Assembly: GCF_017348835.2 (NCBI RefSeq)
Contig: NZ_CP071375.1
Strand: one strand, 5' to 3'
DNA: 64,000 nt
Origin: Escherichia coli
Lineage (GTDB): Bacteria > Pseudomonadota > Gammaproteobacteria > Enterobacterales > Enterobacteriaceae
The position numbers were made by a program, and so were the translations under genes. Of the stretch, positions 1 to 64,000 are shown one piece after another. The notes beneath the pieces were generated by a model. That model had not been told where the DNA came from, made no database searches, and saw only the letters and a program-made list of their open reading frames with translations. How positions within the stretch are numbered: the stretch's first letter is position 1; each line of letters starts with the position of its first letter.

Positions 1-930
1 TTGAGCGTTGAACAGGCGTTTGCCGGTTAAACGACGGTCGATAATGGTCGCCAGCCCCAGACCAATCGGCGGAATAACGATTGCGATAGAACGTGCGGTG
101 ACCGGTAATACGTGGTCAGTGGTAAAGCTGAAGGCAACGAAACCTGCGGCTTTGTTGATCGGGCCACCAAGGTCGATTGCTGTCGCCGCGGCGATCCCCA
201 TCGCATACATTAGCGCGCCCTTCTCACCTGCGGCAGTCAGCACGGTACGGATACCACCGTTGATCCAGCCGCCAAAGGGGGTGATCACGTAGTACATCGC
301 CAGCATGACAAAAATGGCGGAAAGAATCGGGAGCAAAAATGTGGTTTTGAACGCTAACAGGAAATCCGGTAACTGGATTTTCTGGTTCATCCATTTCACA
401 AGGTAACCGGCAACGATAGAAATAATCAGCGCACCAATGAAGGTGGACGGCACCGGCGAAGAGGTCGCCCATTGCATAGTGCTGGGATCGAAGTTCAGCA
501 GTTGCGTCGGCTGGGTAGACATCAAGCCGCCGATAAAACCAGCCGGAAACGCCAGTTTGCCACCGATAGAGTTCGCCACAAAAGCAGCAAACATCGGAAT
601 GGCAAAACCAAACAACACGCCGCCGAAGGACTGCGACAACCAGGCAAATTTCAGTAAGGAGAGGTCGAAACCGGAGAATTTCCCGCTATTAAGAGCATCC
701 ATGATGCCGATATCAGCAGGAATTTTAAGCCAGCTATAAGCAATCAGCTGGCTGAAAGCGAGGATCACACCGCCCATAATTAAGGTCGGCACCATGCGTG
801 AAATCCCTGACATCACATGCTGCGGGAGTTCACCCCAGAAGCTGCTTTTAGAGGCCTGCGGATTCTTAACTGCCGCTGCCGCACCGGATGCGCCAGGCAC
901 AACGGTTGCACTGCGTTTTTTAATGGCCAT
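1..930 (-). CDS. fryC: PTS fructose-like EIIC component, N-terminal part (gene runs off window start)
   Basis: Reverse-strand reading from ATG (complement of 928-930) gives MAIKKRSATVVPGASGAAAAVKNPQASKSSFWGELPQHVMSGISRMVPTLIMGGVILAF..., a hydrophobic membrane protein; sits directly downstream of a PTS IIB gene; 3' end lies outside the window. Confidence 0.6.
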   Translation of the reverse strand, partial: MAIKKRSATVVPGASGAAAAVKNPQASKSSFWGELPQHVMSGISRMVPTLIMGGVILAFSQLIAYSWLKIPADIGIMDALNSGKFSGFDLSLLKFAWLSQSFGGVLFGFAIPMFAAFVANSIGGKLAFPAGFIGGLMSTQPTQLLNFDPSTMQWATSSPVPSTFIGALIISIVAGYLVKWMNQKIQLPDFLLAFKTTFLLPILSAIFVMLAMYYVITPFGGWINGGIRTVLTAAGEKGALMYAMGIAAATAIDLGGPINKAAGFVAFSFTTDHVLPVTARSIAIVIPPIGLGLATIIDRRLTGKRLFNAQ

Positions 931-951
931 AACAATTATCCCTGTCGAATA

Positions 952-1278
952 TTACTGTTGTTCAGAGGCAATCATCTCTTCGATTTCTTTGATGATGCCC
1001 GCAGCGTTTTTAATTGCGTCCTGCAAAGTGATTTCATAAACGTCGCGTGATTCGAAACGTTCGTTATCTTCCGGGGTAACTGCCACGGAGTGGATGATGA
1101 TGGTCGCTTCGGCGATATCCTGCGCCGTCAGGCGATTCTGGATACCGTCCGCGCCCTGGGTTTCAATTTTCACTTCATAACCGGCTTCTACCGCCGCTTC
1201 TTCCAGCGCCTGAGCGGCCATAAAAGTGTGAGCCAGGCCCATTGGGCAGGCACATAATGCAATCAGTTTCTTACTCAT
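952..1278 (-). CDS. fryB: PTS fructose-like EIIB component
   Basis: ORF 952..1329 trimmed to internal start MSKKLIALCACPMGLAHTFMAAQ... (conserved Cys of PTS IIB); GGAG-type RBS upstream. Confidence 0.8.
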   Translation of the reverse strand: MSKKLIALCACPMGLAHTFMAAQALEEAAVEAGYEVKIETQGADGIQNRLTAQDIAEATIIIHSVAVTPEDNERFESRDVYEITLQDAIKNAAGIIKEIEEMIASEQQ

Positions 1279-1496
1279 CGTTAATTCCTCGTTCAGTGAT
1301 AGTTGACGAGTGAAATTATGAACGTGCAAAACAAATCGCCGTTACCAGACAAATAATGCATTTACTGGAGAATTAATCCCGCTGTACGGAAGTGTGACGC
1401 AGGTCGGCCTTGTGAGGGGACACAAAGAAAAATTGAATTAACTGTATGATTTAAAAGATTATCGGGAGAGTTACCTCCCGATATAACAGGAAGGAT

Positions 1497-2462
1497 TTAC
1501 AGAATGTGACCTAAGGTCTGGCGTAAATGTGCACCGGAACCGAGAAGACCCGGATTGTCATGGACGATGAGATACACCGGAATATCATGGACATATTCTT
1601 TAAAGCGCCCTTTATCTTCAAATGCGGCACGGAAACCAGAGGCTTTGAAGAACTCAAGGAAGCGCGGCACGATACCGCCCGCAATAAACACGCCCCCAAA
1701 TGTCCCGAGATTGAGCGCCAGATTGCCGCCAAAACGGCCCATAATGACGCAAAACAGCGACAACGCACGGCGGCAATCGGTGCAGCTGTCAGCCAGCGCG
1801 CGTTCGGTAATATCTTTTGGCTTGAGATTTTCTGGCAGGCGGTTGTCAGCTTTCACAATTGCGCGATACAAATTCACCAGCCCAGGGCCAGAAAGCACGC
1901 GTTCCGCCGAAACATGGCCAATTTCCGCACGCAATATTTCGAGGATAATGGCCTCTTCTTCACTATTCGGCGCAAAATCAACGTGACCGCCTTCGCCCGG
2001 CAAGCTTACCCAACGCTTATCGACATGGACCAGATGCGCAACCCCAAGCCCCGTTCCGGCACCGTAAACCGCAATAGGTTTACCTTCTACCGGTTCTGCG
2101 CCACCAAACTGAATCAGATGCTCTTTTTTCAGCATCGGAATCGCCATCGATACAGCGGTAAAATCGTTAATAATTTCCAGATGGCTAAAACCGAGATTCT
2201 TTTTCATTTCGGCAATTGAGAACGCCCAGGTATGGTTGGTCATTGCCACCCAGTCTCCGGTAATCGGGCAAGCGATGGCAATACAGCCGTCTTTCACCTC
2301 GACCTTATGTTCTTCAAGATAAACGCGAATGACCGCTTCGAGGCTGGGGTAATCAAGCCCTGAATAGGTCTTAGCCTGAGAGATTTCACCACTGGCAATA
2401 TCACACAGAGCAAGACGTGCGTTGGTGCCGCCCACATCACCGACTAATGCATACTTTGTCAT
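1497..2462 (-). CDS. glk: glucokinase
   Basis: 321-aa [22 protein letters not shown]... ROK/glucokinase ATP-binding motif; matches Glk as I recall it. Confidence 0.95.
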
Positions 2463-2665
2463 TCTTCAACTGCTCCGCTAAAGTCAAAATAATTCTTTCT
2501 CACACTGTAAATACCTGGGGGCATAACAACAACGCCGGAAAGGCAGGCTCCCTGTAAATATCGATCTGGGTCACACAATTACTTTATCGTTTCAGCACCA
2601 ATTGCAGCGATGCCTTTTTGCAAGCTGGGCAAACTAAGTATCTGACCCCGCATAAGGAATAGAAC

Positions 2666-3922
2666 ATGCTCCATCCGCGAGCCAGAACCATGTTGTTATT
2701 ATCGCTCCCCGCCGTGGCAATTGGGATTGCGTCCAGTCTTATTCTGATTGTGGTGATGAAAATCGCCTCGGCATTACAGAATTTGCTCTGGCAACGACTG
2801 CCGGGAACTCTGGGGATAGCCCAGGATTCACCTCTCTGGATCATCGGTGTATTAACGTTAACGGGTATTGCAGTGGGGTTGGTTATCCGTTTCAGCCAGG
2901 GTCATGCCGGACCAGACCCCGCCTGTGAACCGCTGATCGGCGCACCGGTTCCGCCCTCTGCGCTACCAGGACTTATCGTAGCATTAATTCTCGGTCTTGC
3001 TGGCGGCGTCAGCCTGGGGCCGGAACATCCGATCATGACCGTCAATATCGCCCTTGCGGTTGCCATTGGCGCTCGTCTGTTACCGCGCGTCAACCGAATG
3101 GAGTGGACTATTTTAGCCTCTGCCGGAACCATCGGCGCGCTGTTTGGTACACCTGTTGCGGCGGCGTTGATATTTTCGCAAACCTTAAATGGCAGTAGTG
3201 AAGTTCCGCTATGGGATCGTCTTTTTGCGCCGTTAATGGCGGCAGCAGCTGGTGCACTTACTACCGGATTATTTTTCCATCCCCATTTTTCACTGCCCAT
3301 TGCGCATTACGGACAGATGGAAATGACCGATATTCTCAGCGGTGCAATTGTCGCGGCGATTGCCATCGCAGCAGGGATGGTCGCCGTATGGTGCTTACCA
3401 CGGTTGCACGCGATGATGCATCAAATGAAAAATCCGGTGCTCGTGCTGGGTATTGGCGGATTTATTCTCGGTATTCTGGGGGTTATTGGTGGACCAGTTT
3501 CGCTGTTTAAAGGACTGGATGAGATGCAGCAGATGGTGGCAAATCAGGCTTTCAGCACCAGCGATTACTTTTTACTGGCGGTGATTAAACTTACCGCCCT
3601 GGTCGTTGCTGCCGCCAGTGGCTTTCGCGGTGGACGAATTTTCCCGGCAGTGTTCGTCGGCGTGGCATTAGGGTTGATGCTGCATGAGCACGTCCCCGCC
3701 GTTCCAGCGGCAATAACCGTTTCCTGCGCTATTCTCGGCATCGTGCTGGTGGTAACACGCGATGGCTGGTTAAGTCTTTTTATGGCGGCAGTCGTTGTAC
3801 CCAATACCACATTGCTACCGCTGCTCTGTATCGTCATGCTTCCGGCATGGCTGTTATTAGCAGGTAAGCCGATGATGATGGTCAATCGTCCGAAGCAACA
3901 GCCACCCCACGATAACGTTTAA
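2666..3922 (+). CDS. yfeO: ClC-family putative ion-transport membrane protein
   Basis: 418-aa polytopic hydrophobic ORF; conserved position between glk and ypeC. Confidence 0.8.
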
Positions 3923-4036
3923 CAAAAAATGCTCTCCTTTATGATTTAAGAGTTATGGCGATGATACGGGGCTTTACCTCCCCGTAATATTGCGTTAACA
4001 GGCCGCTGACGGCTTCGATCGTGAAGGAGAATAACA

Positions 4037-4363
4037 ATGTTCAGGTCACTGTTTCTGGCGGCCGCCCTGATGGCATTTACCCCGCTTGCAGCAAACGCAG
4101 GTGAAATCACCCTACTGCCATCAATCAAATTACAAATTGGCGATCGCGATCATTACGGTAATTACTGGGACGGTGGTCACTGGCGAGATCGTGATTACTG
4201 GCATCGCAATTATGAGTGGCGCAAAAACCGCTGGTGGCGTCATGATAATGGCTATCATCGTGGCTGGGATAAGCGTAAAGCGTATGAGCGTGGCTATCGT
4301 GAAGGCTGGCGCGATCGTGACGATCATCGCGGAAAAGGCCGCGGACATGGGCACCGCCATTAA
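4037..4363 (+). CDS. ypeC: secreted W/R/H/D-rich small protein (DUF2502-like)
   Basis: 108-aa ORF with signal peptide [21 protein letters not shown], then repetitive RDxDYWHRN-type motifs; RBS GGAG upstream. Confidence 0.75.
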
Positions 4364-4385
4364 ACACATTTGCCAATGGAGCACA

Positions 4386-4495
<110 letters not shown>

Positions 4496-4503
4496 TCATT
4501 CAA

Positions 4504-5751
<1,248 letters not shown>

Positions 5752-5753
5752 CT

Positions 5754-5775
5754 AAAACATAGCCTTTGCTATGTT
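5754..5775 (-). promoter_or_regulatory. MntR operator (inverted repeat) in mntH promoter
   Basis: AAACATAGC-cttt-GCTATGTTT perfect 9-bp inverted repeat just upstream of the mntH start. Confidence 0.7.
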
Positions 5776-5800
5776 TCATGCTATGCCAAACGAGAATGAT

Positions 5801-5823
5801 TATCAAATTCATTTAAATGGGTT
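5801..5823 (-). promoter_or_regulatory. Fur box-like site in mntH promoter
   Basis: gagaatgattatcaaattcattt resembles the GATAATGATAATCATTATC Fur consensus; location fits the known dual Fur/MntR control of mntH. Confidence 0.55.
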
Positions 5824-6077
5824 GTGGTGATTTCTCTGATAGACCAGGATTATGACTACGAAAAGATTGATGACTTGAATGTTATGGTTATGTTTAATGT
5901 TAGCACATTTACATAACTTTCAGCTTCCATACACAACATAGCAGAAATGTATGACAGCTCACTATTTTTGAAGCTTGTCACAGGACGTCATTATAGTGTG
6001 TGTCAGATCTCGTTTTCCTTAACCATGTTACATAGAATGTGCACGGAAATTTAACCTGCCTCATATTTGGAGCAAAT

Positions 6078-7280
6078 ATGGACCGCGTCCTTCATTTTGT
6101 ACTGGCACTTGCCGTTGTTGCGATTCTCGCACTGCTGGTAAGCAGCGACCGCAAAAAAATTCGTATCCGTTATGTTATTCAACTGCTTGTTATCGAAGTG
6201 TTACTGGCGTGGTTCTTCCTGAACTCCGACGTTGGTTTAGGCTTCGTGAAAGGCTTCTCCGAAATGTTCGAAAAACTGCTCGGATTTGCCAACGAAGGGA
6301 CTAACTTCGTCTTTGGTAGCATGAATGATCAAGGCCTGGCATTCTTCTTCCTGAAAGTGCTGTGCCCAATCGTCTTTATCTCTGCACTGATCGGTATTCT
6401 CCAGCACATTCGCGTGTTGCCGGTGATTATCCGCGCAATTGGTTTCCTGCTCTCCAAAGTCAACGGCATGGGCAAACTGGAATCCTTTAACGCCGTCAGC
6501 TCTCTGATTCTGGGTCAGTCTGAAAACTTTATTGCCTATAAAGATATCCTCGGCAAAATCTCCCGCAATCGTATGTACACCATGGCAGCAACGGCGATGT
6601 CCACCGTATCTATGTCCATCGTTGGTGCATACATGACCATGCTGGAGCCGAAATATGTCGTTGCGGCGCTGGTACTGAACATGTTCAGCACCTTTATCGT
6701 GCTGTCGCTGATCAACCCTTACCGTGTTGATGCCAGTGAAGAAAACATTCAGATGTCCAACCTGCACGAAGGTCAGAGCTTCTTCGAAATGCTGGGTGAA
6801 TACATTCTGGCAGGTTTCAAAGTTGCCATTATCGTTGCCGCGATGCTGATCGGCTTTATCGCCCTGATCGCCGCGTTGAACGCACTGTTTGCCACCGTGA
6901 CTGGCTGGTTTGGCTACAGCATCTCCTTCCAGGGCATCCTGGGCTACATCTTCTATCCGATTGCATGGGTGATGGGTGTTCCGTCCAGCGAAGCACTGCA
7001 AGTGGGCAGTATCATGGCGACCAAACTGGTTTCCAACGAGTTCGTTGCGATGATGGATCTGCAGAAAATTGCTTCCACGCTCTCTCCGCGTGCTGAAGGC
7101 ATCATCTCTGTGTTCCTGGTTTCCTTCGCTAACTTCTCTTCAATCGGGATTATCGCAGGTGCAGTTAAGGGTCTGAATGAAGAGCAAGGTAACGTGGTTT
7201 CTCGCTTCGGTCTGAAACTGGTTTACGGCTCTACCCTGGTGAGTGTGCTGTCTGCGTCAATCGCAGCACTGGTGCTGTAA
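6078..7280 (+). CDS. nupC: nucleoside:H+ symporter (CNT family)
   Basis: ORF 6039..7280 trimmed to ATG at 6078 ([20 protein letters not shown]...) with GGAG RBS at 6069-6072. Confidence 0.9.
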
Positions 7281-7290
7281 GACCATACAT

Positions 7291-7322
7291 AAAAAAGCCG
7301 GGGATAATTCCCCGGTTTTTTT
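7291..7322. terminator. bidirectional rho-independent terminator (nupC / pdeA)
   Basis: aaaaaaGCCGGGGataattCCCCGGttttttt: GC stem flanked by an A-run and a T-run. Confidence 0.8.
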
Positions 7323-7329
7323 ACGCCTG

Positions 7330-9519
7330 TTAATCAGCTAATGGCTGCGGGCGACCAATCAAATACCCTTGCAGATATTGCACCCCGAGCTTATGCAATA
7401 ACGCCTGCTGCTGTTGCGTCTCGACAAACTCCGCAACCACACTCAATGACTTCGCTTTCGCCAGATCGGTAATTGATCTCACAATCATCGCATCCAGCGT
7501 ATTCGTGACGATATCTTTCACAAAGACACCATCAATTTTGATGATATCAGCCTGCAAACGCTTTAACCGTTCGTAGTTGGCATAGCCGGTGCCAAAGTCA
7601 TCAATCGCAATCCGGAAGCCAAACTTATGCAGTTGCTCGATGTTGTACATGCTGCTTTCTGCGTTAGAAAACGCCTGCTCCTCGGTGATCTCAAGAATGA
7701 CCGCCTGCGGGGAGATGTGATAACGCTTAAACAGACGAATAATCCGCCCGGCAATATTCTTTTGTAGCAGCGTGAGCGGCATTAAATTAACTGAAAAGCG
7801 CGGGCCTTTTTTGTCGCAAGGGTGTGTTGCCAGCCACTTCAACAAGGATTCCAGCACTTGCAAATCAAAACGCGCGCTAAGGTTAAACTGAGCAATAAGG
7901 GGCAGAAACTTATCCCGGGTCATAATGCCGCCGTCATACTTCAGTCGCGCGAGGATCTCATCATAACCTTCACCCTCTTTGTTGCGAATTGGCTGGGCGT
8001 AGAGCAGCAAATCACCCTGATCTAACGCCGTGCGAATGGTATTCAGCAATAGCACTTGTTTAGTGGTCTGCCCGGAAACCATCTCCTCTCTGCTATCCAG
8101 CGCCAGCACATGATGATGTGCGCAGGATTGCTCCGCCAGCCAGCTTAACTGCCCCAACAAGGGTTGCAGGGTTTCCTGATTTCCATCAAAACGCCCCCAG
8201 GCAGCACCATAGCCCATATCCAGCCCGGTATTGTTCCAGTGAATTTGCCGACTATTCAGGATGTTAACCATATGCTGGAGTCGCCCTTCCGTTTCCGGCC
8301 CGCTCAGCACTAACAGCAGTTCACTACCCGGCAATTGATACAACTTTTCGTTTTCCTGCATCAACGGCAGCAGCGTACGGTAAATTGATCGGATACAGTG
8401 AACGCGCATCATTAACCCGTAATGACGACTCATAAACTCAAGATTATCAATGCGCAGGCAGCAAAAACTCTTGCCCGCCTCTTGCTCCGGCGCTTGTTCC
8501 AACGCACGAAAATTGGGTAGGAGCGTTAACGGATCGGTCAGCGCCTGCAAATGCCAGCGTCGATTAAGCCATTCACTGCGATGATAAATGCGCACCATAT
8601 AGAGCAGGCAAACGCTAAAGGAAATCAGCACCGCAAGAATAAATGCCAGCGAATATTCGGTTTCCACCCCTTGCAAAAAGTTCTGGTTGTAATTCAGCAG
8701 GCAAAGCGTTGAAACAGCCCAGGTGAGATTTAAAAACGGATAGCGAAGCTTACCGACCCCGAGGGTAAAGATGATGAAGAAAACGGGTACCAGGTAACCG
8801 GCAATAAAGTCGTTTTCATAAGGTGTGCACAACAGAAGTAGCAGCACGCTTAACGCTGCCAGCCAGCTTAAGGTAAATGCGCGTTTCTCTTTGCCCAACG
8901 ACGGAGCGATATCCCTGCGCCACAATATCTGCGCAAAGTGGGGACTTACAATCATGCGAGTGAGATAGTAGAAAAGCATGTTGTAAATCAGCACAGCGGT
9001 GAAAAGGCTTAGTAAATCAACAACCGTGAAAATGGCATCCGCATCGCCGAAAAAGGTGGATATCTTTAGCGGGAAATCAAAGAAGCTCCCCACAAAATAC
9101 ATGCTGCATTTGATGCCGATCGGCGTCACCAAACCAAGCCAGAACAGACGTTGCCAGACATATCGGCTGGTCAATCCATAACGCCAACGCGTCCCCAGCT
9201 GCCAGCGTAATATTGCGCAGGCACACAACACGACAAACGTCTGGCTGCCGAGCATGACCGCAGTCTGTAAAAAAGAGAGATGAAAGTTCCACAGATTGGT
9301 GCAAAACATCCCGCATAAAACGGGAACGACACCGCGCCAGCCAAAGATAAACAAGATTGACAGCATTACGCACAGTGGCATCCACGCCAGAAAGATATAA
9401 CTGGAATGGATAATGGCAAGTGGCGAAATAAAACGGGATAGCTGAATAAGTACCACGGTGAGCGTAAACGCTAGTGTGAATATCTTGATATTTTTTATCA
9501 GGTTATGCTCCACAAACAT
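7330..9519 (-). CDS. pdeA: membrane-anchored GGDEF(degenerate)-EAL c-di-GMP phosphodiesterase
   Basis: ORF 7330..9579 trimmed to MFVEHNLIKNIKIF... start (ATG complement 9517-9519); N-terminal TM segments, C-terminal EAL domain (EITEEQ...IAIDDFGTGY... motifs). Also known as yfeA. Confidence 0.85.
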   Translation of the reverse strand: MFVEHNLIKNIKIFTLAFTLTVVLIQLSRFISPLAIIHSSYIFLAWMPLCVMLSILFIFGWRGVVPVLCGMFCTNLWNFHLSFLQTAVMLGSQTFVVLCACAILRWQLGTRWRYGLTSRYVWQRLFWLGLVTPIGIKCSMYFVGSFFDFPLKISTFFGDADAIFTVVDLLSLFTAVLIYNMLFYYLTRMIVSPHFAQILWRRDIAPSLGKEKRAFTLSWLAALSVLLLLLCTPYENDFIAGYLVPVFFIIFTLGVGKLRYPFLNLTWAVSTLCLLNYNQNFLQGVETEYSLAFILAVLISFSVCLLYMVRIYHRSEWLNRRWHLQALTDPLTLLPNFRALEQAPEQEAGKSFCCLRIDNLEFMSRHYGLMMRVHCIRSIYRTLLPLMQENEKLYQLPGSELLLVLSGPETEGRLQHMVNILNSRQIHWNNTGLDMGYGAAWGRFDGNQETLQPLLGQLSWLAEQSCAHHHVLALDSREEMVSGQTTKQVLLLNTIRTALDQGDLLLYAQPIRNKEGEGYDEILARLKYDGGIMTRDKFLPLIAQFNLSARFDLQVLESLLKWLATHPCDKKGPRFSVNLMPLTLLQKNIAGRIIRLFKRYHISPQAVILEITEEQAFSNAESSMYNIEQLHKFGFRIAIDDFGTGYANYERLKRLQADIIKIDGVFVKDIVTNTLDAMIVRSITDLAKAKSLSVVAEFVETQQQQALLHKLGVQYLQGYLIGRPQPLAD

Positions 9520-9726
9520 GAGTACACTACTCTCACTGATCGGGGTTTTCAGGCACACAAATAATAAGTTTATTCGCATCGCGAAGCAAACAGGGGCCAG
9601 CCTGTTGCCGATTTTTCATCCAATGATGCTTTCACCAGGCGGCACTAACCCGGACGTAGACTGTATTACAAAAGCGGCAAAAAGCAGAGACAAAAAACCC
9701 CCGCTTTGCAGCGAGGGTTGGAAATT

Positions 9727-9802
<76 letters not shown>

Positions 9803-9841
9803 ACGATGCGTTTACGTACCAAATTTGCTGGGTGCAAAATT

Positions 9842-9917
<76 letters not shown>

Positions 9918-9948
9918 GTCACGTAAAGCTTGTCGAGTTGACGGGCGG

Positions 9949-9977
9949 CATCATATGAATTCCGCCCGAATGTGTCA
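9949..9977 (-). promoter_or_regulatory. sigma70 promoter of the tRNA-Ala tandem
   Basis: On the minus strand: TTGACA (complement of 9972-9977), 17-bp spacer, TATGAT (complement of 9949-9954), ~30 nt upstream of the mature tRNA 5' end. Confidence 0.6.
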
Positions 9978-10137
9978 ACGGCAAATTGCAACGTGTAGTT
10001 TCAATCGCTGAAAAATCAGGCAAATGAACAATTTTGGAAAACCGCTCGCATTCAGTAGTTATTCATGTCACGGTTTCCTGTAAAGTGGTGCTATAAAATG
10101 AACTACTAATAGACCCACATACATTCAGGGAATTGTT

Positions 10138-10497
10138 ATGTTCAAGGAGAGGATGACACCAGATGAACTTGCCAGACTGACCGGCTATAGCCGCCAGACC
10201 ATTAATAAATGGGTACGCAAGGAAGGCTGGACGACGTCACCAAAACCAGGCGTCCAGGGTGGCAAAGCCCGACTGGTTCACGTCAATGAACAGGTTCGTG
10301 AATATATTCGTAATGCTGAACGTCCAGAAGGTCAGGGAGAAGCGCCTGCCCTTTCTGGTGATGCGCCGCTTGAAGTATTGCTGGTGACACTGGCGAAAGA
10401 GATGACGCCAGTTGAACAAAAACAGTTTACATCCTTGCTTCTGCGGGAAGGGATTATCGGATTGTTACAACGCTTAGGGATTCGCGATAGCAAATAA
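10138..10497 (+). CDS. yfeC: small putative DNA-binding protein (DUF1323 family)
   Basis: 119-aa ORF; an alternative in-frame ATG at 10153 (MTPDELARLTGYSRQTINKWVRKEGW...) may be the true start; HTH-like N-terminus. Confidence 0.75.
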   Translation: MFKERMTPDELARLTGYSRQTINKWVRKEGWTTSPKPGVQGGKARLVHVNEQVREYIRNAERPEGQGEAPALSGDAPLEVLLVTLAKEMTPVEQKQFTSLLLREGIIGLLQRLGIRDSK

Positions 10498-10498
10498 T

Positions 10499-10891
10499 AT
10501 GAAAAGATTACGCAACAAAATGACCACCGAAGAACTGGCTGAATGCCTCGGTGTGGCTAAACAAACTGTTAACCGTTGGATCAGAGAAAAAGGCTGGAAA
10601 ACGGAAAAATTTCCCGGCGTGAAAGGCGGTCGTGCCAGACTTATTCTGGTCGATACGCAAGTTTGCGAGTTTATTCAGAACACGCCAGCCTTCCATAACA
10701 CACCGATGCTTCTGGAAGCCGAAGAACCCCTTGCCGAATACGCACCGGGGATTCGCACTCCTGCTTATCGACAAATCATAAGCGCAATAGACAACATGAC
10801 TCACAGTGAGCAGGAAAAAGTTGCGCAATTTTTGTCACGCGAAGGAATTCGTAATTTCCTGGCTCGTCTCGACATAAATGAATCAGCATAA
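10499..10891 (+). CDS. yfeD: small putative DNA-binding protein, paralog of the upstream gene
   Basis: 130-aa ORF with N-terminus (TTEELAECLGVAKQTVNRWIREKGWKTEKFPGVKGGRARL) clearly paralogous to the preceding ORF. Confidence 0.8.
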   Translation: MKRLRNKMTTEELAECLGVAKQTVNRWIREKGWKTEKFPGVKGGRARLILVDTQVCEFIQNTPAFHNTPMLLEAEEPLAEYAPGIRTPAYRQIISAIDNMTHSEQEKVAQFLSREGIRNFLARLDINESA

Positions 10892-10892
10892 A

Positions 10893-10934
10893 TAAAAAAC
10901 GGCAGGGGTTTCTCTCCTGCCGTTTGTCTTTTAT
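10893..10934. terminator. bidirectional rho-independent terminator (yfeD / gltX)
   Basis: aaaaaaCGGCAGGggtttctctCCTGCCGtttgtctttt hairpin between convergent genes. Confidence 0.75.
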
Positions 10935-10941
10935 GCGCTAA

Positions 10942-12357
10942 TTACTGCTGATTTTCGCGTTCAGCAATAAAAGCCAGCGCTTTGTTGATACGCTCAATGC
11001 TACGTGTCTTACCGATCGCGTGAACGGTAACATCCAGTGCTGGAGACTGCCCCGCACCGGTTACGGCGACACGCAGCGGCATACCAACTTTACCCATACC
11101 CACTTCCAGCTCATCCGCCGTCGCCTGAATAGCGTGATGAACGTTTTCAGCGGTCCAGTCAGTAATCGCGGCCAGTTTGTCACGAACCACTTCCAGCGGC
11201 TGACGCGCTACCGGACGCAGATGTTTTTTCGCGGCGTCGGCATCGAACTCTGCAAAATCTTCGTAGAAATAACGGCAGCTCTGTGCCATCTCTTTCAGCG
11301 TCTTGCAGCGTTCGCCCAGCAGTTTCACCAGATCAGCCAGCTGCGGGCCGTTACGGGTATCGATATTTTCCTGCTCAATGTGCCACTGTAAGTGAGTAGC
11401 AACATACTCCGGCGGCAGCGCGTTAATGTAGTGATGGTTCAGCCACAGCAGCTTGTCGGTGTTGAACGCACTGGCAGATTTGCTGACGGCATTCAGGGTG
11501 AAGTATTTGATCATCTCTTCACGAGTGAAGATTTCCTGATCGCCGTGGGACCAGCCCAGACGCACCAGATAGTTCAGCAGTGCTTCTGGCAAATAACCGT
11601 CGTCACGATACTGCATTACGCTGACCGCCCCGTGACGTTTGGACAGTTTTTTACCGTCATCGCCGTTGATCATAGAAACGTGCGCGTAAACCGGCACCGG
11701 CGCTTTCAGGGCCTTAAGAATGTTGATCTGGCGTGGCGTGTTGTTGATATGGTCTTCGCCACGGATAACGTGGGTGATTTCCATATCCCAGTCATCGACA
11801 ACCACACAGAAGTTATAGGTTGGGGAACCATCGGTACGGCGGATAATAAGATCGTCCAGTTCCTGGTTGCTGAACTCGATCGGACCACGGATCTGATCGT
11901 CAAAAACAACAGAACCTTCCTGCGGGTTAGCAAAACGTACGACACACGGCTCATCATCAGCGTGATGCTCATGACTGTGGCGGCAGCGACCGTCATAACG
12001 CGGCTTCTCACCTTTCGCCATTTGCTCTTCGCGCAGCGCTTCCAGGCGCTCTTTAGAGCAATAGCATTTATAAGCTGTGCCCTCTTCCAGCATCTGATCG
12101 ATCACCGCGTTGTAGCGATCAAAACGTTTGGTCTGGAAGTACGGACCTTCATCCCACTCCAGGCTCAGCCAGTTCATGCCATCCATAATGGCTTCGATAG
12201 CTTCCGGCGTGGAACGCTCAAGATCGGTGTCTTCAATACGCAGCACGAACTCACCGCCGTGATTACGTGCAAAAAGCCAGGAGTAAAGAGCAGTACGCGC
12301 GCCGCCAACGTGCAGATAGCCTGTTGGGCTTGGCGCGAAGCGAGTTTTGATTTTCAT
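10942..12357 (-). CDS. gltX: glutamyl-tRNA synthetase
   Basis: 471-aa [30 protein letters not shown]... (HIGH-type class I motif), KLSKR motif present. Confidence 0.95.
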
Positions 12358-12570
12358 GAAATGGCCTTACGTTTAGAAAGATGCCGACAACCGGCAAATC
12401 CTGGAAAAATTGAGTGGGCGATATTCTATCACTCCCGCCTGATTCCTCAATGTAGTTCGGGTTGCAACCTTACGCATTATTGTTTTCGTTGACAAATTGC
12501 GCAACACGGTCTGTTTTGCGATCATCTTGCTTAAATTTACGACGAACGAACAATTTCTTTAGAAAATGCG

Positions 12571-12598
12571 TTGACTCATTTTGAACTCTCCCTATAAT
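12571..12598 (+). promoter_or_regulatory. sigma70 promoter of the valU-valX-valY-lysV tRNA operon
   Basis: TTGACT (12571-12576), 16-bp spacer, TATAAT (12593-12598), GC-rich discriminator, tRNA 5' end at 12616; AT-rich UP-like region upstream. Confidence 0.7.
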
Positions 12599-12615
12599 GC
12601 GACTCCACACAGCGG

Positions 12616-12691
12616 GGGTGATTAGCTCAGCTGGGAGAGCACCTCCCTTACAAGGAGGGGGTCGGCGGTTCGATCCCGTCATCACCCACCA
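12616..12691 (+). tRNA. valU: tRNA-Val (UAC)
   Basis: GGGTGATTAGCTCAGCTGGGAGAGCACCTCCCTTACAAGGAGGGGGTCGGCGGTTCGATCCCGTCATCACCCACCA. Confidence 0.95.
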
Positions 12692-12735
12692 ACTACTTTA
12701 TGTAGTCTCCGCCGTGTAGCAAGAAATTGAGAAGT

Positions 12736-12811
12736 GGGTGATTAGCTCAGCTGGGAGAGCACCTCCCTTACAAGGAGGGGGTCGGCGGTTCGATCCCGTC
12801 ATCACCCACCA
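12736..12811 (+). tRNA. valX: tRNA-Val (UAC)
   Basis: Identical 76-nt copy. Confidence 0.95.
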
Positions 12812-12857
12812 CTTTCTCACCAGCTAAATTTCTTGTAAAAATGTGAAGTACCGAAGT

Positions 12858-12933
12858 GGGTGATTAGCTCAGCTGGGAGAGCACCTCCCTTACAAGGAGG
12901 GGGTCGGCGGTTCGATCCCGTCATCACCCACCA
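12858..12933 (+). tRNA. valY: tRNA-Val (UAC)
   Basis: Identical 76-nt copy. Confidence 0.95.
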
Positions 12934-12937
12934 CTTC

Positions 12938-13013
12938 GGGTCGTTAGCTCAGTTGGTAGAGCAGTTGACTTTTAATCAATTGGTCGCAGGTTCGAATCCT
13001 GCACGACCCACCA
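12938..13013 (+). tRNA. lysV: tRNA-Lys (UUU)
   Basis: GGGTCGTTAGCTCAGTTGGTAGAGCAGTTGACTTTTAATCAATTGGTCGCAGGTTCGAATCCTGCACGACCCACCA. Confidence 0.95.
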
Positions 13014-13016
13014 ATG

Positions 13017-13045
13017 TAAAAAAGCGCCCTAAAGGCGCTTTTTTG
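13017..13045 (+). terminator. rho-independent terminator of the tRNA operon
   Basis: aaaaaaGCGCCctaaaGGCGCttttttgc. Confidence 0.8.
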
Positions 13046-13132
13046 CTATCTGCGATTTGTAAGATTGATTTTTCTTCTCAAGTTCCTTGTTCTTCTACCG
13101 ATATTACCTCGTACAGTGACGAGGACTGAACA

Positions 13133-13474
13133 ATGGCCACTATCTCTTCAACTTCAATTCCTTCCATACAAACACAGAGTAGTAACAGGGCATCACAAGG
13201 TAGCGATGTTGCTTCACAAATCGCGCGGATAAGTCAGCAAATCATCAAACTCACTCAACAAATTAAAGAGATTGTAGACACTAGCGGCAGTGCTGAAGAC
13301 AAGCAAAAACAGGCCGAATTGATTCAACAGCAAATCACCCTACTGGAAACACAACTGGCGCAGTTGCAGAGACAGCAGGCAGAAAAGGCGCAGGAGAAAG
13401 AGCAGCGTTTGTCTCTGAATGTATCCCTTCTAAATCCTGTTGAAAATACGACTCATATCGATATCTATATCTGA
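13133..13474 (+). CDS. FlxA-like Q-rich coiled-coil small protein
   Basis: 113-aa ORF with RBS GAGGA 6 nt upstream; low-complexity S/Q-rich N-terminus then heptad-like Q/L/K repeats ([10 protein letters not shown]...[22 protein letters not shown]); resembles the FlxA-like family from memory. Confidence 0.55.
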
Positions 13475-14391
13475 TACAACGGATCCCCTTCCCGCCCAGC
13501 CATTAGCGTATTGCCCTGGTCTCGTACCACGTCCCATAACGCTTCAGCGGCGGTGGAAAGTGAACGGTTTTTCCTGCGCACCAGCATCAACTGGCGTTCC
13601 ACCACCGGCGTAATGCGCTTTACCACCAGTGGGCTACCTTCAGGCAATGGTAGCGCCAGTGCGGGAAGAATACTGATGCCGATGCCTGCGGCTACCATCG
13701 GGAACAGCGTCGCCGGATGTCCAATCTCCTGCACAATATTCGCCTGAATACCATTGCGCGCCAGCGCTGCGTCAATCAGCGGTCGGCTGCCTGACGCGTA
13801 ATCCTGCAACACCAATTTCGCTCCCTGTAATGCCTGCCAGGGTACATAATCTTCCACGGCCAAAGCGCTATCGCGATGGCAAAGCAGAAAGAAAGGCTCG
13901 GAAAGAATCGCTTCACATTGCAGATCGCCCACTGGGCCTGGATCTATGACGATGCCAAAGTCGACATCTCCCTGGCGAATACTTTCAATCACCCACTGCT
14001 GCGGACGATCGTGCAGGACAAACTGAATATCTGGATAGCGGCGATGGCTTTCAGCAATGCATTGCGGAATAAGATGCGCGGAAATGGTCTGGCTGGCAGC
14101 GACCCGAACTTTTCCGCTCAGTTGTTGCCCCATACGCCCGGTATCGCGCAACGTGCTGTTAAGTTCATCCAGCAGTCGCTCAAGACGCAAAGCCAACTGC
14201 TGCCCTGCATCTGTAAGTACCACTTCACGCGTGGTTCTGTCCAGCAGGCGAACACCTGTATGATTTTCCAGCTCCTTCACACTGTGACTTACTGCCGACT
14301 GGCTCAGGCCGATACGCTCTCCTGCACGACTAAAACTTTTCTCCTGCGCTACTGTGACGAAAACCTTTAACTGTTTTAAAGAATAATTCAT
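13465..14391 (-). CDS. yfeR: LysR-family transcriptional regulator
   Basis: 308-aa [45 protein letters not shown]... (LysR HTH plus substrate-binding domain). Confidence 0.85.
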
Positions 14392-14480
14392 CTGTTTTCT
14401 TCATGAATGGATGCAATAAATCAATTTTATTTCTCAAACTGGAAGAAGCACAATAGAACCATCGATCATCTGGAGTCTTT

Positions 14481-15479
14481 ATGAAACTTTTTCGTATCCT
14501 CGATCCTTTCACCTTAACCCTGATCACGGTGGTGTTGCTGGCCTCTTTCTTTCCGGCCAGAGGCGATTTCGTCCCCTTCTTTGAAAATCTGACCACCGCA
14601 GCTATTGCCCTGCTGTTCTTTATGCACGGCGCGAAGTTGTCGCGTGAGGCGATTATTGCTGGCGGTGGTCACTGGCGACTGCATTTGTGGGTAATGTGCA
14701 GCACCTTCGTGCTGTTTCCGATTCTGGGTGTACTGTTTGCCTGGTGGAAACCGGTAAATGTCGACCCGATGCTCTACTCCGGTTTTCTCTACTTGTGCAT
14801 TCTCCCGGCTACCGTGCAGTCTGCAATCGCCTTCACGTCAATGGCGGGCGGTAACGTCGCGGCGGCGGTTTGTTCTGCGTCGGCATCCAGCCTGCTGGGG
14901 ATTTTCCTTTCACCATTGCTGGTTGGCCTGGTGATGAATGTTCACGGTGCAGGGGGCAGCCTTGAGCAGGTCGGTAAAATTATGCTGCAACTGTTGCTGC
15001 CGTTTGTGTTGGGGCATCTTTCCCGGCCGTGGATTGGTGACTGGGTGTCGCGCAATAAAAAATGGATTGCGAAAACTGACCAGACGTCCATTCTGTTGGT
15101 GGTTTATACAGCGTTCAGCGAAGCCGTCGTTAATGGTATCTGGCATAAAGTTGGCTGGGGATCATTGCTGTTTATCGTGGTGGTCAGCTGCGTTCTTCTG
15201 GCTATCGTGATTGTAGTTAACGTCTTTATGGCACGCCGACTAGGCTTCAATAAAGCAGATGAAATTACTATCGTCTTTTGTGGTTCGAAAAAGAGTCTGG
15301 CAAATGGCATCCCGATGGCAAACATTCTGTTCCCCACATCGGTGATCGGTATGATGGTGCTGCCCCTGATGATTTTCCATCAGATCCAATTGATGGTCTG
15401 TGCGGTGCTGGCGCGGCGATACAAACGCCAGACCGAACAGTTACAGGCACAGCAGGAAAGCAGCACCGATAAAGCTTAA
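14481..15479 (+). CDS. yfeH: bile acid:sodium symporter (BASS)-family membrane protein
   Basis: 332-aa polytopic ORF, divergent from yfeR. Confidence 0.8.
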   Translation: MKLFRILDPFTLTLITVVLLASFFPARGDFVPFFENLTTAAIALLFFMHGAKLSREAIIAGGGHWRLHLWVMCSTFVLFPILGVLFAWWKPVNVDPMLYSGFLYLCILPATVQSAIAFTSMAGGNVAAAVCSASASSLLGIFLSPLLVGLVMNVHGAGGSLEQVGKIMLQLLLPFVLGHLSRPWIGDWVSRNKKWIAKTDQTSILLVVYTAFSEAVVNGIWHKVGWGSLLFIVVVSCVLLAIVIVVNVFMARRLGFNKADEITIVFCGSKKSLANGIPMANILFPTSVIGMMVLPLMIFHQIQLMVCAVLARRYKRQTEQLQAQQESSTDKA

Positions 15480-15694
15480 AGCGGACGCTTCAGGGGCTGG
15501 ACCAGTTGCGTCAGCCCCTCGGTTTTAATCAGCAGCGTGATTTGCATTAGCTCACCGAGCTTCCCTGCCGGGAACTCATCTTTGCGGGCAAACCACAGCA
15601 GATACTCCTCCGGCAGGTCGATTAAGCGACGCCCTTTGTATTTGCCAAACGGCATTATCGTATTGGCTATTTCAATCAGCTGCTCTTTTTCCAT
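15476..15694 (-). CDS. ypeB: DUF3820 small protein
   Basis: ORF 15476..15787 trimmed to MEKEQLIEIANTIMPFGKYKGRRLIDLPEEYLLWFARKDEF... start (ATG complement 15692-15694), directly downstream of ligA. Confidence 0.7.
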   Translation of the reverse strand: MEKEQLIEIANTIMPFGKYKGRRLIDLPEEYLLWFARKDEFPAGKLGELMQITLLIKTEGLTQLVQPLKRPL

Positions 15695-15695
15695 C

Positions 15696-17720
<2,025 letters not shown>

Positions 17721-17781
17721 TCAATGCTAAAAACCCCCGACAAGCGGGGGTTCGAAGAGGAGTTAATTTGCCTTAAGTGTA

Positions 17782-18780
17782 TCAGGCGTTGGCGTCTTTG
17801 ACTTCGCGGATGATGTCCTGGTACTCGCGCAATTTCTGCGGAGTCATCATACGGCGCTGATCGTCAAGCACGACACCGCCCACTTCATCGGCAATATGCT
17901 GCGCAGATTGCAGCATCAGCTTGAAGTTCTGCAGCTCGTCACCGTAAGACGGTACCTGCATAAAGATAGTGACACCCGGAGTAGTGAAATCCTTCATTTC
18001 AGGATCAAAGGTTCCCGGTTTCACCATATTCGCCAGGCTGAATAACGCCGGGCCGCTGCCATCCGGGCTAAGATGACGATGGTAAATATTCATATCGCCA
18101 AAAATGAAGCCCGCTTGTTGAATGCTGTTAAGAAGCAGTTCACCGTTTAGCTCGCTACCGTGATGCGCCGCGACGTTCATGATAATCACCGCTTCTTTGC
18201 GCTTCGGTTTATCCATAACTGGAGCCGGTTCCGCTACAGGCTCAGGCTGTGGTGCCGCTACGGGTTCTGCAGGCTGGAAAGCCTGTTGTGCCGGTTGCGG
18301 TGCTGAATGCACTGGCTGCGGCGCTGGCGCGACCTGTGGCGAAACTGGCTGCTGCAACGGCTGTTCAGGCTGCGGCTGATAGGCAGGCTGCTGCACGGGT
18401 TGCTGCACCGGCTGCGCTGGACGCGGAGCATGTTGCGGCGGTACCTGCGCTTCAGGCGGCTGCTGGACCGGTTGACGCGGCTGCGCAGACGCATAAGGCG
18501 GTTGGTACTGGTGTTGCGGCGACGGACGAGCAGCCTCATGCTCCTGGGCATTAGCCGGGGCATGATTCACGCGGTGAACACGAACCTCACCAACGCCCTC
18601 ATCATCTTCGACATCCTCGTCATAAGAATCGTCGTCACGTTTTGACTTCATTCGTTTTAATGGCCGATCGCGGAACATAGAAGATCGTTCTTTACGGCTG
18701 GTCCAGAAACCATGTACCAGTAAAGCGATTATGGCGATCGCGCCAACAATGATTAATATCAGACGCAAATCCTGCATCAT
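17782..18780 (-). CDS. zipA: cell-division protein ZipA
   Basis: ORF trimmed to [26 protein letters not shown]... (N-terminal TM anchor), long P/Q-rich linker, FtsZ-binding C-terminal domain. Confidence 0.9.
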
Positions 18781-19009
18781 TATATTCTCTGTTGTTCTAA
18801 CACCTTGCCACCACGGCAAACATTTACTCACTAAGAGTATTTGCCGATTACCTCAAGTGCAAGTGCACTATTAACTTTCACAGCACAAAGATAGATGAAA
18901 TCGTGCTTTTTGCTGTTTTTTCGAACATATCCTAACTGTCCATTGCGCAATTACCCGGTAAAATACGCACAATTTTCCTGGGATTGGTCAAAAGGAGCTC
19001 ATCCTGATT

Positions 19010-19771
19010 ATGGTTTCATCATTCACATCTGCCCCACGCAGCGGTTTTTACTATTTTGCGCAAGGCTGGAAGCTCGTCTCGCAACCTGGGATTCGGCGTT
19101 TCGTTATTTTACCGCTGCTGGTCAATATTTTGTTGATGGGGGGCGCATTCTGGTGGCTCTTTACGCAACTCGATGTCTGGATCCCGACTCTCATGAGTTA
19201 TGTTCCGGACTGGTTACAATGGCTGAGCTATCTGTTGTGGCCTCTGGCTGTCATCTCTGTGCTGTTAGTGTTTGGCTATTTCTTCTCCACGATTGCTAAC
19301 TGGATTGCCGCTCCGTTTAACGGTTTATTGGCTGAACAACTGGAAGCACGATTGACTGGCGCTACACCGCCAGATACCGGGATTTTCGGTATCATGAAAG
19401 ATGTGCCGCGAATCATGAAACGCGAATGGCAAAAATTTGCCTGGTATCTGCCGCGCGCAATTGTATTACTAATTCTTTACTTCATCCCTGGTATTGGGCA
19501 AACCGTCGCGCCGGTACTGTGGTTCCTGTTTAGCGCCTGGATGTTAGCCATCCAGTATTGCGATTACCCCTTCGATAACCACAAAGTGCCGTTTAAAGAG
19601 ATGCGCACCGCCCTGCGCACACGCAAAATCACCAATATGCAGTTTGGTGCTTTAACCAGCCTGTTTACGATGATCCCGCTGCTTAATCTGTTCATCATGC
19701 CCGTTGCCGTTTGTGGCGCGACGGCGATGTGGGTCGATTGCTATCGCGATAAACACGCGATGTGGCGGTAA
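19010..19771 (+). CDS. cysZ: sulfate transporter CysZ
   Basis: 253-aa membrane ORF; conserved neighbour of cysK. Confidence 0.9.
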
Positions 19772-19955
19772 CAATCTACCGGTTATTTTGTAAACCGTTT
19801 GTGTGAAACAGGGGTGGCTTATGCCGCCCCTTATTCCATCTTGCATGTCATTATTTCCCTTCTGTATATAGATATGCTAAATCCTTACTTCCGCATATTC
19901 TCTGAGCGGGTATGCTACCTGTTGTATCCCAATTTCATACAGTTAAGGACAGGCC

Positions 19956-20927
19956 ATGAGTAAGATTTTTGAAGATAACTCGCTGACTATCGGTCACACG
20001 CCGCTGGTTCGCCTGAATCGCATCGGTAACGGACGCATTCTGGCGAAGGTGGAATCTCGTAACCCCAGCTTCAGCGTTAAGTGCCGTATCGGTGCCAACA
20101 TGATTTGGGATGCCGAAAAGCGCGGCGTGCTGAAACCAGGCGTTGAACTGGTTGAACCGACCAGCGGTAATACCGGGATTGCACTGGCCTATGTAGCTGC
20201 CGCTCGCGGTTACAAACTCACCCTGACCATGCCAGAAACCATGAGTATTGAACGCCGCAAGCTGCTGAAAGCGTTAGGTGCAAACCTGGTGCTGACCGAA
20301 GGTGCTAAAGGCATGAAAGGCGCAATCCAAAAAGCAGAAGAAATTGTCGCCAGCAATCCAGAGAAATACCTGCTGCTGCAACAATTCAGCAATCCGGCAA
20401 ACCCTGAAATTCACGAAAAAACCACCGGTCCGGAGATCTGGGAAGATACCGACGGTCAGGTTGATGTATTTATTGCTGGCGTTGGGACTGGCGGTACGCT
20501 GACCGGCGTCAGCCGCTACATTAAAGGCACCAAAGGCAAGACCGATCTTATCTCTGTCGCCGTTGAGCCAACCGATTCTCCAGTTATCGCCCAGGCGCTG
20601 GCAGGTGAAGAGATTAAACCTGGCCCGCATAAAATTCAGGGTATTGGCGCTGGTTTTATCCCGGCTAACCTCGATCTCAAGCTGATCGATAAAGTCATTG
20701 GCATTACCAATGAAGAAGCCATTTCTACCGCGCGTCGTCTGATGGAAGAAGAAGGTATTCTTGCAGGTATCTCTTCTGGAGCAGCTGTTGCTGCGGCGTT
20801 GAAACTACAAGAAGATGAAAGCTTTACCAACAAGAATATTGTGGTTATTCTACCGTCATCGGGTGAGCGTTATTTAAGCACCGCATTGTTTGCCGATCTC
20901 TTCACTGAGAAAGAACTGCAACAGTAA
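19956..20927 (+). CDS. cysK: cysteine synthase A (O-acetylserine sulfhydrylase A)
   Basis: 323-aa [27 protein letters not shown]... with PLP-lysine motif (SVKCRIG) and glycine-rich loop. Confidence 0.95.
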
Positions 20928-20947
20928 TGCCAGCTTGTTAAAAATGC

Positions 20948-20981
20948 GTAAAAAAGCACCTTTTTAGGTGCTTTTTTGTGG
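20948..20981 (+). terminator. rho-independent terminator after cysK
   Basis: aaaaaaGCACCtttttaGGTGCttttttgtgg. Confidence 0.8.
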
Positions 20982-21059
20982 CCTGCTTCAAACTTTCGCC
21001 CCTCCTGGCATTGATTCAGCCTGTCGGAACTGGTATTTAACCAGACTAATTATTTTGAT

Positions 21060-21300
21060 GCGCGAAATTAATCGTTACAGGAAAAGCCAAAGCTGAATCG
21101 ATTTTATGATTTGGTTCAATTCTTCCTTTAGCGGCATAATGTTTAATGACGTACGAAACGTCAGCGGTCAACACCCGCCAGCAATGGACTGTATTGCGCT
21201 CTTCGTGCGTCGCGTCTGTTAAAAACTGGCGCTAACAATACAGGCTAAAGTCGAACCGCCAGGCTAGACTTTAGTTCCACAACACTAAACCTATAAGTTG
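21060..21300 (+). promoter_or_regulatory. ptsH promoter region (CRP-site-like element and -10-like element)
   Basis: tatgatttggttcaa resembles a CRP half-site pair; cataat -10-like element; exact promoter assignments not resolved by eye. Confidence 0.4.
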
Positions 21301-21310
21301 GGGAAATACA

Positions 21311-21568
21311 ATGTTCCAGCAAGAAGTTACCATTACCGCTCCGAACGGTCTGCACACCCGCCCTGCTGCCCAGTTTGTAAAAGAAGCTAAGGGCTTCACT
21401 TCTGAAATTACTGTGACTTCCAACGGCAAAAGCGCCAGCGCGAAAAGCCTGTTTAAACTGCAGACTCTGGGCCTGACTCAAGGTACCGTTGTGACTATCT
21501 CCGCAGAAGGCGAAGACGAGCAGAAAGCGGTTGAACATCTGGTTAAACTGATGGCGGAACTCGAGTAA
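21311..21568 (+). CDS. ptsH: phosphocarrier protein HPr
   Basis: 85-aa [26 protein letters not shown]... (active His15 motif). Confidence 0.97.
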
Positions 21569-21612
21569 TTTCCCGGGTTCTTTTAAAAATCAGTCACAAG
21601 TAAGGTAGGGTT

Positions 21613-23340
21613 ATGATTTCAGGCATTTTAGCATCCCCGGGTATCGCTTTCGGTAAAGCTCTGCTTCTGAAAGAAGACGAAATTGTCATTGACCGGAAAA
21701 AAATTTCTGCCGACCAGGTTGATCAGGAAGTTGAACGTTTTCTGAGCGGTCGTGCCAAGGCATCAGCCCAGCTGGAAACGATCAAAACGAAAGCTGGTGA
21801 AACGTTCGGTGAAGAAAAAGAAGCCATCTTTGAAGGGCATATTATGCTGCTCGAAGATGAGGAGCTGGAGCAGGAAATCATAGCCCTGATTAAAGATAAG
21901 CACATGACAGCTGACGCAGCTGCTCATGAAGTTATCGAAGGTCAGGCTTCTGCCCTGGAAGAGCTGGATGATGAATACCTGAAAGAACGTGCGGCTGACG
22001 TACGTGATATCGGTAAGCGCCTGCTGCGCAACATCCTGGGCCTGAAGATTATCGACCTGAGCGCCATTCAGGATGAAGTCATTCTGGTTGCCGCTGACCT
22101 GACGCCGTCCGAAACCGCACAGCTGAACCTGAAGAAGGTGCTGGGTTTCATCACCGACGCGGGTGGCCGTACTTCCCACACCTCTATCATGGCGCGTTCT
22201 CTGGAACTACCTGCTATCGTGGGTACCGGTAGCGTCACCTCTCAGGTGAAAAATGACGACTATCTGATTCTGGATGCCGTAAATAATCAGGTTTACGTCA
22301 ATCCAACCAACGAAGTTATTGATAAAATGCGCGCTGTTCAGGAGCAAGTGGCTTCTGAAAAAGCAGAGCTTGCTAAACTGAAAGATCTGCCAGCTATTAC
22401 GCTGGACGGTCACCAGGTAGAAGTATGCGCTAACATTGGTACGGTTCGTGACGTTGAAGGTGCAGAGCGTAACGGCGCTGAAGGCGTTGGTCTGTATCGT
22501 ACTGAGTTCCTGTTCATGGACCGCGACGCGCTGCCCACTGAAGAAGAACAGTTTGCTGCTTACAAAGCAGTGGCTGAAGCGTGTGGCTCGCAGGCGGTTA
22601 TCGTTCGTACCATGGACATCGGCGGCGACAAAGAGCTGCCATACATGAACTTCCCGAAAGAAGAGAACCCGTTCCTCGGCTGGCGCGCTATCCGTATCGC
22701 AATGGATCGTAAAGAGATCCTGCGCGATCAGCTCCGCGCTATCCTGCGTGCCTCGGCTTTCGGTAAATTGCGCATTATGTTCCCGATGATCATCTCTGTT
22801 GAAGAAGTGCGTGCACTGCGCAAAGAGATCGAAATCTACAAACAGGAACTGCGCGACGAAGGTAAAGCGTTTGACGAGTCAATTGAAATCGGCGTAATGG
22901 TGGAAACACCGGCTGCCGCAACAATTGCACGTCATTTAGCCAAAGAAGTTGATTTCTTTAGTATCGGCACCAATGATTTAACGCAGTACACTCTGGCAGT
23001 TGACCGTGGTAATGATATGATTTCACACCTTTACCAGCCAATGTCACCGTCCGTGCTGAACTTGATCAAGCAAGTTATTGATGCTTCTCATGCTGAAGGC
23101 AAATGGACTGGCATGTGTGGTGAGCTTGCTGGCGATGAACGTGCTACACTTCTGTTGCTGGGGATGGGTCTGGACGAATTCTCTATGAGCGCCATTTCTA
23201 TCCCGCGCATTAAGAAGATTATCCGTAACACGAACTTCGAAGATGCGAAGGTGTTAGCAGAGCAGGCTCTTGCTCAACCGACAACGGACGAGTTAATGAC
23301 GCTGGTTAACAAGTTCATTGAAGAAAAAACAATCTGCTAA
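21613..23340 (+). CDS. ptsI: PTS enzyme I (PEP-protein phosphotransferase)
   Basis: 575-aa [22 protein letters not shown]... with [15 protein letters not shown] phospho-His motif. Confidence 0.97.
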
Positions 23341-23380
23341 TCCACGAGATGCGGCCCAATTTACTGCTTAGGAGAAGATC

Positions 23381-23890
23381 ATGGGTTTGTTCGATAAACT
23401 GAAATCTCTGGTTTCCGACGACAAGAAGGATACCGGAACTATTGAGATCATTGCTCCGCTCTCTGGCGAGATCGTCAATATCGAAGACGTGCCGGATGTC
23501 GTTTTTGCGGAAAAAATCGTTGGTGATGGTATTGCTATCAAACCAACGGGTAACAAAATGGTCGCGCCTGTAGACGGTACCATTGGTAAAATCTTTGAAA
23601 CCAACCACGCATTCTCTATCGAATCTGATAGCGGCGTTGAACTGTTCGTCCACTTCGGTATCGACACCGTTGAACTGAAAGGCGAAGGCTTCAAGCGTAT
23701 TGCTGAAGAAGGTCAGCGCGTGAAAGTTGGCGATACTGTCATTGAATTTGATCTGCCGCTGCTGGAAGAGAAAGCCAAGTCTACCCTGACTCCGGTTGTT
23801 ATCTCCAACATGGACGAAATCAAAGAACTGATCAAACTGTCCGGTAGCGTAACCGTGGGTGAAACCCCGGTTATCCGCATCAAGAAGTAA
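23381..23890 (+). CDS. crr: PTS glucose-specific EIIA component
   Basis: 169-aa [42 protein letters not shown]... Confidence 0.97.
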
Positions 23891-23904
23891 TTCTTGCCGC
23901 AGTG

Positions 23905-23933
23905 AAAAATGGCGCCCATCGGCGCCATTTTTT
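23905..23933. terminator. bidirectional rho-independent terminator (crr / pdxK)
   Basis: aaaaaTGGCGCCcatcGGCGCCAttttttt. Confidence 0.8.
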
Positions 23934-24784
23934 TATGCTTCCGCCAGCGGCGGCAAAATCAATTCATCGCTCTCATGCTGCTGGGTGTAGCGCATCACTT
24001 CCAGTACGCGCAACCCCGCTCGGTGCACTGCATCGGTTAACGCCTTCCCTTTCAGCAAACCACTGATAAGCTGAGCACAAAACAGGTCGCCAGTCCCTTT
24101 CAGGTCGGTTTTTACCCGTGAATGGGAAATGACATTCACGCTGTCGGCAGTGACCACCACCACCTGCATCTCCTGATTTTCTTCATTACCGGAGGCGCTG
24201 GTAATCACCACCCATTTTAATGTGTCTGAAAGCAGACTTTTTGCGGCAGCAATGGCACTGTCGAGATCGCGGCAATTTTTACCGGTCAGGATTTCCAGCT
24301 CAAAGATATTGGGGGTAATTCCCTGCGCTAGTGGCAGTAAATATTGTCGATACGCCTCGGGAAGGTCAGGTTTGACATAAATTCCGCTATCAATATCGCC
24401 AATCACCGGATCGACCATGATCAATAGGTCAGGATGGTCTTTGCGTAGCGCAGTCAGCCACTCGGCAAGGATTTTGATTTGCGATGCCGTTCCCATATAG
24501 CCCGTGGTTACAGCTCGAAGTTGGCGCAGCGCATCACGCTCCTGAAGCGCACGCAAATAGCCGCTAAACCATTCGTCCGGAATCGCACCACCGTAGAAAG
24601 TGTCATAATGCGGCGTATTGCTCAGCAATACCGTCGGCACGGCAAAGACATTCAGACCGTTCTGTTTGATAGCAGGCACCGCAATGCTGTTGCCTACGCT
24701 GCCGTACACTACCTGCGACTGCACGGCGACGATATCCGCCTGCAGTGCCCTGCTCTTATCGTTAAACAACAACAAACTACTCAT
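23933..24784 (-). CDS. pdxK: pyridoxal/pyridoxine/pyridoxamine kinase
   Basis: 283-aa ORF; PfkB-family ribokinase-like fold motifs (DPVIGD, GTGD). Confidence 0.9.
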
Positions 24785-24797
24785 TTAATTTTTTCTC

Positions 24798-24863
<66 letters not shown>

Positions 24864-24888
24864 CACAAAACAAGGATAAGGTAATTCA

Positions 24889-25257
24889 ATGAAGAAAATC
24901 ATTTGTCTGGTCATTACACTACTAATGACACTCCCCGCTTACGCGAAGTTAACTGCCCATGAAGAAGCCCGCATCAACGCCATGCTGGAGGGATTAGCAC
25001 AGAAAAAGGATTTGATATTTGTGCGCAACGGTGATGAACATACCTGCGATGAAGCGGTTTCTCATCTGCGTCTGAAGCTCGGCAATACCCGTAACCGCAT
25101 TAACACTGCCGAGCAGTTTATTGATAAGGTTGCTTCGTCATCATCGATTACCGGGAAGCCGTATATCGTGAAGATGCCCGGTAAGAGCGATGAGAATGCA
25201 CAGCCTTTTTTACATGCGTTAATTGCGCAGACGGATAAAACGGTGCCTGCGCAATAA
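24889..25257 (+). CDS. yfeK: secreted DUF5329-family small protein
   Basis: 122-aa ORF with signal peptide [19 protein letters not shown]. Confidence 0.75.
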
Positions 25258-25259
25258 TC

Positions 25260-26171
25260 TTAAATCCCCGCCCCCTGACTAAAATGCTCTTCCCCAAACA
25301 CCCCGGTGGAAAGGTAGCGATCGCCACGATCGCAGATGATCGCTACCACCACCGCACCAGGGTTAGCTTTTGCCACCCGCAGTGCTCCAGCAACCGCGCC
25401 GCCGGAGCTGACGCCACAGAATATTCCTTCCCGCACTGCCAGTTCGCGCATGGTGTTTTCCGCATCGCGCTGATGAATATCCAGCACCTCATCCATCAGC
25501 GAAGCGTTGAAAATCCCCGGCAGATATTCCGCAGGCCAGCGGCGAATGCCGGGAATGCTGCTGCCCTCTTCCGGTTGCAGGCCGACAATGGTCACCGGTT
25601 TGGATTGTTCGCGCATAAAGCGTGACACGCCGGTGATAGTGCCGGTTGTTCCCATGCTGGAGACAAAATGGGTAATGCGCCCGCCAGTTTGCTGCCAGAT
25701 TTCCGGCCCGGTAGTGGTGTAATGGGCGTAAGGGTTATCGGGATTATTGAACTGATCGAGCAGCTTTCCTTCACCACGATTCGCCATCTCCAGCGCCAGA
25801 TCGCGCGCACCTTCCATGCCCTGCTCTTTGGTGACAAGAATCAGTTCCGCACCATAAGCACGCATCGCCGCACGGCGTTCCTGGCTCATGTTGTCGGGCA
25901 TCAGCAATTTCATGCGATAGCCTTTAAGCGCGGCAATCATTGCCAGCGCAATGCCGGTGTTACCACTGGTGGCTTCGATTAACACATCACCCGGTTTAAT
26001 TTCCCCGCGCTTTTCCGCCTCGACGATCATCGAAAGCGCCGCACGATCTTTTACCGAACCTGCCGGGTTATTGCCTTCCAGTTTCAACCACACTTCACTG
26101 CCGTTATTCGGCCCCATTCGCTGCAACTTCACCAGAGGTGTATTGCCAATTGTTTGTTCTAATGTACTCAC
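25260..26171 (-). CDS. cysM: cysteine synthase B (O-acetylserine sulfhydrylase B)
   Basis: ORF 25260..26249 trimmed to GTG start giving (M)STLEQTIGNTPLVKLQRMG...; PLP-lysine motif SVKDR. Confidence 0.9.
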   Translation of the reverse strand: MSTLEQTIGNTPLVKLQRMGPNNGSEVWLKLEGNNPAGSVKDRAALSMIVEAEKRGEIKPGDVLIEATSGNTGIALAMIAALKGYRMKLLMPDNMSQERRAAMRAYGAELILVTKEQGMEGARDLALEMANRGEGKLLDQFNNPDNPYAHYTTTGPEIWQQTGGRITHFVSSMGTTGTITGVSRFMREQSKPVTIVGLQPEEGSSIPGIRRWPAEYLPGIFNASLMDEVLDIHQRDAENTMRELAVREGIFCGVSSGGAVAGALRVAKANPGAVVVAIICDRGDRYLSTGVFGEEHFSQGAGI

Positions 26172-26194
26172 GATCTCTATCCATACGTGGTGTT

Positions 26195-26245
26195 GCCTGA
26201 TGCGACGCTTGCGCGTCTTATCAGGCCTACAGGTTACAAACCTTG
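26195..26245. repeat. REP element
   Basis: gcctgatgcgacgcttgcgcgtcttatcaggcctac palindromic unit between cysM and cysA. Confidence 0.75.
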
Positions 26246-26304
26246 CCATTAAAAAGCCCGGATCGCGGGAAGCGCCTCCGGGCGTTTAACATTCACTCAA
26301 CCTA

Positions 26305-27402
26305 TCAGGCGCTTTGTGCGAGAGCAAGTTCCTCATCTCGGGTTTCGATACGCTCGTCGCCGTTATACAGCCGCGCATGTTGCAGACCAACGAATAAACG
26401 CTCGCCACGCTGCGGGGCATCGTCGCCATGCATCACGACCGTCAGCGGTTCGTTGTACCACCCCAGCGGCTGCACCACTAATTGGGTGTAGTGACCTTTC
26501 GGGCTGGCTTCCAGTACCTGTACCGGCAGCGGCGAATCGAGGCTGGTACGGCGGCTGATATCCACTTCCCAAGGGCGCAGGAAGAGATCCACCGGCCCCT
26601 GATATGCAGGTGTGTAGCCCAGCGGCCAGCGATGCGCGCCAACATGGAACTGCCCGCCGCGAATGGTTCCCTGCAGGCGGTTCACTTCGCCCATAAATTC
26701 GAGCACAAAACGGGTCGCCGGTTCGCGCCATACCTGATCCGGCGCGTCAGCCTGTTCAATATTGCCCTGGCTCATCACAACTACACGATCAGCTACTTCG
26801 GTCGCTTCTTCCTGATCGTGGGTCACAAAAACGCTGGTGAATTTTAGTTCTTCATGGAGTTGACGCAGCCAGCGACGCAGCTCTTTACGCACCTGCGCAT
26901 CCAGCGCGCCAAACGGTTCATCAAGCAGCAGAATTTGCGGTTCCACAGCCAGCGCGCGCGCCAGCGCCACGCGCTGTTTCTGGCCGCCGGAAAGCTGCGC
27001 CGGATAACGATCCGCCAGATGGGCAAGCTGGACCATTTCCAGCAATTTTGTCACTTTCGCTTTGATGGCTGCGGCATTCGGGCGCTCGCGACGCGGCAGC
27101 ACCGTCAGGCCAAAAGCGATATTGTCGAACACCGTCATATGGCGGAACAGCGCGTAATGCTGGAACACGAAACCGACTTTACGATCACGTGCGTGCAGGC
27201 GGCTCACGTCGGTGCCGTGGAAGCGAATATGCCCGCTGGTTTGATGCTCCAGCCCGGCGATAATGCGCAGCAGCGTGGTTTTCCCGGAACCGGACGGCCC
27301 CAGCAACGCGACCATCTGACCTGAAGGAATATCCAGTGAGATATCGTTCAGCACCTGGGTGCGACCAAAAGACTTCTTAATATTGGCAATCTCAATGCTC
27401 AT
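26305..27402 (-). CDS. cysA: sulfate/thiosulfate ABC transporter ATP-binding subunit
   Basis: 365-aa ORF with Walker [13 protein letters not shown] signature LSGGQKQR, Walker B LLLDEP. Confidence 0.95.
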
Positions 27403-28267
27403 GATGCTCCTCCTGCTGCGCGCGTTTTTCCTGATTCTCCAGACGCCACTGCAACATACTCTTTAAAAACAGGGTGATAATCGCCATCAGCGTCAACAGC
27501 GCGGCGGCGGTAAAGGAGCCGACGGTGTTGTAGTCCTGCTCCAGCAATTCAATCTGTAACGGCAGCGAAAGTGTTTCGCCGCGAATCGAGCCGGAAACCA
27601 CCGACACCGCGCCAAACTCGCCAATCGCGCGGGCGTTGGTCAGCACTACGCCATAAAGCAGCGCCCAGCGGATGTTCGGCAATGTGACACGGCGGAACAT
27701 CTGCCAGCCAGACGCGCCAAGCAAAATCGCCGCTTCGTCTTCCTGGCTGCCCTGGCTTAACATCACCGGCACCAGCTCGCGCACCACAAACGGACATGTC
27801 ACAAAGATGGTGACCAGCACCATTCCCGGCCAGGAGAACATAATTTGCAGATTATGTTCATCCAGCCAGCCGCCGAGCGGGCCGTTAGAGCCGTAGAACA
27901 GCAGATACACCAGACCGGCAACCACCGGCGATACGGCAAACGGAATGTCCAGTAGCGTCAGCAGTAACTGGCGTCCAGGGAAGTTAAAGCGCGTCACCAG
28001 CCAGGCCAGCAGAATGCCGAACACCAGGTTTACCGGTACGGCAATCAGCGCGATCATCACCGTCAGCCAGATGGCGTGCAGCATATCCGGATCGGCCAGA
28101 TTCTGTAAAACCGGCATCAGCCCTTTGCTGAACGCCTGTACGAAGATATAAATCATCGGCACCAGCAGGATGAACGCCGATACCAGCATCCCGATGCCAA
28201 TCAGAAACCATTTGCCCCAGTTAATCGGGCGCGCGTCATAACGCTTCAATTGGGTAACTTCCGCCAT
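27392..28267 (-). CDS. cysW: sulfate/thiosulfate ABC transporter permease
   Basis: 291-aa membrane ORF overlapping the cysA start; operon context. Confidence 0.9.
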
Positions 28268-29100
28268 TAATGACCTACCACACGCCGACCAAAGCGACTT
28301 TGCAGAGTGTTAATTGAGAACAGCAGCAGCAGAGATGCCGCGAGGATCACCGAAGCAATCGCGCTCGCTGCCGGGTAATCAAACTCCTGCAAGCGCACAA
28401 AAATCATCAGCGACGTCACTTCCGTCTTCCAGGCGATGTTCCCGGCGATAAATATCACCGCGCCAAACTCACCAAGACTACGGGTAAACGACAACGCCAC
28501 GCCCGCCACCAGCGCCGGAGAAAGTTCCGGCAGCACCACTTTGCAGAAACTCTGCCAGCGCGTTGCACCAAGCGTTTCCGCCGCTTCTTCATATTCCGGG
28601 CCTAACTCTTCCAGCACCGGCTGCACGGTACGCACCACAAACGGAATGCTGGTAAAGGCCATCGCCACCGCAATCCCAAGCCAGGTGTAGGTGACTTTGA
28701 TATCAAACTTCGCCAGCCATTCACCGTAAAAACCGTTCACGGAAAAGAGCGAGGCCAGCGTTAAACCGGCGACTGCCGTTGGCAGCGCAAAGGGTAAATC
28801 CATCAGCGCATCAAGCAGCGTGCGGCCAGGGAAGCGATAACGAGTTAAGATCCACGCCATCAGCAGGCCGAAAACGCCGTTAAAAATCGATGCCACAAAC
28901 GCCGACAGCAGCGTCACTTTGTAGGCTGCGACCACCTGCGGGTTGGTGATCACCTCCCAGTACTGCGCCCAGCTCATCTGGGCCAGCTGCATCACCAGCG
29001 CGGAGAGTGGCAGGAGCAAAATCAGGCAAACAAACAGCAGACTGGTGCCGAGGCTTAAGGTAAAGCCCGGCAGCACGCGTCTTGATGAAACTGCAAACAT
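28267..29100 (-). CDS. cysU: sulfate/thiosulfate ABC transporter permease
   Basis: 277-aa membrane ORF, start overlaps the cysP stop. Also known as cysT. Confidence 0.9.
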   Translation of the reverse strand: MFAVSSRRVLPGFTLSLGTSLLFVCLILLLPLSALVMQLAQMSWAQYWEVITNPQVVAAYKVTLLSAFVASIFNGVFGLLMAWILTRYRFPGRTLLDALMDLPFALPTAVAGLTLASLFSVNGFYGEWLAKFDIKVTYTWLGIAVAMAFTSIPFVVRTVQPVLEELGPEYEEAAETLGATRWQSFCKVVLPELSPALVAGVALSFTRSLGEFGAVIFIAGNIAWKTEVTSLMIFVRLQEFDYPAASAIASVILAASLLLLFSINTLQSRFGRRVVGH

Positions 29101-30116
29101 CAGTTACGCCCCGCCGCTAACAGCTTGTCTAACTCGCCGCCGCTGGTGAAGTGGGTTTTCATCACTTCCGGCCAGGAGCCAAATTTGTCTTCCACGCGGA
29201 ACAGTTCGGTCTGCGGGAATTTATCTTTCAGTTTGTCCATGACTTCCGGGTTATTTACGCGGTAGTAATAGTCGGTGATGATGGTCTGCGCCTGCGGGCT
29301 GTAGAGCCAGTTCAGGTAGGCTTTTGCTGCTTTTTCCGTACCGTTGGCCTGCACGTTTTTATCGACCCACGCCACCGGGAATTCCGCCAGAATGTTGGTT
29401 TTCGGAATCACCACTTCAAAGCCCTGCGCTTCATACTGTTTGCGGATGTTGTTCACTTCCGACTCGAAGCTGATCAGCACATCGCCCAGGCCGCGCTCGG
29501 CAAAAGTGGTGGTCGCGCCACGACCGCCAGTATCGAACACTTCAACGTTTTTCAGGAACTGGGTCATAAACTGTTCGGTTTTGGCTTTGTCGCCACCGTC
29601 AGCTTTATCCGCTGCGCCCCATGCCGCCAGATAGGTATAACGCGCGTTACCCGACGTTTTCGGGTTCGGGAAAATCAGCTTCACGTCGGAGCGCACCAGG
29701 TCGTTCCAGTCGTGGATATTCTTCGGGTTGCCCTTACGCACCAGGAAGCCCATGGTGGAGTAGAACGGCGAGCTATTATTCGGCAGGCGCGACTGCCAGT
29801 CCGCCGGGATAAGCTTGCCTTTATCGTGCAGAATTTGTACGTCGGTCACCTGGTTATAAGTGACAACGTCGGCTTTTAAGCCCTGCAAAATTGCCAGCGC
29901 CTGTTTTGATGACCCGGCATGAGATTGTTTTATCGTCAGTTTGTCGCCGCCGTTATCTTTGGCCCATTGTTGCTCAAACGGCGGGTTCAGGGCGGCAAAC
30001 AGCTCGCGGGAGACGTCATAAGAACTGTTCAGCAGTTCCGTTGCCTGTACATGGCCCGCCAGCAGCAGAGAAGCGACCAGCGCGAGTGAGTTCTTTTTCA
30101 GTAAGTTAACGGCCAT
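29100..30116 (-). CDS. cysP: thiosulfate/sulfate periplasmic binding protein
   Basis: 338-aa ORF with signal peptide [25 protein letters not shown]. Confidence 0.9.
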
Positions 30117-30273
30117 TGCGCACCCTTATAAATTTAATGACTTTCTAATAGCCATCATATTTATAACGGACGTGAAAGGAGTAACGGTTTTATATACCGT
30201 TTGGTGATTTGGAAGTTGAAAAGGGAATAAGACGAAATCCTCCCCACACATGCAGGGAGGAAACAGAGGTGAA

Positions 30274-31065
30274 TCAGATGCCGACGCTAACCGTCTCCGG
30301 CAGTGTGCTGCCGCCATCAATCACATTCTGTGTACCGGTTAAATAACTTGATTCATCCGATGCGAGGAAGGCTGCCAGTTCGCCGACTTCCAGCGGATCG
30401 GCGAGGCGACGCAGCGGGATTGCTTTTGCCATTTCAGTCAGCACCGATTCTGGATCTTCCGGGTTCGACTGGCGGGCAATGCTTTCCGCCATTGGCGTGC
30501 GAACGTATCCCGGGCAGATGGCGTTAACGCGAATACCAGACTGCGCGTACTCCACCGCCAGCGATTTAGTCAGGCCAACAATCGCCGCTTTCGTTAAGGC
30601 ATACGCCGTTTCACCCGGATCGGCCACCATATCGCCAGTGACTGAAGACATCATCACAATGCGACCATCTTTGCGGGCAATCATCTCCGGCAACACCGCC
30701 TTCGTGACGTTCCATACGCCTTTAATATTGATATCAATATGGAAATCGCGATCGTCATCGCTCATATCGAGGAAACTGCCCAGACGACAAACGCCTGCGT
30801 TATTCACCAGGATATCAATGCGCCCTTCTTTTTCCTTCGCGCGTTTGATAGCTGCGGCTACCGACGCCGGGTCACGCACATCGGCGACAACCGCCGTACA
30901 GCGATGACCACGACCACACAGTTCGTCCGCCAGCTTTTCGATCTCAGGGGAGATATCCAGCAAGATTAGGTTTGCGCCATGACGCGCAAAAGTTCTGGCA
31001 ATTCCTTCGCCAATTCCCTGCAATGCGCCCGTAATCAGTGCTGTCTTGCCCGTGAGTTTACCCAT
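30274..31065 (-). CDS. ucpA: short-chain dehydrogenase/reductase (SDR) oxidoreductase
   Basis: ORF trimmed to MGKLTGKTALITGALQGIGEGIA... (TGxxxGIG Rossmann motif), AAGGAGAG RBS upstream of ATG at 31063-31065. Confidence 0.85.
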   Translation of the reverse strand: MGKLTGKTALITGALQGIGEGIARTFARHGANLILLDISPEIEKLADELCGRGHRCTAVVADVRDPASVAAAIKRAKEKEGRIDILVNNAGVCRLGSFLDMSDDDRDFHIDINIKGVWNVTKAVLPEMIARKDGRIVMMSSVTGDMVADPGETAYALTKAAIVGLTKSLAVEYAQSGIRVNAICPGYVRTPMAESIARQSNPEDPESVLTEMAKAIPLRRLADPLEVGELAAFLASDESSYLTGTQNVIDGGSTLPETVSVGI

Positions 31066-31193
31066 TTTAATGCTCTCCTTGTTAATACAGAGCGTTACAC
31101 TCCATTCCCTCTGAAAATACAGGATAAACAAAATATTGCTGCGGATCAGCTCACTAATTCAGGAAAATCTCAATCCAGTCGCTGCTTTATGCA

Positions 31194-32051
31194 TCATTTC
31201 AGGCGTTGTGTTAGCTCACTGCTGCGCTGAATCATTTTCAATGACTCCACATCATTGAGTTGCACAAGACCAACAAACAGTAAATCGGTAACAGAATTTT
31301 GCGCCGTGCGGGTAGACATCGACGAGCTACGCCATTCGGTTTCACCGGAAACGGTATCGAGCGTGAAATGCGCCAGCCGCCGCAGCGGAGAGTCAGCCAG
31401 AGAAGTAATGGCAATCACCGTTGCCCCCTGCTTTCGTGCCGCTTCTGCGCACAAGACAATCTCTTTTTTACTGCCGCTGTAAGAGATAGCGATTTGTACA
31501 TCGCCTTTTTTCAACGCCTGGGAAACGGTAGCTTGTACGTGCGTGTCGGCTTCGCAGGCCACGCGATAGCCAATTTTCATCAGTTTGAACGACAGATCGC
31601 GCCCCACCAGCGCCGATCCGCCCAGGCCCGTTATCTGGATAAACGGTGCTTTACTGATGACCTCAATGATTTTTTGCATCCGCGCGTAGTCGAACAACGC
31701 ACAGGTTTGATCCAGCGCCAGCTCTTTTTCGCGATTCAATTTGCGGGCAATCACTTCCAGCGAATCATCACTGGTAATCGAACTGTGCAGGTGCAGCGCC
31801 GTGGCATTCGTTTTCTCCCGGCTGGCACTGTATTCGCCAATTAACGCCATACGCAATTCAGTAAATCCTTGCGCGCCGAGCTTCTGGGCAAATTTCACAA
31901 TACTCGACTGGCTGATGCCGAGCTGTTTCGCCATCTTGCGCGAAGAGACGGATTTCAGCTCACTCACGTTGGCCCGCAGAAAGTCAGCAATTTTTTGCTC
32001 GTTCTCGGTAAATTCACTTTCCGCATTGCGTATTTTCGTCAGGTACAACAT
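31194..32051 (-). CDS. murR: RpiR-family repressor of MurNAc catabolism
   Basis: ORF 31194..32306 trimmed to [14 protein letters not shown]... start (ATG complement 32049-32051); HTH plus SIS domain. Confidence 0.8.
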
Positions 32052-32214
32052 CTTCCACTCTCCTGGGCTGGCAGCAAAAATTCCGCTTAAGTTCTTATGA
32101 CGCTCTTCACACTCTGCGAGTGTAGACTCAATGATTCCTTTAAGTCTGTCAATTCGGGATATATGATTCCATACATCTGCAATTATTTGATCGTAAATAG
32201 TAAGGTCACCACCG
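32052..32214. promoter_or_regulatory. divergent murR / murQ-murP control region
   Basis: 163-bp intergenic between divergent regulator and catabolic operon; individual sites not resolved. Confidence 0.5.
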
Positions 32215-33111
32215 ATGCAACTTGAAAAGATGATTACCGAAGGCTCGAACGCCGCCTCGGCTGAAATTGACCGCGTATCAACGCTGGAAATGTGCCGGAT
32301 TATCAACGATGAAGATAAAACCGTACCGCTTGCCGTTGAGCGCGTACTGCCGGATATCGCCGCGGCGATCGATGTTATCCACGCCCAGGTAAGCGGCGGC
32401 GGTCGTCTGATTTATCTCGGTGCGGGAACATCCGGTCGTCTGGGGATTCTGGATGCCAGCGAATGTCCGCCCACCTACGGCGTGAAACCGGGTCTGGTAG
32501 TTGGTTTGATTGCTGGAGGCGAATATGCCATTCAGCACGCGGTGGAAGGCGCTGAAGATAGCCGGGAAGGTGGTGTTAACGATCTGAAAAATATTAATTT
32601 AACGGCACAGGATGTGGTGGTTGGTATTGCGGCCAGTGGTCGCACGCCGTATGTAATTGCCGGACTGGAATACGCACGCCAGCTCGGCTGCCGCACAGTG
32701 GGAATTTCCTGTAATCCGGGGAGCGCCGTTTCAACCACCGCAGAGTTTGCCATTACACCGATTGTAGGTGCCGAAGTGGTTACCGGTTCTTCGCGGATGA
32801 AAGCAGGTACAGCGCAGAAACTGGTGCTCAATATGCTCTCCACCGGGCTGATGATTAAATCCGGCAAAGTGTTCGGCAACCTGATGGTCGATGTGGTCGC
32901 CACCAACGAAAAACTGCATGTGCGCCAGGTCAATATCGTTAAAAACGCCACCGGATGTAATGCCGAACAAGCGGAAGCGGCGTTAATTGCCTGCGAGCGC
33001 AACTGTAAAACGGCCATTGTGATGGTGCTGAAAAATCTCGATGCCACAGAAGCTAAAAAACGCCTGGATCAACACGGCGGCTTTATTCGTCAGGTTTTAG
33101 ACAAGGAATAA
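32215..33111 (+). CDS. murQ: N-acetylmuramic acid 6-phosphate etherase
   Basis: 298-aa SIS-domain ORF. Confidence 0.9.
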
Positions 33112-33114
33112 CCC

Positions 33115-34539
<1,425 letters not shown>

Positions 34540-34543
34540 TATT

Positions 34544-35848
34544 ATGAAACGGACAATGCTCTATCTTTCTCTGCTGGCTGTCAGTTGTAGCGTCAGCGCC
34601 GCAAAATACCCTGTTCTGACAGAAAGTTCGCCAGAGAAAGCAGGGTTCAACGTCGAACGGCTTAACCAGATGGATCGCTGGATTAGCCAGCAAGTGGACG
34701 CCGGTTATCCCGGCGTAAACCTGCTGATTATAAAAGATAATCAGATTGTGTATCGCAAAGCCTGGGGAGCGGCGAAAAAGTACGATGGCAGCGTATTGAT
34801 GGAACAGCCTGTCAAAGCCACCACCGGGACGCTGTATGACCTGGCTTCCAATACCAAAATGTACGCCACTAACTTTGCTCTGCAAAAGCTAATGAGCGAA
34901 GGCAAGCTGCATCCTGACGATCGGATTGCGAAATATATTTCGGGGTTTGCCGATAGTCCAAATGACACCATCAAAGGCAAAAACACGCTGCGGATTTCTG
35001 ACCTGCTGCATCACAGCGGCGGTTTCCCGGCGGACCCACAATATCCGAATAAAGCGGTCGCGGGCGCGTTATATTCCCAGGATAAAGGCCAGACGCTGGA
35101 GATGATCAAGCGCACGCCGCTAGAGTATCAGCCCGGCAGCAAGCATATTTACAGTGATGTCGATTATATGCTGCTTGGATTTATCGTCGAGTCGGTCACC
35201 GGTCAGCCGCTTGACCGCTATGTTGAAGAGTCGATTTATCGCCCGCTCGGCCTGACACATACGGTATTTAACCCGCTGCTGAAAGGCTTTAAACCGCAAC
35301 AAATTGCCGCCACGGAATTGAACGGCAATACCCGCGATGGAGTGATCCACTTCCCGAATATCCGCACCTCCACTCTCTGGGGTCAGGTGCACGATGAAAA
35401 AGCCTTTTATTCGATGGGCGGCGTTTCCGGGCACGCAGGTTTGTTTTCCAATACCGGCGATATTGCGGTGTTAATGCAAACGATGCTGAACGGCGGGGGC
35501 TATGGCGATGTGCAGCTGTTCAGTGCGGAAACGGTGAAGATGTTCACCACCAGCTCTAAGGAAGATGCCACTTTTGGCCTCGGCTGGCGCGTGAATGGTA
35601 ATGCCACCATGACGCCGACGTTTGGCACGCTGGCAAGCCCGCAAACCTACGGTCACACTGGCTGGACCGGAACGGTGACCGTTATCGATCCGGTGAATCA
35701 TATGGCGATTGTGATGTTAAGCAACAAGCCACATTCGCCGGTTGCCGATCCGCAAAAGAATCCCAATATGTTCGAAAGCGGTCAGCTGCCGATTGCAACG
35801 TATGGTTGGGTAGTTGATCAGGTGTATGCGGCGTTAAAGCAAAAGTAA
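34544..35848 (+). CDS. yfeW: class C beta-lactamase-fold penicillin-binding protein (PBP4B-like)
   Basis: ORF trimmed to MKRTMLYLSLLAVSCSVSA... signal peptide start; SxxK active-site motif (ASNTK). Confidence 0.85.
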   Translation: MKRTMLYLSLLAVSCSVSAAKYPVLTESSPEKAGFNVERLNQMDRWISQQVDAGYPGVNLLIIKDNQIVYRKAWGAAKKYDGSVLMEQPVKATTGTLYDLASNTKMYATNFALQKLMSEGKLHPDDRIAKYISGFADSPNDTIKGKNTLRISDLLHHSGGFPADPQYPNKAVAGALYSQDKGQTLEMIKRTPLEYQPGSKHIYSDVDYMLLGFIVESVTGQPLDRYVEESIYRPLGLTHTVFNPLLKGFKPQQIAATELNGNTRDGVIHFPNIRTSTLWGQVHDEKAFYSMGGVSGHAGLFSNTGDIAVLMQTMLNGGGYGDVQLFSAETVKMFTTSSKEDATFGLGWRVNGNATMTPTFGTLASPQTYGHTGWTGTVTVIDPVNHMAIVMLSNKPHSPVADPQKNPNMFESGQLPIATYGWVVDQVYAALKQK

Positions 35849-35851
35849 TAA

Positions 35852-35887
35852 AAAGGCCAGTCAGTAATGTTACTGCCTGGCCTTTAA
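35852..35887. terminator. bidirectional terminator hairpin (yfeW / yfeX)
   Basis: aaaaaGGCCAGTCAGTAAtgTTACTGCCTGGCCtttaat. Confidence 0.7.
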
Positions 35888-35905
35888 TCAATGAATCAGA
35901 AACGC

Positions 35906-36889
<984 letters not shown>

Positions 36890-36900
36890 TCAGACGCAAA

Positions 36901-37476
36901 TTAACGCCGCCAGATAATTTTACTGACTTTCCAGTTTTTCAGGGTATCGTCCGAAGGCATTAACCCTTCAGGACCACTCCATTCCCCGCTGAACTGGTAG
37001 CTAATATGTTGACTGCCTTCGGCTTTACATTCGACGGCACGATTATCATCACCATCAGCTTTTTGGCAATTGCCAAATGCTTTGCTGTAAAGGTCGCTAA
37101 ACGGTGTACCGATTTTAACACCGGTGTCAGCAGGAATATCGCTATCCAGCACGTCAATGCGACTGATCGTGCCTTGATCGCCGTTAATCACCATCGCCAC
37201 GTTGTCGCCCTTCATCACTTCAAAAAAGCGCACCACGTTGCCGTTCGCGGTTTTCATTCCGCTGCGCAGGCGATAATCGCCATCAAGCGCATCGGCAATG
37301 GCTTGTTCTTGCAGTGGTGTGGACGCCGTTAATTCACCAACGCCCTGCTCGCTCACTTTGGTGGACGACCCAAACCAGTTCCACGGGTTAGCGGCAGACC
37401 AGTTAACTGACGACATCGTGGAACAGCCGGTCAGCATCAATGGCATAGCGCATAACATTAAACGCAGCGATTTCAT
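36901..37476 (-). CDS. yfeY: lipoprotein (DUF1131)
   Basis: 191-aa ORF with lipobox MLCAMPLMLTGCS. Confidence 0.8.
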   Translation of the reverse strand: MKSLRLMLCAMPLMLTGCSTMSSVNWSAANPWNWFGSSTKVSEQGVGELTASTPLQEQAIADALDGDYRLRSGMKTANGNVVRFFEVMKGDNVAMVINGDQGTISRIDVLDSDIPADTGVKIGTPFSDLYSKAFGNCQKADGDDNRAVECKAEGSQHISYQFSGEWSGPEGLMPSDDTLKNWKVSKIIWRR

Positions 37477-37536
37477 GTCACTTCCTTTGGTTATTCAATA
37501 ACGTTGCTTGGAGTGCAAATTCACCAAAAAGTGCCG

Positions 37537-37986
37537 TTATTCTTTTACTTCATTAAAACAAGCGCGTAAACGTCGATTGGTCAGCAGCCAGATTAATGCC
37601 ACAATATCCGCCACTACCAGCGCCAGACCGAAACCGCTAACGGATTCACCGTTCAGCCACAGCCACGGTTGCCAGCAAAGTAAAACCACTTGCGCCAACA
37701 GCAACAGAAAATAGAGCACATGCCAGATACGGGGAAACGAAGCCCGCCGACCACTCAGCAAAAACGCCAGCACCGCCGGAATGCCAGGAATCAGCCCCAG
37801 CCAGAAATTATCGTGATCGGGATAAAACAGATTTAGCAGCGCAGTACCCTGCTCGCGCGACGCACCGGCAATAACAAACAGCACCCAGGTTCGCGCCTGA
37901 AGCAATAGCACAAGCCAGAAGAGCAAGGGTAAACGCAGGCGACCGTGCGCATCATAATGGACAGGATGAAACTCAGTACTCTTCAT
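37537..37986 (-). CDS. yfeZ: inner-membrane protein
   Basis: 149-aa hydrophobic ORF (4 predicted TM helices). Confidence 0.7.
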
Positions 37987-38398
37987 CTTCAATCAAACGC
38001 TTACCCAGACTCAGCACGTCGGCGTGTTCATATCCCAGGCGTTCATACATTCCGAGCACCATGTCGTTATCTTCCGGCACGTTGATCTGAATTTTCGGGC
38101 AGCCGCGAGCAATCAGCTTTTTCTCCAGCCGGTTAAGCAACGCATTGGCAATTCCACGCCCACGAAACTCTGGATGCACGCCAAGATAATAAGCAGACCC
38201 GCGATGCCCGTCATAACCGCCCATCACCGTTCCGACCACTTCACCGTTCACCTCAGCGACCAGAAACAAACTGACGTCATGGTTCATCTTACGCTCGATG
38301 TCCATTTCCGGATCGTTCCACGGACGCAGCAAGTCGCAACGCTCCCAAAGGGTGATGACCTCTTCGAAATCTTCCTGGCGAAATACGCGTATCTCCAT
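37973..38398 (-). CDS. ypeA: GNAT-family N-acetyltransferase
   Basis: ORF trimmed to [21 protein letters not shown]...; acetyl-CoA motif [10 protein letters not shown]. Confidence 0.85.
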
Positions 38399-38611
38399 GG
38401 TATTCGTTACCTTTTTGCGGGTTAAAAGGCTGATTATGGCGTGAACGGTCGAATTAGCCAATATCTGACGAAAATCGGTTGAAAAAGTGGCATAATGGGG
38501 AGTTGTCAACTATTGAAATGAAAAGTAAAACAATTCTCAACAGCAAACGGTCGTAACGGATTACGCGATACGATATAACATCTGGAACTTTATTATTACA
38601 ACTCAGGCCGT

Positions 38612-39481
38612 ATGAGCACTTTTAAACCACTAAAAACACTCACTTCGCGCCGCCAGGTGCTGAAAGCCGGTTTGGCTGCCCTGACGTTGTCAGGAATGTC
38701 GCAAGCCATCGCCAAAGACGAACCTTTAAAAACCAGCAACGGACACAGCAAGCCGAAAGCCAAAAAATCTGGCGGCAAACGTGTCGTTGTTCTCGATCCA
38801 GGCCACGGCGGAATTGATACCGGAGCGATCGGGCGCAACGGTTCGAAAGAAAAACATGTGGTGCTGGCGATTGCTAAAAACGTCCGTTCCATTTTGCGTA
38901 ATCATGGGATTGATGCGCGTTTAACGCGTTCTGGCGATACGTTTATCCCACTTTACGATCGCGTTGAAATCGCCCATAAACATGGCGCAGATCTGTTTAT
39001 GTCAATTCATGCCGATGGCTTTACCAACCCGAAAGCTGCCGGTGCTTCGGTATTTGCCCTCTCTAACCGTGGGGCAAGTAGCGCAATGGCGAAATACCTG
39101 TCTGAACGCGAAAACCGCGCCGATGAAGTTGCCGGTAAAAAGGCGACTGACAAGGATCACCTATTGCAGCAAGTGCTGTTTGATCTGGTGCAAACCGATA
39201 CTATTAAAAACAGCCTGACGCTCGGCTCGCATATTCTGAAAAAGATTAAGCCGGTGCATAAACTGCACAGCCGCAACACCGAACAAGCCGCGTTTGTGGT
39301 GTTGAAATCGCCGTCGGTTCCTTCGGTGCTGGTGGAAACCTCGTTTATCACCAACCCAGAAGAAGAGCGACTGTTAGGCACGGCGGCGTTTCGTCAGAAA
39401 ATCGCCACAGCGATTGCTGAAGGCGTGATCAGTTATTTCCACTGGTTCGACAACCAGAAAGCACATTCGAAAAAGCGATAA
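38612..39481 (+). CDS. amiA: N-acetylmuramoyl-L-alanine amidase
   Basis: 289-aa ORF with Tat-type signal (SRRQVLKAGLAALTL) and Amidase_3 domain. Confidence 0.9.
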   Translation: MSTFKPLKTLTSRRQVLKAGLAALTLSGMSQAIAKDEPLKTSNGHSKPKAKKSGGKRVVVLDPGHGGIDTGAIGRNGSKEKHVVLAIAKNVRSILRNHGIDARLTRSGDTFIPLYDRVEIAHKHGADLFMSIHADGFTNPKAAGASVFALSNRGASSAMAKYLSERENRADEVAGKKATDKDHLLQQVLFDLVQTDTIKNSLTLGSHILKKIKPVHKLHSRNTEQAAFVVLKSPSVPSVLVETSFITNPEEERLLGTAAFRQKIATAIAEGVISYFHWFDNQKAHSKKR

Positions 39482-40384
<903 letters not shown>

Positions 40385-40389
40385 CTCCC

Positions 40390-41442
40390 TCACCCCCATT
40401 CCCGCATCCGCTGATGCAACGTCAACGACGGCTTCTCGGCAAACAGCTGCTGGTAATCCGTGGCAAATTGCCCCAGATGCCAGAATCCCCACTGCATGGC
40501 GGCGTCTTTTACCGTTGTGCTTTGCGACCACGGGCTTATCAGTTCGCGGCGTACGGCGTTCAGGCGAATGCGTTTCAGCCACGCGTTTGGGCCAATGCCT
40601 AAAATAGCGTGAAACGCGTTTTGTAGCGTGCGGCGGCTGACATGCAGTTGATTACACAAATCCAGCACCGTCACCGGTTCGGACATGTTTTCCAGCACAT
40701 ATTCACGGGCGCGGGAAAGTAATCTACGGTAACTCTGATGACTGATGCTTTCCGCCGTCACCATTGGTTGCGCTTCTTCCAGCATCGCCCCCATCGCCAT
40801 TAGCAAATTATCCCCCAGCACTTTTCGCACTGCAGGCTGATGAAGATTTTCCGGGTTCTCGCAAAACGTCGCCAGCGCCTGTTGGACAAAGCCCCACAGC
40901 GCGGCTTTATGCTGCTCTTTCACTTCCAGCGCCGACTGGCTACGCAACATATGTAATACCCGATCCGGATTATGCAAAAAGTTAGCCTGACGGGTGATGA
41001 CATCTTCAGAAAGCACTACGCCCAGGATCGTGTAATCGTCCGGCGTACTTAATTCAAACTCGGTTCCACCAGGGCGCGTCGCTATTTCTGCGCTTCCCAG
41101 ACATTGCGAACCGATAAATCCCTGCTCACCGCGCGTCGCCGGAATGCCAAACCAGAACGAGTTCGGCCAGACCAGACACGACTGACGCAGCGCCAGACCG
41201 GTGTATTCACGAAAAACCTGAATATCATCGAGTAGAATTTCCGTAAATTCACCATGAAACTTGCCCGGATGCAGCTGATCGTAAATCTGCTGCCAGGCGG
41301 TAATCGTTAAAGCATGTTCATAGACATCCGTTGTCTGTCGTTGATGAACATTATCCACTTCGACCTTCGGCGTGAGCTTCAGGTTTTCGGGTAAGGGCTC
41401 ATGATAAAGATGGTGCAAATTGGCTGTACGGGTCTTTTTCAT
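40390..41442 (-). CDS. eutR: AraC-family activator of the eut operon
   Basis: 350-aa ORF with C-terminal AraC HTH. Confidence 0.9.
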
Positions 41443-41487
41443 GATGTTAATGCCGGGTGTTGTAGGACACCCGGCACCTCCGACAGG

Positions 41488-41988
41488 TTAATGGGGCTTG
41501 AGACGATAACGACTACTGCGTTTACGTAACGTCCCGGCAGAAAAGAGCTGTTCGAGCGCATTTCTGGCTTTTTCCAGCGGCCAGCCAAAGTGGGCAGCCA
41601 CTTCTCCTGCCGTCATTCCCTGACGTACTGATGTTAACAGCGCCAACAACTCGTCAGCAGATTCCGCGACGATAACTGGCGCGTCGGGTTCCTGTACGGG
41701 TTGCTTCGGCTGGCGGTTAAAGCCAGTAACCAGCCACTGGGTGTCATCGTCTGGCCGACCGATCTCCTTACGGCTGATGACACGCCCGGTACGCATCGCG
41801 GCAGCACAACCTGCGTCCAGCGCAGCACGACACGCCGCCAGATCGCCTTCCACCACCAGCGTTAAGCGACCAGGGTCAAGCACTTCGTGACTGAGCAGAC
41901 GAACGTTAGCTGCTTTGAGCATGGCATCCGCTGCATCTATCGCAGCGACCATGCCGTCCACTTCCAGCAATCCCAGTGCATTGATCAT
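41488..41988 (-). CDS. eutK: BMC shell protein with C-terminal nucleic-acid-binding-like domain
   Basis: N-terminal BMC domain (MINALGLLEVDGMVAAIDAADAMLKAANV). Confidence 0.85.
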   Translation of the reverse strand: MINALGLLEVDGMVAAIDAADAMLKAANVRLLSHEVLDPGRLTLVVEGDLAACRAALDAGCAAAMRTGRVISRKEIGRPDDDTQWLVTGFNRQPKQPVQEPDAPVIVAESADELLALLTSVRQGMTAGEVAAHFGWPLEKARNALEQLFSAGTLRKRSSRYRLKPH

Positions 41989-42000
41989 CGGCAACCTCCA

Positions 42001-42660
42001 TTACGCACGCTGGATTGGATTACGCGCGATTTCCAGCACTGCATCGGTAAAGGCGTTACAGGCCGCTTTACACGCTGCCTGGCTACCGGTTAAAAATGCT
42101 GCCGAGTAGTTAGTTTCAGACGGTGGCGGGACATAGGTCACCAGCTGTACGTCGGCAGATTTCAACGCTGCATCAATGCCGTAGGTCGCTTCCAGCGGCG
42201 GTGCCACCAGATACGCCATCGGATCGCCAAGCGTGATCCCGGCGGTTGATGAGAGATAAGAACCGGTACGCGAAACTACATGTGCCAGGAATGCCGTATC
42301 TTGCGCATCATTAGCCCACTGGAAAGCAGCGCCATTTTCAATATGCGCAACCATCGCATCCAGACCTGCACGCACTTCCGCCGGGTTTGGCCCACCAAGC
42401 ATAATCAGCACTTCACCGGCAGTCGGTGACGGGCCGTGTGCAGCGCCCGCATACAGCGAGCGGCCATACACCACTTCGACCATCGCCTGTTTGGTTGCTT
42501 CATCAGCGGCAATGTAGGTGACGTCATCGGAATCAGCAGAAATCAGCCCGAGGCTACGAATATGCGGCGGCAATTTCAGTTCACGCGCAAATTCGGCGTT
42601 AACGGAGGCAATCACCCGCATGGCGGTTACCGACGGTCGAATCAAATCTAAAGCTGGCAT
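42001..42660 (-). CDS. eutL: BMC shell protein (tandem BMC domains)
   Basis: 219-aa ORF; operon context. Confidence 0.9.
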
Positions 42661-42669
42661 GATGCCTCC

Positions 42670-43557
42670 TTATCGGGTCATGTTGATGCCGGATGCTTTC
42701 TGCTCCAGCATACGTTTCGCCAAATCCACAATGACGGCTGCGGCTTCAACCGGCGGCGTGCCGCCCTGGTGAATGTTAGAGATACAGGTGCGATCGGCCT
42801 CAACGGTGGTCGCCATACGCGGCGAGTAAACGGCGTAGCAGGAGAGGCTTTCTGACTGACCCAACCCCGGACGTTCGCCCACCAGCAGGATCACTACTTT
42901 CGCGCCGAGGATCTCACCGATCTGATCTTCAATCTTCACGCGACCATAACGAACAAAGAATGGTGTACCGACTTTCAGCCCGGCCTGTTTCAGGCCCGCC
43001 ATCAGCGGTGGCAGGATCTCTTCGTAGTTCACGGTGATCGCATCAGTTGACAGGCCATCAGAAATAACGACCTGTACGTCCGGATTAGCAACACACTGTG
43101 CTTTCAGCGCTTCAACAGCTTCTGCACACAGGCGGCGGCCCATATCCGGGCGAGTCAGGTAGAGATTTTTGTCGCTAATTTCGGAGCGTACTTCCAGCAA
43201 GCCCTGCGCTTTCACCCACTCTTCCGGCACTTCTTTCAGTACGGTATCTTTCGAACGAGAGTGATCGGCCAGGAAACGCAGCAGCGCCTGGGTACGCGGA
43301 CGCGGACCGGCACGACCGGTACAAACGCGGGCCACGGTGCTGCGGCGCAGTTCTGTTAATACGTCTGCGCGATGCGGGTTTTCAACACCAATCCACGCTT
43401 TTGCTTCAGCGGAACCTAAATCCAGCGCACAGCTTTCCGAGGTCACCGGTGCCGCACAGGTGGTAGTGGCGCACTTTGCTTCTGACGGCGCGGGGGCCGT
43501 TTGTCCCATTGACGCCATCACGCTGCGTACAATTTCTTCAATCTGTTTTTGATCCAT
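42670..43557 (-). CDS. eutC: ethanolamine ammonia-lyase small subunit
   Basis: 295-aa ORF; directly downstream of eutB. Confidence 0.9.
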
Positions 43558-43577
43558 GATGTGTTATCTCCGCGTCA

Positions 43578-44939
43578 TCAGAAGAACAGTGACGGATCGC
43601 CCGCCCGTTTGGTCAGGCGACCGTTTGCCATAATGCCCATGCTTTCCAGCCAGCGTTCAAACTCCGGTGACGGGCGCAGGTTGAGTAACTGACGCACAGT
43701 GGCGGTATCGTGGAATGCGGTGGTCTGGTAATTGAGCATGATGTCATCACCCAGCGGCATCCCCATGATGTAGTTGCAGCCTGCGGTGGCGAGCAGGATC
43801 ATCAGGTTTTCGTTGAGGTTCTGGTCAGCGTCAGCGTGGTTGGTGTAACAGCAGTCACAGCCCATAGAGATGCCGCTCAGCTTGCCCATAAAGTGATCTT
43901 CTAAGCCCGCACGAATAATCTGGCGGTCATTGTAGAGATACTCCGGCCCAATAAAGCCGACCACGGTGTTGACGATAAACGGATCGTAATGACGCGCCAG
44001 CCCGTAGTTACGCGCTTCCATGGTCACCTGGTCTGCGCCGTAGTTGGCACCCGCCGACAGCGCCGAACCTTGCCCGGTTTCGAAGTAGAGGCAGTTTTCC
44101 CCGGCGATACGGTTGAACTCTGCACCCACTGCGCGCGCTTCGTCGAGCATCGCCAGTTCCACGCCAAACTCTTTCAGCCCTTTTTCACTGCCACAGATAC
44201 TCTGGAAAATCAGCCCGCCTGGTGCGCCACGACGAATCGCTTCGATCTGGGTGGTGACGTGCGCCAGTACGCAGCCCTGAGTTGGGATGTTGAATTTGTC
44301 GATCACGCCATAGATGGTGTCCAGCACGCGGCTTAAGTTTTCCACGTCGTCAGTTACCGGGTTGACGCCGATCACCGCATCGCCCACCCCGAAGGAAAGC
44401 CCTTCGTAGATTTGCGCGGCGATACTTTGCACGTCGTCACGGGTGTCATTTGGCTGCAAACGGGCGCTAAAGGTGCCCGGAATACCGATGGTGGTATTGG
44501 CCTTTTTGATTACCGGCATTTTCTTCGCGCCGTAGATCAGGTCCGCGTTGGAGCAAATCTTCGCTACCGCCGCGACCACTTCCGAGGTCAGCCCTTTGCG
44601 GGTAAAGGCAATGTCGTCCACGCTGGTTTCATCGCTCAGCACATACTCACGCAGTTCGCTGATGCTCCAGTTTTTAATCTGGTTGTAGGCCGTTTCGTTA
44701 ACATCGTCCTGAATCAGCCGCGTCACGCAGTCATCTTCATAGGCAATCACCGGATTATTGCGGATGTCCGCTACGGTCATTTCCGACAACACCTGCTTTG
44801 CTGCCACGCGCTCCTGTGAGCTTGCCGCTGCAACGCCCGCCAGCACATCCCCCGAACGCAGTTCGTTGGCTTTAGCCAGCACCTCTTTTACATCCTTAAA
44901 CTGATATACATTGCCGAACAATGTGGTCTTTAGTTTCAT
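43578..44939 (-). CDS. eutB: ethanolamine ammonia-lyase large subunit
   Basis: ORF trimmed to MKLKTTLFGNVYQFKDVKEV... start (ATG complement 44937-44939), 453 aa. Confidence 0.93.
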   Translation of the reverse strand: MKLKTTLFGNVYQFKDVKEVLAKANELRSGDVLAGVAAASSQERVAAKQVLSEMTVADIRNNPVIAYEDDCVTRLIQDDVNETAYNQIKNWSISELREYVLSDETSVDDIAFTRKGLTSEVVAAVAKICSNADLIYGAKKMPVIKKANTTIGIPGTFSARLQPNDTRDDVQSIAAQIYEGLSFGVGDAVIGVNPVTDDVENLSRVLDTIYGVIDKFNIPTQGCVLAHVTTQIEAIRRGAPGGLIFQSICGSEKGLKEFGVELAMLDEARAVGAEFNRIAGENCLYFETGQGSALSAGANYGADQVTMEARNYGLARHYDPFIVNTVVGFIGPEYLYNDRQIIRAGLEDHFMGKLSGISMGCDCCYTNHADADQNLNENLMILLATAGCNYIMGMPLGDDIMLNYQTTAFHDTATVRQLLNLRPSPEFERWLESMGIMANGRLTKRAGDPSLFF

Positions 44940-45127
44940 AAGTCGTTCCCTCAGGAAGAAGTGATGAGTGACATTTTTCACAGCCTTCAAACAATTCTAT
45001 TTCATCGTTAACCCTTGTCCTGTAAGGTAATTACCTTAGTACGCCCGCTATTCATCCTGCCGAACGCAACCGAACGCGCCGGATACATGAGCGGGGTTAT
45101 CGAGTCGTTAGATCGAGGTATCCGGTT

Positions 45128-46333
45128 TTGAGCAAGACACCACTGACAGCAAAGGCCATAGAGGCCGCACAACCGCAGGACAAGCCCTATAAACTCACCG
45201 ATTCACAGACACCTGGCCTGTTTTTGCTGGTCCATCCCAACGGCAGCAAATACTGGCGATTCCGGTATTGGATAGACAAGAAGGAGCGGTTACAGGCTAT
45301 TGGGGTGTATCCGCTGATTAGCCTCAAGGAAGCCCGCAAACGCGCCACAGAGAGCCGTTTACTGATAGCCCAGGGAATTGACCCAATGGATTTGGCACGC
45401 AAGGAGAAAGCCATTGATGCTCTTAATGCTATCGCCAGTTTTAAAGCTGTAGCAGAAGACTGGATGGCTACCAAGGTGAGCGGATGGAGTGAGAGCTATA
45501 CAAAGCAGGTCAGATCGGCACTAGAGAAAGATGTTTACCCCGTGCTAGGTAAGCGGTCGATAGTGGATATAACGGCCCGTGACGTGCTGGCGTTACTACA
45601 GAAAAAGGAGCGCACCGCACCGGAACAAGCCAGGAAATTACGCCAGCGTATCGGGGAGATCTTCAAATTTGCCGTTATCACTGAACTGGTTAACCGGAAT
45701 CCGGTTGCAGATCTGGATACGGCACTGAAAGCCAGACGCCCAGGCCATAACGCGTGGATACCGATTAATGAAATTCCGGCCTTCTACAAAGCCCTTGAGA
45801 GAGCTGGGAGCGTTCAGATTCAGACGGCAATACTTTTGCTCATCCTCACAGCTTTGAGGACGGCAGAATTGCGCCTGATGCGCTGGGAATGGGTAGATCT
45901 GCAATCGGCAACAATCACATTGCCCGCTGAAGTCATGAAGGCCCGCCGACCGCATGTTGTCCCGCTATCCCGGCAGGCGGTCGAGCTATTACAGGACCAG
46001 TTTACCCGCAGCGGATACAGTGCTTTCGTCTTTCCTGGCCGATTCATGGACAAGCCACTTTCAGCCAGTGCCATCCTTAAAGCCCTGGAGCGTATCGGAT
46101 ACAAGTCGATAGCCACAGGCCACGGCTGGCGGACCACCTTTTCAACGGCGCTTAATGAGTCCGGCAGGTACTCACCAGACTGGATCGAAATCCAACTGGC
46201 CCACGTTCCGAAAGGCGTGCGCGGTGTTTATAACCAGGCGGCCTACCTGAAGCAACGACGGGCCATGATGCAGGATTATAGCGACTGTATTGATTCAATA
46301 CTGGCTGGTGACGGTAATCCACTTGAACCGTGA
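45128..46333 (+). CDS. intZ: P4-type tyrosine integrase
   Basis: 401-aa ORF (TTG start in the ORF track); N-terminal arm-binding-type domain (DKPYKLTDSQTPGLFLLVHPNGSKYWRFRYW), catalytic region with HGWR and terminal ...GVYNQAAYLKQRRAMMQ tyrosine motif. The symbol is assigned by position only. Confidence 0.85.
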   Translation: MSKTPLTAKAIEAAQPQDKPYKLTDSQTPGLFLLVHPNGSKYWRFRYWIDKKERLQAIGVYPLISLKEARKRATESRLLIAQGIDPMDLARKEKAIDALNAIASFKAVAEDWMATKVSGWSESYTKQVRSALEKDVYPVLGKRSIVDITARDVLALLQKKERTAPEQARKLRQRIGEIFKFAVITELVNRNPVADLDTALKARRPGHNAWIPINEIPAFYKALERAGSVQIQTAILLLILTALRTAELRLMRWEWVDLQSATITLPAEVMKARRPHVVPLSRQAVELLQDQFTRSGYSAFVFPGRFMDKPLSASAILKALERIGYKSIATGHGWRTTFSTALNESGRYSPDWIEIQLAHVPKGVRGVYNQAAYLKQRRAMMQDYSDCIDSILAGDGNPLEP

Positions 46334-46884
46334 ACTATAAGGCCGGGTTTATACTCAATATCGACGGTTGAAGCGCTCAAAAAACAACCGTGACAACCGT
46401 CACAAATATGCAATGTCAATGATCTGAATCAATAAATTGCCAATTCTTCGTTTCCACTTTCGAATGAAAGCAAGATGCAGAAAAATAAATCACCATGAAA
46501 TCATGTACTTATTAATTTTGACCAAATGGTCCAAAATATCCTCGGTGAATCCATGCTTGCCACAGCCAGATGATTAATATTTAACCCATGACTTTCGAAT
46601 GAAAGTAAATTGATAAAAAAGTCAGTGTACACTAACTAAATCGAATATTTTTTGCGCTATGTTTGAATGATAATTGAGCAAAACTTTCGCAAGGTGTGAC
46701 GATGTGAGTAATTAATTTTAACTCTACAATAAACCCATCCCGACAGGGATGGTACCTGGAGCGGAGCGAGAGGGACCATCCCCCTGTTTTTAGTCTTTTG
46801 AAGTTAGTTTTTTAAGGGATTAAATAATTTTGCCTCAAATGAGACCACACCATACAAGGCCAAAAACAATCAGTATTGCGTGGA

Positions 46885-47400
46885 TCAGGCTGGTTTTTTA
46901 ACTATATACCCCGTATGCCAAGGATTCTGATCGCGCGGCATCGGGTCCGCCTTGATAGACTCATAAAACTTATCAGCCATCTCAGCCACAAACTGTACAG
47001 AGGATTCGAACTCAGCGTTTTTGTGTGCGGGAGGAAACCAGAAGTCTAACACGCCAGCATTTCTATTTTTACATACAGCGTATATAAGATAAGCATCAGA
47101 TGTAGGGGTAACTTTTTCGAAACCACCGGGACCATAACGACCAGTAGACCAGTCATCCCAGCATTGTTCTGTCCCGCTATAGCCGTACTGATTGGTATAA
47201 AGACCAATATTTACATGGACTTTACGTAAGTGGATAGGATATACACACGGGGGTTTATGGAAAAGAGTATCCTTTCCAAAATCAGGATGATGTCCATATC
47301 TCCAATGATAAATAAACGAATCCTTAAAGCTCTTTAATTCATCGTTTGTTTTAAACTTATTATCACTGTAGACCTTACCAATAAATTCATTCTGGACCAT
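46885..47400 (-). CDS. YafO-like toxin-family protein (putative toxin of a two-gene module)
   Basis: 171-aa ORF from ATG (complement 47398-47400); motifs DFGKDTLF, PIHLRKVHVNIG, SDAYLIYAVCK, FWFPPAHKNAE and VAEMADKF line up with YafO motifs as I recall them (FGRDALY, HIHL, EAHLVYCQG, KPEPHKLA, MAEAF). Confidence 0.5.
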   Translation of the reverse strand: MVQNEFIGKVYSDNKFKTNDELKSFKDSFIYHWRYGHHPDFGKDTLFHKPPCVYPIHLRKVHVNIGLYTNQYGYSGTEQCWDDWSTGRYGPGGFEKVTPTSDAYLIYAVCKNRNAGVLDFWFPPAHKNAEFESSVQFVAEMADKFYESIKADPMPRDQNPWHTGYIVKKPA

Positions 47401-47734
47401 CAAAGCTTACACTCTTTAAGCGTTCTTCTCGTGAATCGAATAAATCTTTTGATAAATCACACGCTTGTGTGAACGTCATTTTTTTTACTCGTGGTACAGC
47501 CATAGGCGAGGCCGCATTCATCACTTTGTTTTCTTCGTGATCGAGAGTAGCAGTGTAGCGAAACATGACACTTTTACCGCGCACCAACTGGTATCCTAGT
47601 CGATACGCTAACGCGTCAAGATGCGTCAGACGATTTGTTTTACGCAAGCCAGTCATAGCTTTTGGCTTACGAGTGCGCACAGAAAGGGATTTCCCTTCTC
47701 GCTTAGTCGCAAACAAAGTAACTATTTTTGACAT
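47387..47734 (-). CDS. small basic protein, putative partner/antitoxin of the downstream toxin-like gene
   Basis: 115-aa ORF from ATG (complement 47732-47734) with GGAGAT RBS; stop lies 10 bp before the downstream gene start; Lys/Arg-rich N-terminus. Confidence 0.45.
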   Translation of the reverse strand: MSKIVTLFATKREGKSLSVRTRKPKAMTGLRKTNRLTHLDALAYRLGYQLVRGKSVMFRYTATLDHEENKVMNAASPMAVPRVKKMTFTQACDLSKDLFDSREERLKSVSFDGPE

Positions 47735-48706
47735 GGTATCTCCTGACATCAATCTGCTAAGGCCATTGTGCCTTGTTTGAATAGTAAACTATTCGCCCAA
47801 TCTACACCAGTGATTTTCTTGACGCCAATAGTAAAGGCAGCATTGCCCACCACAGGCAGACAATGAGACTTCAGATAGCGCACCTTCTATCGCGCACGCG
47901 CTCAATAAAACCAACGACACCGCCATCCTGCCTGACCGATGTTTTTAACCAGCGTATACAGAGAAACAGACAACAGCATGAAATCAGCGTATATCCAGGT
48001 GCAGACGGCACTATCACACAACGCACAGCAGGCTGAGGTGAACACTCAAGCAACTTTATCCCCGCCACCGACCACCGCAAACTATCATGACCGTGCCAAA
48101 TTCAAAAGGAATGGCCCATATAACGCGATGAACACACATAAGCGCTACACTTGCTTACCTGAAAACTTCACAGCGTCACAGCGCGTTTTAGACACGTTAA
48201 AATTAATGAGATTTCATTAAATTTTCACCAGACACCGGAACAAGCCTATAAATCAAAAATGAATTACCGACATGCGCCGCTGGCGTTCACAGGAAGAATC
48301 AATAACTTAGGCCAATGGCGAAAGTTAAACAAAATCAAGAACTTGCAGAAATGCAGGATGAAGCAGCCGATGTGCCCCGTTGGATTTTACCAGAAGAATC
48401 AACAAGTTAGACTCGGTGATTTCACCGACTCCTGCCGGACTACTGACCAGATCGAACCATTCCCCAAATTTGGGGAGAGCAAACCACACGCAGATCCTGC
48501 CAGGCTATTTCATCCCACCGCATCACGTATTTGCACACTTCCCCGCTGACGTGCTCATTTTGATAACGAGTTACCCGCTAGCCCTTGCCACATCACCATT
48601 TGTCGCGCTTTGACTAAATTAGCGACGTGCCTGTTATAGCGATACGCTAGTTATGCAGAAAGCGCGACATATCCAGCAACCATGCACCCTACAGAGGAAT
48701 TGAATC

Positions 48707-49159
48707 ATGCGAGACATAGACTGGTCAGCTATCCCTTTCGATGATTTACCGCCCTGGCATCTGGACTGGGACGTAGACCAACGCGAAAACGCGACATATC
48801 CAGCAACCACCAGCATTACAGCGATGCGCCCCGTAAAGCCTAAGAAATACCAGGCAACCGACCTGATAGCTCACCTCAAAGCTATTGGCGGCGTATTTAC
48901 CGGAAGCAAAGACACGCTTGCACATGAAGTATGGCCCCGGAAGACGCCAGCGGGTCGAACCGTTTTACGCTTACTGACCGAACTGTCAGACAACGGCGAC
49001 GCTGTAGTGATTAACCGTGGTCGTTGTGGCGTGGAAGTTATTCTGACGCCGAAGAACAGGGCACAGACGCCTGAATTAAGCGCACCCAAGCAAATGCATA
49101 GCCAAAAATTAAGTCCAGCAGAACGCGTTATATCGCTTTTAAATGGCATCGGATTTTAA
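48707..49159 (+). CDS. hypothetical island protein
   Basis: 150-aa ORF with GAGGA RBS 8 nt upstream of ATG; no recognisable family. Confidence 0.5.
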   Translation: MRDIDWSAIPFDDLPPWHLDWDVDQRENATYPATTSITAMRPVKPKKYQATDLIAHLKAIGGVFTGSKDTLAHEVWPRKTPAGRTVLRLLTELSDNGDAVVINRGRCGVEVILTPKNRAQTPELSAPKQMHSQKLSPAERVISLLNGIGF

Positions 49160-49185
49160 TTAATTTTGATGTGGTAATTGCAGGC

Positions 49186-49212
49186 AAAAAAATCCCGCCG
49201 GAGAAAGCGGGG
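49186..49212 (-). terminator. rho-independent terminator oriented for minus-strand transcripts
   Basis: Minus strand reads CCCCGCtttctccgGCGGGattttttt (on plus strand the A-run precedes the hairpin). Confidence 0.55.
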
Positions 49213-49446
49213 AAGTGAAATCAATCGTTGTAGTTATAGATCACATTTTGGAGTTGAGGATGGCTAATCCTCGCTAATATTATCGCGCCGTTATGTGATG
49301 GGCGCAATTATTTCTTACTAATTAAAAGTTTTGTAAATATTACAGAATATCCCTTTTCACTATATGGTAAAAGATGTGAAACAGGGACATGAGGAATATA
49401 ATATTAAGTATCAACAGTAATGTTGGTCTTTAATTTCATTCAGGGC

Positions 49447-49489
49447 GCGGTGAGGGTTTTCTCCATATTTTTCCTCACCGCTACTTTTT
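49447..49489 (+). promoter_or_regulatory. terminator/attenuator-like hairpin in the alpA leader
   Basis: GCGGTGAGG-17 nt loop-CCTCACCGC followed by tacttttt, immediately upstream of the alpA RBS. Confidence 0.45.
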
Positions 49490-49501
49490 CGAGGTGAGAA
49501 C

Positions 49502-49693
49502 ATGAATGATAGCGAATTAATGACGGTGAACGAGGTAGCCGCTTTATTCGGCGTTACCCGTCGGACAATATTCCGGTGGATGAACAAGATTAAAGGCTGG
49601 CCCGTCCCGGTCAGTCCGATTGGCTCAAGAATTAAGTTTATCCGATCTGAGATTTTGGAATTCTATAAAAACAAAGGCGCTCGCCACCAATGA
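49502..49693 (+). CDS. alpA: AlpA-family phage/island transcriptional regulator (excision control)
   Basis: 63-aa ORF MTVNEVAALFGVTRRTIFRWMNKIKGWPVPVSPIGSRIKFIRSEILEF: typical AlpA HTH signature; RBS GAGGTGAG. Confidence 0.8.
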   Translation: MNDSELMTVNEVAALFGVTRRTIFRWMNKIKGWPVPVSPIGSRIKFIRSEILEFYKNKGARHQ

Positions 49694-49832
49694 AAACAGC
49701 TACTGAGATTATCAAATAACCTATTGATTTAAAAAGCTAGCTACCGCAATTTCTGAAGGAATAGGCAGCATGAAAATCAAAGCAAACACAATTAAAGAAA
49801 TAACATCAATCAAAGTAAAAGGAGCAGATGCC

Positions 49833-50096
49833 ATGCATTCATTAGATAGTTATTTTCAGCGCACGACAGCCCCTAAATCAGCCGCCCAGGAACGCCGTGA
49901 GGAATTCCAGGAAAAAGTGATGCGTTCTGCTGATTATATTGCGGACAAGTTCGCGGAAACGGTTCGGCCACTTGTTGATGAAGTAGCTGATAAACTTCAG
50001 TCTGAAATGCCGGAAGACATGGAAGGCACTGCAAAGGCGCGACTCCTTTTTGAATTAAGTCGTCGTTTCGGCGTGTCAATAAGCACTTTTAAATAA
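49833..50096 (+). CDS. hypothetical small acidic protein
   Basis: 87-aa ORF from ATG 49833 with AAAGGAG RBS 8 nt upstream. Confidence 0.5.
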   Translation: MHSLDSYFQRTTAPKSAAQERREEFQEKVMRSADYIADKFAETVRPLVDEVADKLQSEMPEDMEGTAKARLLFELSRRFGVSISTFK

Positions 50097-50113
50097 TCGG
50101 AGGAGGAAAGACA

Positions 50114-50656
50114 ATGGACGCATTTGATGTACTGACAAACAAAGGCGATGAACTGGTAGCACAGCGTGATAAAACCGCCAACGAAGGGGAACGCGCACTG
50201 TTAAATAAGCAGATTAAAGCGATCCGTATGGCCCAGTTTAAATTAATCAGCAATGAAGTTATCGAAAAAATTAAACCGCAGATCCCACAAATCGTTGCTG
50301 ACGCTATTAAAGCCGCCGGACTGGAGAAACGCATTGCCGGGCTGAAAACGAACGCAGAGAAAATGGAGATGCACAAACAGAGCGGTGCTCCGACTCCGGA
50401 TGAGTACTTCTCACCGGATGCTGAGTTTATGGCGCAGGTTGAGGAACGTCTGGGTAGCTGTCTCACCGAGGAACAGTGTCGCTATTTTGATGGAGTGGAT
50501 AGTTCGGCAGGTATTGACCTGAACTCGTATTTCGGTCGTGAAATTGAGCATTTTGATGCCGCCCCGTCTATGCCGGAGCCAGAACCAGAAATGGCCGCCG
50601 ATCCTGAAGCTGAGCAACGGAAACGCGTATTCAATGCGATAGGGATTCGGTACTGA
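50114..50656 (+). CDS. hypothetical protein (phage-associated)
   Basis: 180-aa ORF with strong GGAGGAGG RBS; acidic C-terminus. Confidence 0.55.
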   Translation: MDAFDVLTNKGDELVAQRDKTANEGERALLNKQIKAIRMAQFKLISNEVIEKIKPQIPQIVADAIKAAGLEKRIAGLKTNAEKMEMHKQSGAPTPDEYFSPDAEFMAQVEERLGSCLTEEQCRYFDGVDSSAGIDLNSYFGREIEHFDAAPSMPEPEPEMAADPEAEQRKRVFNAIGIRY

Positions 50657-50664
50657 TCGGATAA

Positions 50665-50688
50665 AAGAAAGCCGGGAATTACCCCGGC
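50665..50688 (-). terminator. hairpin terminator, T-tract on the minus strand
   Basis: GCCGGGaattacCCCGGC preceded on plus strand by ataaaagaaa (minus strand: hairpin then tttcttttat). Confidence 0.45.
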
Positions 50689-50707
50689 TGACTTAACAAT
50701 GTGACCA

Positions 50708-51082
50708 ATGAACAAATCGGACAAGACAAACAGGATAAGCAGTCTCGAAACAATGTTCGGGAACTATATTAGCACAAGTCCGGAGAAAATCATCATGTTG
50801 GCACTACGCATCATGCAGGGCATCGCTAAGACCCTCGCAGAACATGTCTTAGACCTGAAACATTCGCCACTGAGCAAACAGGCCATGAAGCGCCAAACGC
50901 TTCGTCTGTGGGCTGAATATTCGCTTGGAACTATCAATAAAATCATCGACATGAAATCGGGGCCGAGCAACCAGAGCGCGGAGGAAATGGAGTTCATCAG
51001 GCGTTTAATTCTCATTCGCAGAGACATTCATAGCCAGTTACACAGCGTGGGAATCGATATTAATGATGGGACGGGCGATTAA
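50708..51082 (+). CDS. hypothetical protein
   Basis: 124-aa ORF; weak RBS. Confidence 0.45.
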   Translation: MNKSDKTNRISSLETMFGNYISTSPEKIIMLALRIMQGIAKTLAEHVLDLKHSPLSKQAMKRQTLRLWAEYSLGTINKIIDMKSGPSNQSAEEMEFIRRLILIRRDIHSQLHSVGIDINDGTGD

Positions 51083-51120
51083 TTTTCGGACAAGTACTAT
51101 GCGCGCGCGAGGAGCTGAAC

Positions 51121-51351
51121 ATGAAGCAAGATATTGCAGACAGGCTGGAGATACTCGAAGGCCAGCGGGCAGAAGCGAAACAACTACGTAAGCAGGCCAG
51201 AAGAGCGCACAGGAACTACGAAGCAGAATCACTGACCGCTTTCATCAACTTCACAAACCGTTGCATCCTGGAGTGTTACAGGGAGGATGCAGAAAACTGG
51301 CTGGATTCATTGCCAGAACAGACTCTGCATGAACTGAACGGCGACCAGTAA
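51121..51351 (+). CDS. hypothetical small protein
   Basis: 76-aa ORF with GAGGAG RBS 6 nt upstream. Confidence 0.5.
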   Translation: MKQDIADRLEILEGQRAEAKQLRKQARRAHRNYEAESLTAFINFTNRCILECYREDAENWLDSLPEQTLHELNGDQ

Positions 51352-51638
51352 ATAAATCCAGTACGTTTCCCGCAGTGCGCATAACGTACATTATGTGAAA
51401 AACGATATGGATATATATCAGTCTGACTTCAATGAAGAAAACGGACTTCCAGCATCAACCACAAAGAAGTATGGCTAATGCAGCTTTATAAGCCATTGAT
51501 TCTATTAAACGATATTTTTTGTGATTGGTTGAAGCAAACCAAAACACGATGCCACTGAAGCGTTAATAAACTGTTTCAATGTGAAATTATCAGAGTAAAG
51601 AACAATTTGGAGGGTCCGCAAACGCGGATAACAATATC

Positions 51639-53819
51639 ATGAGTGGAAATCTCGGGACCATATACTACGAGGTCGATGCCCGCACTGGGAAACTTCTTAT
51701 CGCGCAACAGCAGGCGGAAGAGGCGTTCGATCGCATTGAACGAGGAGCGCGGAAGGCTGATAGCGGCGTCAAAAAGTTAAATACGCAGATGACTAAAACA
51801 TCAGCCGCAGTCAAAACCAACCTTTCCCCGGCAATCCGTAACGCATCATACCAGATCGCAGACCTTGCCACTCAATTGCAGATGGGCGGTAATGCGCTTC
51901 AGGCGTTCGCTGTGCAGGGTGCGCAGTTATTAGCTGGCTTTGGCACGATGGGCGCGGTAGCTGGCGCGGTGCTGGCTATCGCTGGCGCTATGGGTGGAAG
52001 CCTGGCACAAGGCGCTGATAGTGCAGCCGGATCGGTTGAGTATCTGGACAAGGCGATCACCAAACTGAACGAGGTCATAGCTGTAAATGAACAGGGCGTG
52101 ACGGTGATGAGTGATAGTTACGCCAGACTTTCTAAGGTTAACGCTGAAGTAGCGAAACAGATGCGGAACATGGCTGAAATTCAGGCAATTGCAGCACTGC
52201 GTGACCTGAAAGAACAGGCAAGCCAGGCACAGGGGGAAATGTCGTCATTCTGGCGCAGCTTGCAGGGTGGTAAAGCTGACGCAGCAGCAGCAGCACAGGC
52301 ACTTGATGATCTTGGAATCACAACCAACGACTACAAAGAGGCGATAGCCATACTGAACGCCAATCAGCCGGATACACAGGCGCAAATGGCAACGCTAGCT
52401 AAGTCCGTGATGTACATAGGCGAGGAATACAACCTGACAAACCAGCAAGCCTACGAGTTCATCCGAGCACTAAATAGGGCCGCGACAACGAGAACGCCGG
52501 AAGCCATGCAGGAACTATCGGGCTTCATGCAGGTATTGCTACAGGACACCGAAAACGGTAACGAGGCATTCCGTGAACTGGCTATCAAATTCGTTGATGC
52601 ACAAACCAAAGGCGCAATGCTGGAAGACCAACTAAACCGACTGAAAGGCGCTATCAGTGACGCAGCCACAGAAGCCAGAAACGCCAATTTTACCACTATG
52701 CTCAACACCGTCGCCGCACGCCTGGCAGCCATTGAGCAAGGTTGGGAGGCAGGCGTTAGGATGCAGATGAAAGCCCAGGGCTACACTGAAGAGCAGATCG
52801 ATGAATATGTGAACATGGAAACGGCGTACCGTGATGCAAAAGCCGCTTTGGACGAGAAGAATAAGGCCGACCGTGAAGCTATTGCGCTATCCAAACGCCA
52901 GGCCGCAGAAGCAGCCCGCAAGGCAAAACAGGAAGAAGCTGAAGCACAACGCAAGGCCAAACAGTTAGCCGCGCAGAAGGAGCAGGCAGGACGCTTTACG
53001 CAGCAAGTAATGACGGAATACCTGACGACCGTAGATCCGGCAACAGGCAAGGCGTTTAACCCTGCCGCACAAGTAGAAATGCAGGAGCAGCAGAAGAAAG
53101 CGGCGCTGGATAAATACAGACAGTTGGGCGTCCTGGATGAACAGCAGTACCAGAACACGCTAACCGCCATCCAGAAAACCGCGTCAATGCGCCGCCAGCA
53201 AATCATCAAAGACGAGGCCGACACGTTATTCAACAATCAGCAACAGTTGATCGGCACATTTGGCGATTTCTTCGGTGAACTGTCTGGAGTCATAGCAGAC
53301 GGTGCAGGTGAGCAAAACGCGGCATATCAAGCGCTATTTGCTGTGCAGAAGGGTTTTGTATTGGCATCAGCAGCTTTAAGCCTTCAGAAAGCGCTTGCTG
53401 AGGCAAACGCCTTGCCTTTCCCGGCTAATCTTCCGGCCTATGCGCAAGCTATGTCAGCAGGCACGCAGATCATTTCAGCTATTCGTGGAATAGCTTTCGG
53501 TGGCGGACGCTACAACGGCGGCGCGGTTGGTGCTGGCAACCTGTACCGCGTGGGTGAACACGGTAAGCCTGAGATATTCAAGGCGAACAATGGCAGCCAG
53601 TACATGATCCCAGGTGATAACGGTCGCGTGATAAGTAATCGTGACATTGGCGGCGGTGGCGGCGTAACAATCAACAGCCCGATCACCATTAACACTACGA
53701 ATGGCTTCAGTGATGAAGACTCAAGGCGTCTTGAGGAAGCGATGAAGCGCGTAGCTATGGGCGTTTGCAGGCAGGAGTCAACCAGACCGGGAGGAATGTT
53801 AGCCCCGCGCCGTCGTTAA
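51639..53819 (+). CDS. phage tail tape-measure-like protein
   Basis: 726-aa ORF: glycine/alanine-rich hydrophobic segment (LLAGFGTMGAVAGAVLAIAGAMGGSLAQGADSAAG), long A/Q/E/K-rich coiled-coil middle, C-terminal G-rich region with YRVGEHGKPE motif. Confidence 0.7.
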   Translation: MSGNLGTIYYEVDARTGKLLIAQQQAEEAFDRIERGARKADSGVKKLNTQMTKTSAAVKTNLSPAIRNASYQIADLATQLQMGGNALQAFAVQGAQLLAGFGTMGAVAGAVLAIAGAMGGSLAQGADSAAGSVEYLDKAITKLNEVIAVNEQGVTVMSDSYARLSKVNAEVAKQMRNMAEIQAIAALRDLKEQASQAQGEMSSFWRSLQGGKADAAAAAQALDDLGITTNDYKEAIAILNANQPDTQAQMATLAKSVMYIGEEYNLTNQQAYEFIRALNRAATTRTPEAMQELSGFMQVLLQDTENGNEAFRELAIKFVDAQTKGAMLEDQLNRLKGAISDAATEARNANFTTMLNTVAARLAAIEQGWEAGVRMQMKAQGYTEEQIDEYVNMETAYRDAKAALDEKNKADREAIALSKRQAAEAARKAKQEEAEAQRKAKQLAAQKEQAGRFTQQVMTEYLTTVDPATGKAFNPAAQVEMQEQQKKAALDKYRQLGVLDEQQYQNTLTAIQKTASMRRQQIIKDEADTLFNNQQQLIGTFGDFFGELSGVIADGAGEQNAAYQALFAVQKGFVLASAALSLQKALAEANALPFPANLPAYAQAMSAGTQIISAIRGIAFGGGRYNGGAVGAGNLYRVGEHGKPEIFKANNGSQYMIPGDNGRVISNRDIGGGGGVTINSPITINTTNGFSDEDSRRLEEAMKRVAMGVCRQESTRPGGMLAPRRR

Positions 53820-54317
53820 CCAAATCCCACGCCAGGGGGATAGACTGGCGGCCTTTCAATTCCGTTGAAACGACGGAATCAAACACCCCGATTCAGGGTA
53901 TTTAAACGTCGCGTTTCACGACATTTATCTAAGTCATTGATTTATATTGTAACTCATAATTGAGTTGCGCCGACCATCCCGCCACAAACGCTCCTACGCA
54001 AAAATTCCCTCACAATTACCCTGCCAATTTTCCAGATTTCACGTATACGCGCCTATATCCCCGCCACCGGATACACGCCCGCTTATACCGGATACTTTTA
54101 TGCCATCATTATTAAATCCATTAATAATCATCAAACCATAATTAGCACAACTTATAATCGAACAAAAAACACACAACATTGATAATGATTTTTTCTGGTT
54201 ATACTTATCTAAAAAAGTGGTATGGGAAGTAACTTATTGTTTTGTAATTACAAATTTATTGCGTGGTCAGATGAACAGACTTGCGCACCTCCCGAAAAAC
54301 ACGCGAAAATCGAAGTG

Positions 54318-54427
54318 TTCTTTCTTTTTTTGTTTTTTATTTTTTTATTTTCTCTTTTTCTTCTCTTTCCGGTTCTCTTCTTTTTCTGGTTTTGGTTTTT
54401 TCCTTTTTTATTTTTATTCTTTCTTCA
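54318..54427. repeat. polypyrimidine (T/C) low-complexity tract
   Basis: ~110 bp almost exclusively T and C on the plus strand (tctttctttttttgttttttatttttttattttctc...). Confidence 0.9.
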
Positions 54428-54572
54428 GGGTTGTGATCAAACACACCAAAACATTTTCGCCACAAAAGCGTTAATTTCATCCTGCCAGACCATTCACTTT
54501 CACCGGATACACAGCCGGATATAATCCCGCTAACACCCAGCCACCCAGCATCACGCCTGATAACTACCGTAT

Positions 54573-55976
54573 TCAGGAAGGAAATGCGAGTGATTTCACC
54601 GTCACCGGCACAACCGATCCGCCAAAAAGAGGCGTACCAATGTCGATATAGTCCCCCGCGCGGACAATCACTTCGTCAATGACTGCCAACGGGAGTTGTT
54701 GTAGCTGTGGGCGCAACAACATGCCCAGAGCTTTACCAAAGTCCTGCCCGGCCACCACCAGCAGGGGATGCGGATTCGGAAAACGCGCGACGAAATCGAC
54801 CAACGCGTTGATGACCGTCAGTACCGCGGCGTAACGCACAGGCAGCGAGGCGGGAAGCGCCAGCACGTACGCGTCAGTTTTGGGATCAAGATCCAGCTGA
54901 ATCAGCGCCTGTTGCCAGGCACTCACCAGATCCGTTTCATCAATCGGGATCGCCACCGGCAAATTGCGCAGCGGCAGTTGTACGCCCTCCAGCCAGATTG
55001 TGCTGCCAGAGAGCGAAAGGGTATGTGCACCCGCGCCAATCACCGTGGCGCGTACGGTTTGCGCCGGAAACTGCACGTTCATCTCACGCAGGCGCGGATG
55101 GTCATGCAGCGCCGTTGCCAGAAGCGGGCCAATATCGGCAAAACAGAACGGGTCGGCGGGCTGGTGGCGATAACATTCGCCCACGCCGCCAGAAAGCGTA
55201 ATGATTTCGGGCGTAACACCTGCGGGCAGCAAACCGGTTTGCATTAATGCCTGCGCGAGCGGCGAAAGCGTTCCGTCAATCACTTCGACAATCAGCTCTG
55301 CCATCCGCCAGGTAACCTGCACCAGCTGCGCGCCGGTCAGCGAACGGGCGTCGGTGCCTGCGCCGAAGCACTCATCCACAATCATCTGCCCCGGTTTATG
55401 AGCGTAAACCACGCGCCCCTGGCTGTCGGTTTCCAGCAGGCGACCACCGACGTTGAGGCAGGCAGTGCCGCTGATTTTTCCGGCATCGAACAGGGCGTAG
55501 TTCGCGGTGCCACCGCCGATGTCGATATTCAGTACCCGACACAGCCGTTGTTCAGAAAGGGTTTGCGCCCCGGCACCGTGACCGGCGATCACGGATTCGA
55601 GGTGCGGCCCGGCGCTGGCGACGACAAAATCGCCCAGCGACTGAGAGAGCGCCATCACCGCCGGGCGAGCATTGCGGGTTTTCGCGCTTTCACCGGTGAT
55701 GATGATGGCACCAGAATCAACGCTTTCCGGCGCAATGCCCGCAGCCTGATATTGCTCTAAAATCAGCGATTTCAGTTCCGCTTCTTTTAAACCACCCTGT
55801 TTATCGACAGGGGTAAAGAACACCGGGCTTTGCCAGCTAATTTCGCGTTTGATGAATTCGTAGCGCGGCACCTGCGACACCGCCGCACGGTTAACCAGTT
55901 CCAGGTGGGAGAAAATCACCTGGGTGGTGGTGGTGCCGATATCGATACCGACGCTCAGTAGCTGGCGAGTGTTCAC
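54573..55976 (-). CDS. eutA: ethanolamine ammonia-lyase reactivating factor
   Basis: 467-aa ORF ending ...VTVKSLAFPS; operon context. Confidence 0.9.
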   Translation of the reverse strand: MNTRQLLSVGIDIGTTTTQVIFSHLELVNRAAVSQVPRYEFIKREISWQSPVFFTPVDKQGGLKEAELKSLILEQYQAAGIAPESVDSGAIIITGESAKTRNARPAVMALSQSLGDFVVASAGPHLESVIAGHGAGAQTLSEQRLCRVLNIDIGGGTANYALFDAGKISGTACLNVGGRLLETDSQGRVVYAHKPGQMIVDECFGAGTDARSLTGAQLVQVTWRMAELIVEVIDGTLSPLAQALMQTGLLPAGVTPEIITLSGGVGECYRHQPADPFCFADIGPLLATALHDHPRLREMNVQFPAQTVRATVIGAGAHTLSLSGSTIWLEGVQLPLRNLPVAIPIDETDLVSAWQQALIQLDLDPKTDAYVLALPASLPVRYAAVLTVINALVDFVARFPNPHPLLVVAGQDFGKALGMLLRPQLQQLPLAVIDEVIVRAGDYIDIGTPLFGGSVVPVTVKSLAFPS

Positions 55977-57199
55977 GATTGTGCCTCCGCTTCGGTTTTA
56001 GCCGCGGTCGCGTCGTCTTTTGGCACCAGCATCATCGCCACGCCAATCGCCGTTACGCCGCCGATCAACTTGCCGACAATCATCGGGAAGATCATGGCAT
56101 TCATGTTGGCAGCGGCGAAGCCTAAGTGGTCGCCCAGGGCGAAAGCAGCGGAAACGGCGAAGGCGCAGTTGATGACTTTGCCGCGGGTATCCATCTGCTT
56201 CATCATGCCGAACATCGGGATGTTGTTGGCAAGCGTTGCCACCATGCCGGCTGCCGCGATGTTGTTCATATTCAGCACTTTACCGACGCTCATCAGCGGT
56301 TTTTCAAACCAGCGGGTCAGCAGCAGCACCATTGGATACGCCCCTAACAGAACGCAGGAGATAGAACCGATAACTTCAATGGCGCGCATCACCTCACCGG
56401 GTTTATCGCCAGGGGCCATAAAGATAGGATCCAGACCGGGGATCAGTTCCCAGCCAAGCAGGAATTTCACTACCGCAGCGGCAAGACCGAGGGTGATCAA
56501 TGCAACGAGGAATTTGGCGAAGATCTGGAAGCCGTTGATCATTTTTTCCGGGATGAATTTCAGCCCCAGCGCCACCAGAATCGCAACAATGATCACCGGG
56601 ATCATGTTCATCAGGATCAGGGCGAAAGTGAATTCCACCGGCTGGCCGTTGATCTGAACACCGGAGTACATAGCTACCAGACCACCAGCGATACAACCAA
56701 TCGGAATGGTCACAATGCCCGCCAGCACGCCGAGCGCCAGATAACGACGGTCAGAAGGTTCGATAATGCCGAGCGCCACCGGAATGGAAAACACAATCGT
56801 TGGCCCCATCATCGACCCGAGAATTAACCCAGAGTATAGCCACGCTGCTACGTCGCCGCCCGCCAGCTCTTTGGCGAGGAAGAAGCCGCCCATATCGCAC
56901 GCCAGCAGCGTTCCGGCGAACATTGACGGGTTTGCGCCGAGCATTTCGTAAACCGGGATAATTACCGGCCCGAGTACGTGAGCCAGTACCGGTGCCAGCG
57001 CGGTCATACCGACCATCGCCAGACCCAGAGCGCCCATTGCCATAAAGCCTTCTTCGAACTGACCGCCTGATCCTTCGATACTTTTACCGAACTTACCGAG
57101 GAAACGAGCAGAACCGCCGAACTGTGACAGGATCCTGTCTACGGCAGCTATCAGCATAAAGAACATCATGATGTACATGATGATTTCGTTAATTCCCAT
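55973..57199 (-). CDS. eutH: ethanolamine permease / facilitator
   Basis: 408-aa polytopic membrane ORF. Confidence 0.9.
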   Translation of the reverse strand: MGINEIIMYIMMFFMLIAAVDRILSQFGGSARFLGKFGKSIEGSGGQFEEGFMAMGALGLAMVGMTALAPVLAHVLGPVIIPVYEMLGANPSMFAGTLLACDMGGFFLAKELAGGDVAAWLYSGLILGSMMGPTIVFSIPVALGIIEPSDRRYLALGVLAGIVTIPIGCIAGGLVAMYSGVQINGQPVEFTFALILMNMIPVIIVAILVALGLKFIPEKMINGFQIFAKFLVALITLGLAAAVVKFLLGWELIPGLDPIFMAPGDKPGEVMRAIEVIGSISCVLLGAYPMVLLLTRWFEKPLMSVGKVLNMNNIAAAGMVATLANNIPMFGMMKQMDTRGKVINCAFAVSAAFALGDHLGFAAANMNAMIFPMIVGKLIGGVTAIGVAMMLVPKDDATAAKTEAEAQS

Positions 57200-57298
57200 C
57201 GCCTTTACTCCCTGTTAGTTGTTATTTATTAGCGGATGCTGCGTGAAGCCTTATCCGCACTACATGTGCAATCCCACAGACCGGATAAGACGCGGCAT

Positions 57299-58486
57299 TT
57301 ATTGCGCCGCCGCGTACAGGCCGACAATCTGTTCCAGGCTGGCGGTACGCGGGTTGCTGCGCAGACAAATATCTTCCTGCGCGGCCTGCGCCCATGCACC
57401 GTAATGCGCAGATGTCGCGCCAACATCGCCCAGTCGTTTACCAATCCCAACTTCCGCAATCAGCTCACTTACCGCGTTAATAGCGTCACGATCGTCGGAT
57501 TTTTTAGTTCGCAGTGCCCGACCAATCTGACTAAAGCGTTCGCGACATACCATCCGGTTAAACTCCATCACCGTTGGCAGCAACATAGCGTTCGCCAGAC
57601 CGTGCGGAATATGCAGCGCCGCGCCCGGCTGATGCGCCATCGCGTGGCACAACCCAAGACCCGCACTGGAAAACGCCATTCCCGCCATACATGAAGCCAG
57701 CAACATGCTCTCGCGCGCGGCAAGGTCGTGACCGTAGCCCACCGCTTTCGGCAGCGATTTGCCAATCATCGCAATGGCACCAATCGCCAGACTGTCGGTA
57801 AACGGTGTAGCGTTCAGGGCGCTGTATGCTTCAATGGCATGGGTTAACGCATCAATGCCGGTCATCGCCGTGACATGCGACGGCACACCTTCGGTCAATG
57901 CGGCGTCGAGGATCGCCACATCCGGCATCAGCGAGGCATGGGCTAACACCTGCTTGCGCCCGCTCACCGCGTCGATAATCACCGTTACATTGGTGGTTTC
58001 AGAGCCGGTTCCGGCGGTAGTTGGAATGGCAATCAGCGGCAAGCGCGGTTGCAGAACGCTGGTTTCTGACATCTCTGCCAGCGTGCTATCCGGGTTCGTC
58101 ACCAGCAACGCCACGGCTTTCGCCGCATCCAGCACCGAGCCGCCGCCAAATGCGATCACCCCGTCACAACCTGACTCACGCAACTGCGCCACGGCTGCAC
58201 ACACGTCGGTAATGCACGGTTCGCCCACCGGACATGGCCAGAGCGTCATGGCGATACCTTTAACGGCCAGGCTACGCGTCAGCCCGGCGGTCATCCCTGC
58301 CTGATGCAAAAAGCTGTCTGCCATCACGAACAGATGTTTCAGCCCACGCGTTTGCGCTTGCTGTCCGCAACTGCTCACCGAGCCCGGACCGCAAAGCGTC
58401 ACCGGTGGAACGCTAAATGTTTTTACCCGTTGCAGATTCAGGGTATCGAACGCCTGAAAGAGCGCGGTCTGCAATTCATTTTGCAT
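57299..58486 (-). CDS. eutG: iron-containing alcohol dehydrogenase
   Basis: ORF trimmed to MQNELQTALFQAFDTLNL... (ATG complement 58484-58486). Confidence 0.88.
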   Translation of the reverse strand: MQNELQTALFQAFDTLNLQRVKTFSVPPVTLCGPGSVSSCGQQAQTRGLKHLFVMADSFLHQAGMTAGLTRSLAVKGIAMTLWPCPVGEPCITDVCAAVAQLRESGCDGVIAFGGGSVLDAAKAVALLVTNPDSTLAEMSETSVLQPRLPLIAIPTTAGTGSETTNVTVIIDAVSGRKQVLAHASLMPDVAILDAALTEGVPSHVTAMTGIDALTHAIEAYSALNATPFTDSLAIGAIAMIGKSLPKAVGYGHDLAARESMLLASCMAGMAFSSAGLGLCHAMAHQPGAALHIPHGLANAMLLPTVMEFNRMVCRERFSQIGRALRTKKSDDRDAINAVSELIAEVGIGKRLGDVGATSAHYGAWAQAAQEDICLRSNPRTASLEQIVGLYAAAQ

Positions 58487-59312
58487 ATAGCCCCTCCGCT
58501 TTCTCTCGCCCACTACTGGCGATTGCCAGCGGGGTCATAAACAAACTGTGCTGCGGTAAATGCACCTGTAACGCCGGGAATTGTTTGCGAAACAGTTCCG
58601 CCACGCCCGGTTGCATACAAGAGCCGCCCGCCAGCCATAAATCAGTAATGCCCTGCCCTTCAATATGCCGGGCGACAATGTCCGCCATTTTTTCGTACAC
58701 CGGTTTCACCGCAGGCCAAATCTCTTCACCGTGACCGCGCTTGTACTGCTCCGCCTCTTCCAGCGAAATACGGCGATTTCCGGCGAGAGTCAGAGAGATG
58801 TGATGTCCGCCGGTGGCTTCATCCGCCGAGTACGTCACTTTGCCCTTTTTCACGATGGCAATGCCGGTAGTGCCACCGCCGATATCCACTACGCCTGCGT
58901 TATCCAGTTGCAGTAGATCCGCGACTGCGGTTGGCTCATCCAGCACATGGCTCACTTCCAGCCCGGCAGACTCCAGCACGTTGATGGAAATACGCGGGTC
59001 CGTACCTGGAGGAAATGAAGTCGCCGCATGGCTAAAACGACGACCGAATTGCTGCTCGAGCGTGTCGAGATGGCGACGAACAATGGTGACCGCGCCGAAG
59101 AAATCCCAGACGATGCCGTCGCGGACCACATCGGCCCAGTCGAGGCATACCGCCACCGGCTGACCGTCGCGGTCGACAACCATCGACACCACATCGCAGG
59201 TGCCCAGATCCACCCCCAGCCACAGCGGAGATTCCGTCGCGGCGGGCGTCTGGTTACACAGCGTTGCCGCCGTTTGCAGACGTGGGGTGAGCCATTGTTC
59301 GTCGTGCGCCAT
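58476..59312 (-). CDS. eutJ: DnaK/actin-fold chaperone-like protein
   Basis: 278-aa ORF with DLGTCD / DIGGGTTG ATPase motifs. Confidence 0.9.
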   Translation of the reverse strand: MAHDEQWLTPRLQTAATLCNQTPAATESPLWLGVDLGTCDVVSMVVDRDGQPVAVCLDWADVVRDGIVWDFFGAVTIVRRHLDTLEQQFGRRFSHAATSFPPGTDPRISINVLESAGLEVSHVLDEPTAVADLLQLDNAGVVDIGGGTTGIAIVKKGKVTYSADEATGGHHISLTLAGNRRISLEEAEQYKRGHGEEIWPAVKPVYEKMADIVARHIEGQGITDLWLAGGSCMQPGVAELFRKQFPALQVHLPQHSLFMTPLAIASSGREKAEGLYAK

Positions 59313-59322
59313 CTGTTACTCC

Positions 59323-60726
59323 TTAAACAATGCGAAACGCATCGACTAATACACAGCGACGCAGACGGACAAACGTACGCGCGCTGGTTACCCCTTCACC
59401 GGTTGGCGTGGTGATGGTCATGGTGGTCCAGCCTTCCCCGCCCAGCCCCAGCCCGGCAATGCACGGTCCGTTCTTAACGAAAATGCTGGTATCAATGGCA
59501 TTCGCCATCTGGTTCATGTTCTCGATATTGCGCGAGTGCATTGCCGCCGTGTGGTGGCAACCGCCTTCCAGTTTCACCGCCAGCGCAATGGCATCCGCCA
59601 CGTTGGCGACGCGCACGACGGGCAACACCGGCATCATCAGTTCAGTCACGGCAAACGGATGTTCTGCGGTGGTTTCTACAAACAGCAATCGCGTTTGTTC
59701 CGGAACTTTAAGGCCGATTGCCGCCGCGATTTTGCCTGCATCGCGACCTACCCAGTCACGGCTGACGGTACCTTTTCCGCGCTCGTCGATATTTTTCAGC
59801 AACACCGGTTGCAATTGCTGCGCCTGCTCTGCGGTCAGTTTCACCGCGTGCTGGCCTTCCATCAGACGCATCAGTTCATCGGCTACGCTATCAACAACAA
59901 TCAGTACCTTTTCGTCGGCACAAATGATGTTGTTATCGAAAGACGCGCCTTTAACGATGGACTGAGCAGCACGGGCGAGGTCAGCGGTTTCATCCACCAC
60001 TACCGGCGGGTTGCCAGCGCCTGCGGCAATCAGACGTTTATTGGTGTGTTTACGCGCCGCTTCTACTACCGCTTCGCCGCCGGTCACCACCAGCAGGCCG
60101 ATGCCCGGAAACTTGAACAAGCGTTGCGCGGTTTCGATATCCGGATTTGCCACAGTAACCAGTAAGTTTTCCGGCCCACCTGCGGCAACAATCGCCTGGT
60201 TGAGCAGCGTAATCGCCCGCTGGGAGACTTTTTTCGCCGCCGGATGCGGGGCAAAAATGACGCTGTTGCCCGCGGCAATCAGGCTGATGGCGTTGTTAAT
60301 TACGGTTGCCGCCGGGTTAGTGGACGGCGTCACCGAAGCCACCACGCCCCAGGGTGCGTTTTCAATTAGGGTCAGGCCGTTGTCGCCAGTCAGCACTTGC
60401 GGAGAGAGGTACTCAACGCCTGGTGTGCCGCGCGCCTGAGCGACGTTTTTTGCAAATTTATCTTCAACGCGCCCCATGCCGGTTTCACTGACGGCAAGTT
60501 CCGCTAAATCTCTGGCGTGTTTTTCGCCTGCTTCACGAATGGCAGCAATGGCTAACTGGCGCATTGCCACGCTCTTTAACCCTTGCTGGGCGACTTTGGC
60601 TGCCGCAACGGCGTCATCCAGGGACGCGAAAACGCCCATCTCATGAACGGCGGCGGGCGGCGTGTCACTGCTTTGCATTTTCAGCAGTACCGCTTTCACC
60701 ACCTGTTCAATATCCTGTTGATTCAT
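59323..60726 (-). CDS. eutE: acetaldehyde dehydrogenase (CoA-acylating)
   Basis: 467-aa aldehyde dehydrogenase-fold ORF. Confidence 0.9.
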   Translation of the reverse strand: MNQQDIEQVVKAVLLKMQSSDTPPAAVHEMGVFASLDDAVAAAKVAQQGLKSVAMRQLAIAAIREAGEKHARDLAELAVSETGMGRVEDKFAKNVAQARGTPGVEYLSPQVLTGDNGLTLIENAPWGVVASVTPSTNPAATVINNAISLIAAGNSVIFAPHPAAKKVSQRAITLLNQAIVAAGGPENLLVTVANPDIETAQRLFKFPGIGLLVVTGGEAVVEAARKHTNKRLIAAGAGNPPVVVDETADLARAAQSIVKGASFDNNIICADEKVLIVVDSVADELMRLMEGQHAVKLTAEQAQQLQPVLLKNIDERGKGTVSRDWVGRDAGKIAAAIGLKVPEQTRLLFVETTAEHPFAVTELMMPVLPVVRVANVADAIALAVKLEGGCHHTAAMHSRNIENMNQMANAIDTSIFVKNGPCIAGLGLGGEGWTTMTITTPTGEGVTSARTFVRLRRCVLVDAFRIV

Positions 60727-60737
60727 GATGTTCTGCC

Positions 60738-61025
60738 TTATTTGTGGAAAATTACCTGACCGCCAGACACCACCTCATCGACAATGCCAATCACGCACAG
60801 ATCGACCGGTGACGTTTCGCTTTTATGCGCCTGGCGGGCGGAACTGCCACTCACCAGTAACACCCACTCCCCGGTTCCCGCGCCAATATTGTCGATGGCG
60901 ACGGCGCATTGCCCGTCAGGATTACCTTGTGGATCAATCATTTCCACCATCAGCAATTTGTCATGCGCCAGTCCGTGATGGCGTACGGTACAAACAATTT
61001 GTCCAGTGACGACTGCCAGTTTCAT
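60738..61025 (-). CDS. eutN: BMC vertex (pentamer) protein
   Basis: 95-aa ORF MKLAVVTGQIVCTVRHHGLAHDKLLMVEMIDPQG... Confidence 0.9.
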   Translation of the reverse strand: MKLAVVTGQIVCTVRHHGLAHDKLLMVEMIDPQGNPDGQCAVAIDNIGAGTGEWVLLVSGSSARQAHKSETSPVDLCVIGIVDEVVSGGQVIFHK

Positions 61026-61131
61026 ACCCGCCTCCGTGGCGTATTTCAGGTAAAAGCTCCCCCTACCCTCCGCGGAAGGTAAAATGAAAAATGAGAGAGC
61101 GTGACGCCCGAATCGACGTCACACAGGGTGA

Positions 61132-61425
61132 TTACAGGTTGCTGCTATCGCCTTTCAGGCCGATCGGGAACACTTCTTCCAGGTCGCCGTGCGGACGCGG
61201 GATAACGTGTACAGATACCAGCTCGCCGATACGCTGTGCCGCTGCGGCACCGGCATCGGTCGCCGCTTTACAGGCTGCAACATCACCACGAACCATGGCA
61301 GTACACAGGCCGCCGCCAATCTGCTTAACACCAACCAGCTTGACGCGCGCCGCTTTCACCATCGCGTCAGAAGCCTCAATCAGTGCAACCAGGCCCCGGG
61401 TTTCGATCATTCCTAATGCTTCCAT
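61132..61425 (-). CDS. eutM: BMC shell protein
   Basis: ORF trimmed to [28 protein letters not shown]... (ATG complement 61423-61425). Confidence 0.9.
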
Positions 61426-61463
61426 TGTGCTTTCCTCTTTATCAGGGTCCAGAACGGGACCGT

Positions 61464-62480
61464 TCATTCAACCAGTGTTTGTAAACTGCTTTCGCGGTTC
61501 ATTTCTGTCTGACGCGGCACAGCTGCCACCAGCGCCAGCTCGATAATTTCCTGCACGCTACAACCACGAGAGAGATCGTGCATCGGCGCGGCAAGTCCTT
61601 GTATCAATGGCCCGACGGCACGATATCCGCCGAGTCGTTGTGCGATTTTGTAGCCAATATTTCCGGCTTCCAGCGACGGAAAAACCATCACATTGGCCTT
61701 GCCCTGTAGCGGGCTGGCAGGCGCTTTTTGCGCCGCCACTTCCGGCACGAAGGCGGCGTCAAACTGCAACTCGCCATCGACTACCAGCTTTGGTGCGCGC
61801 TCACGGACGATTTCTGTCGCCTGCTGGACATTGGCAACGCAGGGGTGACGGGCGCTACCGTTACTGGAAAACGACAGCATCGCCACGCGCGGCTCTTCTC
61901 CGGTGATGGCGCGCCAGGTTTCGGCGCTGGCAAGCGCGATATCCGCCAGCTGCGCCGCCGTCGGCTGTGGTACCACGCTGCAATCGGCAAAGCCCAACGC
62001 CGGACCGCTGTACTGTGGCAGCATCAGGAAAATGGATGAGAGCGTTTTACAGCCTGGCTGCAAGCCGATAATGCGTAATCCGGCACGCAGCACATTCGCC
62101 GTGGAAGAGAGGTTGCCCGCGATACAGACATCCGCTTTACCGGCGCTGACCATTGCGGCGGCGAACATCAGCGGATCGGTAAGTTTTTCCAGCGCATCCG
62201 GCGGCGTTTTTTCGCCCGCGCGGGCCAGCCAGCGATGAGCAAATTCTTCCCGCATTGCGAGGTTGCCATGCGGATCAATAACCTGTAGCCCGTCCATCGC
62301 TACGCCATGACTGAGCGCAAACTGACGAAGTTCAAACGGATTGGCGACCAGAATGGGCGTTGCCAGACCTTGTTGATGTAAATATTGCGCAGCTTTCAGC
62401 ACACGTTGATCTAACGCATCCGGAAAAACCACTCTGGCGGGCGCTCGCAACGCCAGTTCACGACAACGTTCAATAATCAT
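61464..62480 (-). CDS. eutD: phosphotransacetylase
   Basis: 338-aa ORF; Pta family. Confidence 0.9.
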
Positions 62481-63280
62481 TGCGTTTCCCCCAGTCGTTG
62501 TTGGATCTGCTTCACCGTTAGCGGCTGCTTCGTTACGCTCAGGATCATCATCACGTAGACCGTGCTCGAAAGGCGGTTCAGCGCCTGCAAGATGTCCGGG
62601 CGTAATACTTCAAAGCTGCGGGTGATAAACACCTGCGCCGCTACGGTTTCGGTTTCCCGCACTTTGGTGCGTAGCAGATTGAGCAACGCAGCATCGCGCC
62701 CGTGGCTGGCTTCCGGCACCAGATGATCGTGGTCGAGATAGCGCAGCGGCTGATGAGAAAGCCGATGCAGATCTTCGTCAGAAAGCCCGACAATCGCTTG
62801 ATCGCCCAGCGGTTCCCCCAGCGCATCGGCACGCATAATGTTGCCAAGACGCGAACGGATATCCGCCAGCCACGGCTGCCACGGTTCCGCCAGTTCAATT
62901 TGCAGCCACACTGCCAGCGCAATGGTGCTGTCGAGAACCGCGCGAAAACCCAGACGCGGATCGCTTTTGGCGACCATTTTTTCCGCCGACAGGTGAGTCA
63001 GCGTATCCGGCTTTTTTGCCACCGGCTGGCGGCACAGTTCGCAGCACGCCTGCGGATGTTCATCGCTGCTGGTCAGCCCATGAACGGGCTGCGGCTGCTG
63101 CTGTTCATCGTCAACAAACAGGCGGCCCTGCTCGTCAATAAACTTGATGCGCAGATGGCGGCTTTCCAGTAACTCCCGGGCAGAGGGCGTCAGGCGACTG
63201 TCCGCAGGGAGATGGATCTCTGCGCCTTCGCTGAGCGTATGGTTCGCTCTTAGCCATGCTTCGGTGATGAAATCTTTCAT
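62477..63280 (-). CDS. eutT: ethanolamine-utilisation corrinoid adenosyltransferase
   Basis: 267-aa ORF overlapping neighbours by 4 bp. Confidence 0.88.
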
Positions 63281-63978
63281 AGGGATTGCCAGTTAGCCGG
63301 CCAGGCGACATACAGGAATTTCACGCTGGATGTCGTACCAAATTCGATGCTGGAGCCTTTCGGGATAAACATCACGTCACCCGCTTTGGCGATCATGGTT
63401 TCGCCTTCGTGGCGAACATGCAGCTCCCCTTCCAGCACCATGTCGATTTCGTCGTAGTTCAGGGTCCACGGGAAGAATGCGTTCTCCCACTGCATAAAAC
63501 CGGCGGCCATGCTGCTGCCGTCGTCTCCGGTCACAAGATCAGTCAAGCCCACGCAATGCGGTTGTGCGCCATCAAAACGACCAAACTTGACGCTGCTGCC
63601 ATCAATCACTTTGATGCCGCCTTTGCCGGTCACCGATTTGAAGCTCGGCAGCATTGCGCCCTGCTCCAGCGACTGTTTTTCCTTCATCACTTTTTCCATC
63701 AGCTGCGCGACCAGGCTTTCGGTAAACTGGCCTTCCGGCAGCTGGGCAATGATGGTTTCGCGGATGCGCTGGCTTTCGGTTTTATCGGCTGGCACGCTGG
63801 CGGGAACAGACGCCGTTACCGGGATCGATTCATCACATTCGGTGATGGTAAAACCCAGTAGATCCGCCACTTCACGGGCTTCCGGGGTAATAATGCTGGC
63901 GCGCAGAACCACGGACATTGCCTGTTCGCCGCGCGCGTGTGCTTCACGAATATCATTCGCTGTGATGAGTTTTTTCAC
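63277..63978 (-). CDS. eutQ: cupin-fold ethanolamine-utilisation protein
   Basis: 233-aa ORF (GTG start in the ORF track); AGGAGG RBS upstream. Confidence 0.85.
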   Translation of the reverse strand: MKKLITANDIREAHARGEQAMSVVLRASIITPEAREVADLLGFTITECDESIPVTASVPASVPADKTESQRIRETIIAQLPEGQFTESLVAQLMEKVMKEKQSLEQGAMLPSFKSVTGKGGIKVIDGSSVKFGRFDGAQPHCVGLTDLVTGDDGSSMAAGFMQWENAFFPWTLNYDEIDMVLEGELHVRHEGETMIAKAGDVMFIPKGSSIEFGTTSSVKFLYVAWPANWQSL

Positions 63979-64000
63979 CTGCTTCCTCCTGTTTGGTGAG
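63976..64000 (-). CDS. eutP: 3' end of the upstream eut gene (partial, runs off window end)
   Basis: Open frame entering the window from the right and ending in TGA overlapping the eutQ start (CAGGTGA); only ~8 codons visible; identity inferred from operon order. Confidence 0.35.

Follow-up and report, generated by a model that had tools for sequence, protein, structure and literature searches.

The gene for a tape measure protein (TMP) that lies at the end of an island in the 64-kb stretch of DNA analysed here (the window) is, as comparison with its relatives indicates, the conserved terminal gene of a compact operon carried on several mobile backbones, and not prophage debris. The island is 9.6 kb long, of the IntZ type, and is inserted between eutB and eutA of E. 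coli, which is the site of CPZ-55. The TMP gene is under purifying selection. We lean towards reading the island as a satellite whose helpers are mEp010/ES18-like siphophages and whose own TMP goes into chimeric tails.

The reading frame runs from an ATG through 726 codons to a stop, in agreement with the intact frame of 2.2 kb noted in an earlier, sequence-only reading. That reading had taken the product for a TMP on account of a Gly/Ala-rich segment, a long coiled-coil and a Gly-rich C-terminal region, and all three are present in the translation: a Gly/Ala-rich hydrophobic stretch at approximately residues 84-125, a charged helical stretch at approximately residues 400-450, and the motifs FGGGRYNGG and IGGGGG in the vicinity of the C-terminus. 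The similarity to tape-measure families that it had proposed to look for was found. In PHROG, phrog_1538 ('tail length tape measure protein') matches residues 1-455 with E=2.8e-103 and phrog_1107 matches residues 412-725 with E=6.7e-58, while the match to Pfam TMP_2 is weak (8e-4). The profile of the island TMP family also matches gp18, the TMP of the Shigella siphophage Sf11 (PDB 9occ_M), with E=2e-113, and the C-terminus of the Sf11 protein has been seen embedded in the tail tip (PMC12724387). On the strength of these profile matches, the island gene is a real TMP homologue.

The purifying selection is apparent from ten TMP alleles, for which the dN/dS values of all 45 pairs, a comparison also proposed earlier, fall between 0.045 and 0.165 (median 0.095; median dS 0.36), and the constraint is found in every segment of the gene. 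The protein has 725-729 aa in 118 of the 120 closest protein clusters, and frameshifts or stops in most homologues, which would mark a pseudogene, were not seen. A pseudogene kept by chance is ruled out by the dN/dS values together with the conservation of length. At least three allele classes of the TMP (A, B and C) occupy the same slot with mutual identities of 28-44%, and all of them are 726-734 aa long despite this divergence. The N-terminal ~50 aa and the C-terminal ~110 aa are common to the three classes and to the TMP of mEp010. Because dS is 0.93 in the C-terminal 126 codons versus 0.22 in the middle, the data suggest that the gene underwent module exchange.

The features of the island are collected in Table 1. 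It is bounded by 8-bp direct repeats (TCAGGAAG), and the identical 8-bp duplication has been described for CPZ-55 (PMC6379469). Both repeats and both flanking eut genes are inside the window, which rules out an ordinary prophage tail operon truncated at the border of the window.

Table 1. Coordinates of the features of the island (positions in the window)
Feature	Position	Strand	Remarks
attL core, 8-bp direct repeat TCAGGAAG	44951-44958	.	directly upstream of eutB start
intZ, intact tyrosine integrase, 401 aa	45128-46333	+	phrog_1 integrase E=8e-69; RefSeq intZ
Variable cargo: YafO-family toxin-like gene and overlapping partner	46885-47752	-	RefSeq annotation
F15, 150-aa ORF	48707-49159	+	also in L007 and circular element L170
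AlpA/excisionase-like HTH gene (F0), 63 aa	49502-49693	+	first gene of conserved rightward operon
Core gene F2, 108 aa, predicted helical	49770-50096	+	in 13/14 elements compared
Core gene F1, 180 aa	50114-50656	+	helical N-terminus, then acidic region
Core gene F4, 95 aa, K-12 YffM family	50795-51082	+	predicted three-helix bundle
F12, 76 aa	51121-51351	+	slot held in sisters by TerS-like (YffO family) and YffP-like genes
Conserved TMP leader	51489-51638	+	13-nt motif, inverted repeat, GGAGG, hairpin
TMP gene, allele class A	51639-53819	+	726 aa; homology, length and dN/dS evidence
Conserved non-coding segment after TMP	53820-54053	+	two hairpins, second 13-nt motif copy
Pyrimidine-rich repetitive tract (family D1)	54319-54434	+	inside island right arm
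Conserved attR-proximal arm and attR core TCAGGAAG	54486-54572 and 54573-54580	.	core overlaps eutA stop codon

Among the nine other ORFs of the island, no capsid, terminase, tail, baseplate or lysis family was recognised with PHROGs, NCBIfam and PADLOC, the sole exception being a weak match of F1 to a 'minor tail protein' family (E=0.011). The earlier observation that the TMP is the only recognisable virion gene of the island thus holds for these searches. The same searches gave nothing useful for F2, F1, F4, F12 (which has no family match), the 150-aa ORF and a 121-aa ORF, and no window ORF matched a primase or replicase. AlphaFold2 predicts a confident three-helix bundle for F4 (pLDDT 88.9) and a helical model for F2 (pLDDT 77.8), and Foldseek searches of both models against PDB and BFVD returned generic helical matches only (E >= 0.1). 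PHROG and NCBIfam searches of the island ORFs, and AlphaFold2 with Foldseek for F4 and F2, did not reveal a tail assembly chaperone. The acidic region of F1 contains repeated D-L-x-x-Y-F-like motifs, and this protein looks partly disordered. In a search of 5.8 billion sequences F1 was found only in Escherichia/Shigella and one partial Salmonella contig, and the F4 family has only 20 representatives among 1.84 billion protein clusters. Since a comparison of the small core genes with 50,697 phage records gave no match at the DNA or the protein level, they are, judged against these records, not phage genes. F0 matches phrog_66 'excisionase and transcriptional regulator' at 1.7e-9 and also TIGR01764; its relatives match Pfam HTH_17, and its family is present in all variants. 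F2 is missing, among the 14 elements compared, from K-12 CPZ-55 only. The cargo consists of a YafO-family toxin-like gene (46885-47403) and a 121-aa partner gene (47387-47752), both on the minus strand, and its position holds different genes in other island variants. No candidate for a helper prophage is present within the 64-kb window.

The sequence-only reading had described ~750 bp of non-coding DNA after the TMP gene. It was right in that no convincing gene is present in the 753 bp 3' of the TMP stop (53820-54572), where the RefSeq call is one 47-aa ORF on the minus strand. Nonetheless, this DNA is not junk, given that related elements have kept ~234 bp at its start and ~87 bp at its end. 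Over the first ~45 nt no element differs, and a hairpin, CGCCAG...CTGGCG, lies at 53830-53850; beyond it are the second hairpin and the second copy of a 13-nt motif (53930-53942). The other copy of this motif, TAAGCCATTGATT, is at 51489-51501 in the TMP leader, and nine relatives have it ~150 nt before the start of the TMP. The leader also contains the inverted repeat TTTCA-ATG-TGAAA and a GGAGG followed by the hairpin TCCGC/GCGGA directly before the ATG, and its mean column identity is 81% across elements with TMPs that are only 28% identical. The predicted fold of a leader sequence of 101 nt is not more stable than that of shuffled sequence (z = 0.41), and only a local hairpin is credible among the predicted structures. 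The right arm with the pyrimidine-rich tract is common to L004, L009 and L174. Rfam has no match in the island, and a scan for promoter and terminator consensus sequences was uninformative, with 3 promoter-like sites versus 12.7 expected.

The same operon, with alternative alleles, was found in 14 elements, which represent at least four backbones. Its order begins with the AlpA-like HTH gene, which is followed by small genes and often by an HNH and a TerS-like gene, with the TMP last. From these sequences, the operon of the element family is composed of an AlpA-like regulator, an optional HNH gene, F2/F1/F4, either TerS-like and YffP-like genes or F12, the TMP gene and variable cargo. Some of the relatives are circular, at ~10-11 kb: one and the same 10.29-kb circle, with a DUF5906 replicase-like gene and without an integrase, was recovered from three samples in circularly permuted form (L167, L168 and L169), and L170, which carries a resolvase, and L173 have 127-bp terminal overlaps. 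These circular contigs may represent plasmids and not packaged DNA. The operon is also present, without the TMP, in the 9-kb E. coli record of plasmid pRHB34-C15_2. A distant relative (L178-L180), reached through the F4 profile, has the operon with a different integrase, at another site and in another species, the flanking DNA being only 80-90% identical to E. coli. Over the full length, its TMP shares 68.5% identity with that of mEp010.

Other genes of these elements are also related to those of phages. Similarity to TerS (phrog_1482 at 3.7e-11; Pfam Sf6_terminase) was found for the YffO family, which also matches the N-terminus of mEp010_83, the neighbour of a putative large terminase gene. 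In one variant, a tail-completion gene of the HK97 gp10-like kind (43% identical to mEp010_93) is 10 bp away from the TMP gene. True prophages, by contrast, have the gp10-like gene at a distance of 3-8 kb from the TMP, and tube and chaperone genes lie in the interval. Homology to mEp010 genes is found for three kinds of element genes. Given that the window island has none of the TerS-like, HNH and replicase-like genes seen in sister elements, it may be a non-autonomous or partly reduced member of the family.

Sister elements that lack an integrase, have a replicase-like or resolvase gene and occur as plasmids or circles would also be in line with a TMP-like protein that has a role outside the virion, in a small plasmid or integrative element that has co-opted phage-like genes and does not involve a helper. 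Such a protein could span the membrane or the periplasm and act in maintenance, in DNA uptake or export, or as a toxin. The narrow distribution of the family, and its small core proteins for which the 50,697 phage records hold no homologues, fit this explanation too. We find it improbable, however, because conjugation or mobilisation genes are not seen in any variant, the co-carried TerS-like, HNH and HK97 gp10-like genes are specific to virion assembly and packaging, and the conserved parts of the TMP are exactly the termini that dock in the tail.

Two origins had been offered by the sequence-only reading: the last surviving piece of a decayed prophage, or a domesticated fragment. According to the former, the TMP would be the last intact piece of a phage genome, kept by chance or recently orphaned. 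Indeed, the island is catalogued in K-12 as cryptic prophage CPZ-55, other virion genes are absent from the window island, and some copies are clearly decaying, with an internal stop in intZ (L002), IS insertions (L010) or a deletion of the TMP (K-12). This origin is nonetheless largely refuted and extremely improbable. It is contradicted by a dN/dS of about 0.1 at a dS of about 0.36, by the length of the ORF kept in 118/120 clusters, by an operon order that is identical despite different integrases, replicases and sites, and by the gp10-like gene that abuts the TMP in islands. Moreover, no complete prophage with this backbone is present in any collection searched: the examined regions of 5,426 complete E. 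coli genomes, the 50,697 phage records, IMG/VR and ~100,000 species gave no complete prophage in which the TMP stands with its island neighbours, which is where the earlier reading had proposed to reconstruct what was lost. IMG/VR holds no copy of the element; IMG/VR and the collection of one genome per species (~100,000) gave only ordinary phage or prophage contexts with the C-terminal motif, and no island-like context outside Escherichia was found by this route. The element thus differs from a defective prophage both in having no complete relative of the same backbone there and in having ORFs that are intact and constrained. The domesticated fragment comes nearer the mark, except that the gene appears to serve a mobile element and not the host.

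The satellite reading accounts for these observations in another way. The island is compact (9.6 kb), brings its own integration and regulation (int and AlpA-like genes, att repeats) and recurs as a unit in 14 elements. Signs of helper-dependent induction, packaging and transfer are indirect, namely the homology of TerS-like, HNH, gp10-like and TMP genes to mEp010 genes and the circular contigs. If the island is a satellite, its gene product would be a functional tail tape measure protein. When a helper siphophage of the mEp010/ES18/Sf11 type replicates, the island would be activated via its AlpA-like regulator, excised by IntZ, and its DNA packaged into helper capsids; in variants with TerS-like and HNH genes, the element itself would redirect packaging. 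The island TMP would compete with or replace that of the helper, with the conserved N-terminal ~50 aa and C-terminal ~110 aa docking it into the tail-tip and tube assembly, and its divergent middle and slightly shorter length would result in chimeric tails. Such tails may aid the transfer of the satellite, for example by evading factors that target the helper TMP, and/or depress the yield of the helper. Helper induction, packaging and incorporation of the TMP into virions are steps that we infer. To our knowledge, the building of a satellite TMP into chimeric tails has been demonstrated experimentally only in the PLEs of Vibrio cholerae. The TMPs of these PLEs go into chimeric tails, and deletion of tmp cuts transduction by ~99.9% (PMC12987554; PMC11838301). 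For K-12 CPZ-55, no circular DNA was detected under the stresses tested (bioRxiv 10.1101/2024.07.17.603846). The K-12 copy in that study is a degraded one.

A TMP with shared termini and a foreign middle could also poison tails rather than measure them. The island TMP would then be a decoy for interference or defence, not needed for the transfer of the island: its conserved termini would enter the tail-tip initiator complex of an invading or resident siphophage, the foreign middle would lead to non-functional tails, and the population would be protected or the yield of the helper lowered. Termini common to phage TMPs with a divergent middle are what a decoy would have, and defence-type cargo (a YafO-like toxin, an AIPR gene) is carried by the islands. 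Prophages and PICIs are known to use a blockade of tail assembly for defence: the target of Tab is the TMP (PMC10884400), and tail assembly is also where Tai systems act (PMC11364771). PLE11, too, restricts phage tail assembly through the TMP (PMC11838301). Nonetheless, a decoy is unlikely, given that 726-734 aa kept at 28% identity with purifying selection on the whole gene fit a working ruler better, the linkage with TerS-like, HNH and tail-completion genes points to particle formation, and a PADLOC search of the island gave no match. The decoy and satellite readings are not mutually exclusive.

The satellite reading can be extended to the whole CPZ-55 family, which would then be an unrecognised class of Escherichia phage satellites, made up of IntZ islands in eut and ~10 kb plasmid-like circles that remodel the tails of mEp010/ES18-type helpers with their own TMP, some variants also supplying a small terminase, an HNH endonuclease and a tail-completion protein. 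We give this proposal as a whole an even chance of being correct. Searches of the literature gave no prior description that links CPZ-55 or the yff genes with a satellite or a tape measure.

Whether or not the satellite model is correct, a phage structural gene of 2.2 kb under strong purifying selection in a 10-kb element needs explaining. Satellite-encoded TMPs have reportedly been demonstrated recently, in V. cholerae PLEs that act on a myophage. If the model is true, satellite tail remodelling extends to E. coli and to siphophages, a system well suited to genetics. Of the nine 'cryptic prophages' of K-12, one, with the y-genes yffL to yffS, would be reinterpreted, and K-12 CPZ-55 would be a degraded satellite and not a degraded phage. 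There would also be a set of naturally occurring TMP alleles in which the middles are swapped and the termini kept, and this set could help to tell the parts that dock in the tip from those that only measure length.

Among known systems, the Gram-negative PICIs (EcCICFT073 type) resemble the island in their size of ~10 kb, their integrase, an AlpA-family regulator that heads a rightward operon and defence cargo, and the sister elements share with them packaging-redirection genes (TerS-like, HNH). In the window island, F12 occupies the slot in which a gene for packaging redirection (TerS/Rpp) would be expected from the TerS-like genes of the sisters. The island differs from PICIs in having no primase-replicase, a DUF5906 protein being present only in the episomal relative L167, and in core small proteins with no homologues detected outside the CPZ-55-type family. 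Some capsid-forming PICIs (cf-PICIs) have been reported with putative tmp genes (PMC12987554, Extended Data Fig. 10), but the window island is without the capsid, portal and protease genes of cf-PICIs. The EPIPs, satellites of the Mycolicibacterium prophage HerbertWM, are alike in size (~11 kb) and in carrying a TMP, and their particles have tails of altered length (bioRxiv 10.64898/2025.12.02.691453). They differ in their actinobacterial host, serine integrase, and extra capsid and connector genes, and the sequences are unrelated.

The siphophage TMPs (mEp010, 782 aa; Sf11 gp18, 780 aa, PDB 9occ; ES18 gp21) are homologous to the island protein over the full length at the profile level. The window allele is about 28-36% identical to them overall and 50-60 aa shorter, while its N-terminal ~50 aa are 50% identical and its C-terminal ~110 aa 63% identical to the mEp010 TMP. 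Unlike in prophage L177 and phage mEp010, no tail-tube, chaperone or tail-tip genes flank the TMP gene or occur elsewhere in the island.

The PLEs of V. cholerae are likewise small elements without capsid or tail-tube genes that have their own shorter TMP, related to that of the helper, and this TMP is built into chimeric tails and needed for transduction (PMC12987554). The helper of PLEs is the lytic myophage ICP1, whereas the TMPs related to that of the island are from temperate siphophages (mEp010, ES18, Sf11 type). A tail assembly chaperone is encoded by PLEs as well, frequently together with a baseplate hub, and neither was found in the E. coli island; the integrase, replication and all other genes are unrelated.

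The closest counterpart is CPZ-55 of K-12 (intZ, yffL-yffS), which has the same integrase, insertion site and 8-bp duplication after eutA. YffM corresponds to F4 and YffO to the TerS-like protein, and YffP, YffQ, YffS and YffL also have homologues in the family. In K-12, the AlpA-F2-F1 genes and the TMP are lost, and a 65-bp remnant of the segment that follows the TMP, 92% identical, is left between yffP and yffQ. K-12 CPZ-55 is, on this gene content, a TMP-deleted member of the element family, and the window island is a fuller form of it, with F12 instead of YffO and YffP.

It is clear from the family assignments that the 726-aa protein is a tape measure protein (TMP). Its N-terminal two-thirds are matched by the PHROG TMP family phrog_1538 (2.8e-103) and its C-terminal third by the PHROG TMP family phrog_1107 (6.7e-58), and the TMP family profile matches the solved TMP gp18 of the Shigella siphophage Sf11 (PDB 9occ_M; 2e-113), whose virion has the C-terminal TMP helix embedded in its tail tip (PMC12724387). 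Pfam TMP_2 matches the protein at 8e-4, which is equivocal if Pfam is used alone. Among 50,697 phage genomes, the best full-length matches are only 32-36% identical to the island TMP. The other ORFs of the island have no match to virion or lysis families, and together these results confirm the observation, made earlier from the sequence alone, of a tape-measure-like gene with no other virion or lysis gene in the island.

The interpretation that the sequence-only reading attached to it is supported in part. The identification as a TMP stands; what did not hold is one of the two origins offered, in which the gene is the last surviving piece of a decayed prophage. Frameshifts or stops in most homologues, proposed as the mark of a pseudogene kept by chance, were not observed, given that 118 of the 120 protein clusters nearest to the protein of the window (89-98% identity) have lengths of 725-729 aa. 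For ten alleles of class A, to which the gene of the window belongs, drawn both from islands in chromosomes and from circular contigs, the Nei-Gojobori method gave a median dN/dS of 0.095, with all 45 pairs in the range 0.045-0.165 and a median dS of 0.36. Constraint is found in all four segments of the gene. The conserved length and the low dN/dS speak against the decayed prophage, and a chance remnant is very unlikely. In the last 126 codons of the class-A alleles the median dS reaches 0.93 versus 0.22 in the middle of the gene, approximately four times higher, which suggests recombinational exchange of the C-terminal, tail-tip-facing module.

The E. coli DNA of the window matches strain PE164 at 100% identity. 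With a length of 9,622 bp and a copy of an 8-bp direct repeat at either end, the island interrupts the ethanolamine-utilisation operon between eutB and eutA. No convincing gene was found in the 753 bp 3' of the TMP stop codon, and the TerS-like (small terminase), HNH and replicase-like genes known from sister elements are absent from the island of the window. In the 180-aa core protein F1, the C-terminal half is acidic and contains short motifs in repeated copies (PDEYFSPD, YFDGV, IDLNSYF), of which longer relatives carry more; the protein has no homologues beyond this family of elements, and looks like a disordered multivalent binder. The right arm contains a pyrimidine-rich, internally repetitive tract of ~115 nt, spanned on the other strand by a 47-aa ORF of the RefSeq annotation, and this arm is common to islands with other TMP alleles (L004, L009, L174).

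Features of the island and of related elements (positions in the window unless a compared locus, L, is named)
Feature	Position	Strand	Remark
eutB	43578-44990	-	left of island
Direct repeat TCAGGAAG	44951-44958; 54573-54580		island ends
intZ			first gene of island
YafO-like toxin gene and partner gene		opposite	after intZ
150-aa ORF			after toxin/partner pair
13-nt motif TAAGYYATTGATT	48297-48309	-
13-nt motif TAAGYYATTGATT	49717-49729; 51489-51501; 53930-53942	+
AlpA/excisionase-like HTH gene	49502-49693		rightward operon, first
F2	49770-50096		rightward operon
F1	50114-50656		rightward operon
F4	50795-51082		rightward operon
F12	51121-51351		rightward operon, 76 aa
TMP leader	51540-51638
TMP gene	51639-53819	+	rightward operon, last; 726 aa
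Last 126 TMP codons	53442-53819
Pyrimidine-rich tract	54319-54434		right arm
eutA	54573-55976	-	right of island
Split eutB-eutA region	43578-55976
Post-TMP remnant, 65 bp	L006 6677-6741		L006 is E. coli K-12 MG1655 2556500-2568500
~106-aa protein	L009 20-340; L178 10311-10628		upstream of TerS-like gene
AIPR gene and neighbour	L008 8255-10762
Cyclophilin-type isomerase	L173 3384-3881		165 aa

An all-against-all comparison of 14 elements revealed a conserved order that opens with the AlpA-like HTH gene, has an HNH endonuclease next in some elements only, and continues with F2, F1, F4 (the YffM family) and a variable slot occupied by a YffO-YffP pair or by F12 instead, after which come the TMP and cargo, with the YffQ, YffS and YffL families among it. 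The YffO family is homologous to small terminases (phrog_1482 at 3.7e-11; Pfam Sf6_terminase) and resembles the N-terminus of mEp010_83, whose gene lies ahead of that for mEp010_84, a putative large terminase of the temperate siphophage mEp010. In one element (L011), an HK97 gp10-like tail-completion gene with 43% identity to mEp010_93 sits only 10 bp away from the TMP; real prophages have the two 3-8 kb apart, with the tube and chaperone genes in between. The first 23 residues of a ~106-aa protein encoded in two elements resemble the N-terminus of mEp010_84 (48% identity, E=4e-5), and from this likeness the protein may mimic a terminase interaction peptide. Elsewhere, F12 and the TMP are separated by an inserted AIPR (abortive-infection) gene and its neighbour, and the islands differ in their left arm, which has YafO-like toxins, YffL or other genes; the element thus has hotspots for cargo, as known satellites do. 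In one circular element a cyclophilin-type peptidyl-prolyl isomerase (Pfam Pro_isomerase) lies between F4 and the TerS-like gene. The periplasmic chaperone FkpA is itself a prolyl isomerase. The isomerase gene is curious because DNA injection by HK97 needs the TMP of this phage together with FkpA (Cumby et al. 2015).

In the other E. coli genomes whose regions were inspected, the same island holds very different TMPs at the same position: those of class B (L004, L009, L012, L013) are ~29% identical to the allele of the window, and that of class C (L011) 44%. The length stays at 726-734 aa in all classes, and ~50 N-terminal and ~110 C-terminal residues are common to all of them and to the 782-aa TMP of mEp010. 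Thus the slot is conserved across islands while the TMP allele is variable. Among 5,426 complete genomes, about 94 have the 3' end of an island-type TMP.

Directly upstream of the TMP start codon, ~100 nt are better conserved than the coding sequence, with a mean column identity of 81% across elements whose TMPs are 28% identical. This leader contains an inverted repeat (TTTCA-ATG-TGAAA) followed by GGAGG and a hairpin (TCCGC/GCGGA) with an invariant stem and variation in the loop only, which would bring the Shine-Dalgarno-like GGAGG nearer to the ATG. The leader has no match in Rfam and presents no covariation for testing. The 13-nt motif occurs four times in the 64-kb window (once with a mismatch) against 0.25 expected, always inside the island; nine relatives carry it ~150 nt ahead of the TMP start and have 1-4 further copies downstream, and it may be an operator or promoter element. 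On the other side of the gene, about 234 bp are conserved, the first ~45 nt 3' of the stop codon being invariant in all elements. These conserved non-coding flanks argue for controlled expression of the TMP.

The operon is also found on other backbones. A TMP cluster 91% identical to the protein of the window (P0107) comes from three contigs in three samples (L167, L168, L169), which are circular permutations of one 10.29-kb circle, with 30-bp terminal overlaps in both Logan contigs; this circle has the operon as in the island and a DUF5906 replicase-like gene, with no integrase. Terminal overlaps of 127 bp indicate that L170, which has a resolvase, and L173 are circles too, and rotating the gene order of L171 gives that of L172. 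These sister circles (L167-L170 and L173) measure 10.1-11.1 kb and have the replicase-like gene or a resolvase, with no tyrosine integrase. A finished E. coli plasmid record of 9,003 bp (pRHB34-C15_2, L176) holds the operon without a TMP. Searched against 1.84 billion protein clusters, an F4 profile gave only 20 representatives. The most distant relative followed (L178-L180), whose flanking host DNA shares only 80-90% identity with E. coli, lies at another site with another tyrosine integrase, carries homologues of the HTH, F2, F1, F4, TerS-like and YffP-like genes, and encodes a 785-aa TMP 68.5% identical to that of mEp010 over its full length. The operon therefore stays linked with TMPs of the mEp010/ES18/Sf11 siphophage clade even where integrase, replicon, site and host differ. 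In the 50,697 phage records there was no DNA match to the 2.2 kb with the HTH, F2, F1, F4 and F12 genes, no protein match to F1 and no match to the 10.29-kb circle, and the only contexts retrieved from IMG/VR and from ~100,000 species, each represented by one genome, were ordinary ones of phage size that share the C-terminal motif. By these searches, the small operon genes are not phage genes.

CPZ-55, the 'cryptic prophage' of K-12, has been described at the identical site with the identical 8-bp duplication (PMC6379469). It has kept YffM, YffO, YffP, YffQ, YffS and YffL and lost the TMP and the AlpA-F2-F1 genes. Between yffP and yffQ, a remnant of the conserved post-TMP segment persists (92% identical). 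Given this remnant and the lost genes, CPZ-55 looks like a deletion derivative of a TMP-bearing element. In the literature searched, CPZ-55 and the yff genes are called a cryptic prophage or uncharacterised genes and nothing else, and no paper ties them to satellites or to a tape measure protein.

The evidence fits a phage satellite which has kept, of the virion programme, only genes for biasing packaging and tail assembly. A serious rival, not exclusive of the satellite, is that the TMP acts as a decoy in defence or interference. For the satellite, it is proposed by analogy with the PLEs, the phage satellites of Vibrio cholerae, that the island TMP would dock into helper tail tips via its conserved termini and take the place of the helper's ruler. 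The PLE family is the only experimentally established precedent for a satellite TMP: every PLE has genes for a TMP and a chaperone, chimeric tails contain the TMP of PLE11 in place of that of phage ICP1, and transduction drops by ~99.9% when the PLE11 TMP is deleted (PMC12987554, PMC11838301). TMP-bearing satellites with altered tail lengths are also reported from Mycolicibacterium in a preprint (bioRxiv 10.64898/2025.12.02.691453). The PLEs have their chaperone along with the TMP, whereas for the E. coli island PHROG and NCBIfam searches and the structure models of F4 and F2 gave no tail assembly chaperone. The TMP of the E. coli island is probably a satellite-encoded TMP, of the kind already known from the PLEs.

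Follow-up and report, generated by a model that had tools for sequence, protein, structure and literature searches.

A conserved pyrimidine-rich tract containing a mirror repeat beside a P4-like attachment site in a CPZ-55-family island of Escherichia coli

The eutA/eutB junction is a prophage hot spot in Escherichia coli, and ethanolamine use is important for fitness in the gut and urinary tract. The attachment region of P4 offers the closest described layout: annotation of P4 shows (i) a direct and an inverted repeat beside the int start on the near arm, the inverted one overlapping that start, (ii) tandem repeats with a 12-nt period on the far arm, 50–70 nt from the core, and (iii) a further cis element past the far-arm repeats, the cis replication region crr, made up of 120-bp direct repeats of octamer sites for alpha, a replicase that P4 itself encodes. 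Characterised examples of H-DNA, the intramolecular triplex that is considered below, are mostly eukaryotic or synthetic (TC)n or G-rich tracts. At the eut locus, the CPZ-55 island of E. coli K-12 excises at low frequency (PMC3105296).

The window analysed here is a 64-kb stretch (64,000 nt) of an E. coli chromosome. Within it, a small, mobile island of the CPZ-55 family occupies positions 44959–54572, where it interrupts the ethanolamine operon and is flanked on each side by a copy of an 8-bp core, TCAGGAAG. The same 8-bp duplication at the island ends has been reported (PMC6379469), and comparison with the junction of an island-free strain, CAT-aagtcgttccc-TCAGGAAG-gaaatgcg, confirms the core. 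The features that define the island and its ends are as follows.

44951–44958, no strand: attL copy of the core TCAGGAAG, lying 11 nt ahead of the eutB start, placed from the island-free junction
45079–45087, plus strand: candidate arm-type site CCGGATACA on the int-proximal arm, a CCGGATAYA match placed as the near-arm repeats of P4
45117–45125, minus strand: candidate arm-type motif in inverted orientation, GGTATCCGG, stopping 3 nt short of the intZ start; assigned by analogy with P4
45128–46333, plus strand: intZ (RefSeq name), P4-family tyrosine integrase (PHROG 1, integrase, E 8e-69)
51639–53819, plus strand: tape-measure-like gene, final in the cargo and next to the non-coding arm (PHROG 1538, tail length tape measure protein, E 2.8e-103)
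54503–54523, plus strand: tandem candidate arm-type sites CCGGATACA and CCGGATATA
54573–54580, no strand: attR copy of the core TCAGGAAG, overlapping the eutA stop codon (island-free strain; PMC6379469)
54573–55976, minus strand: host gene eutA, convergent with the island cargo genes

Two lines of comparison bear on the island ends. Firstly, IntZ shares 35% identity with P4 Int (E 4e-70), and the motif CCGGATAYA has five matches in the window against 0.55 expected. The tandem sites at 54503 and 54515 are invariant in every allele, K-12 included, and are arranged like the far-arm repeats of P4 in both period (12 nt) and distance from the core (50–70 nt), while a direct and an inverted copy lie beside the int start on the near arm. 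From these sequence features, a P4-type attP layout can be recognised at the island ends, with candidate arm sites on both arms. The island differs from P4 in its core, in its target (the 3' end of eutA, rather than a tRNA gene) and in what lies past the far-arm repeats: a pyrimidine tract is found in place of crr, and no replicase was detected. Two further copies of CCGGATACA, at 54067 and 54084, were considered as arm sites and dropped because they are not conserved in other cargo types, in which an unrelated GC-rich hairpin sits at this place. Secondly, CPZ-55 of K-12 shares the integration site, the 8-bp core, a homologous intZ and the proximal arm sites, but carries other cargo genes and has only ~148 bp between yffS and eutA; the whole AT-rich module described next is absent from it, tract included.

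The gap between the stop of the tape-measure-like gene (53819) and the stop of eutA (54573) measures 753 bp, and can be divided into the following parts.

53820–54095, no strand: cargo-specific non-coding stretch, common only to tape-measure-type islands (includes the CCGGATACA copy at 54067)
54096–54572, no strand: conserved right-arm module of ~477 bp, belonging to the CPZ-55 island family
54096–54290, no strand: AT-rich left part of the module (GC 25–34%), divergent and mosaic
54291–54317, no strand: conserved box CCCGAAAAACACGCGAAAAT-NAAGTG, adjoining the tract and retained in all three flank contexts
54318–54349, plus strand: variable 5' third of the tract, with alleles that carry T6, T7, T8 or T10 runs, a 7–8-nt deletion, G>GG or A>CA
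54350–54427, plus strand: constrained core and 3' part of the tract, free of substitutions in comparison with the O25NM and TOK001 lineages
54353–54367, plus strand: left arm of a mirror repeat, TCTTTTTCTTCTCTT (motif scan)
54368–54372, plus strand: spacer TCCGG between the mirror arms, the would-be triplex loop
54373–54387, plus strand: right arm of the mirror repeat, TTCTCTTCTTTTTCT (motif scan)
54428–54502, no strand: poorly conserved spacer between tract and arm sites (against O25NM, 15 substitutions in 71 positions, plus indels)

The right-arm module is present in 145 of 5426 complete E. coli genomes, beside at least four different cargo sets; these account for about one third of the CPZ-55 family, the remaining two thirds, including K-12, being without it. 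A version that is 82% identical occurs on EPEC EAF plasmids, where it terminates exactly at the core, and the module is found at two other junctions (beside a umuC-like gene on pMAR2, and at a junction in L189). Judged by this distribution, the module travels with the island. Its left part is mosaic: unrelated sequence replaces some of 54096–54290 in KSC9 and MB19. In ES5, a hairpin resembling an intrinsic terminator abuts the module start.

Relatives were sought more widely. No match was found in a phage collection of 50,697 records, nor any among viral contigs searched both by DNA anchor and by integrase, and a search for the arm-site motif in one genome per species returned 29 chance matches, none of them in Enterobacteriaceae. 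A metagenome scan yielded at least eight true copies and, among the matches listed, only one new allele (L097). As no relatives outside E. coli were found in these collections, the comparative power of what follows is limited. A match on the 6.5-kb plasmid CP088517.1 was rejected as a homologue; the matching ~4 kb are T-rich and of low complexity, with misassembly the probable origin.

The tract itself (54318–54427) contains 80 T, 18 C, 7 G and 5 A, for a pyrimidine content of 89% and a T content of 73%. No other 110-nt window of the 64 kb scores as high for pyrimidine, the 99.9th percentile standing at 75%. Elsewhere—in P4, KplE1, K-12 CPZ-55 and 253 kb of unrelated bacterial loci—the maximum is 0.67–0.87 purine or pyrimidine per 100 nt, and no att-proximal tract of a comparable kind exists in P4, KplE1 or K-12 CPZ-55. 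The longest homopolymer run in the tract is T7. TT[A/G]T motifs occur on its T-rich strand. The initial annotation of this DNA had drawn attention to an unusual, near-pure T/C tract, placed in the right arm of the island ~150 bp from the eutA stop and close to the attachment site; all of this holds, the measured distance from tract end to eutA stop being 146 bp and the core overlapping that stop. The same annotation had seen a possible marker of a recombination or replication site here. That idea holds only in part: 75 bp separate the end of the tract from the outermost conserved candidate arm site, which by analogy with P4 puts it outside the span of arm-type sites, and the K-12 island excises without any tract.

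Does the tract encode anything? Mechanical ORFs of 46–100 aa are present in the 753-bp gap, ORFs of 47–108 aa run across the tract in every allele, and some of these have been annotated by RefSeq and other gene callers (in some genomes, RefSeq lists a 47-aa minus-strand hypothetical protein in the gap). A small protein could thus be imagined, either a Phe/Leu-rich membrane peptide from the plus strand or a Lys/Glu/Arg-rich peptide from the minus strand. Yet across six-frame translations of 13 alleles, no ORF on either strand keeps its start, frame or stop; indels of 1, 2, 7 and 8 nt are tolerated, changes of the synonymous TTT/TTC type are lacking, and the minus-strand ORF stops before the tract in most alleles. 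Stop codons are in any case rare in T-rich or A-rich sequence. A set of 5.8 billion proteins holds three matches to the minus-strand ORF and five to the plus-strand ORF, all near-identical and from E. coli, and PHROG and other databases likewise contain only a few near-identical copies. A coding function is thus very improbable, and the earlier view of a gap of ~750 bp with no credible ORF, its Phe/Leu-rich frames being artefacts, is borne out.

Runs of T also invite comparison with contingency loci, in which changes in run length would switch a neighbouring gene, and slippage of this kind had been suggested for the tract. The resemblance extends to T runs that differ in length between alleles: the 5' third includes T6, T7, T8 and T10 runs and a 7–8-nt unit that may be missing. 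Unlike contingency loci, however, the tract has runs that are short (at most 7 nt here), interrupted and stable within lineages. BLAST scores are identical in many genomes within each allele class, the core and 3' two-thirds show only a few fixed differences of 1–2 T, all between deep lineages, and the tract lies in no conserved ORF, identified promoter or promoter spacer. The slippage proposal fails on these points, and we regard a hypermutable switch as highly unlikely. A comparison of lengths among strains, as had been recommended, gives a divided answer: the 5' third varies, while the core and the 3' part are nearly fixed.

Between this window and O25NM, positions 54350–54427 contain no substitutions, while the flanks differ at 72 of 358 aligned positions (20%; Fisher p 3e-7); against TOK001, there are again no substitutions, with 36 of 359 (10%) in the flanks (p 1e-3). 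The bases that interrupt the T runs are identical run by run across lineages whose flanks differ by 10–20% on both sides. This pattern reflects, as far as comparison of alleles can tell, constraint rather than decay. Neutral low-complexity DNA could hitch-hike beside att and appear conserved through recent ancestry or recombination between alleles; K-12-type islands do without the tract, so that its function is dispensable, low-complexity alignments can mask substitutions, and the mosaic structure of the module means that recombination does happen here. Against this stand the identical interrupting bases between divergent flanks, and the fact that each lineage has its own fixed T-run lengths, which implies that the block was not simply copied from one lineage to another. 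We thus consider neutrality improbable. The initial annotation would have turned to neutral decay for a tract both missing from every related island and constant in length, a combination that does not describe this tract as a whole: it is carried by about one third of the family. The functional unit proposed here is a ~80-bp homopyrimidine/homopurine block. It would be accessory, because two thirds of the family lack the module and the K-12 island still excises.

The proposed block centres on a perfect homopyrimidine mirror repeat: two arms of 15 nt, 100% pyrimidine, on either side of a 5-nt spacer. By the definition of an H-DNA motif applied here (homopurine/homopyrimidine arms of at least 10 nt, mirror symmetry, a spacer of at most 8 nt), the repeat qualifies on sequence. 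No other perfect mirror of 12 nt or more, and no other purine/pyrimidine H-DNA motif, occurs in the 64-kb window. The suggestion, made when the tract was first noticed, that it might adopt an H-DNA structure thus has a basis in sequence. The mirror is longer than in 98–99.7% of shuffles of the tract (p 0.003–0.02). An alternative description as a 17-nt direct repeat (TRF) was discarded, since it is disrupted in the O25NM and TOK001 alleles, in both of which the mirror persists.

The alleles bear on the symmetry. With T-run lengths listed from left to right (outer and inner run of the left arm | inner and outer run of the right arm), the three deep alleles read (5,3|2,5), (4,3|2,4) and (3,4|3,3), and in each the arms are perfect over 14–15 nt. 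That symmetry has been kept by matched changes in T-run length is suggestive; the covariation comprises two independent contrasts only, with a permutation p of 0.04–0.08 unconditionally and 0.013–0.13 given that the changes hit the core. The metagenomic L097 allele, (4,3|3,5), breaks the pattern and has arms of only 13 nt, but sits at a contig end and is of uncertain quality. Two further observations, an IS1A element that has landed in the mirror's left arm and produced a 9-bp duplication, and truncations that terminate at the edges of the tract, are consistent with an exposed or unusual DNA target.

Like known H-DNA motifs, the tract has pure-pyrimidine mirror arms with a short spacer inside a longer homopyrimidine run, and is rare in its surroundings. 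It differs from typical examples in being T-rich, short, bacterial and part of a mobile island, and is a candidate for triplex formation. Its arms are short and T-rich, with four C each, and for arms of this sort triplex formation is marginal at neutral pH and average in vivo superhelicity. Some of the conserved block also lies outside the mirror: the 3' part, GG-T4-GG-T6-CC-T6-A-T5-A-TTCTTTCTT, is under equal constraint and has no mirror partner, so that a triplex leaves part of the constraint unexplained. No purine-rich target for a pyrimidine clamp was found elsewhere in the window.

Base-by-base conservation is also what would be expected of a protein-binding array in B-form DNA that extends the P arm of attP. 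Cooperative binders—an AlpA-like excisionase, Int, or host IHF, Fis or H-NS—would then govern which way recombination runs or how efficient it is, or else keep the island silent. The tract adjoins the tandem candidate arm-type sites, the island encodes an AlpA/excisionase-like HTH protein (49502–49693; PHROG search), islands at secondary sites are the module-bearing ones, and H-NS prefers A/T tracts. However, the interruptions recur every 6–8 bp, out of phase with the DNA helix; there is no IHF consensus inside the module, and no recognisable repeated binding motif in the tract besides the T runs. In addition, P4, KplE1 and K-12 CPZ-55 lack a comparable tract on the att side, and the last of these excises anyway (PMC3105296). 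An architectural array of this type is conceivable, if doubtful.

The position shared with crr in P4 raises another option: the tract could serve in cis when the excised island is replicated or packaged, either as an easily melted unwinding element or as a site that a helper phage recognises. GC content is 25–35% across 54100–54450, TT[A/G]T motifs are at hand on the T-rich strand, and the phage tape-measure homologue hints at interaction with a helper. What is missing is the rest of such a system: PHROG searches of the island proteins returned no primase, helicase or initiator homologue (remote homologues could escape), the sequence contains no iterons and no good DnaA boxes, and no similarity was found to the phages (50,697 records) or viral contigs searched. 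We therefore think a replication or packaging site unlikely.

Action at the level of RNA was considered for both strands. On the plus strand, a U/C-rich, G-poor transcript could load Rho or destabilise elongation, ending island transcripts before they run antisense to eutA or, in the excised circle, to int. On the minus strand, the A-rich tail of the eutA message could be bound by Hfq or S1 via (ARN)n-like repeats; Rho would not load on this RNA, which is poor in C. The setting is suitable, in that the region lies between convergent genes with no intrinsic terminator in the window, and both strands are predicted to be unstructured as RNA (folding z of +0.33 and −1.16, no better than shuffles). 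As in rut sites, C exceeds G (18 against 7), YC dimers are frequent (18), and the sequence is untranslated and follows a gene. Yet C makes up merely 16% of the tract (G, 6%) and U dominates, while a far better C-rich, G-poor segment (53945–54070; 35–38% C, 9–12% G) lies 250 nt upstream. Islands of the ES5 type already have their terminator-like hairpin ahead of the module, the only one found in a scan of four alleles, the arm in this window having none. Promoter scans of the same number of alleles gave nothing consistent, with sites in the arm no commoner than chance. In Rfam, searched to an E value of 1, the sole hit was a weak compositional match of the minus strand to the Hfq/Crc sponge CrcZ (E 0.34; 14.8 bits, far under the gathering threshold of 95). 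Moreover, binding that depends on composition requires neither base-by-base conservation nor mirror symmetry. An RNA-level role is accordingly a possibility that we hold with little confidence. As for a small RNA gene, the tract has neither promoter, terminator, conserved structure nor known family. On the sequence evidence, it is not a gene, a small RNA or a phase-variation tract.

We tentatively favour the reading of the tract as a conserved structural element of the DNA that acts in cis and lies on the outer side of the P4-type arm sites. From the anatomy, conservation, mirror motif and lack of coding and RNA signals observed here, we infer triplex formation and its action along the following lines. 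The element would lie ~75 bp outside the outermost candidate arm-type sites of attP, where P4 has crr. Negative supercoiling—left behind by transcription of eut or the island, for example, or present in the excised supercoiled circle—would make one half of the T/C strand double back and pair with the purine strand belonging to the opposite half. The product would be H-DNA, an intramolecular triplex that is sharply kinked and leaves half of the purine strand unpaired. The neighbouring T/A runs would make this opening cheaper. Once formed, the triplex would act as a boundary at the island end: it could hinder polymerases coming from eutA, in which direction the purine strand is the non-template strand, or it could determine how the neighbouring attP arm is shaped or supercoiled. 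That the mirror is kept by selection for triplex folding, making the tract an H-DNA-based boundary or attP accessory element, is a more speculative step.

The work defines the ends of this island and, by sequence comparison, a P4-type attP layout at them, and adds to the picture of the family a previously undescribed, strongly constrained pyrimidine element of ~80 bp that roughly one member in three carries. As the tract is neither a phase-variation switch nor a gene, the short hypothetical proteins annotated over it are best regarded as artefacts. If the element blocks or shapes transcription over the island edge, expression of eutBCLKR in carriers would be affected. Should selection for such a triplex prove real, the matched T-run changes would be a DNA counterpart of compensatory base-pair changes in RNA, and would show by comparison, as has rarely been possible, that a non-B DNA structure has a function in bacteria. 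The natural 5/5, 4/4 and 3/3 alleles would then serve as ready-made compensatory mutants, and the element as a tractable natural system for asking whether H-DNA serves a selected function in bacteria.

The island, a 9.6-kb member of the CPZ-55 family, sits within the minus-strand eut operon of E. coli, between eutB (start 44939) and eutA. In an island-free strain the junction reads CAT-aagtcgttccc-TCAGGAAG-gaaatgcg. The core copies at both island ends agree with the 8-bp duplication that PMC6379469 describes for K-12 CPZ-55, and the eutA/eutB integration site has previously been termed a prophage hot spot (PMC6652756). The window has five occurrences of the motif CCGGATAYA, where 0.55 would be expected.

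Features of the island and its ends (window coordinates)
44951-44958: att core TCAGGAAG, left end (sequence and island-free strain comparison)
121 nt from the left core: CCGGATAYA, single copy
ending 3 nt before the intZ start: CCGGATAYA near-copy, inverted
45128-46333: intZ, integrase (35% identity to phage P4 integrase)
51639-53819: tape-measure homologue, 726 aa (PHROG 1538, E 2.8e-103)
50-70 nt from the right core: CCGGATAYA pair, tandem, 12 nt apart
54573-54580: att core TCAGGAAG, right end (same basis)
other island genes: YafO-type toxin pair; AlpA/excisionase-like HTH protein; several proteins of unknown function

The tape-measure homologue stands alone, with no other tail genes among those of the island. 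Because the CCGGATAYA copies are laid out like the annotated arm repeats of phage P4, we read them as putative arm-type integrase sites. The T/C-rich tract (54318-54427) lies ~75 bp outside the outermost conserved candidate site, a position equivalent to that of the cis replication region crr in P4; that the tract is itself a replication or packaging site seems improbable.

The initial annotation described a gap lacking any credible ORF, with a T/C tract in it, and this description is correct: the tract comprises 80 T, 18 C, 7 G and 5 A (89% pyrimidine), and from the 726-aa gene's stop (53819) to that of eutA (54573), a distance of 753 bp, there are mechanical ORFs only. No other 110-nt stretch in the 64-kb window is as pyrimidine-rich (99.9th percentile, 75%), and the purine-rich maximum is 69%. 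Short, Lys/Glu/Arg-rich hypothetical proteins are annotated by RefSeq on the purine strand of the tract (54337-54480, minus strand, in the window; 459-689 and 3777-3929 in the compared records L184 and L004). Their frame and length vary by genome, and erroneous annotation is the likeliest explanation for them; open frames are expected here by chance, since T-rich/A-rich sequence contains few stop codons. None of the ORFs has a start, frame and stop common to all 13 tract alleles compared. The alleles tolerate indels of 1, 2, 7 and 8 nt, and a minus-strand ORF, RefSeq-annotated in some genomes, ends short of the tract in most of them. That the tract encodes a small protein is scarcely credible.

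A role at the RNA level, through Rho loading or Hfq/S1 binding, is unlikely. The tract has more C than G and 18 YC dimers, yet only 16% C, versus 35-38% C (9-12% G) at 53945-54070, directly 3' of the tape-measure gene; this more typical C-rich, G-poor segment is the better candidate for Rho loading. Neither strand of the tract folds better than shuffled sequence (z +0.33 and -1.16), and its sole Rfam match, to CrcZ, is compositional (14.8 bits; threshold 95). No intrinsic terminator was found in the right arm of the island, where the number of promoter-like sites does not exceed chance.

Roughly nine tract alleles were recovered from genomes, plasmids and metagenomes. Variation is concentrated in the 5' third (54318-54349), which shows T6/T7/T8/T10 runs, a 7-8-nt deletion, G->GG and A->CA. 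At 54350-54427, the interrupting bases follow in identical order in all lineages, and only a few T-run lengths vary. Relative to the O25NM lineage, 72 of 358 aligned flank positions are substituted (20%) and none in this block (Fisher p 3e-7); relative to the TOK001 lineage the flanks differ at 36 of 359 (10%), the block again at none (p 1e-3). Run lengths are fixed separately per lineage, so simple copying of the block from one lineage to another is excluded. This pattern indicates constraint. It is unlike that of a hypermutable tract, which leaves the proposed slippage-prone contingency sequence highly improbable; neutral decay, the alternative raised in the initial annotation, does not fit a block unsubstituted amid flanks diverged by 10-20%, and we give little credence to a neutral hitch-hiker.

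The tract and its edges also look like an insertion and breakpoint hot spot (EC931, L194 ~1740-1760 and ~2490-2510; MLI104K2, L013 ~2990-3000; P0008). In EC931, IS1A lies within the left mirror arm (see below), with a 9-bp duplication, TCTCTTTTC; a metagenome contig, L147, carries the identical right-hand IS1A junction, and truncations in two further strains stop at the tract's 3' edge.

At the centre of the constrained block, 54353-54387 forms a perfect 15+15-nt homopyrimidine mirror repeat, TCTTTTTCTTCTCTT-TCCGG-TTCTCTTCTTTTTCT. No other perfect mirror repeat in the window reaches 12 nt, and the window has no further purine/pyrimidine mirror motif; the repeat is longer than in 98-99.7% of tract shuffles. 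By the usual sequence definition it is an H-DNA motif, which gives the earlier suggestion of triplex (H-DNA) structure a basis in the sequence; that a triplex forms is inferred.

T-run lengths of the mirror (outer left, inner left / inner right, outer right) and perfect arm length
Window type: (5,3/2,5), 15 nt
O25NM and pMAR2 (EPEC EAF plasmid) type: (4,3/2,4), 14 nt
TOK001, L052 and L189 type: (3,4/3,3), 14 nt
L097 (metagenome contig ending inside the tract): (4,3/3,5), 13 nt

In the window, O25NM and TOK001 types, the arms are altered jointly and a 14-15-nt perfect mirror is retained; L097 is the exception to symmetric change. When the observed run-length changes were randomly re-dealt, 4-8% of trials left mirrors of at least 14 nt in both derived lineages (1-13% conditional on a core hit, by slippage model). 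The matched changes are as selection for a fold-back triplex would yield, although, in so small a sample, they are suggestive only, and we doubt that this is a functional H-DNA element under selection, with compensatory changes in its arms. A 17-nt direct repeat (TRF) was rejected, as the O25NM and TOK001 types do not preserve it. No mirror partner exists for the conserved 3' part, GG-T4-GG-T6-CC-T6-A-T5-A-TTCTTTCTT, so triplex formation alone is insufficient to account for its conservation. We consider it rather unlikely that the tract is a B-form array of protein-binding sites.

The right-arm module (~477 bp, 54096-54572, the last part of the island) is present in 145 of 5426 complete E. coli genomes; ~300 more, including K-12, share only the last 70-90 bp of the island, arm sites included. 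Depending on the strain, its neighbour is the tape-measure gene, yffS together with a hypothetical gene, gadC-murI-IS1, or an HTH gene. The module of ES5 has a terminator-like hairpin immediately against its start. In both ES5 and K-12, the sequence ahead of the right arm contains a GC-rich terminator hairpin with a T run (L005 2982-3010; L007 ~9380-9420). The K-12 arm looks like a ~380-bp deletion of the module between short TGCCA-like microhomologies (window 54096-54110, 54480-54490).

The EPEC EAF plasmids pMAR2 and pMAR7 carry a module copy of 82% identity (pMAR2, NC_011603.1 (L009) 6001-6465 and flanks; also L011), within the right-hand portion (gadC-murI-IS1-module) of an O25NM-type island. 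Because this copy terminates exactly at ...CCGTAT-TCAGGAAG, within a umuC/impB-like pseudogene, that pseudogene looks like a secondary integration site, here on a virulence plasmid. In the Logan contig L189 (SRR30347333), a TOK001-type tract is present and the module end is joined, over a short flank, to different DNA (...GATAATTCATTAAATTT), which implies a third integration site. No module relatives were found in 50,697 phage records, viral contigs, or one genome per species (100,044 species), and a comparable tract is absent from P4, KplE1 and K-12 CPZ-55. A match in the 6.5-kb plasmid pE16EC0790-1 (CP088517.1) was rejected as compositional only: ~4 kb of this record is T-rich and of low complexity, probably as an artefact of assembly. 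Given this distribution, the module is, as far as searches tell, an E. coli-confined accessory part of the CPZ-55 island family.

CPZ-55, its target and the 8-bp core are already known; the literature searched contains no mention of the module, the constrained pyrimidine block or the mirror repeat. The element is a discrete ~80-bp pyrimidine block, strongly constrained, non-coding, without RNA-gene features and bearing an H-DNA motif, which sits just outside the P4-type attP of an island whose moves have reached three sites or more. We class it as an H-DNA-type motif or accessory att-flanking element. Tentatively, it may act at the DNA level: negative supercoiling could give rise to a triplex, or to some other opened structure, at the edge of the island, which would (i) impede polymerases coming from eutA (the purine strand being non-template in that direction), or alternatively (ii) set the geometry or superhelicity of the adjoining attP arm. 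Since K-12 CPZ-55, which lacks the element, excises still (<1 per 100,000 cells; PMC3105296), the element is accessory to the island rather than essential.
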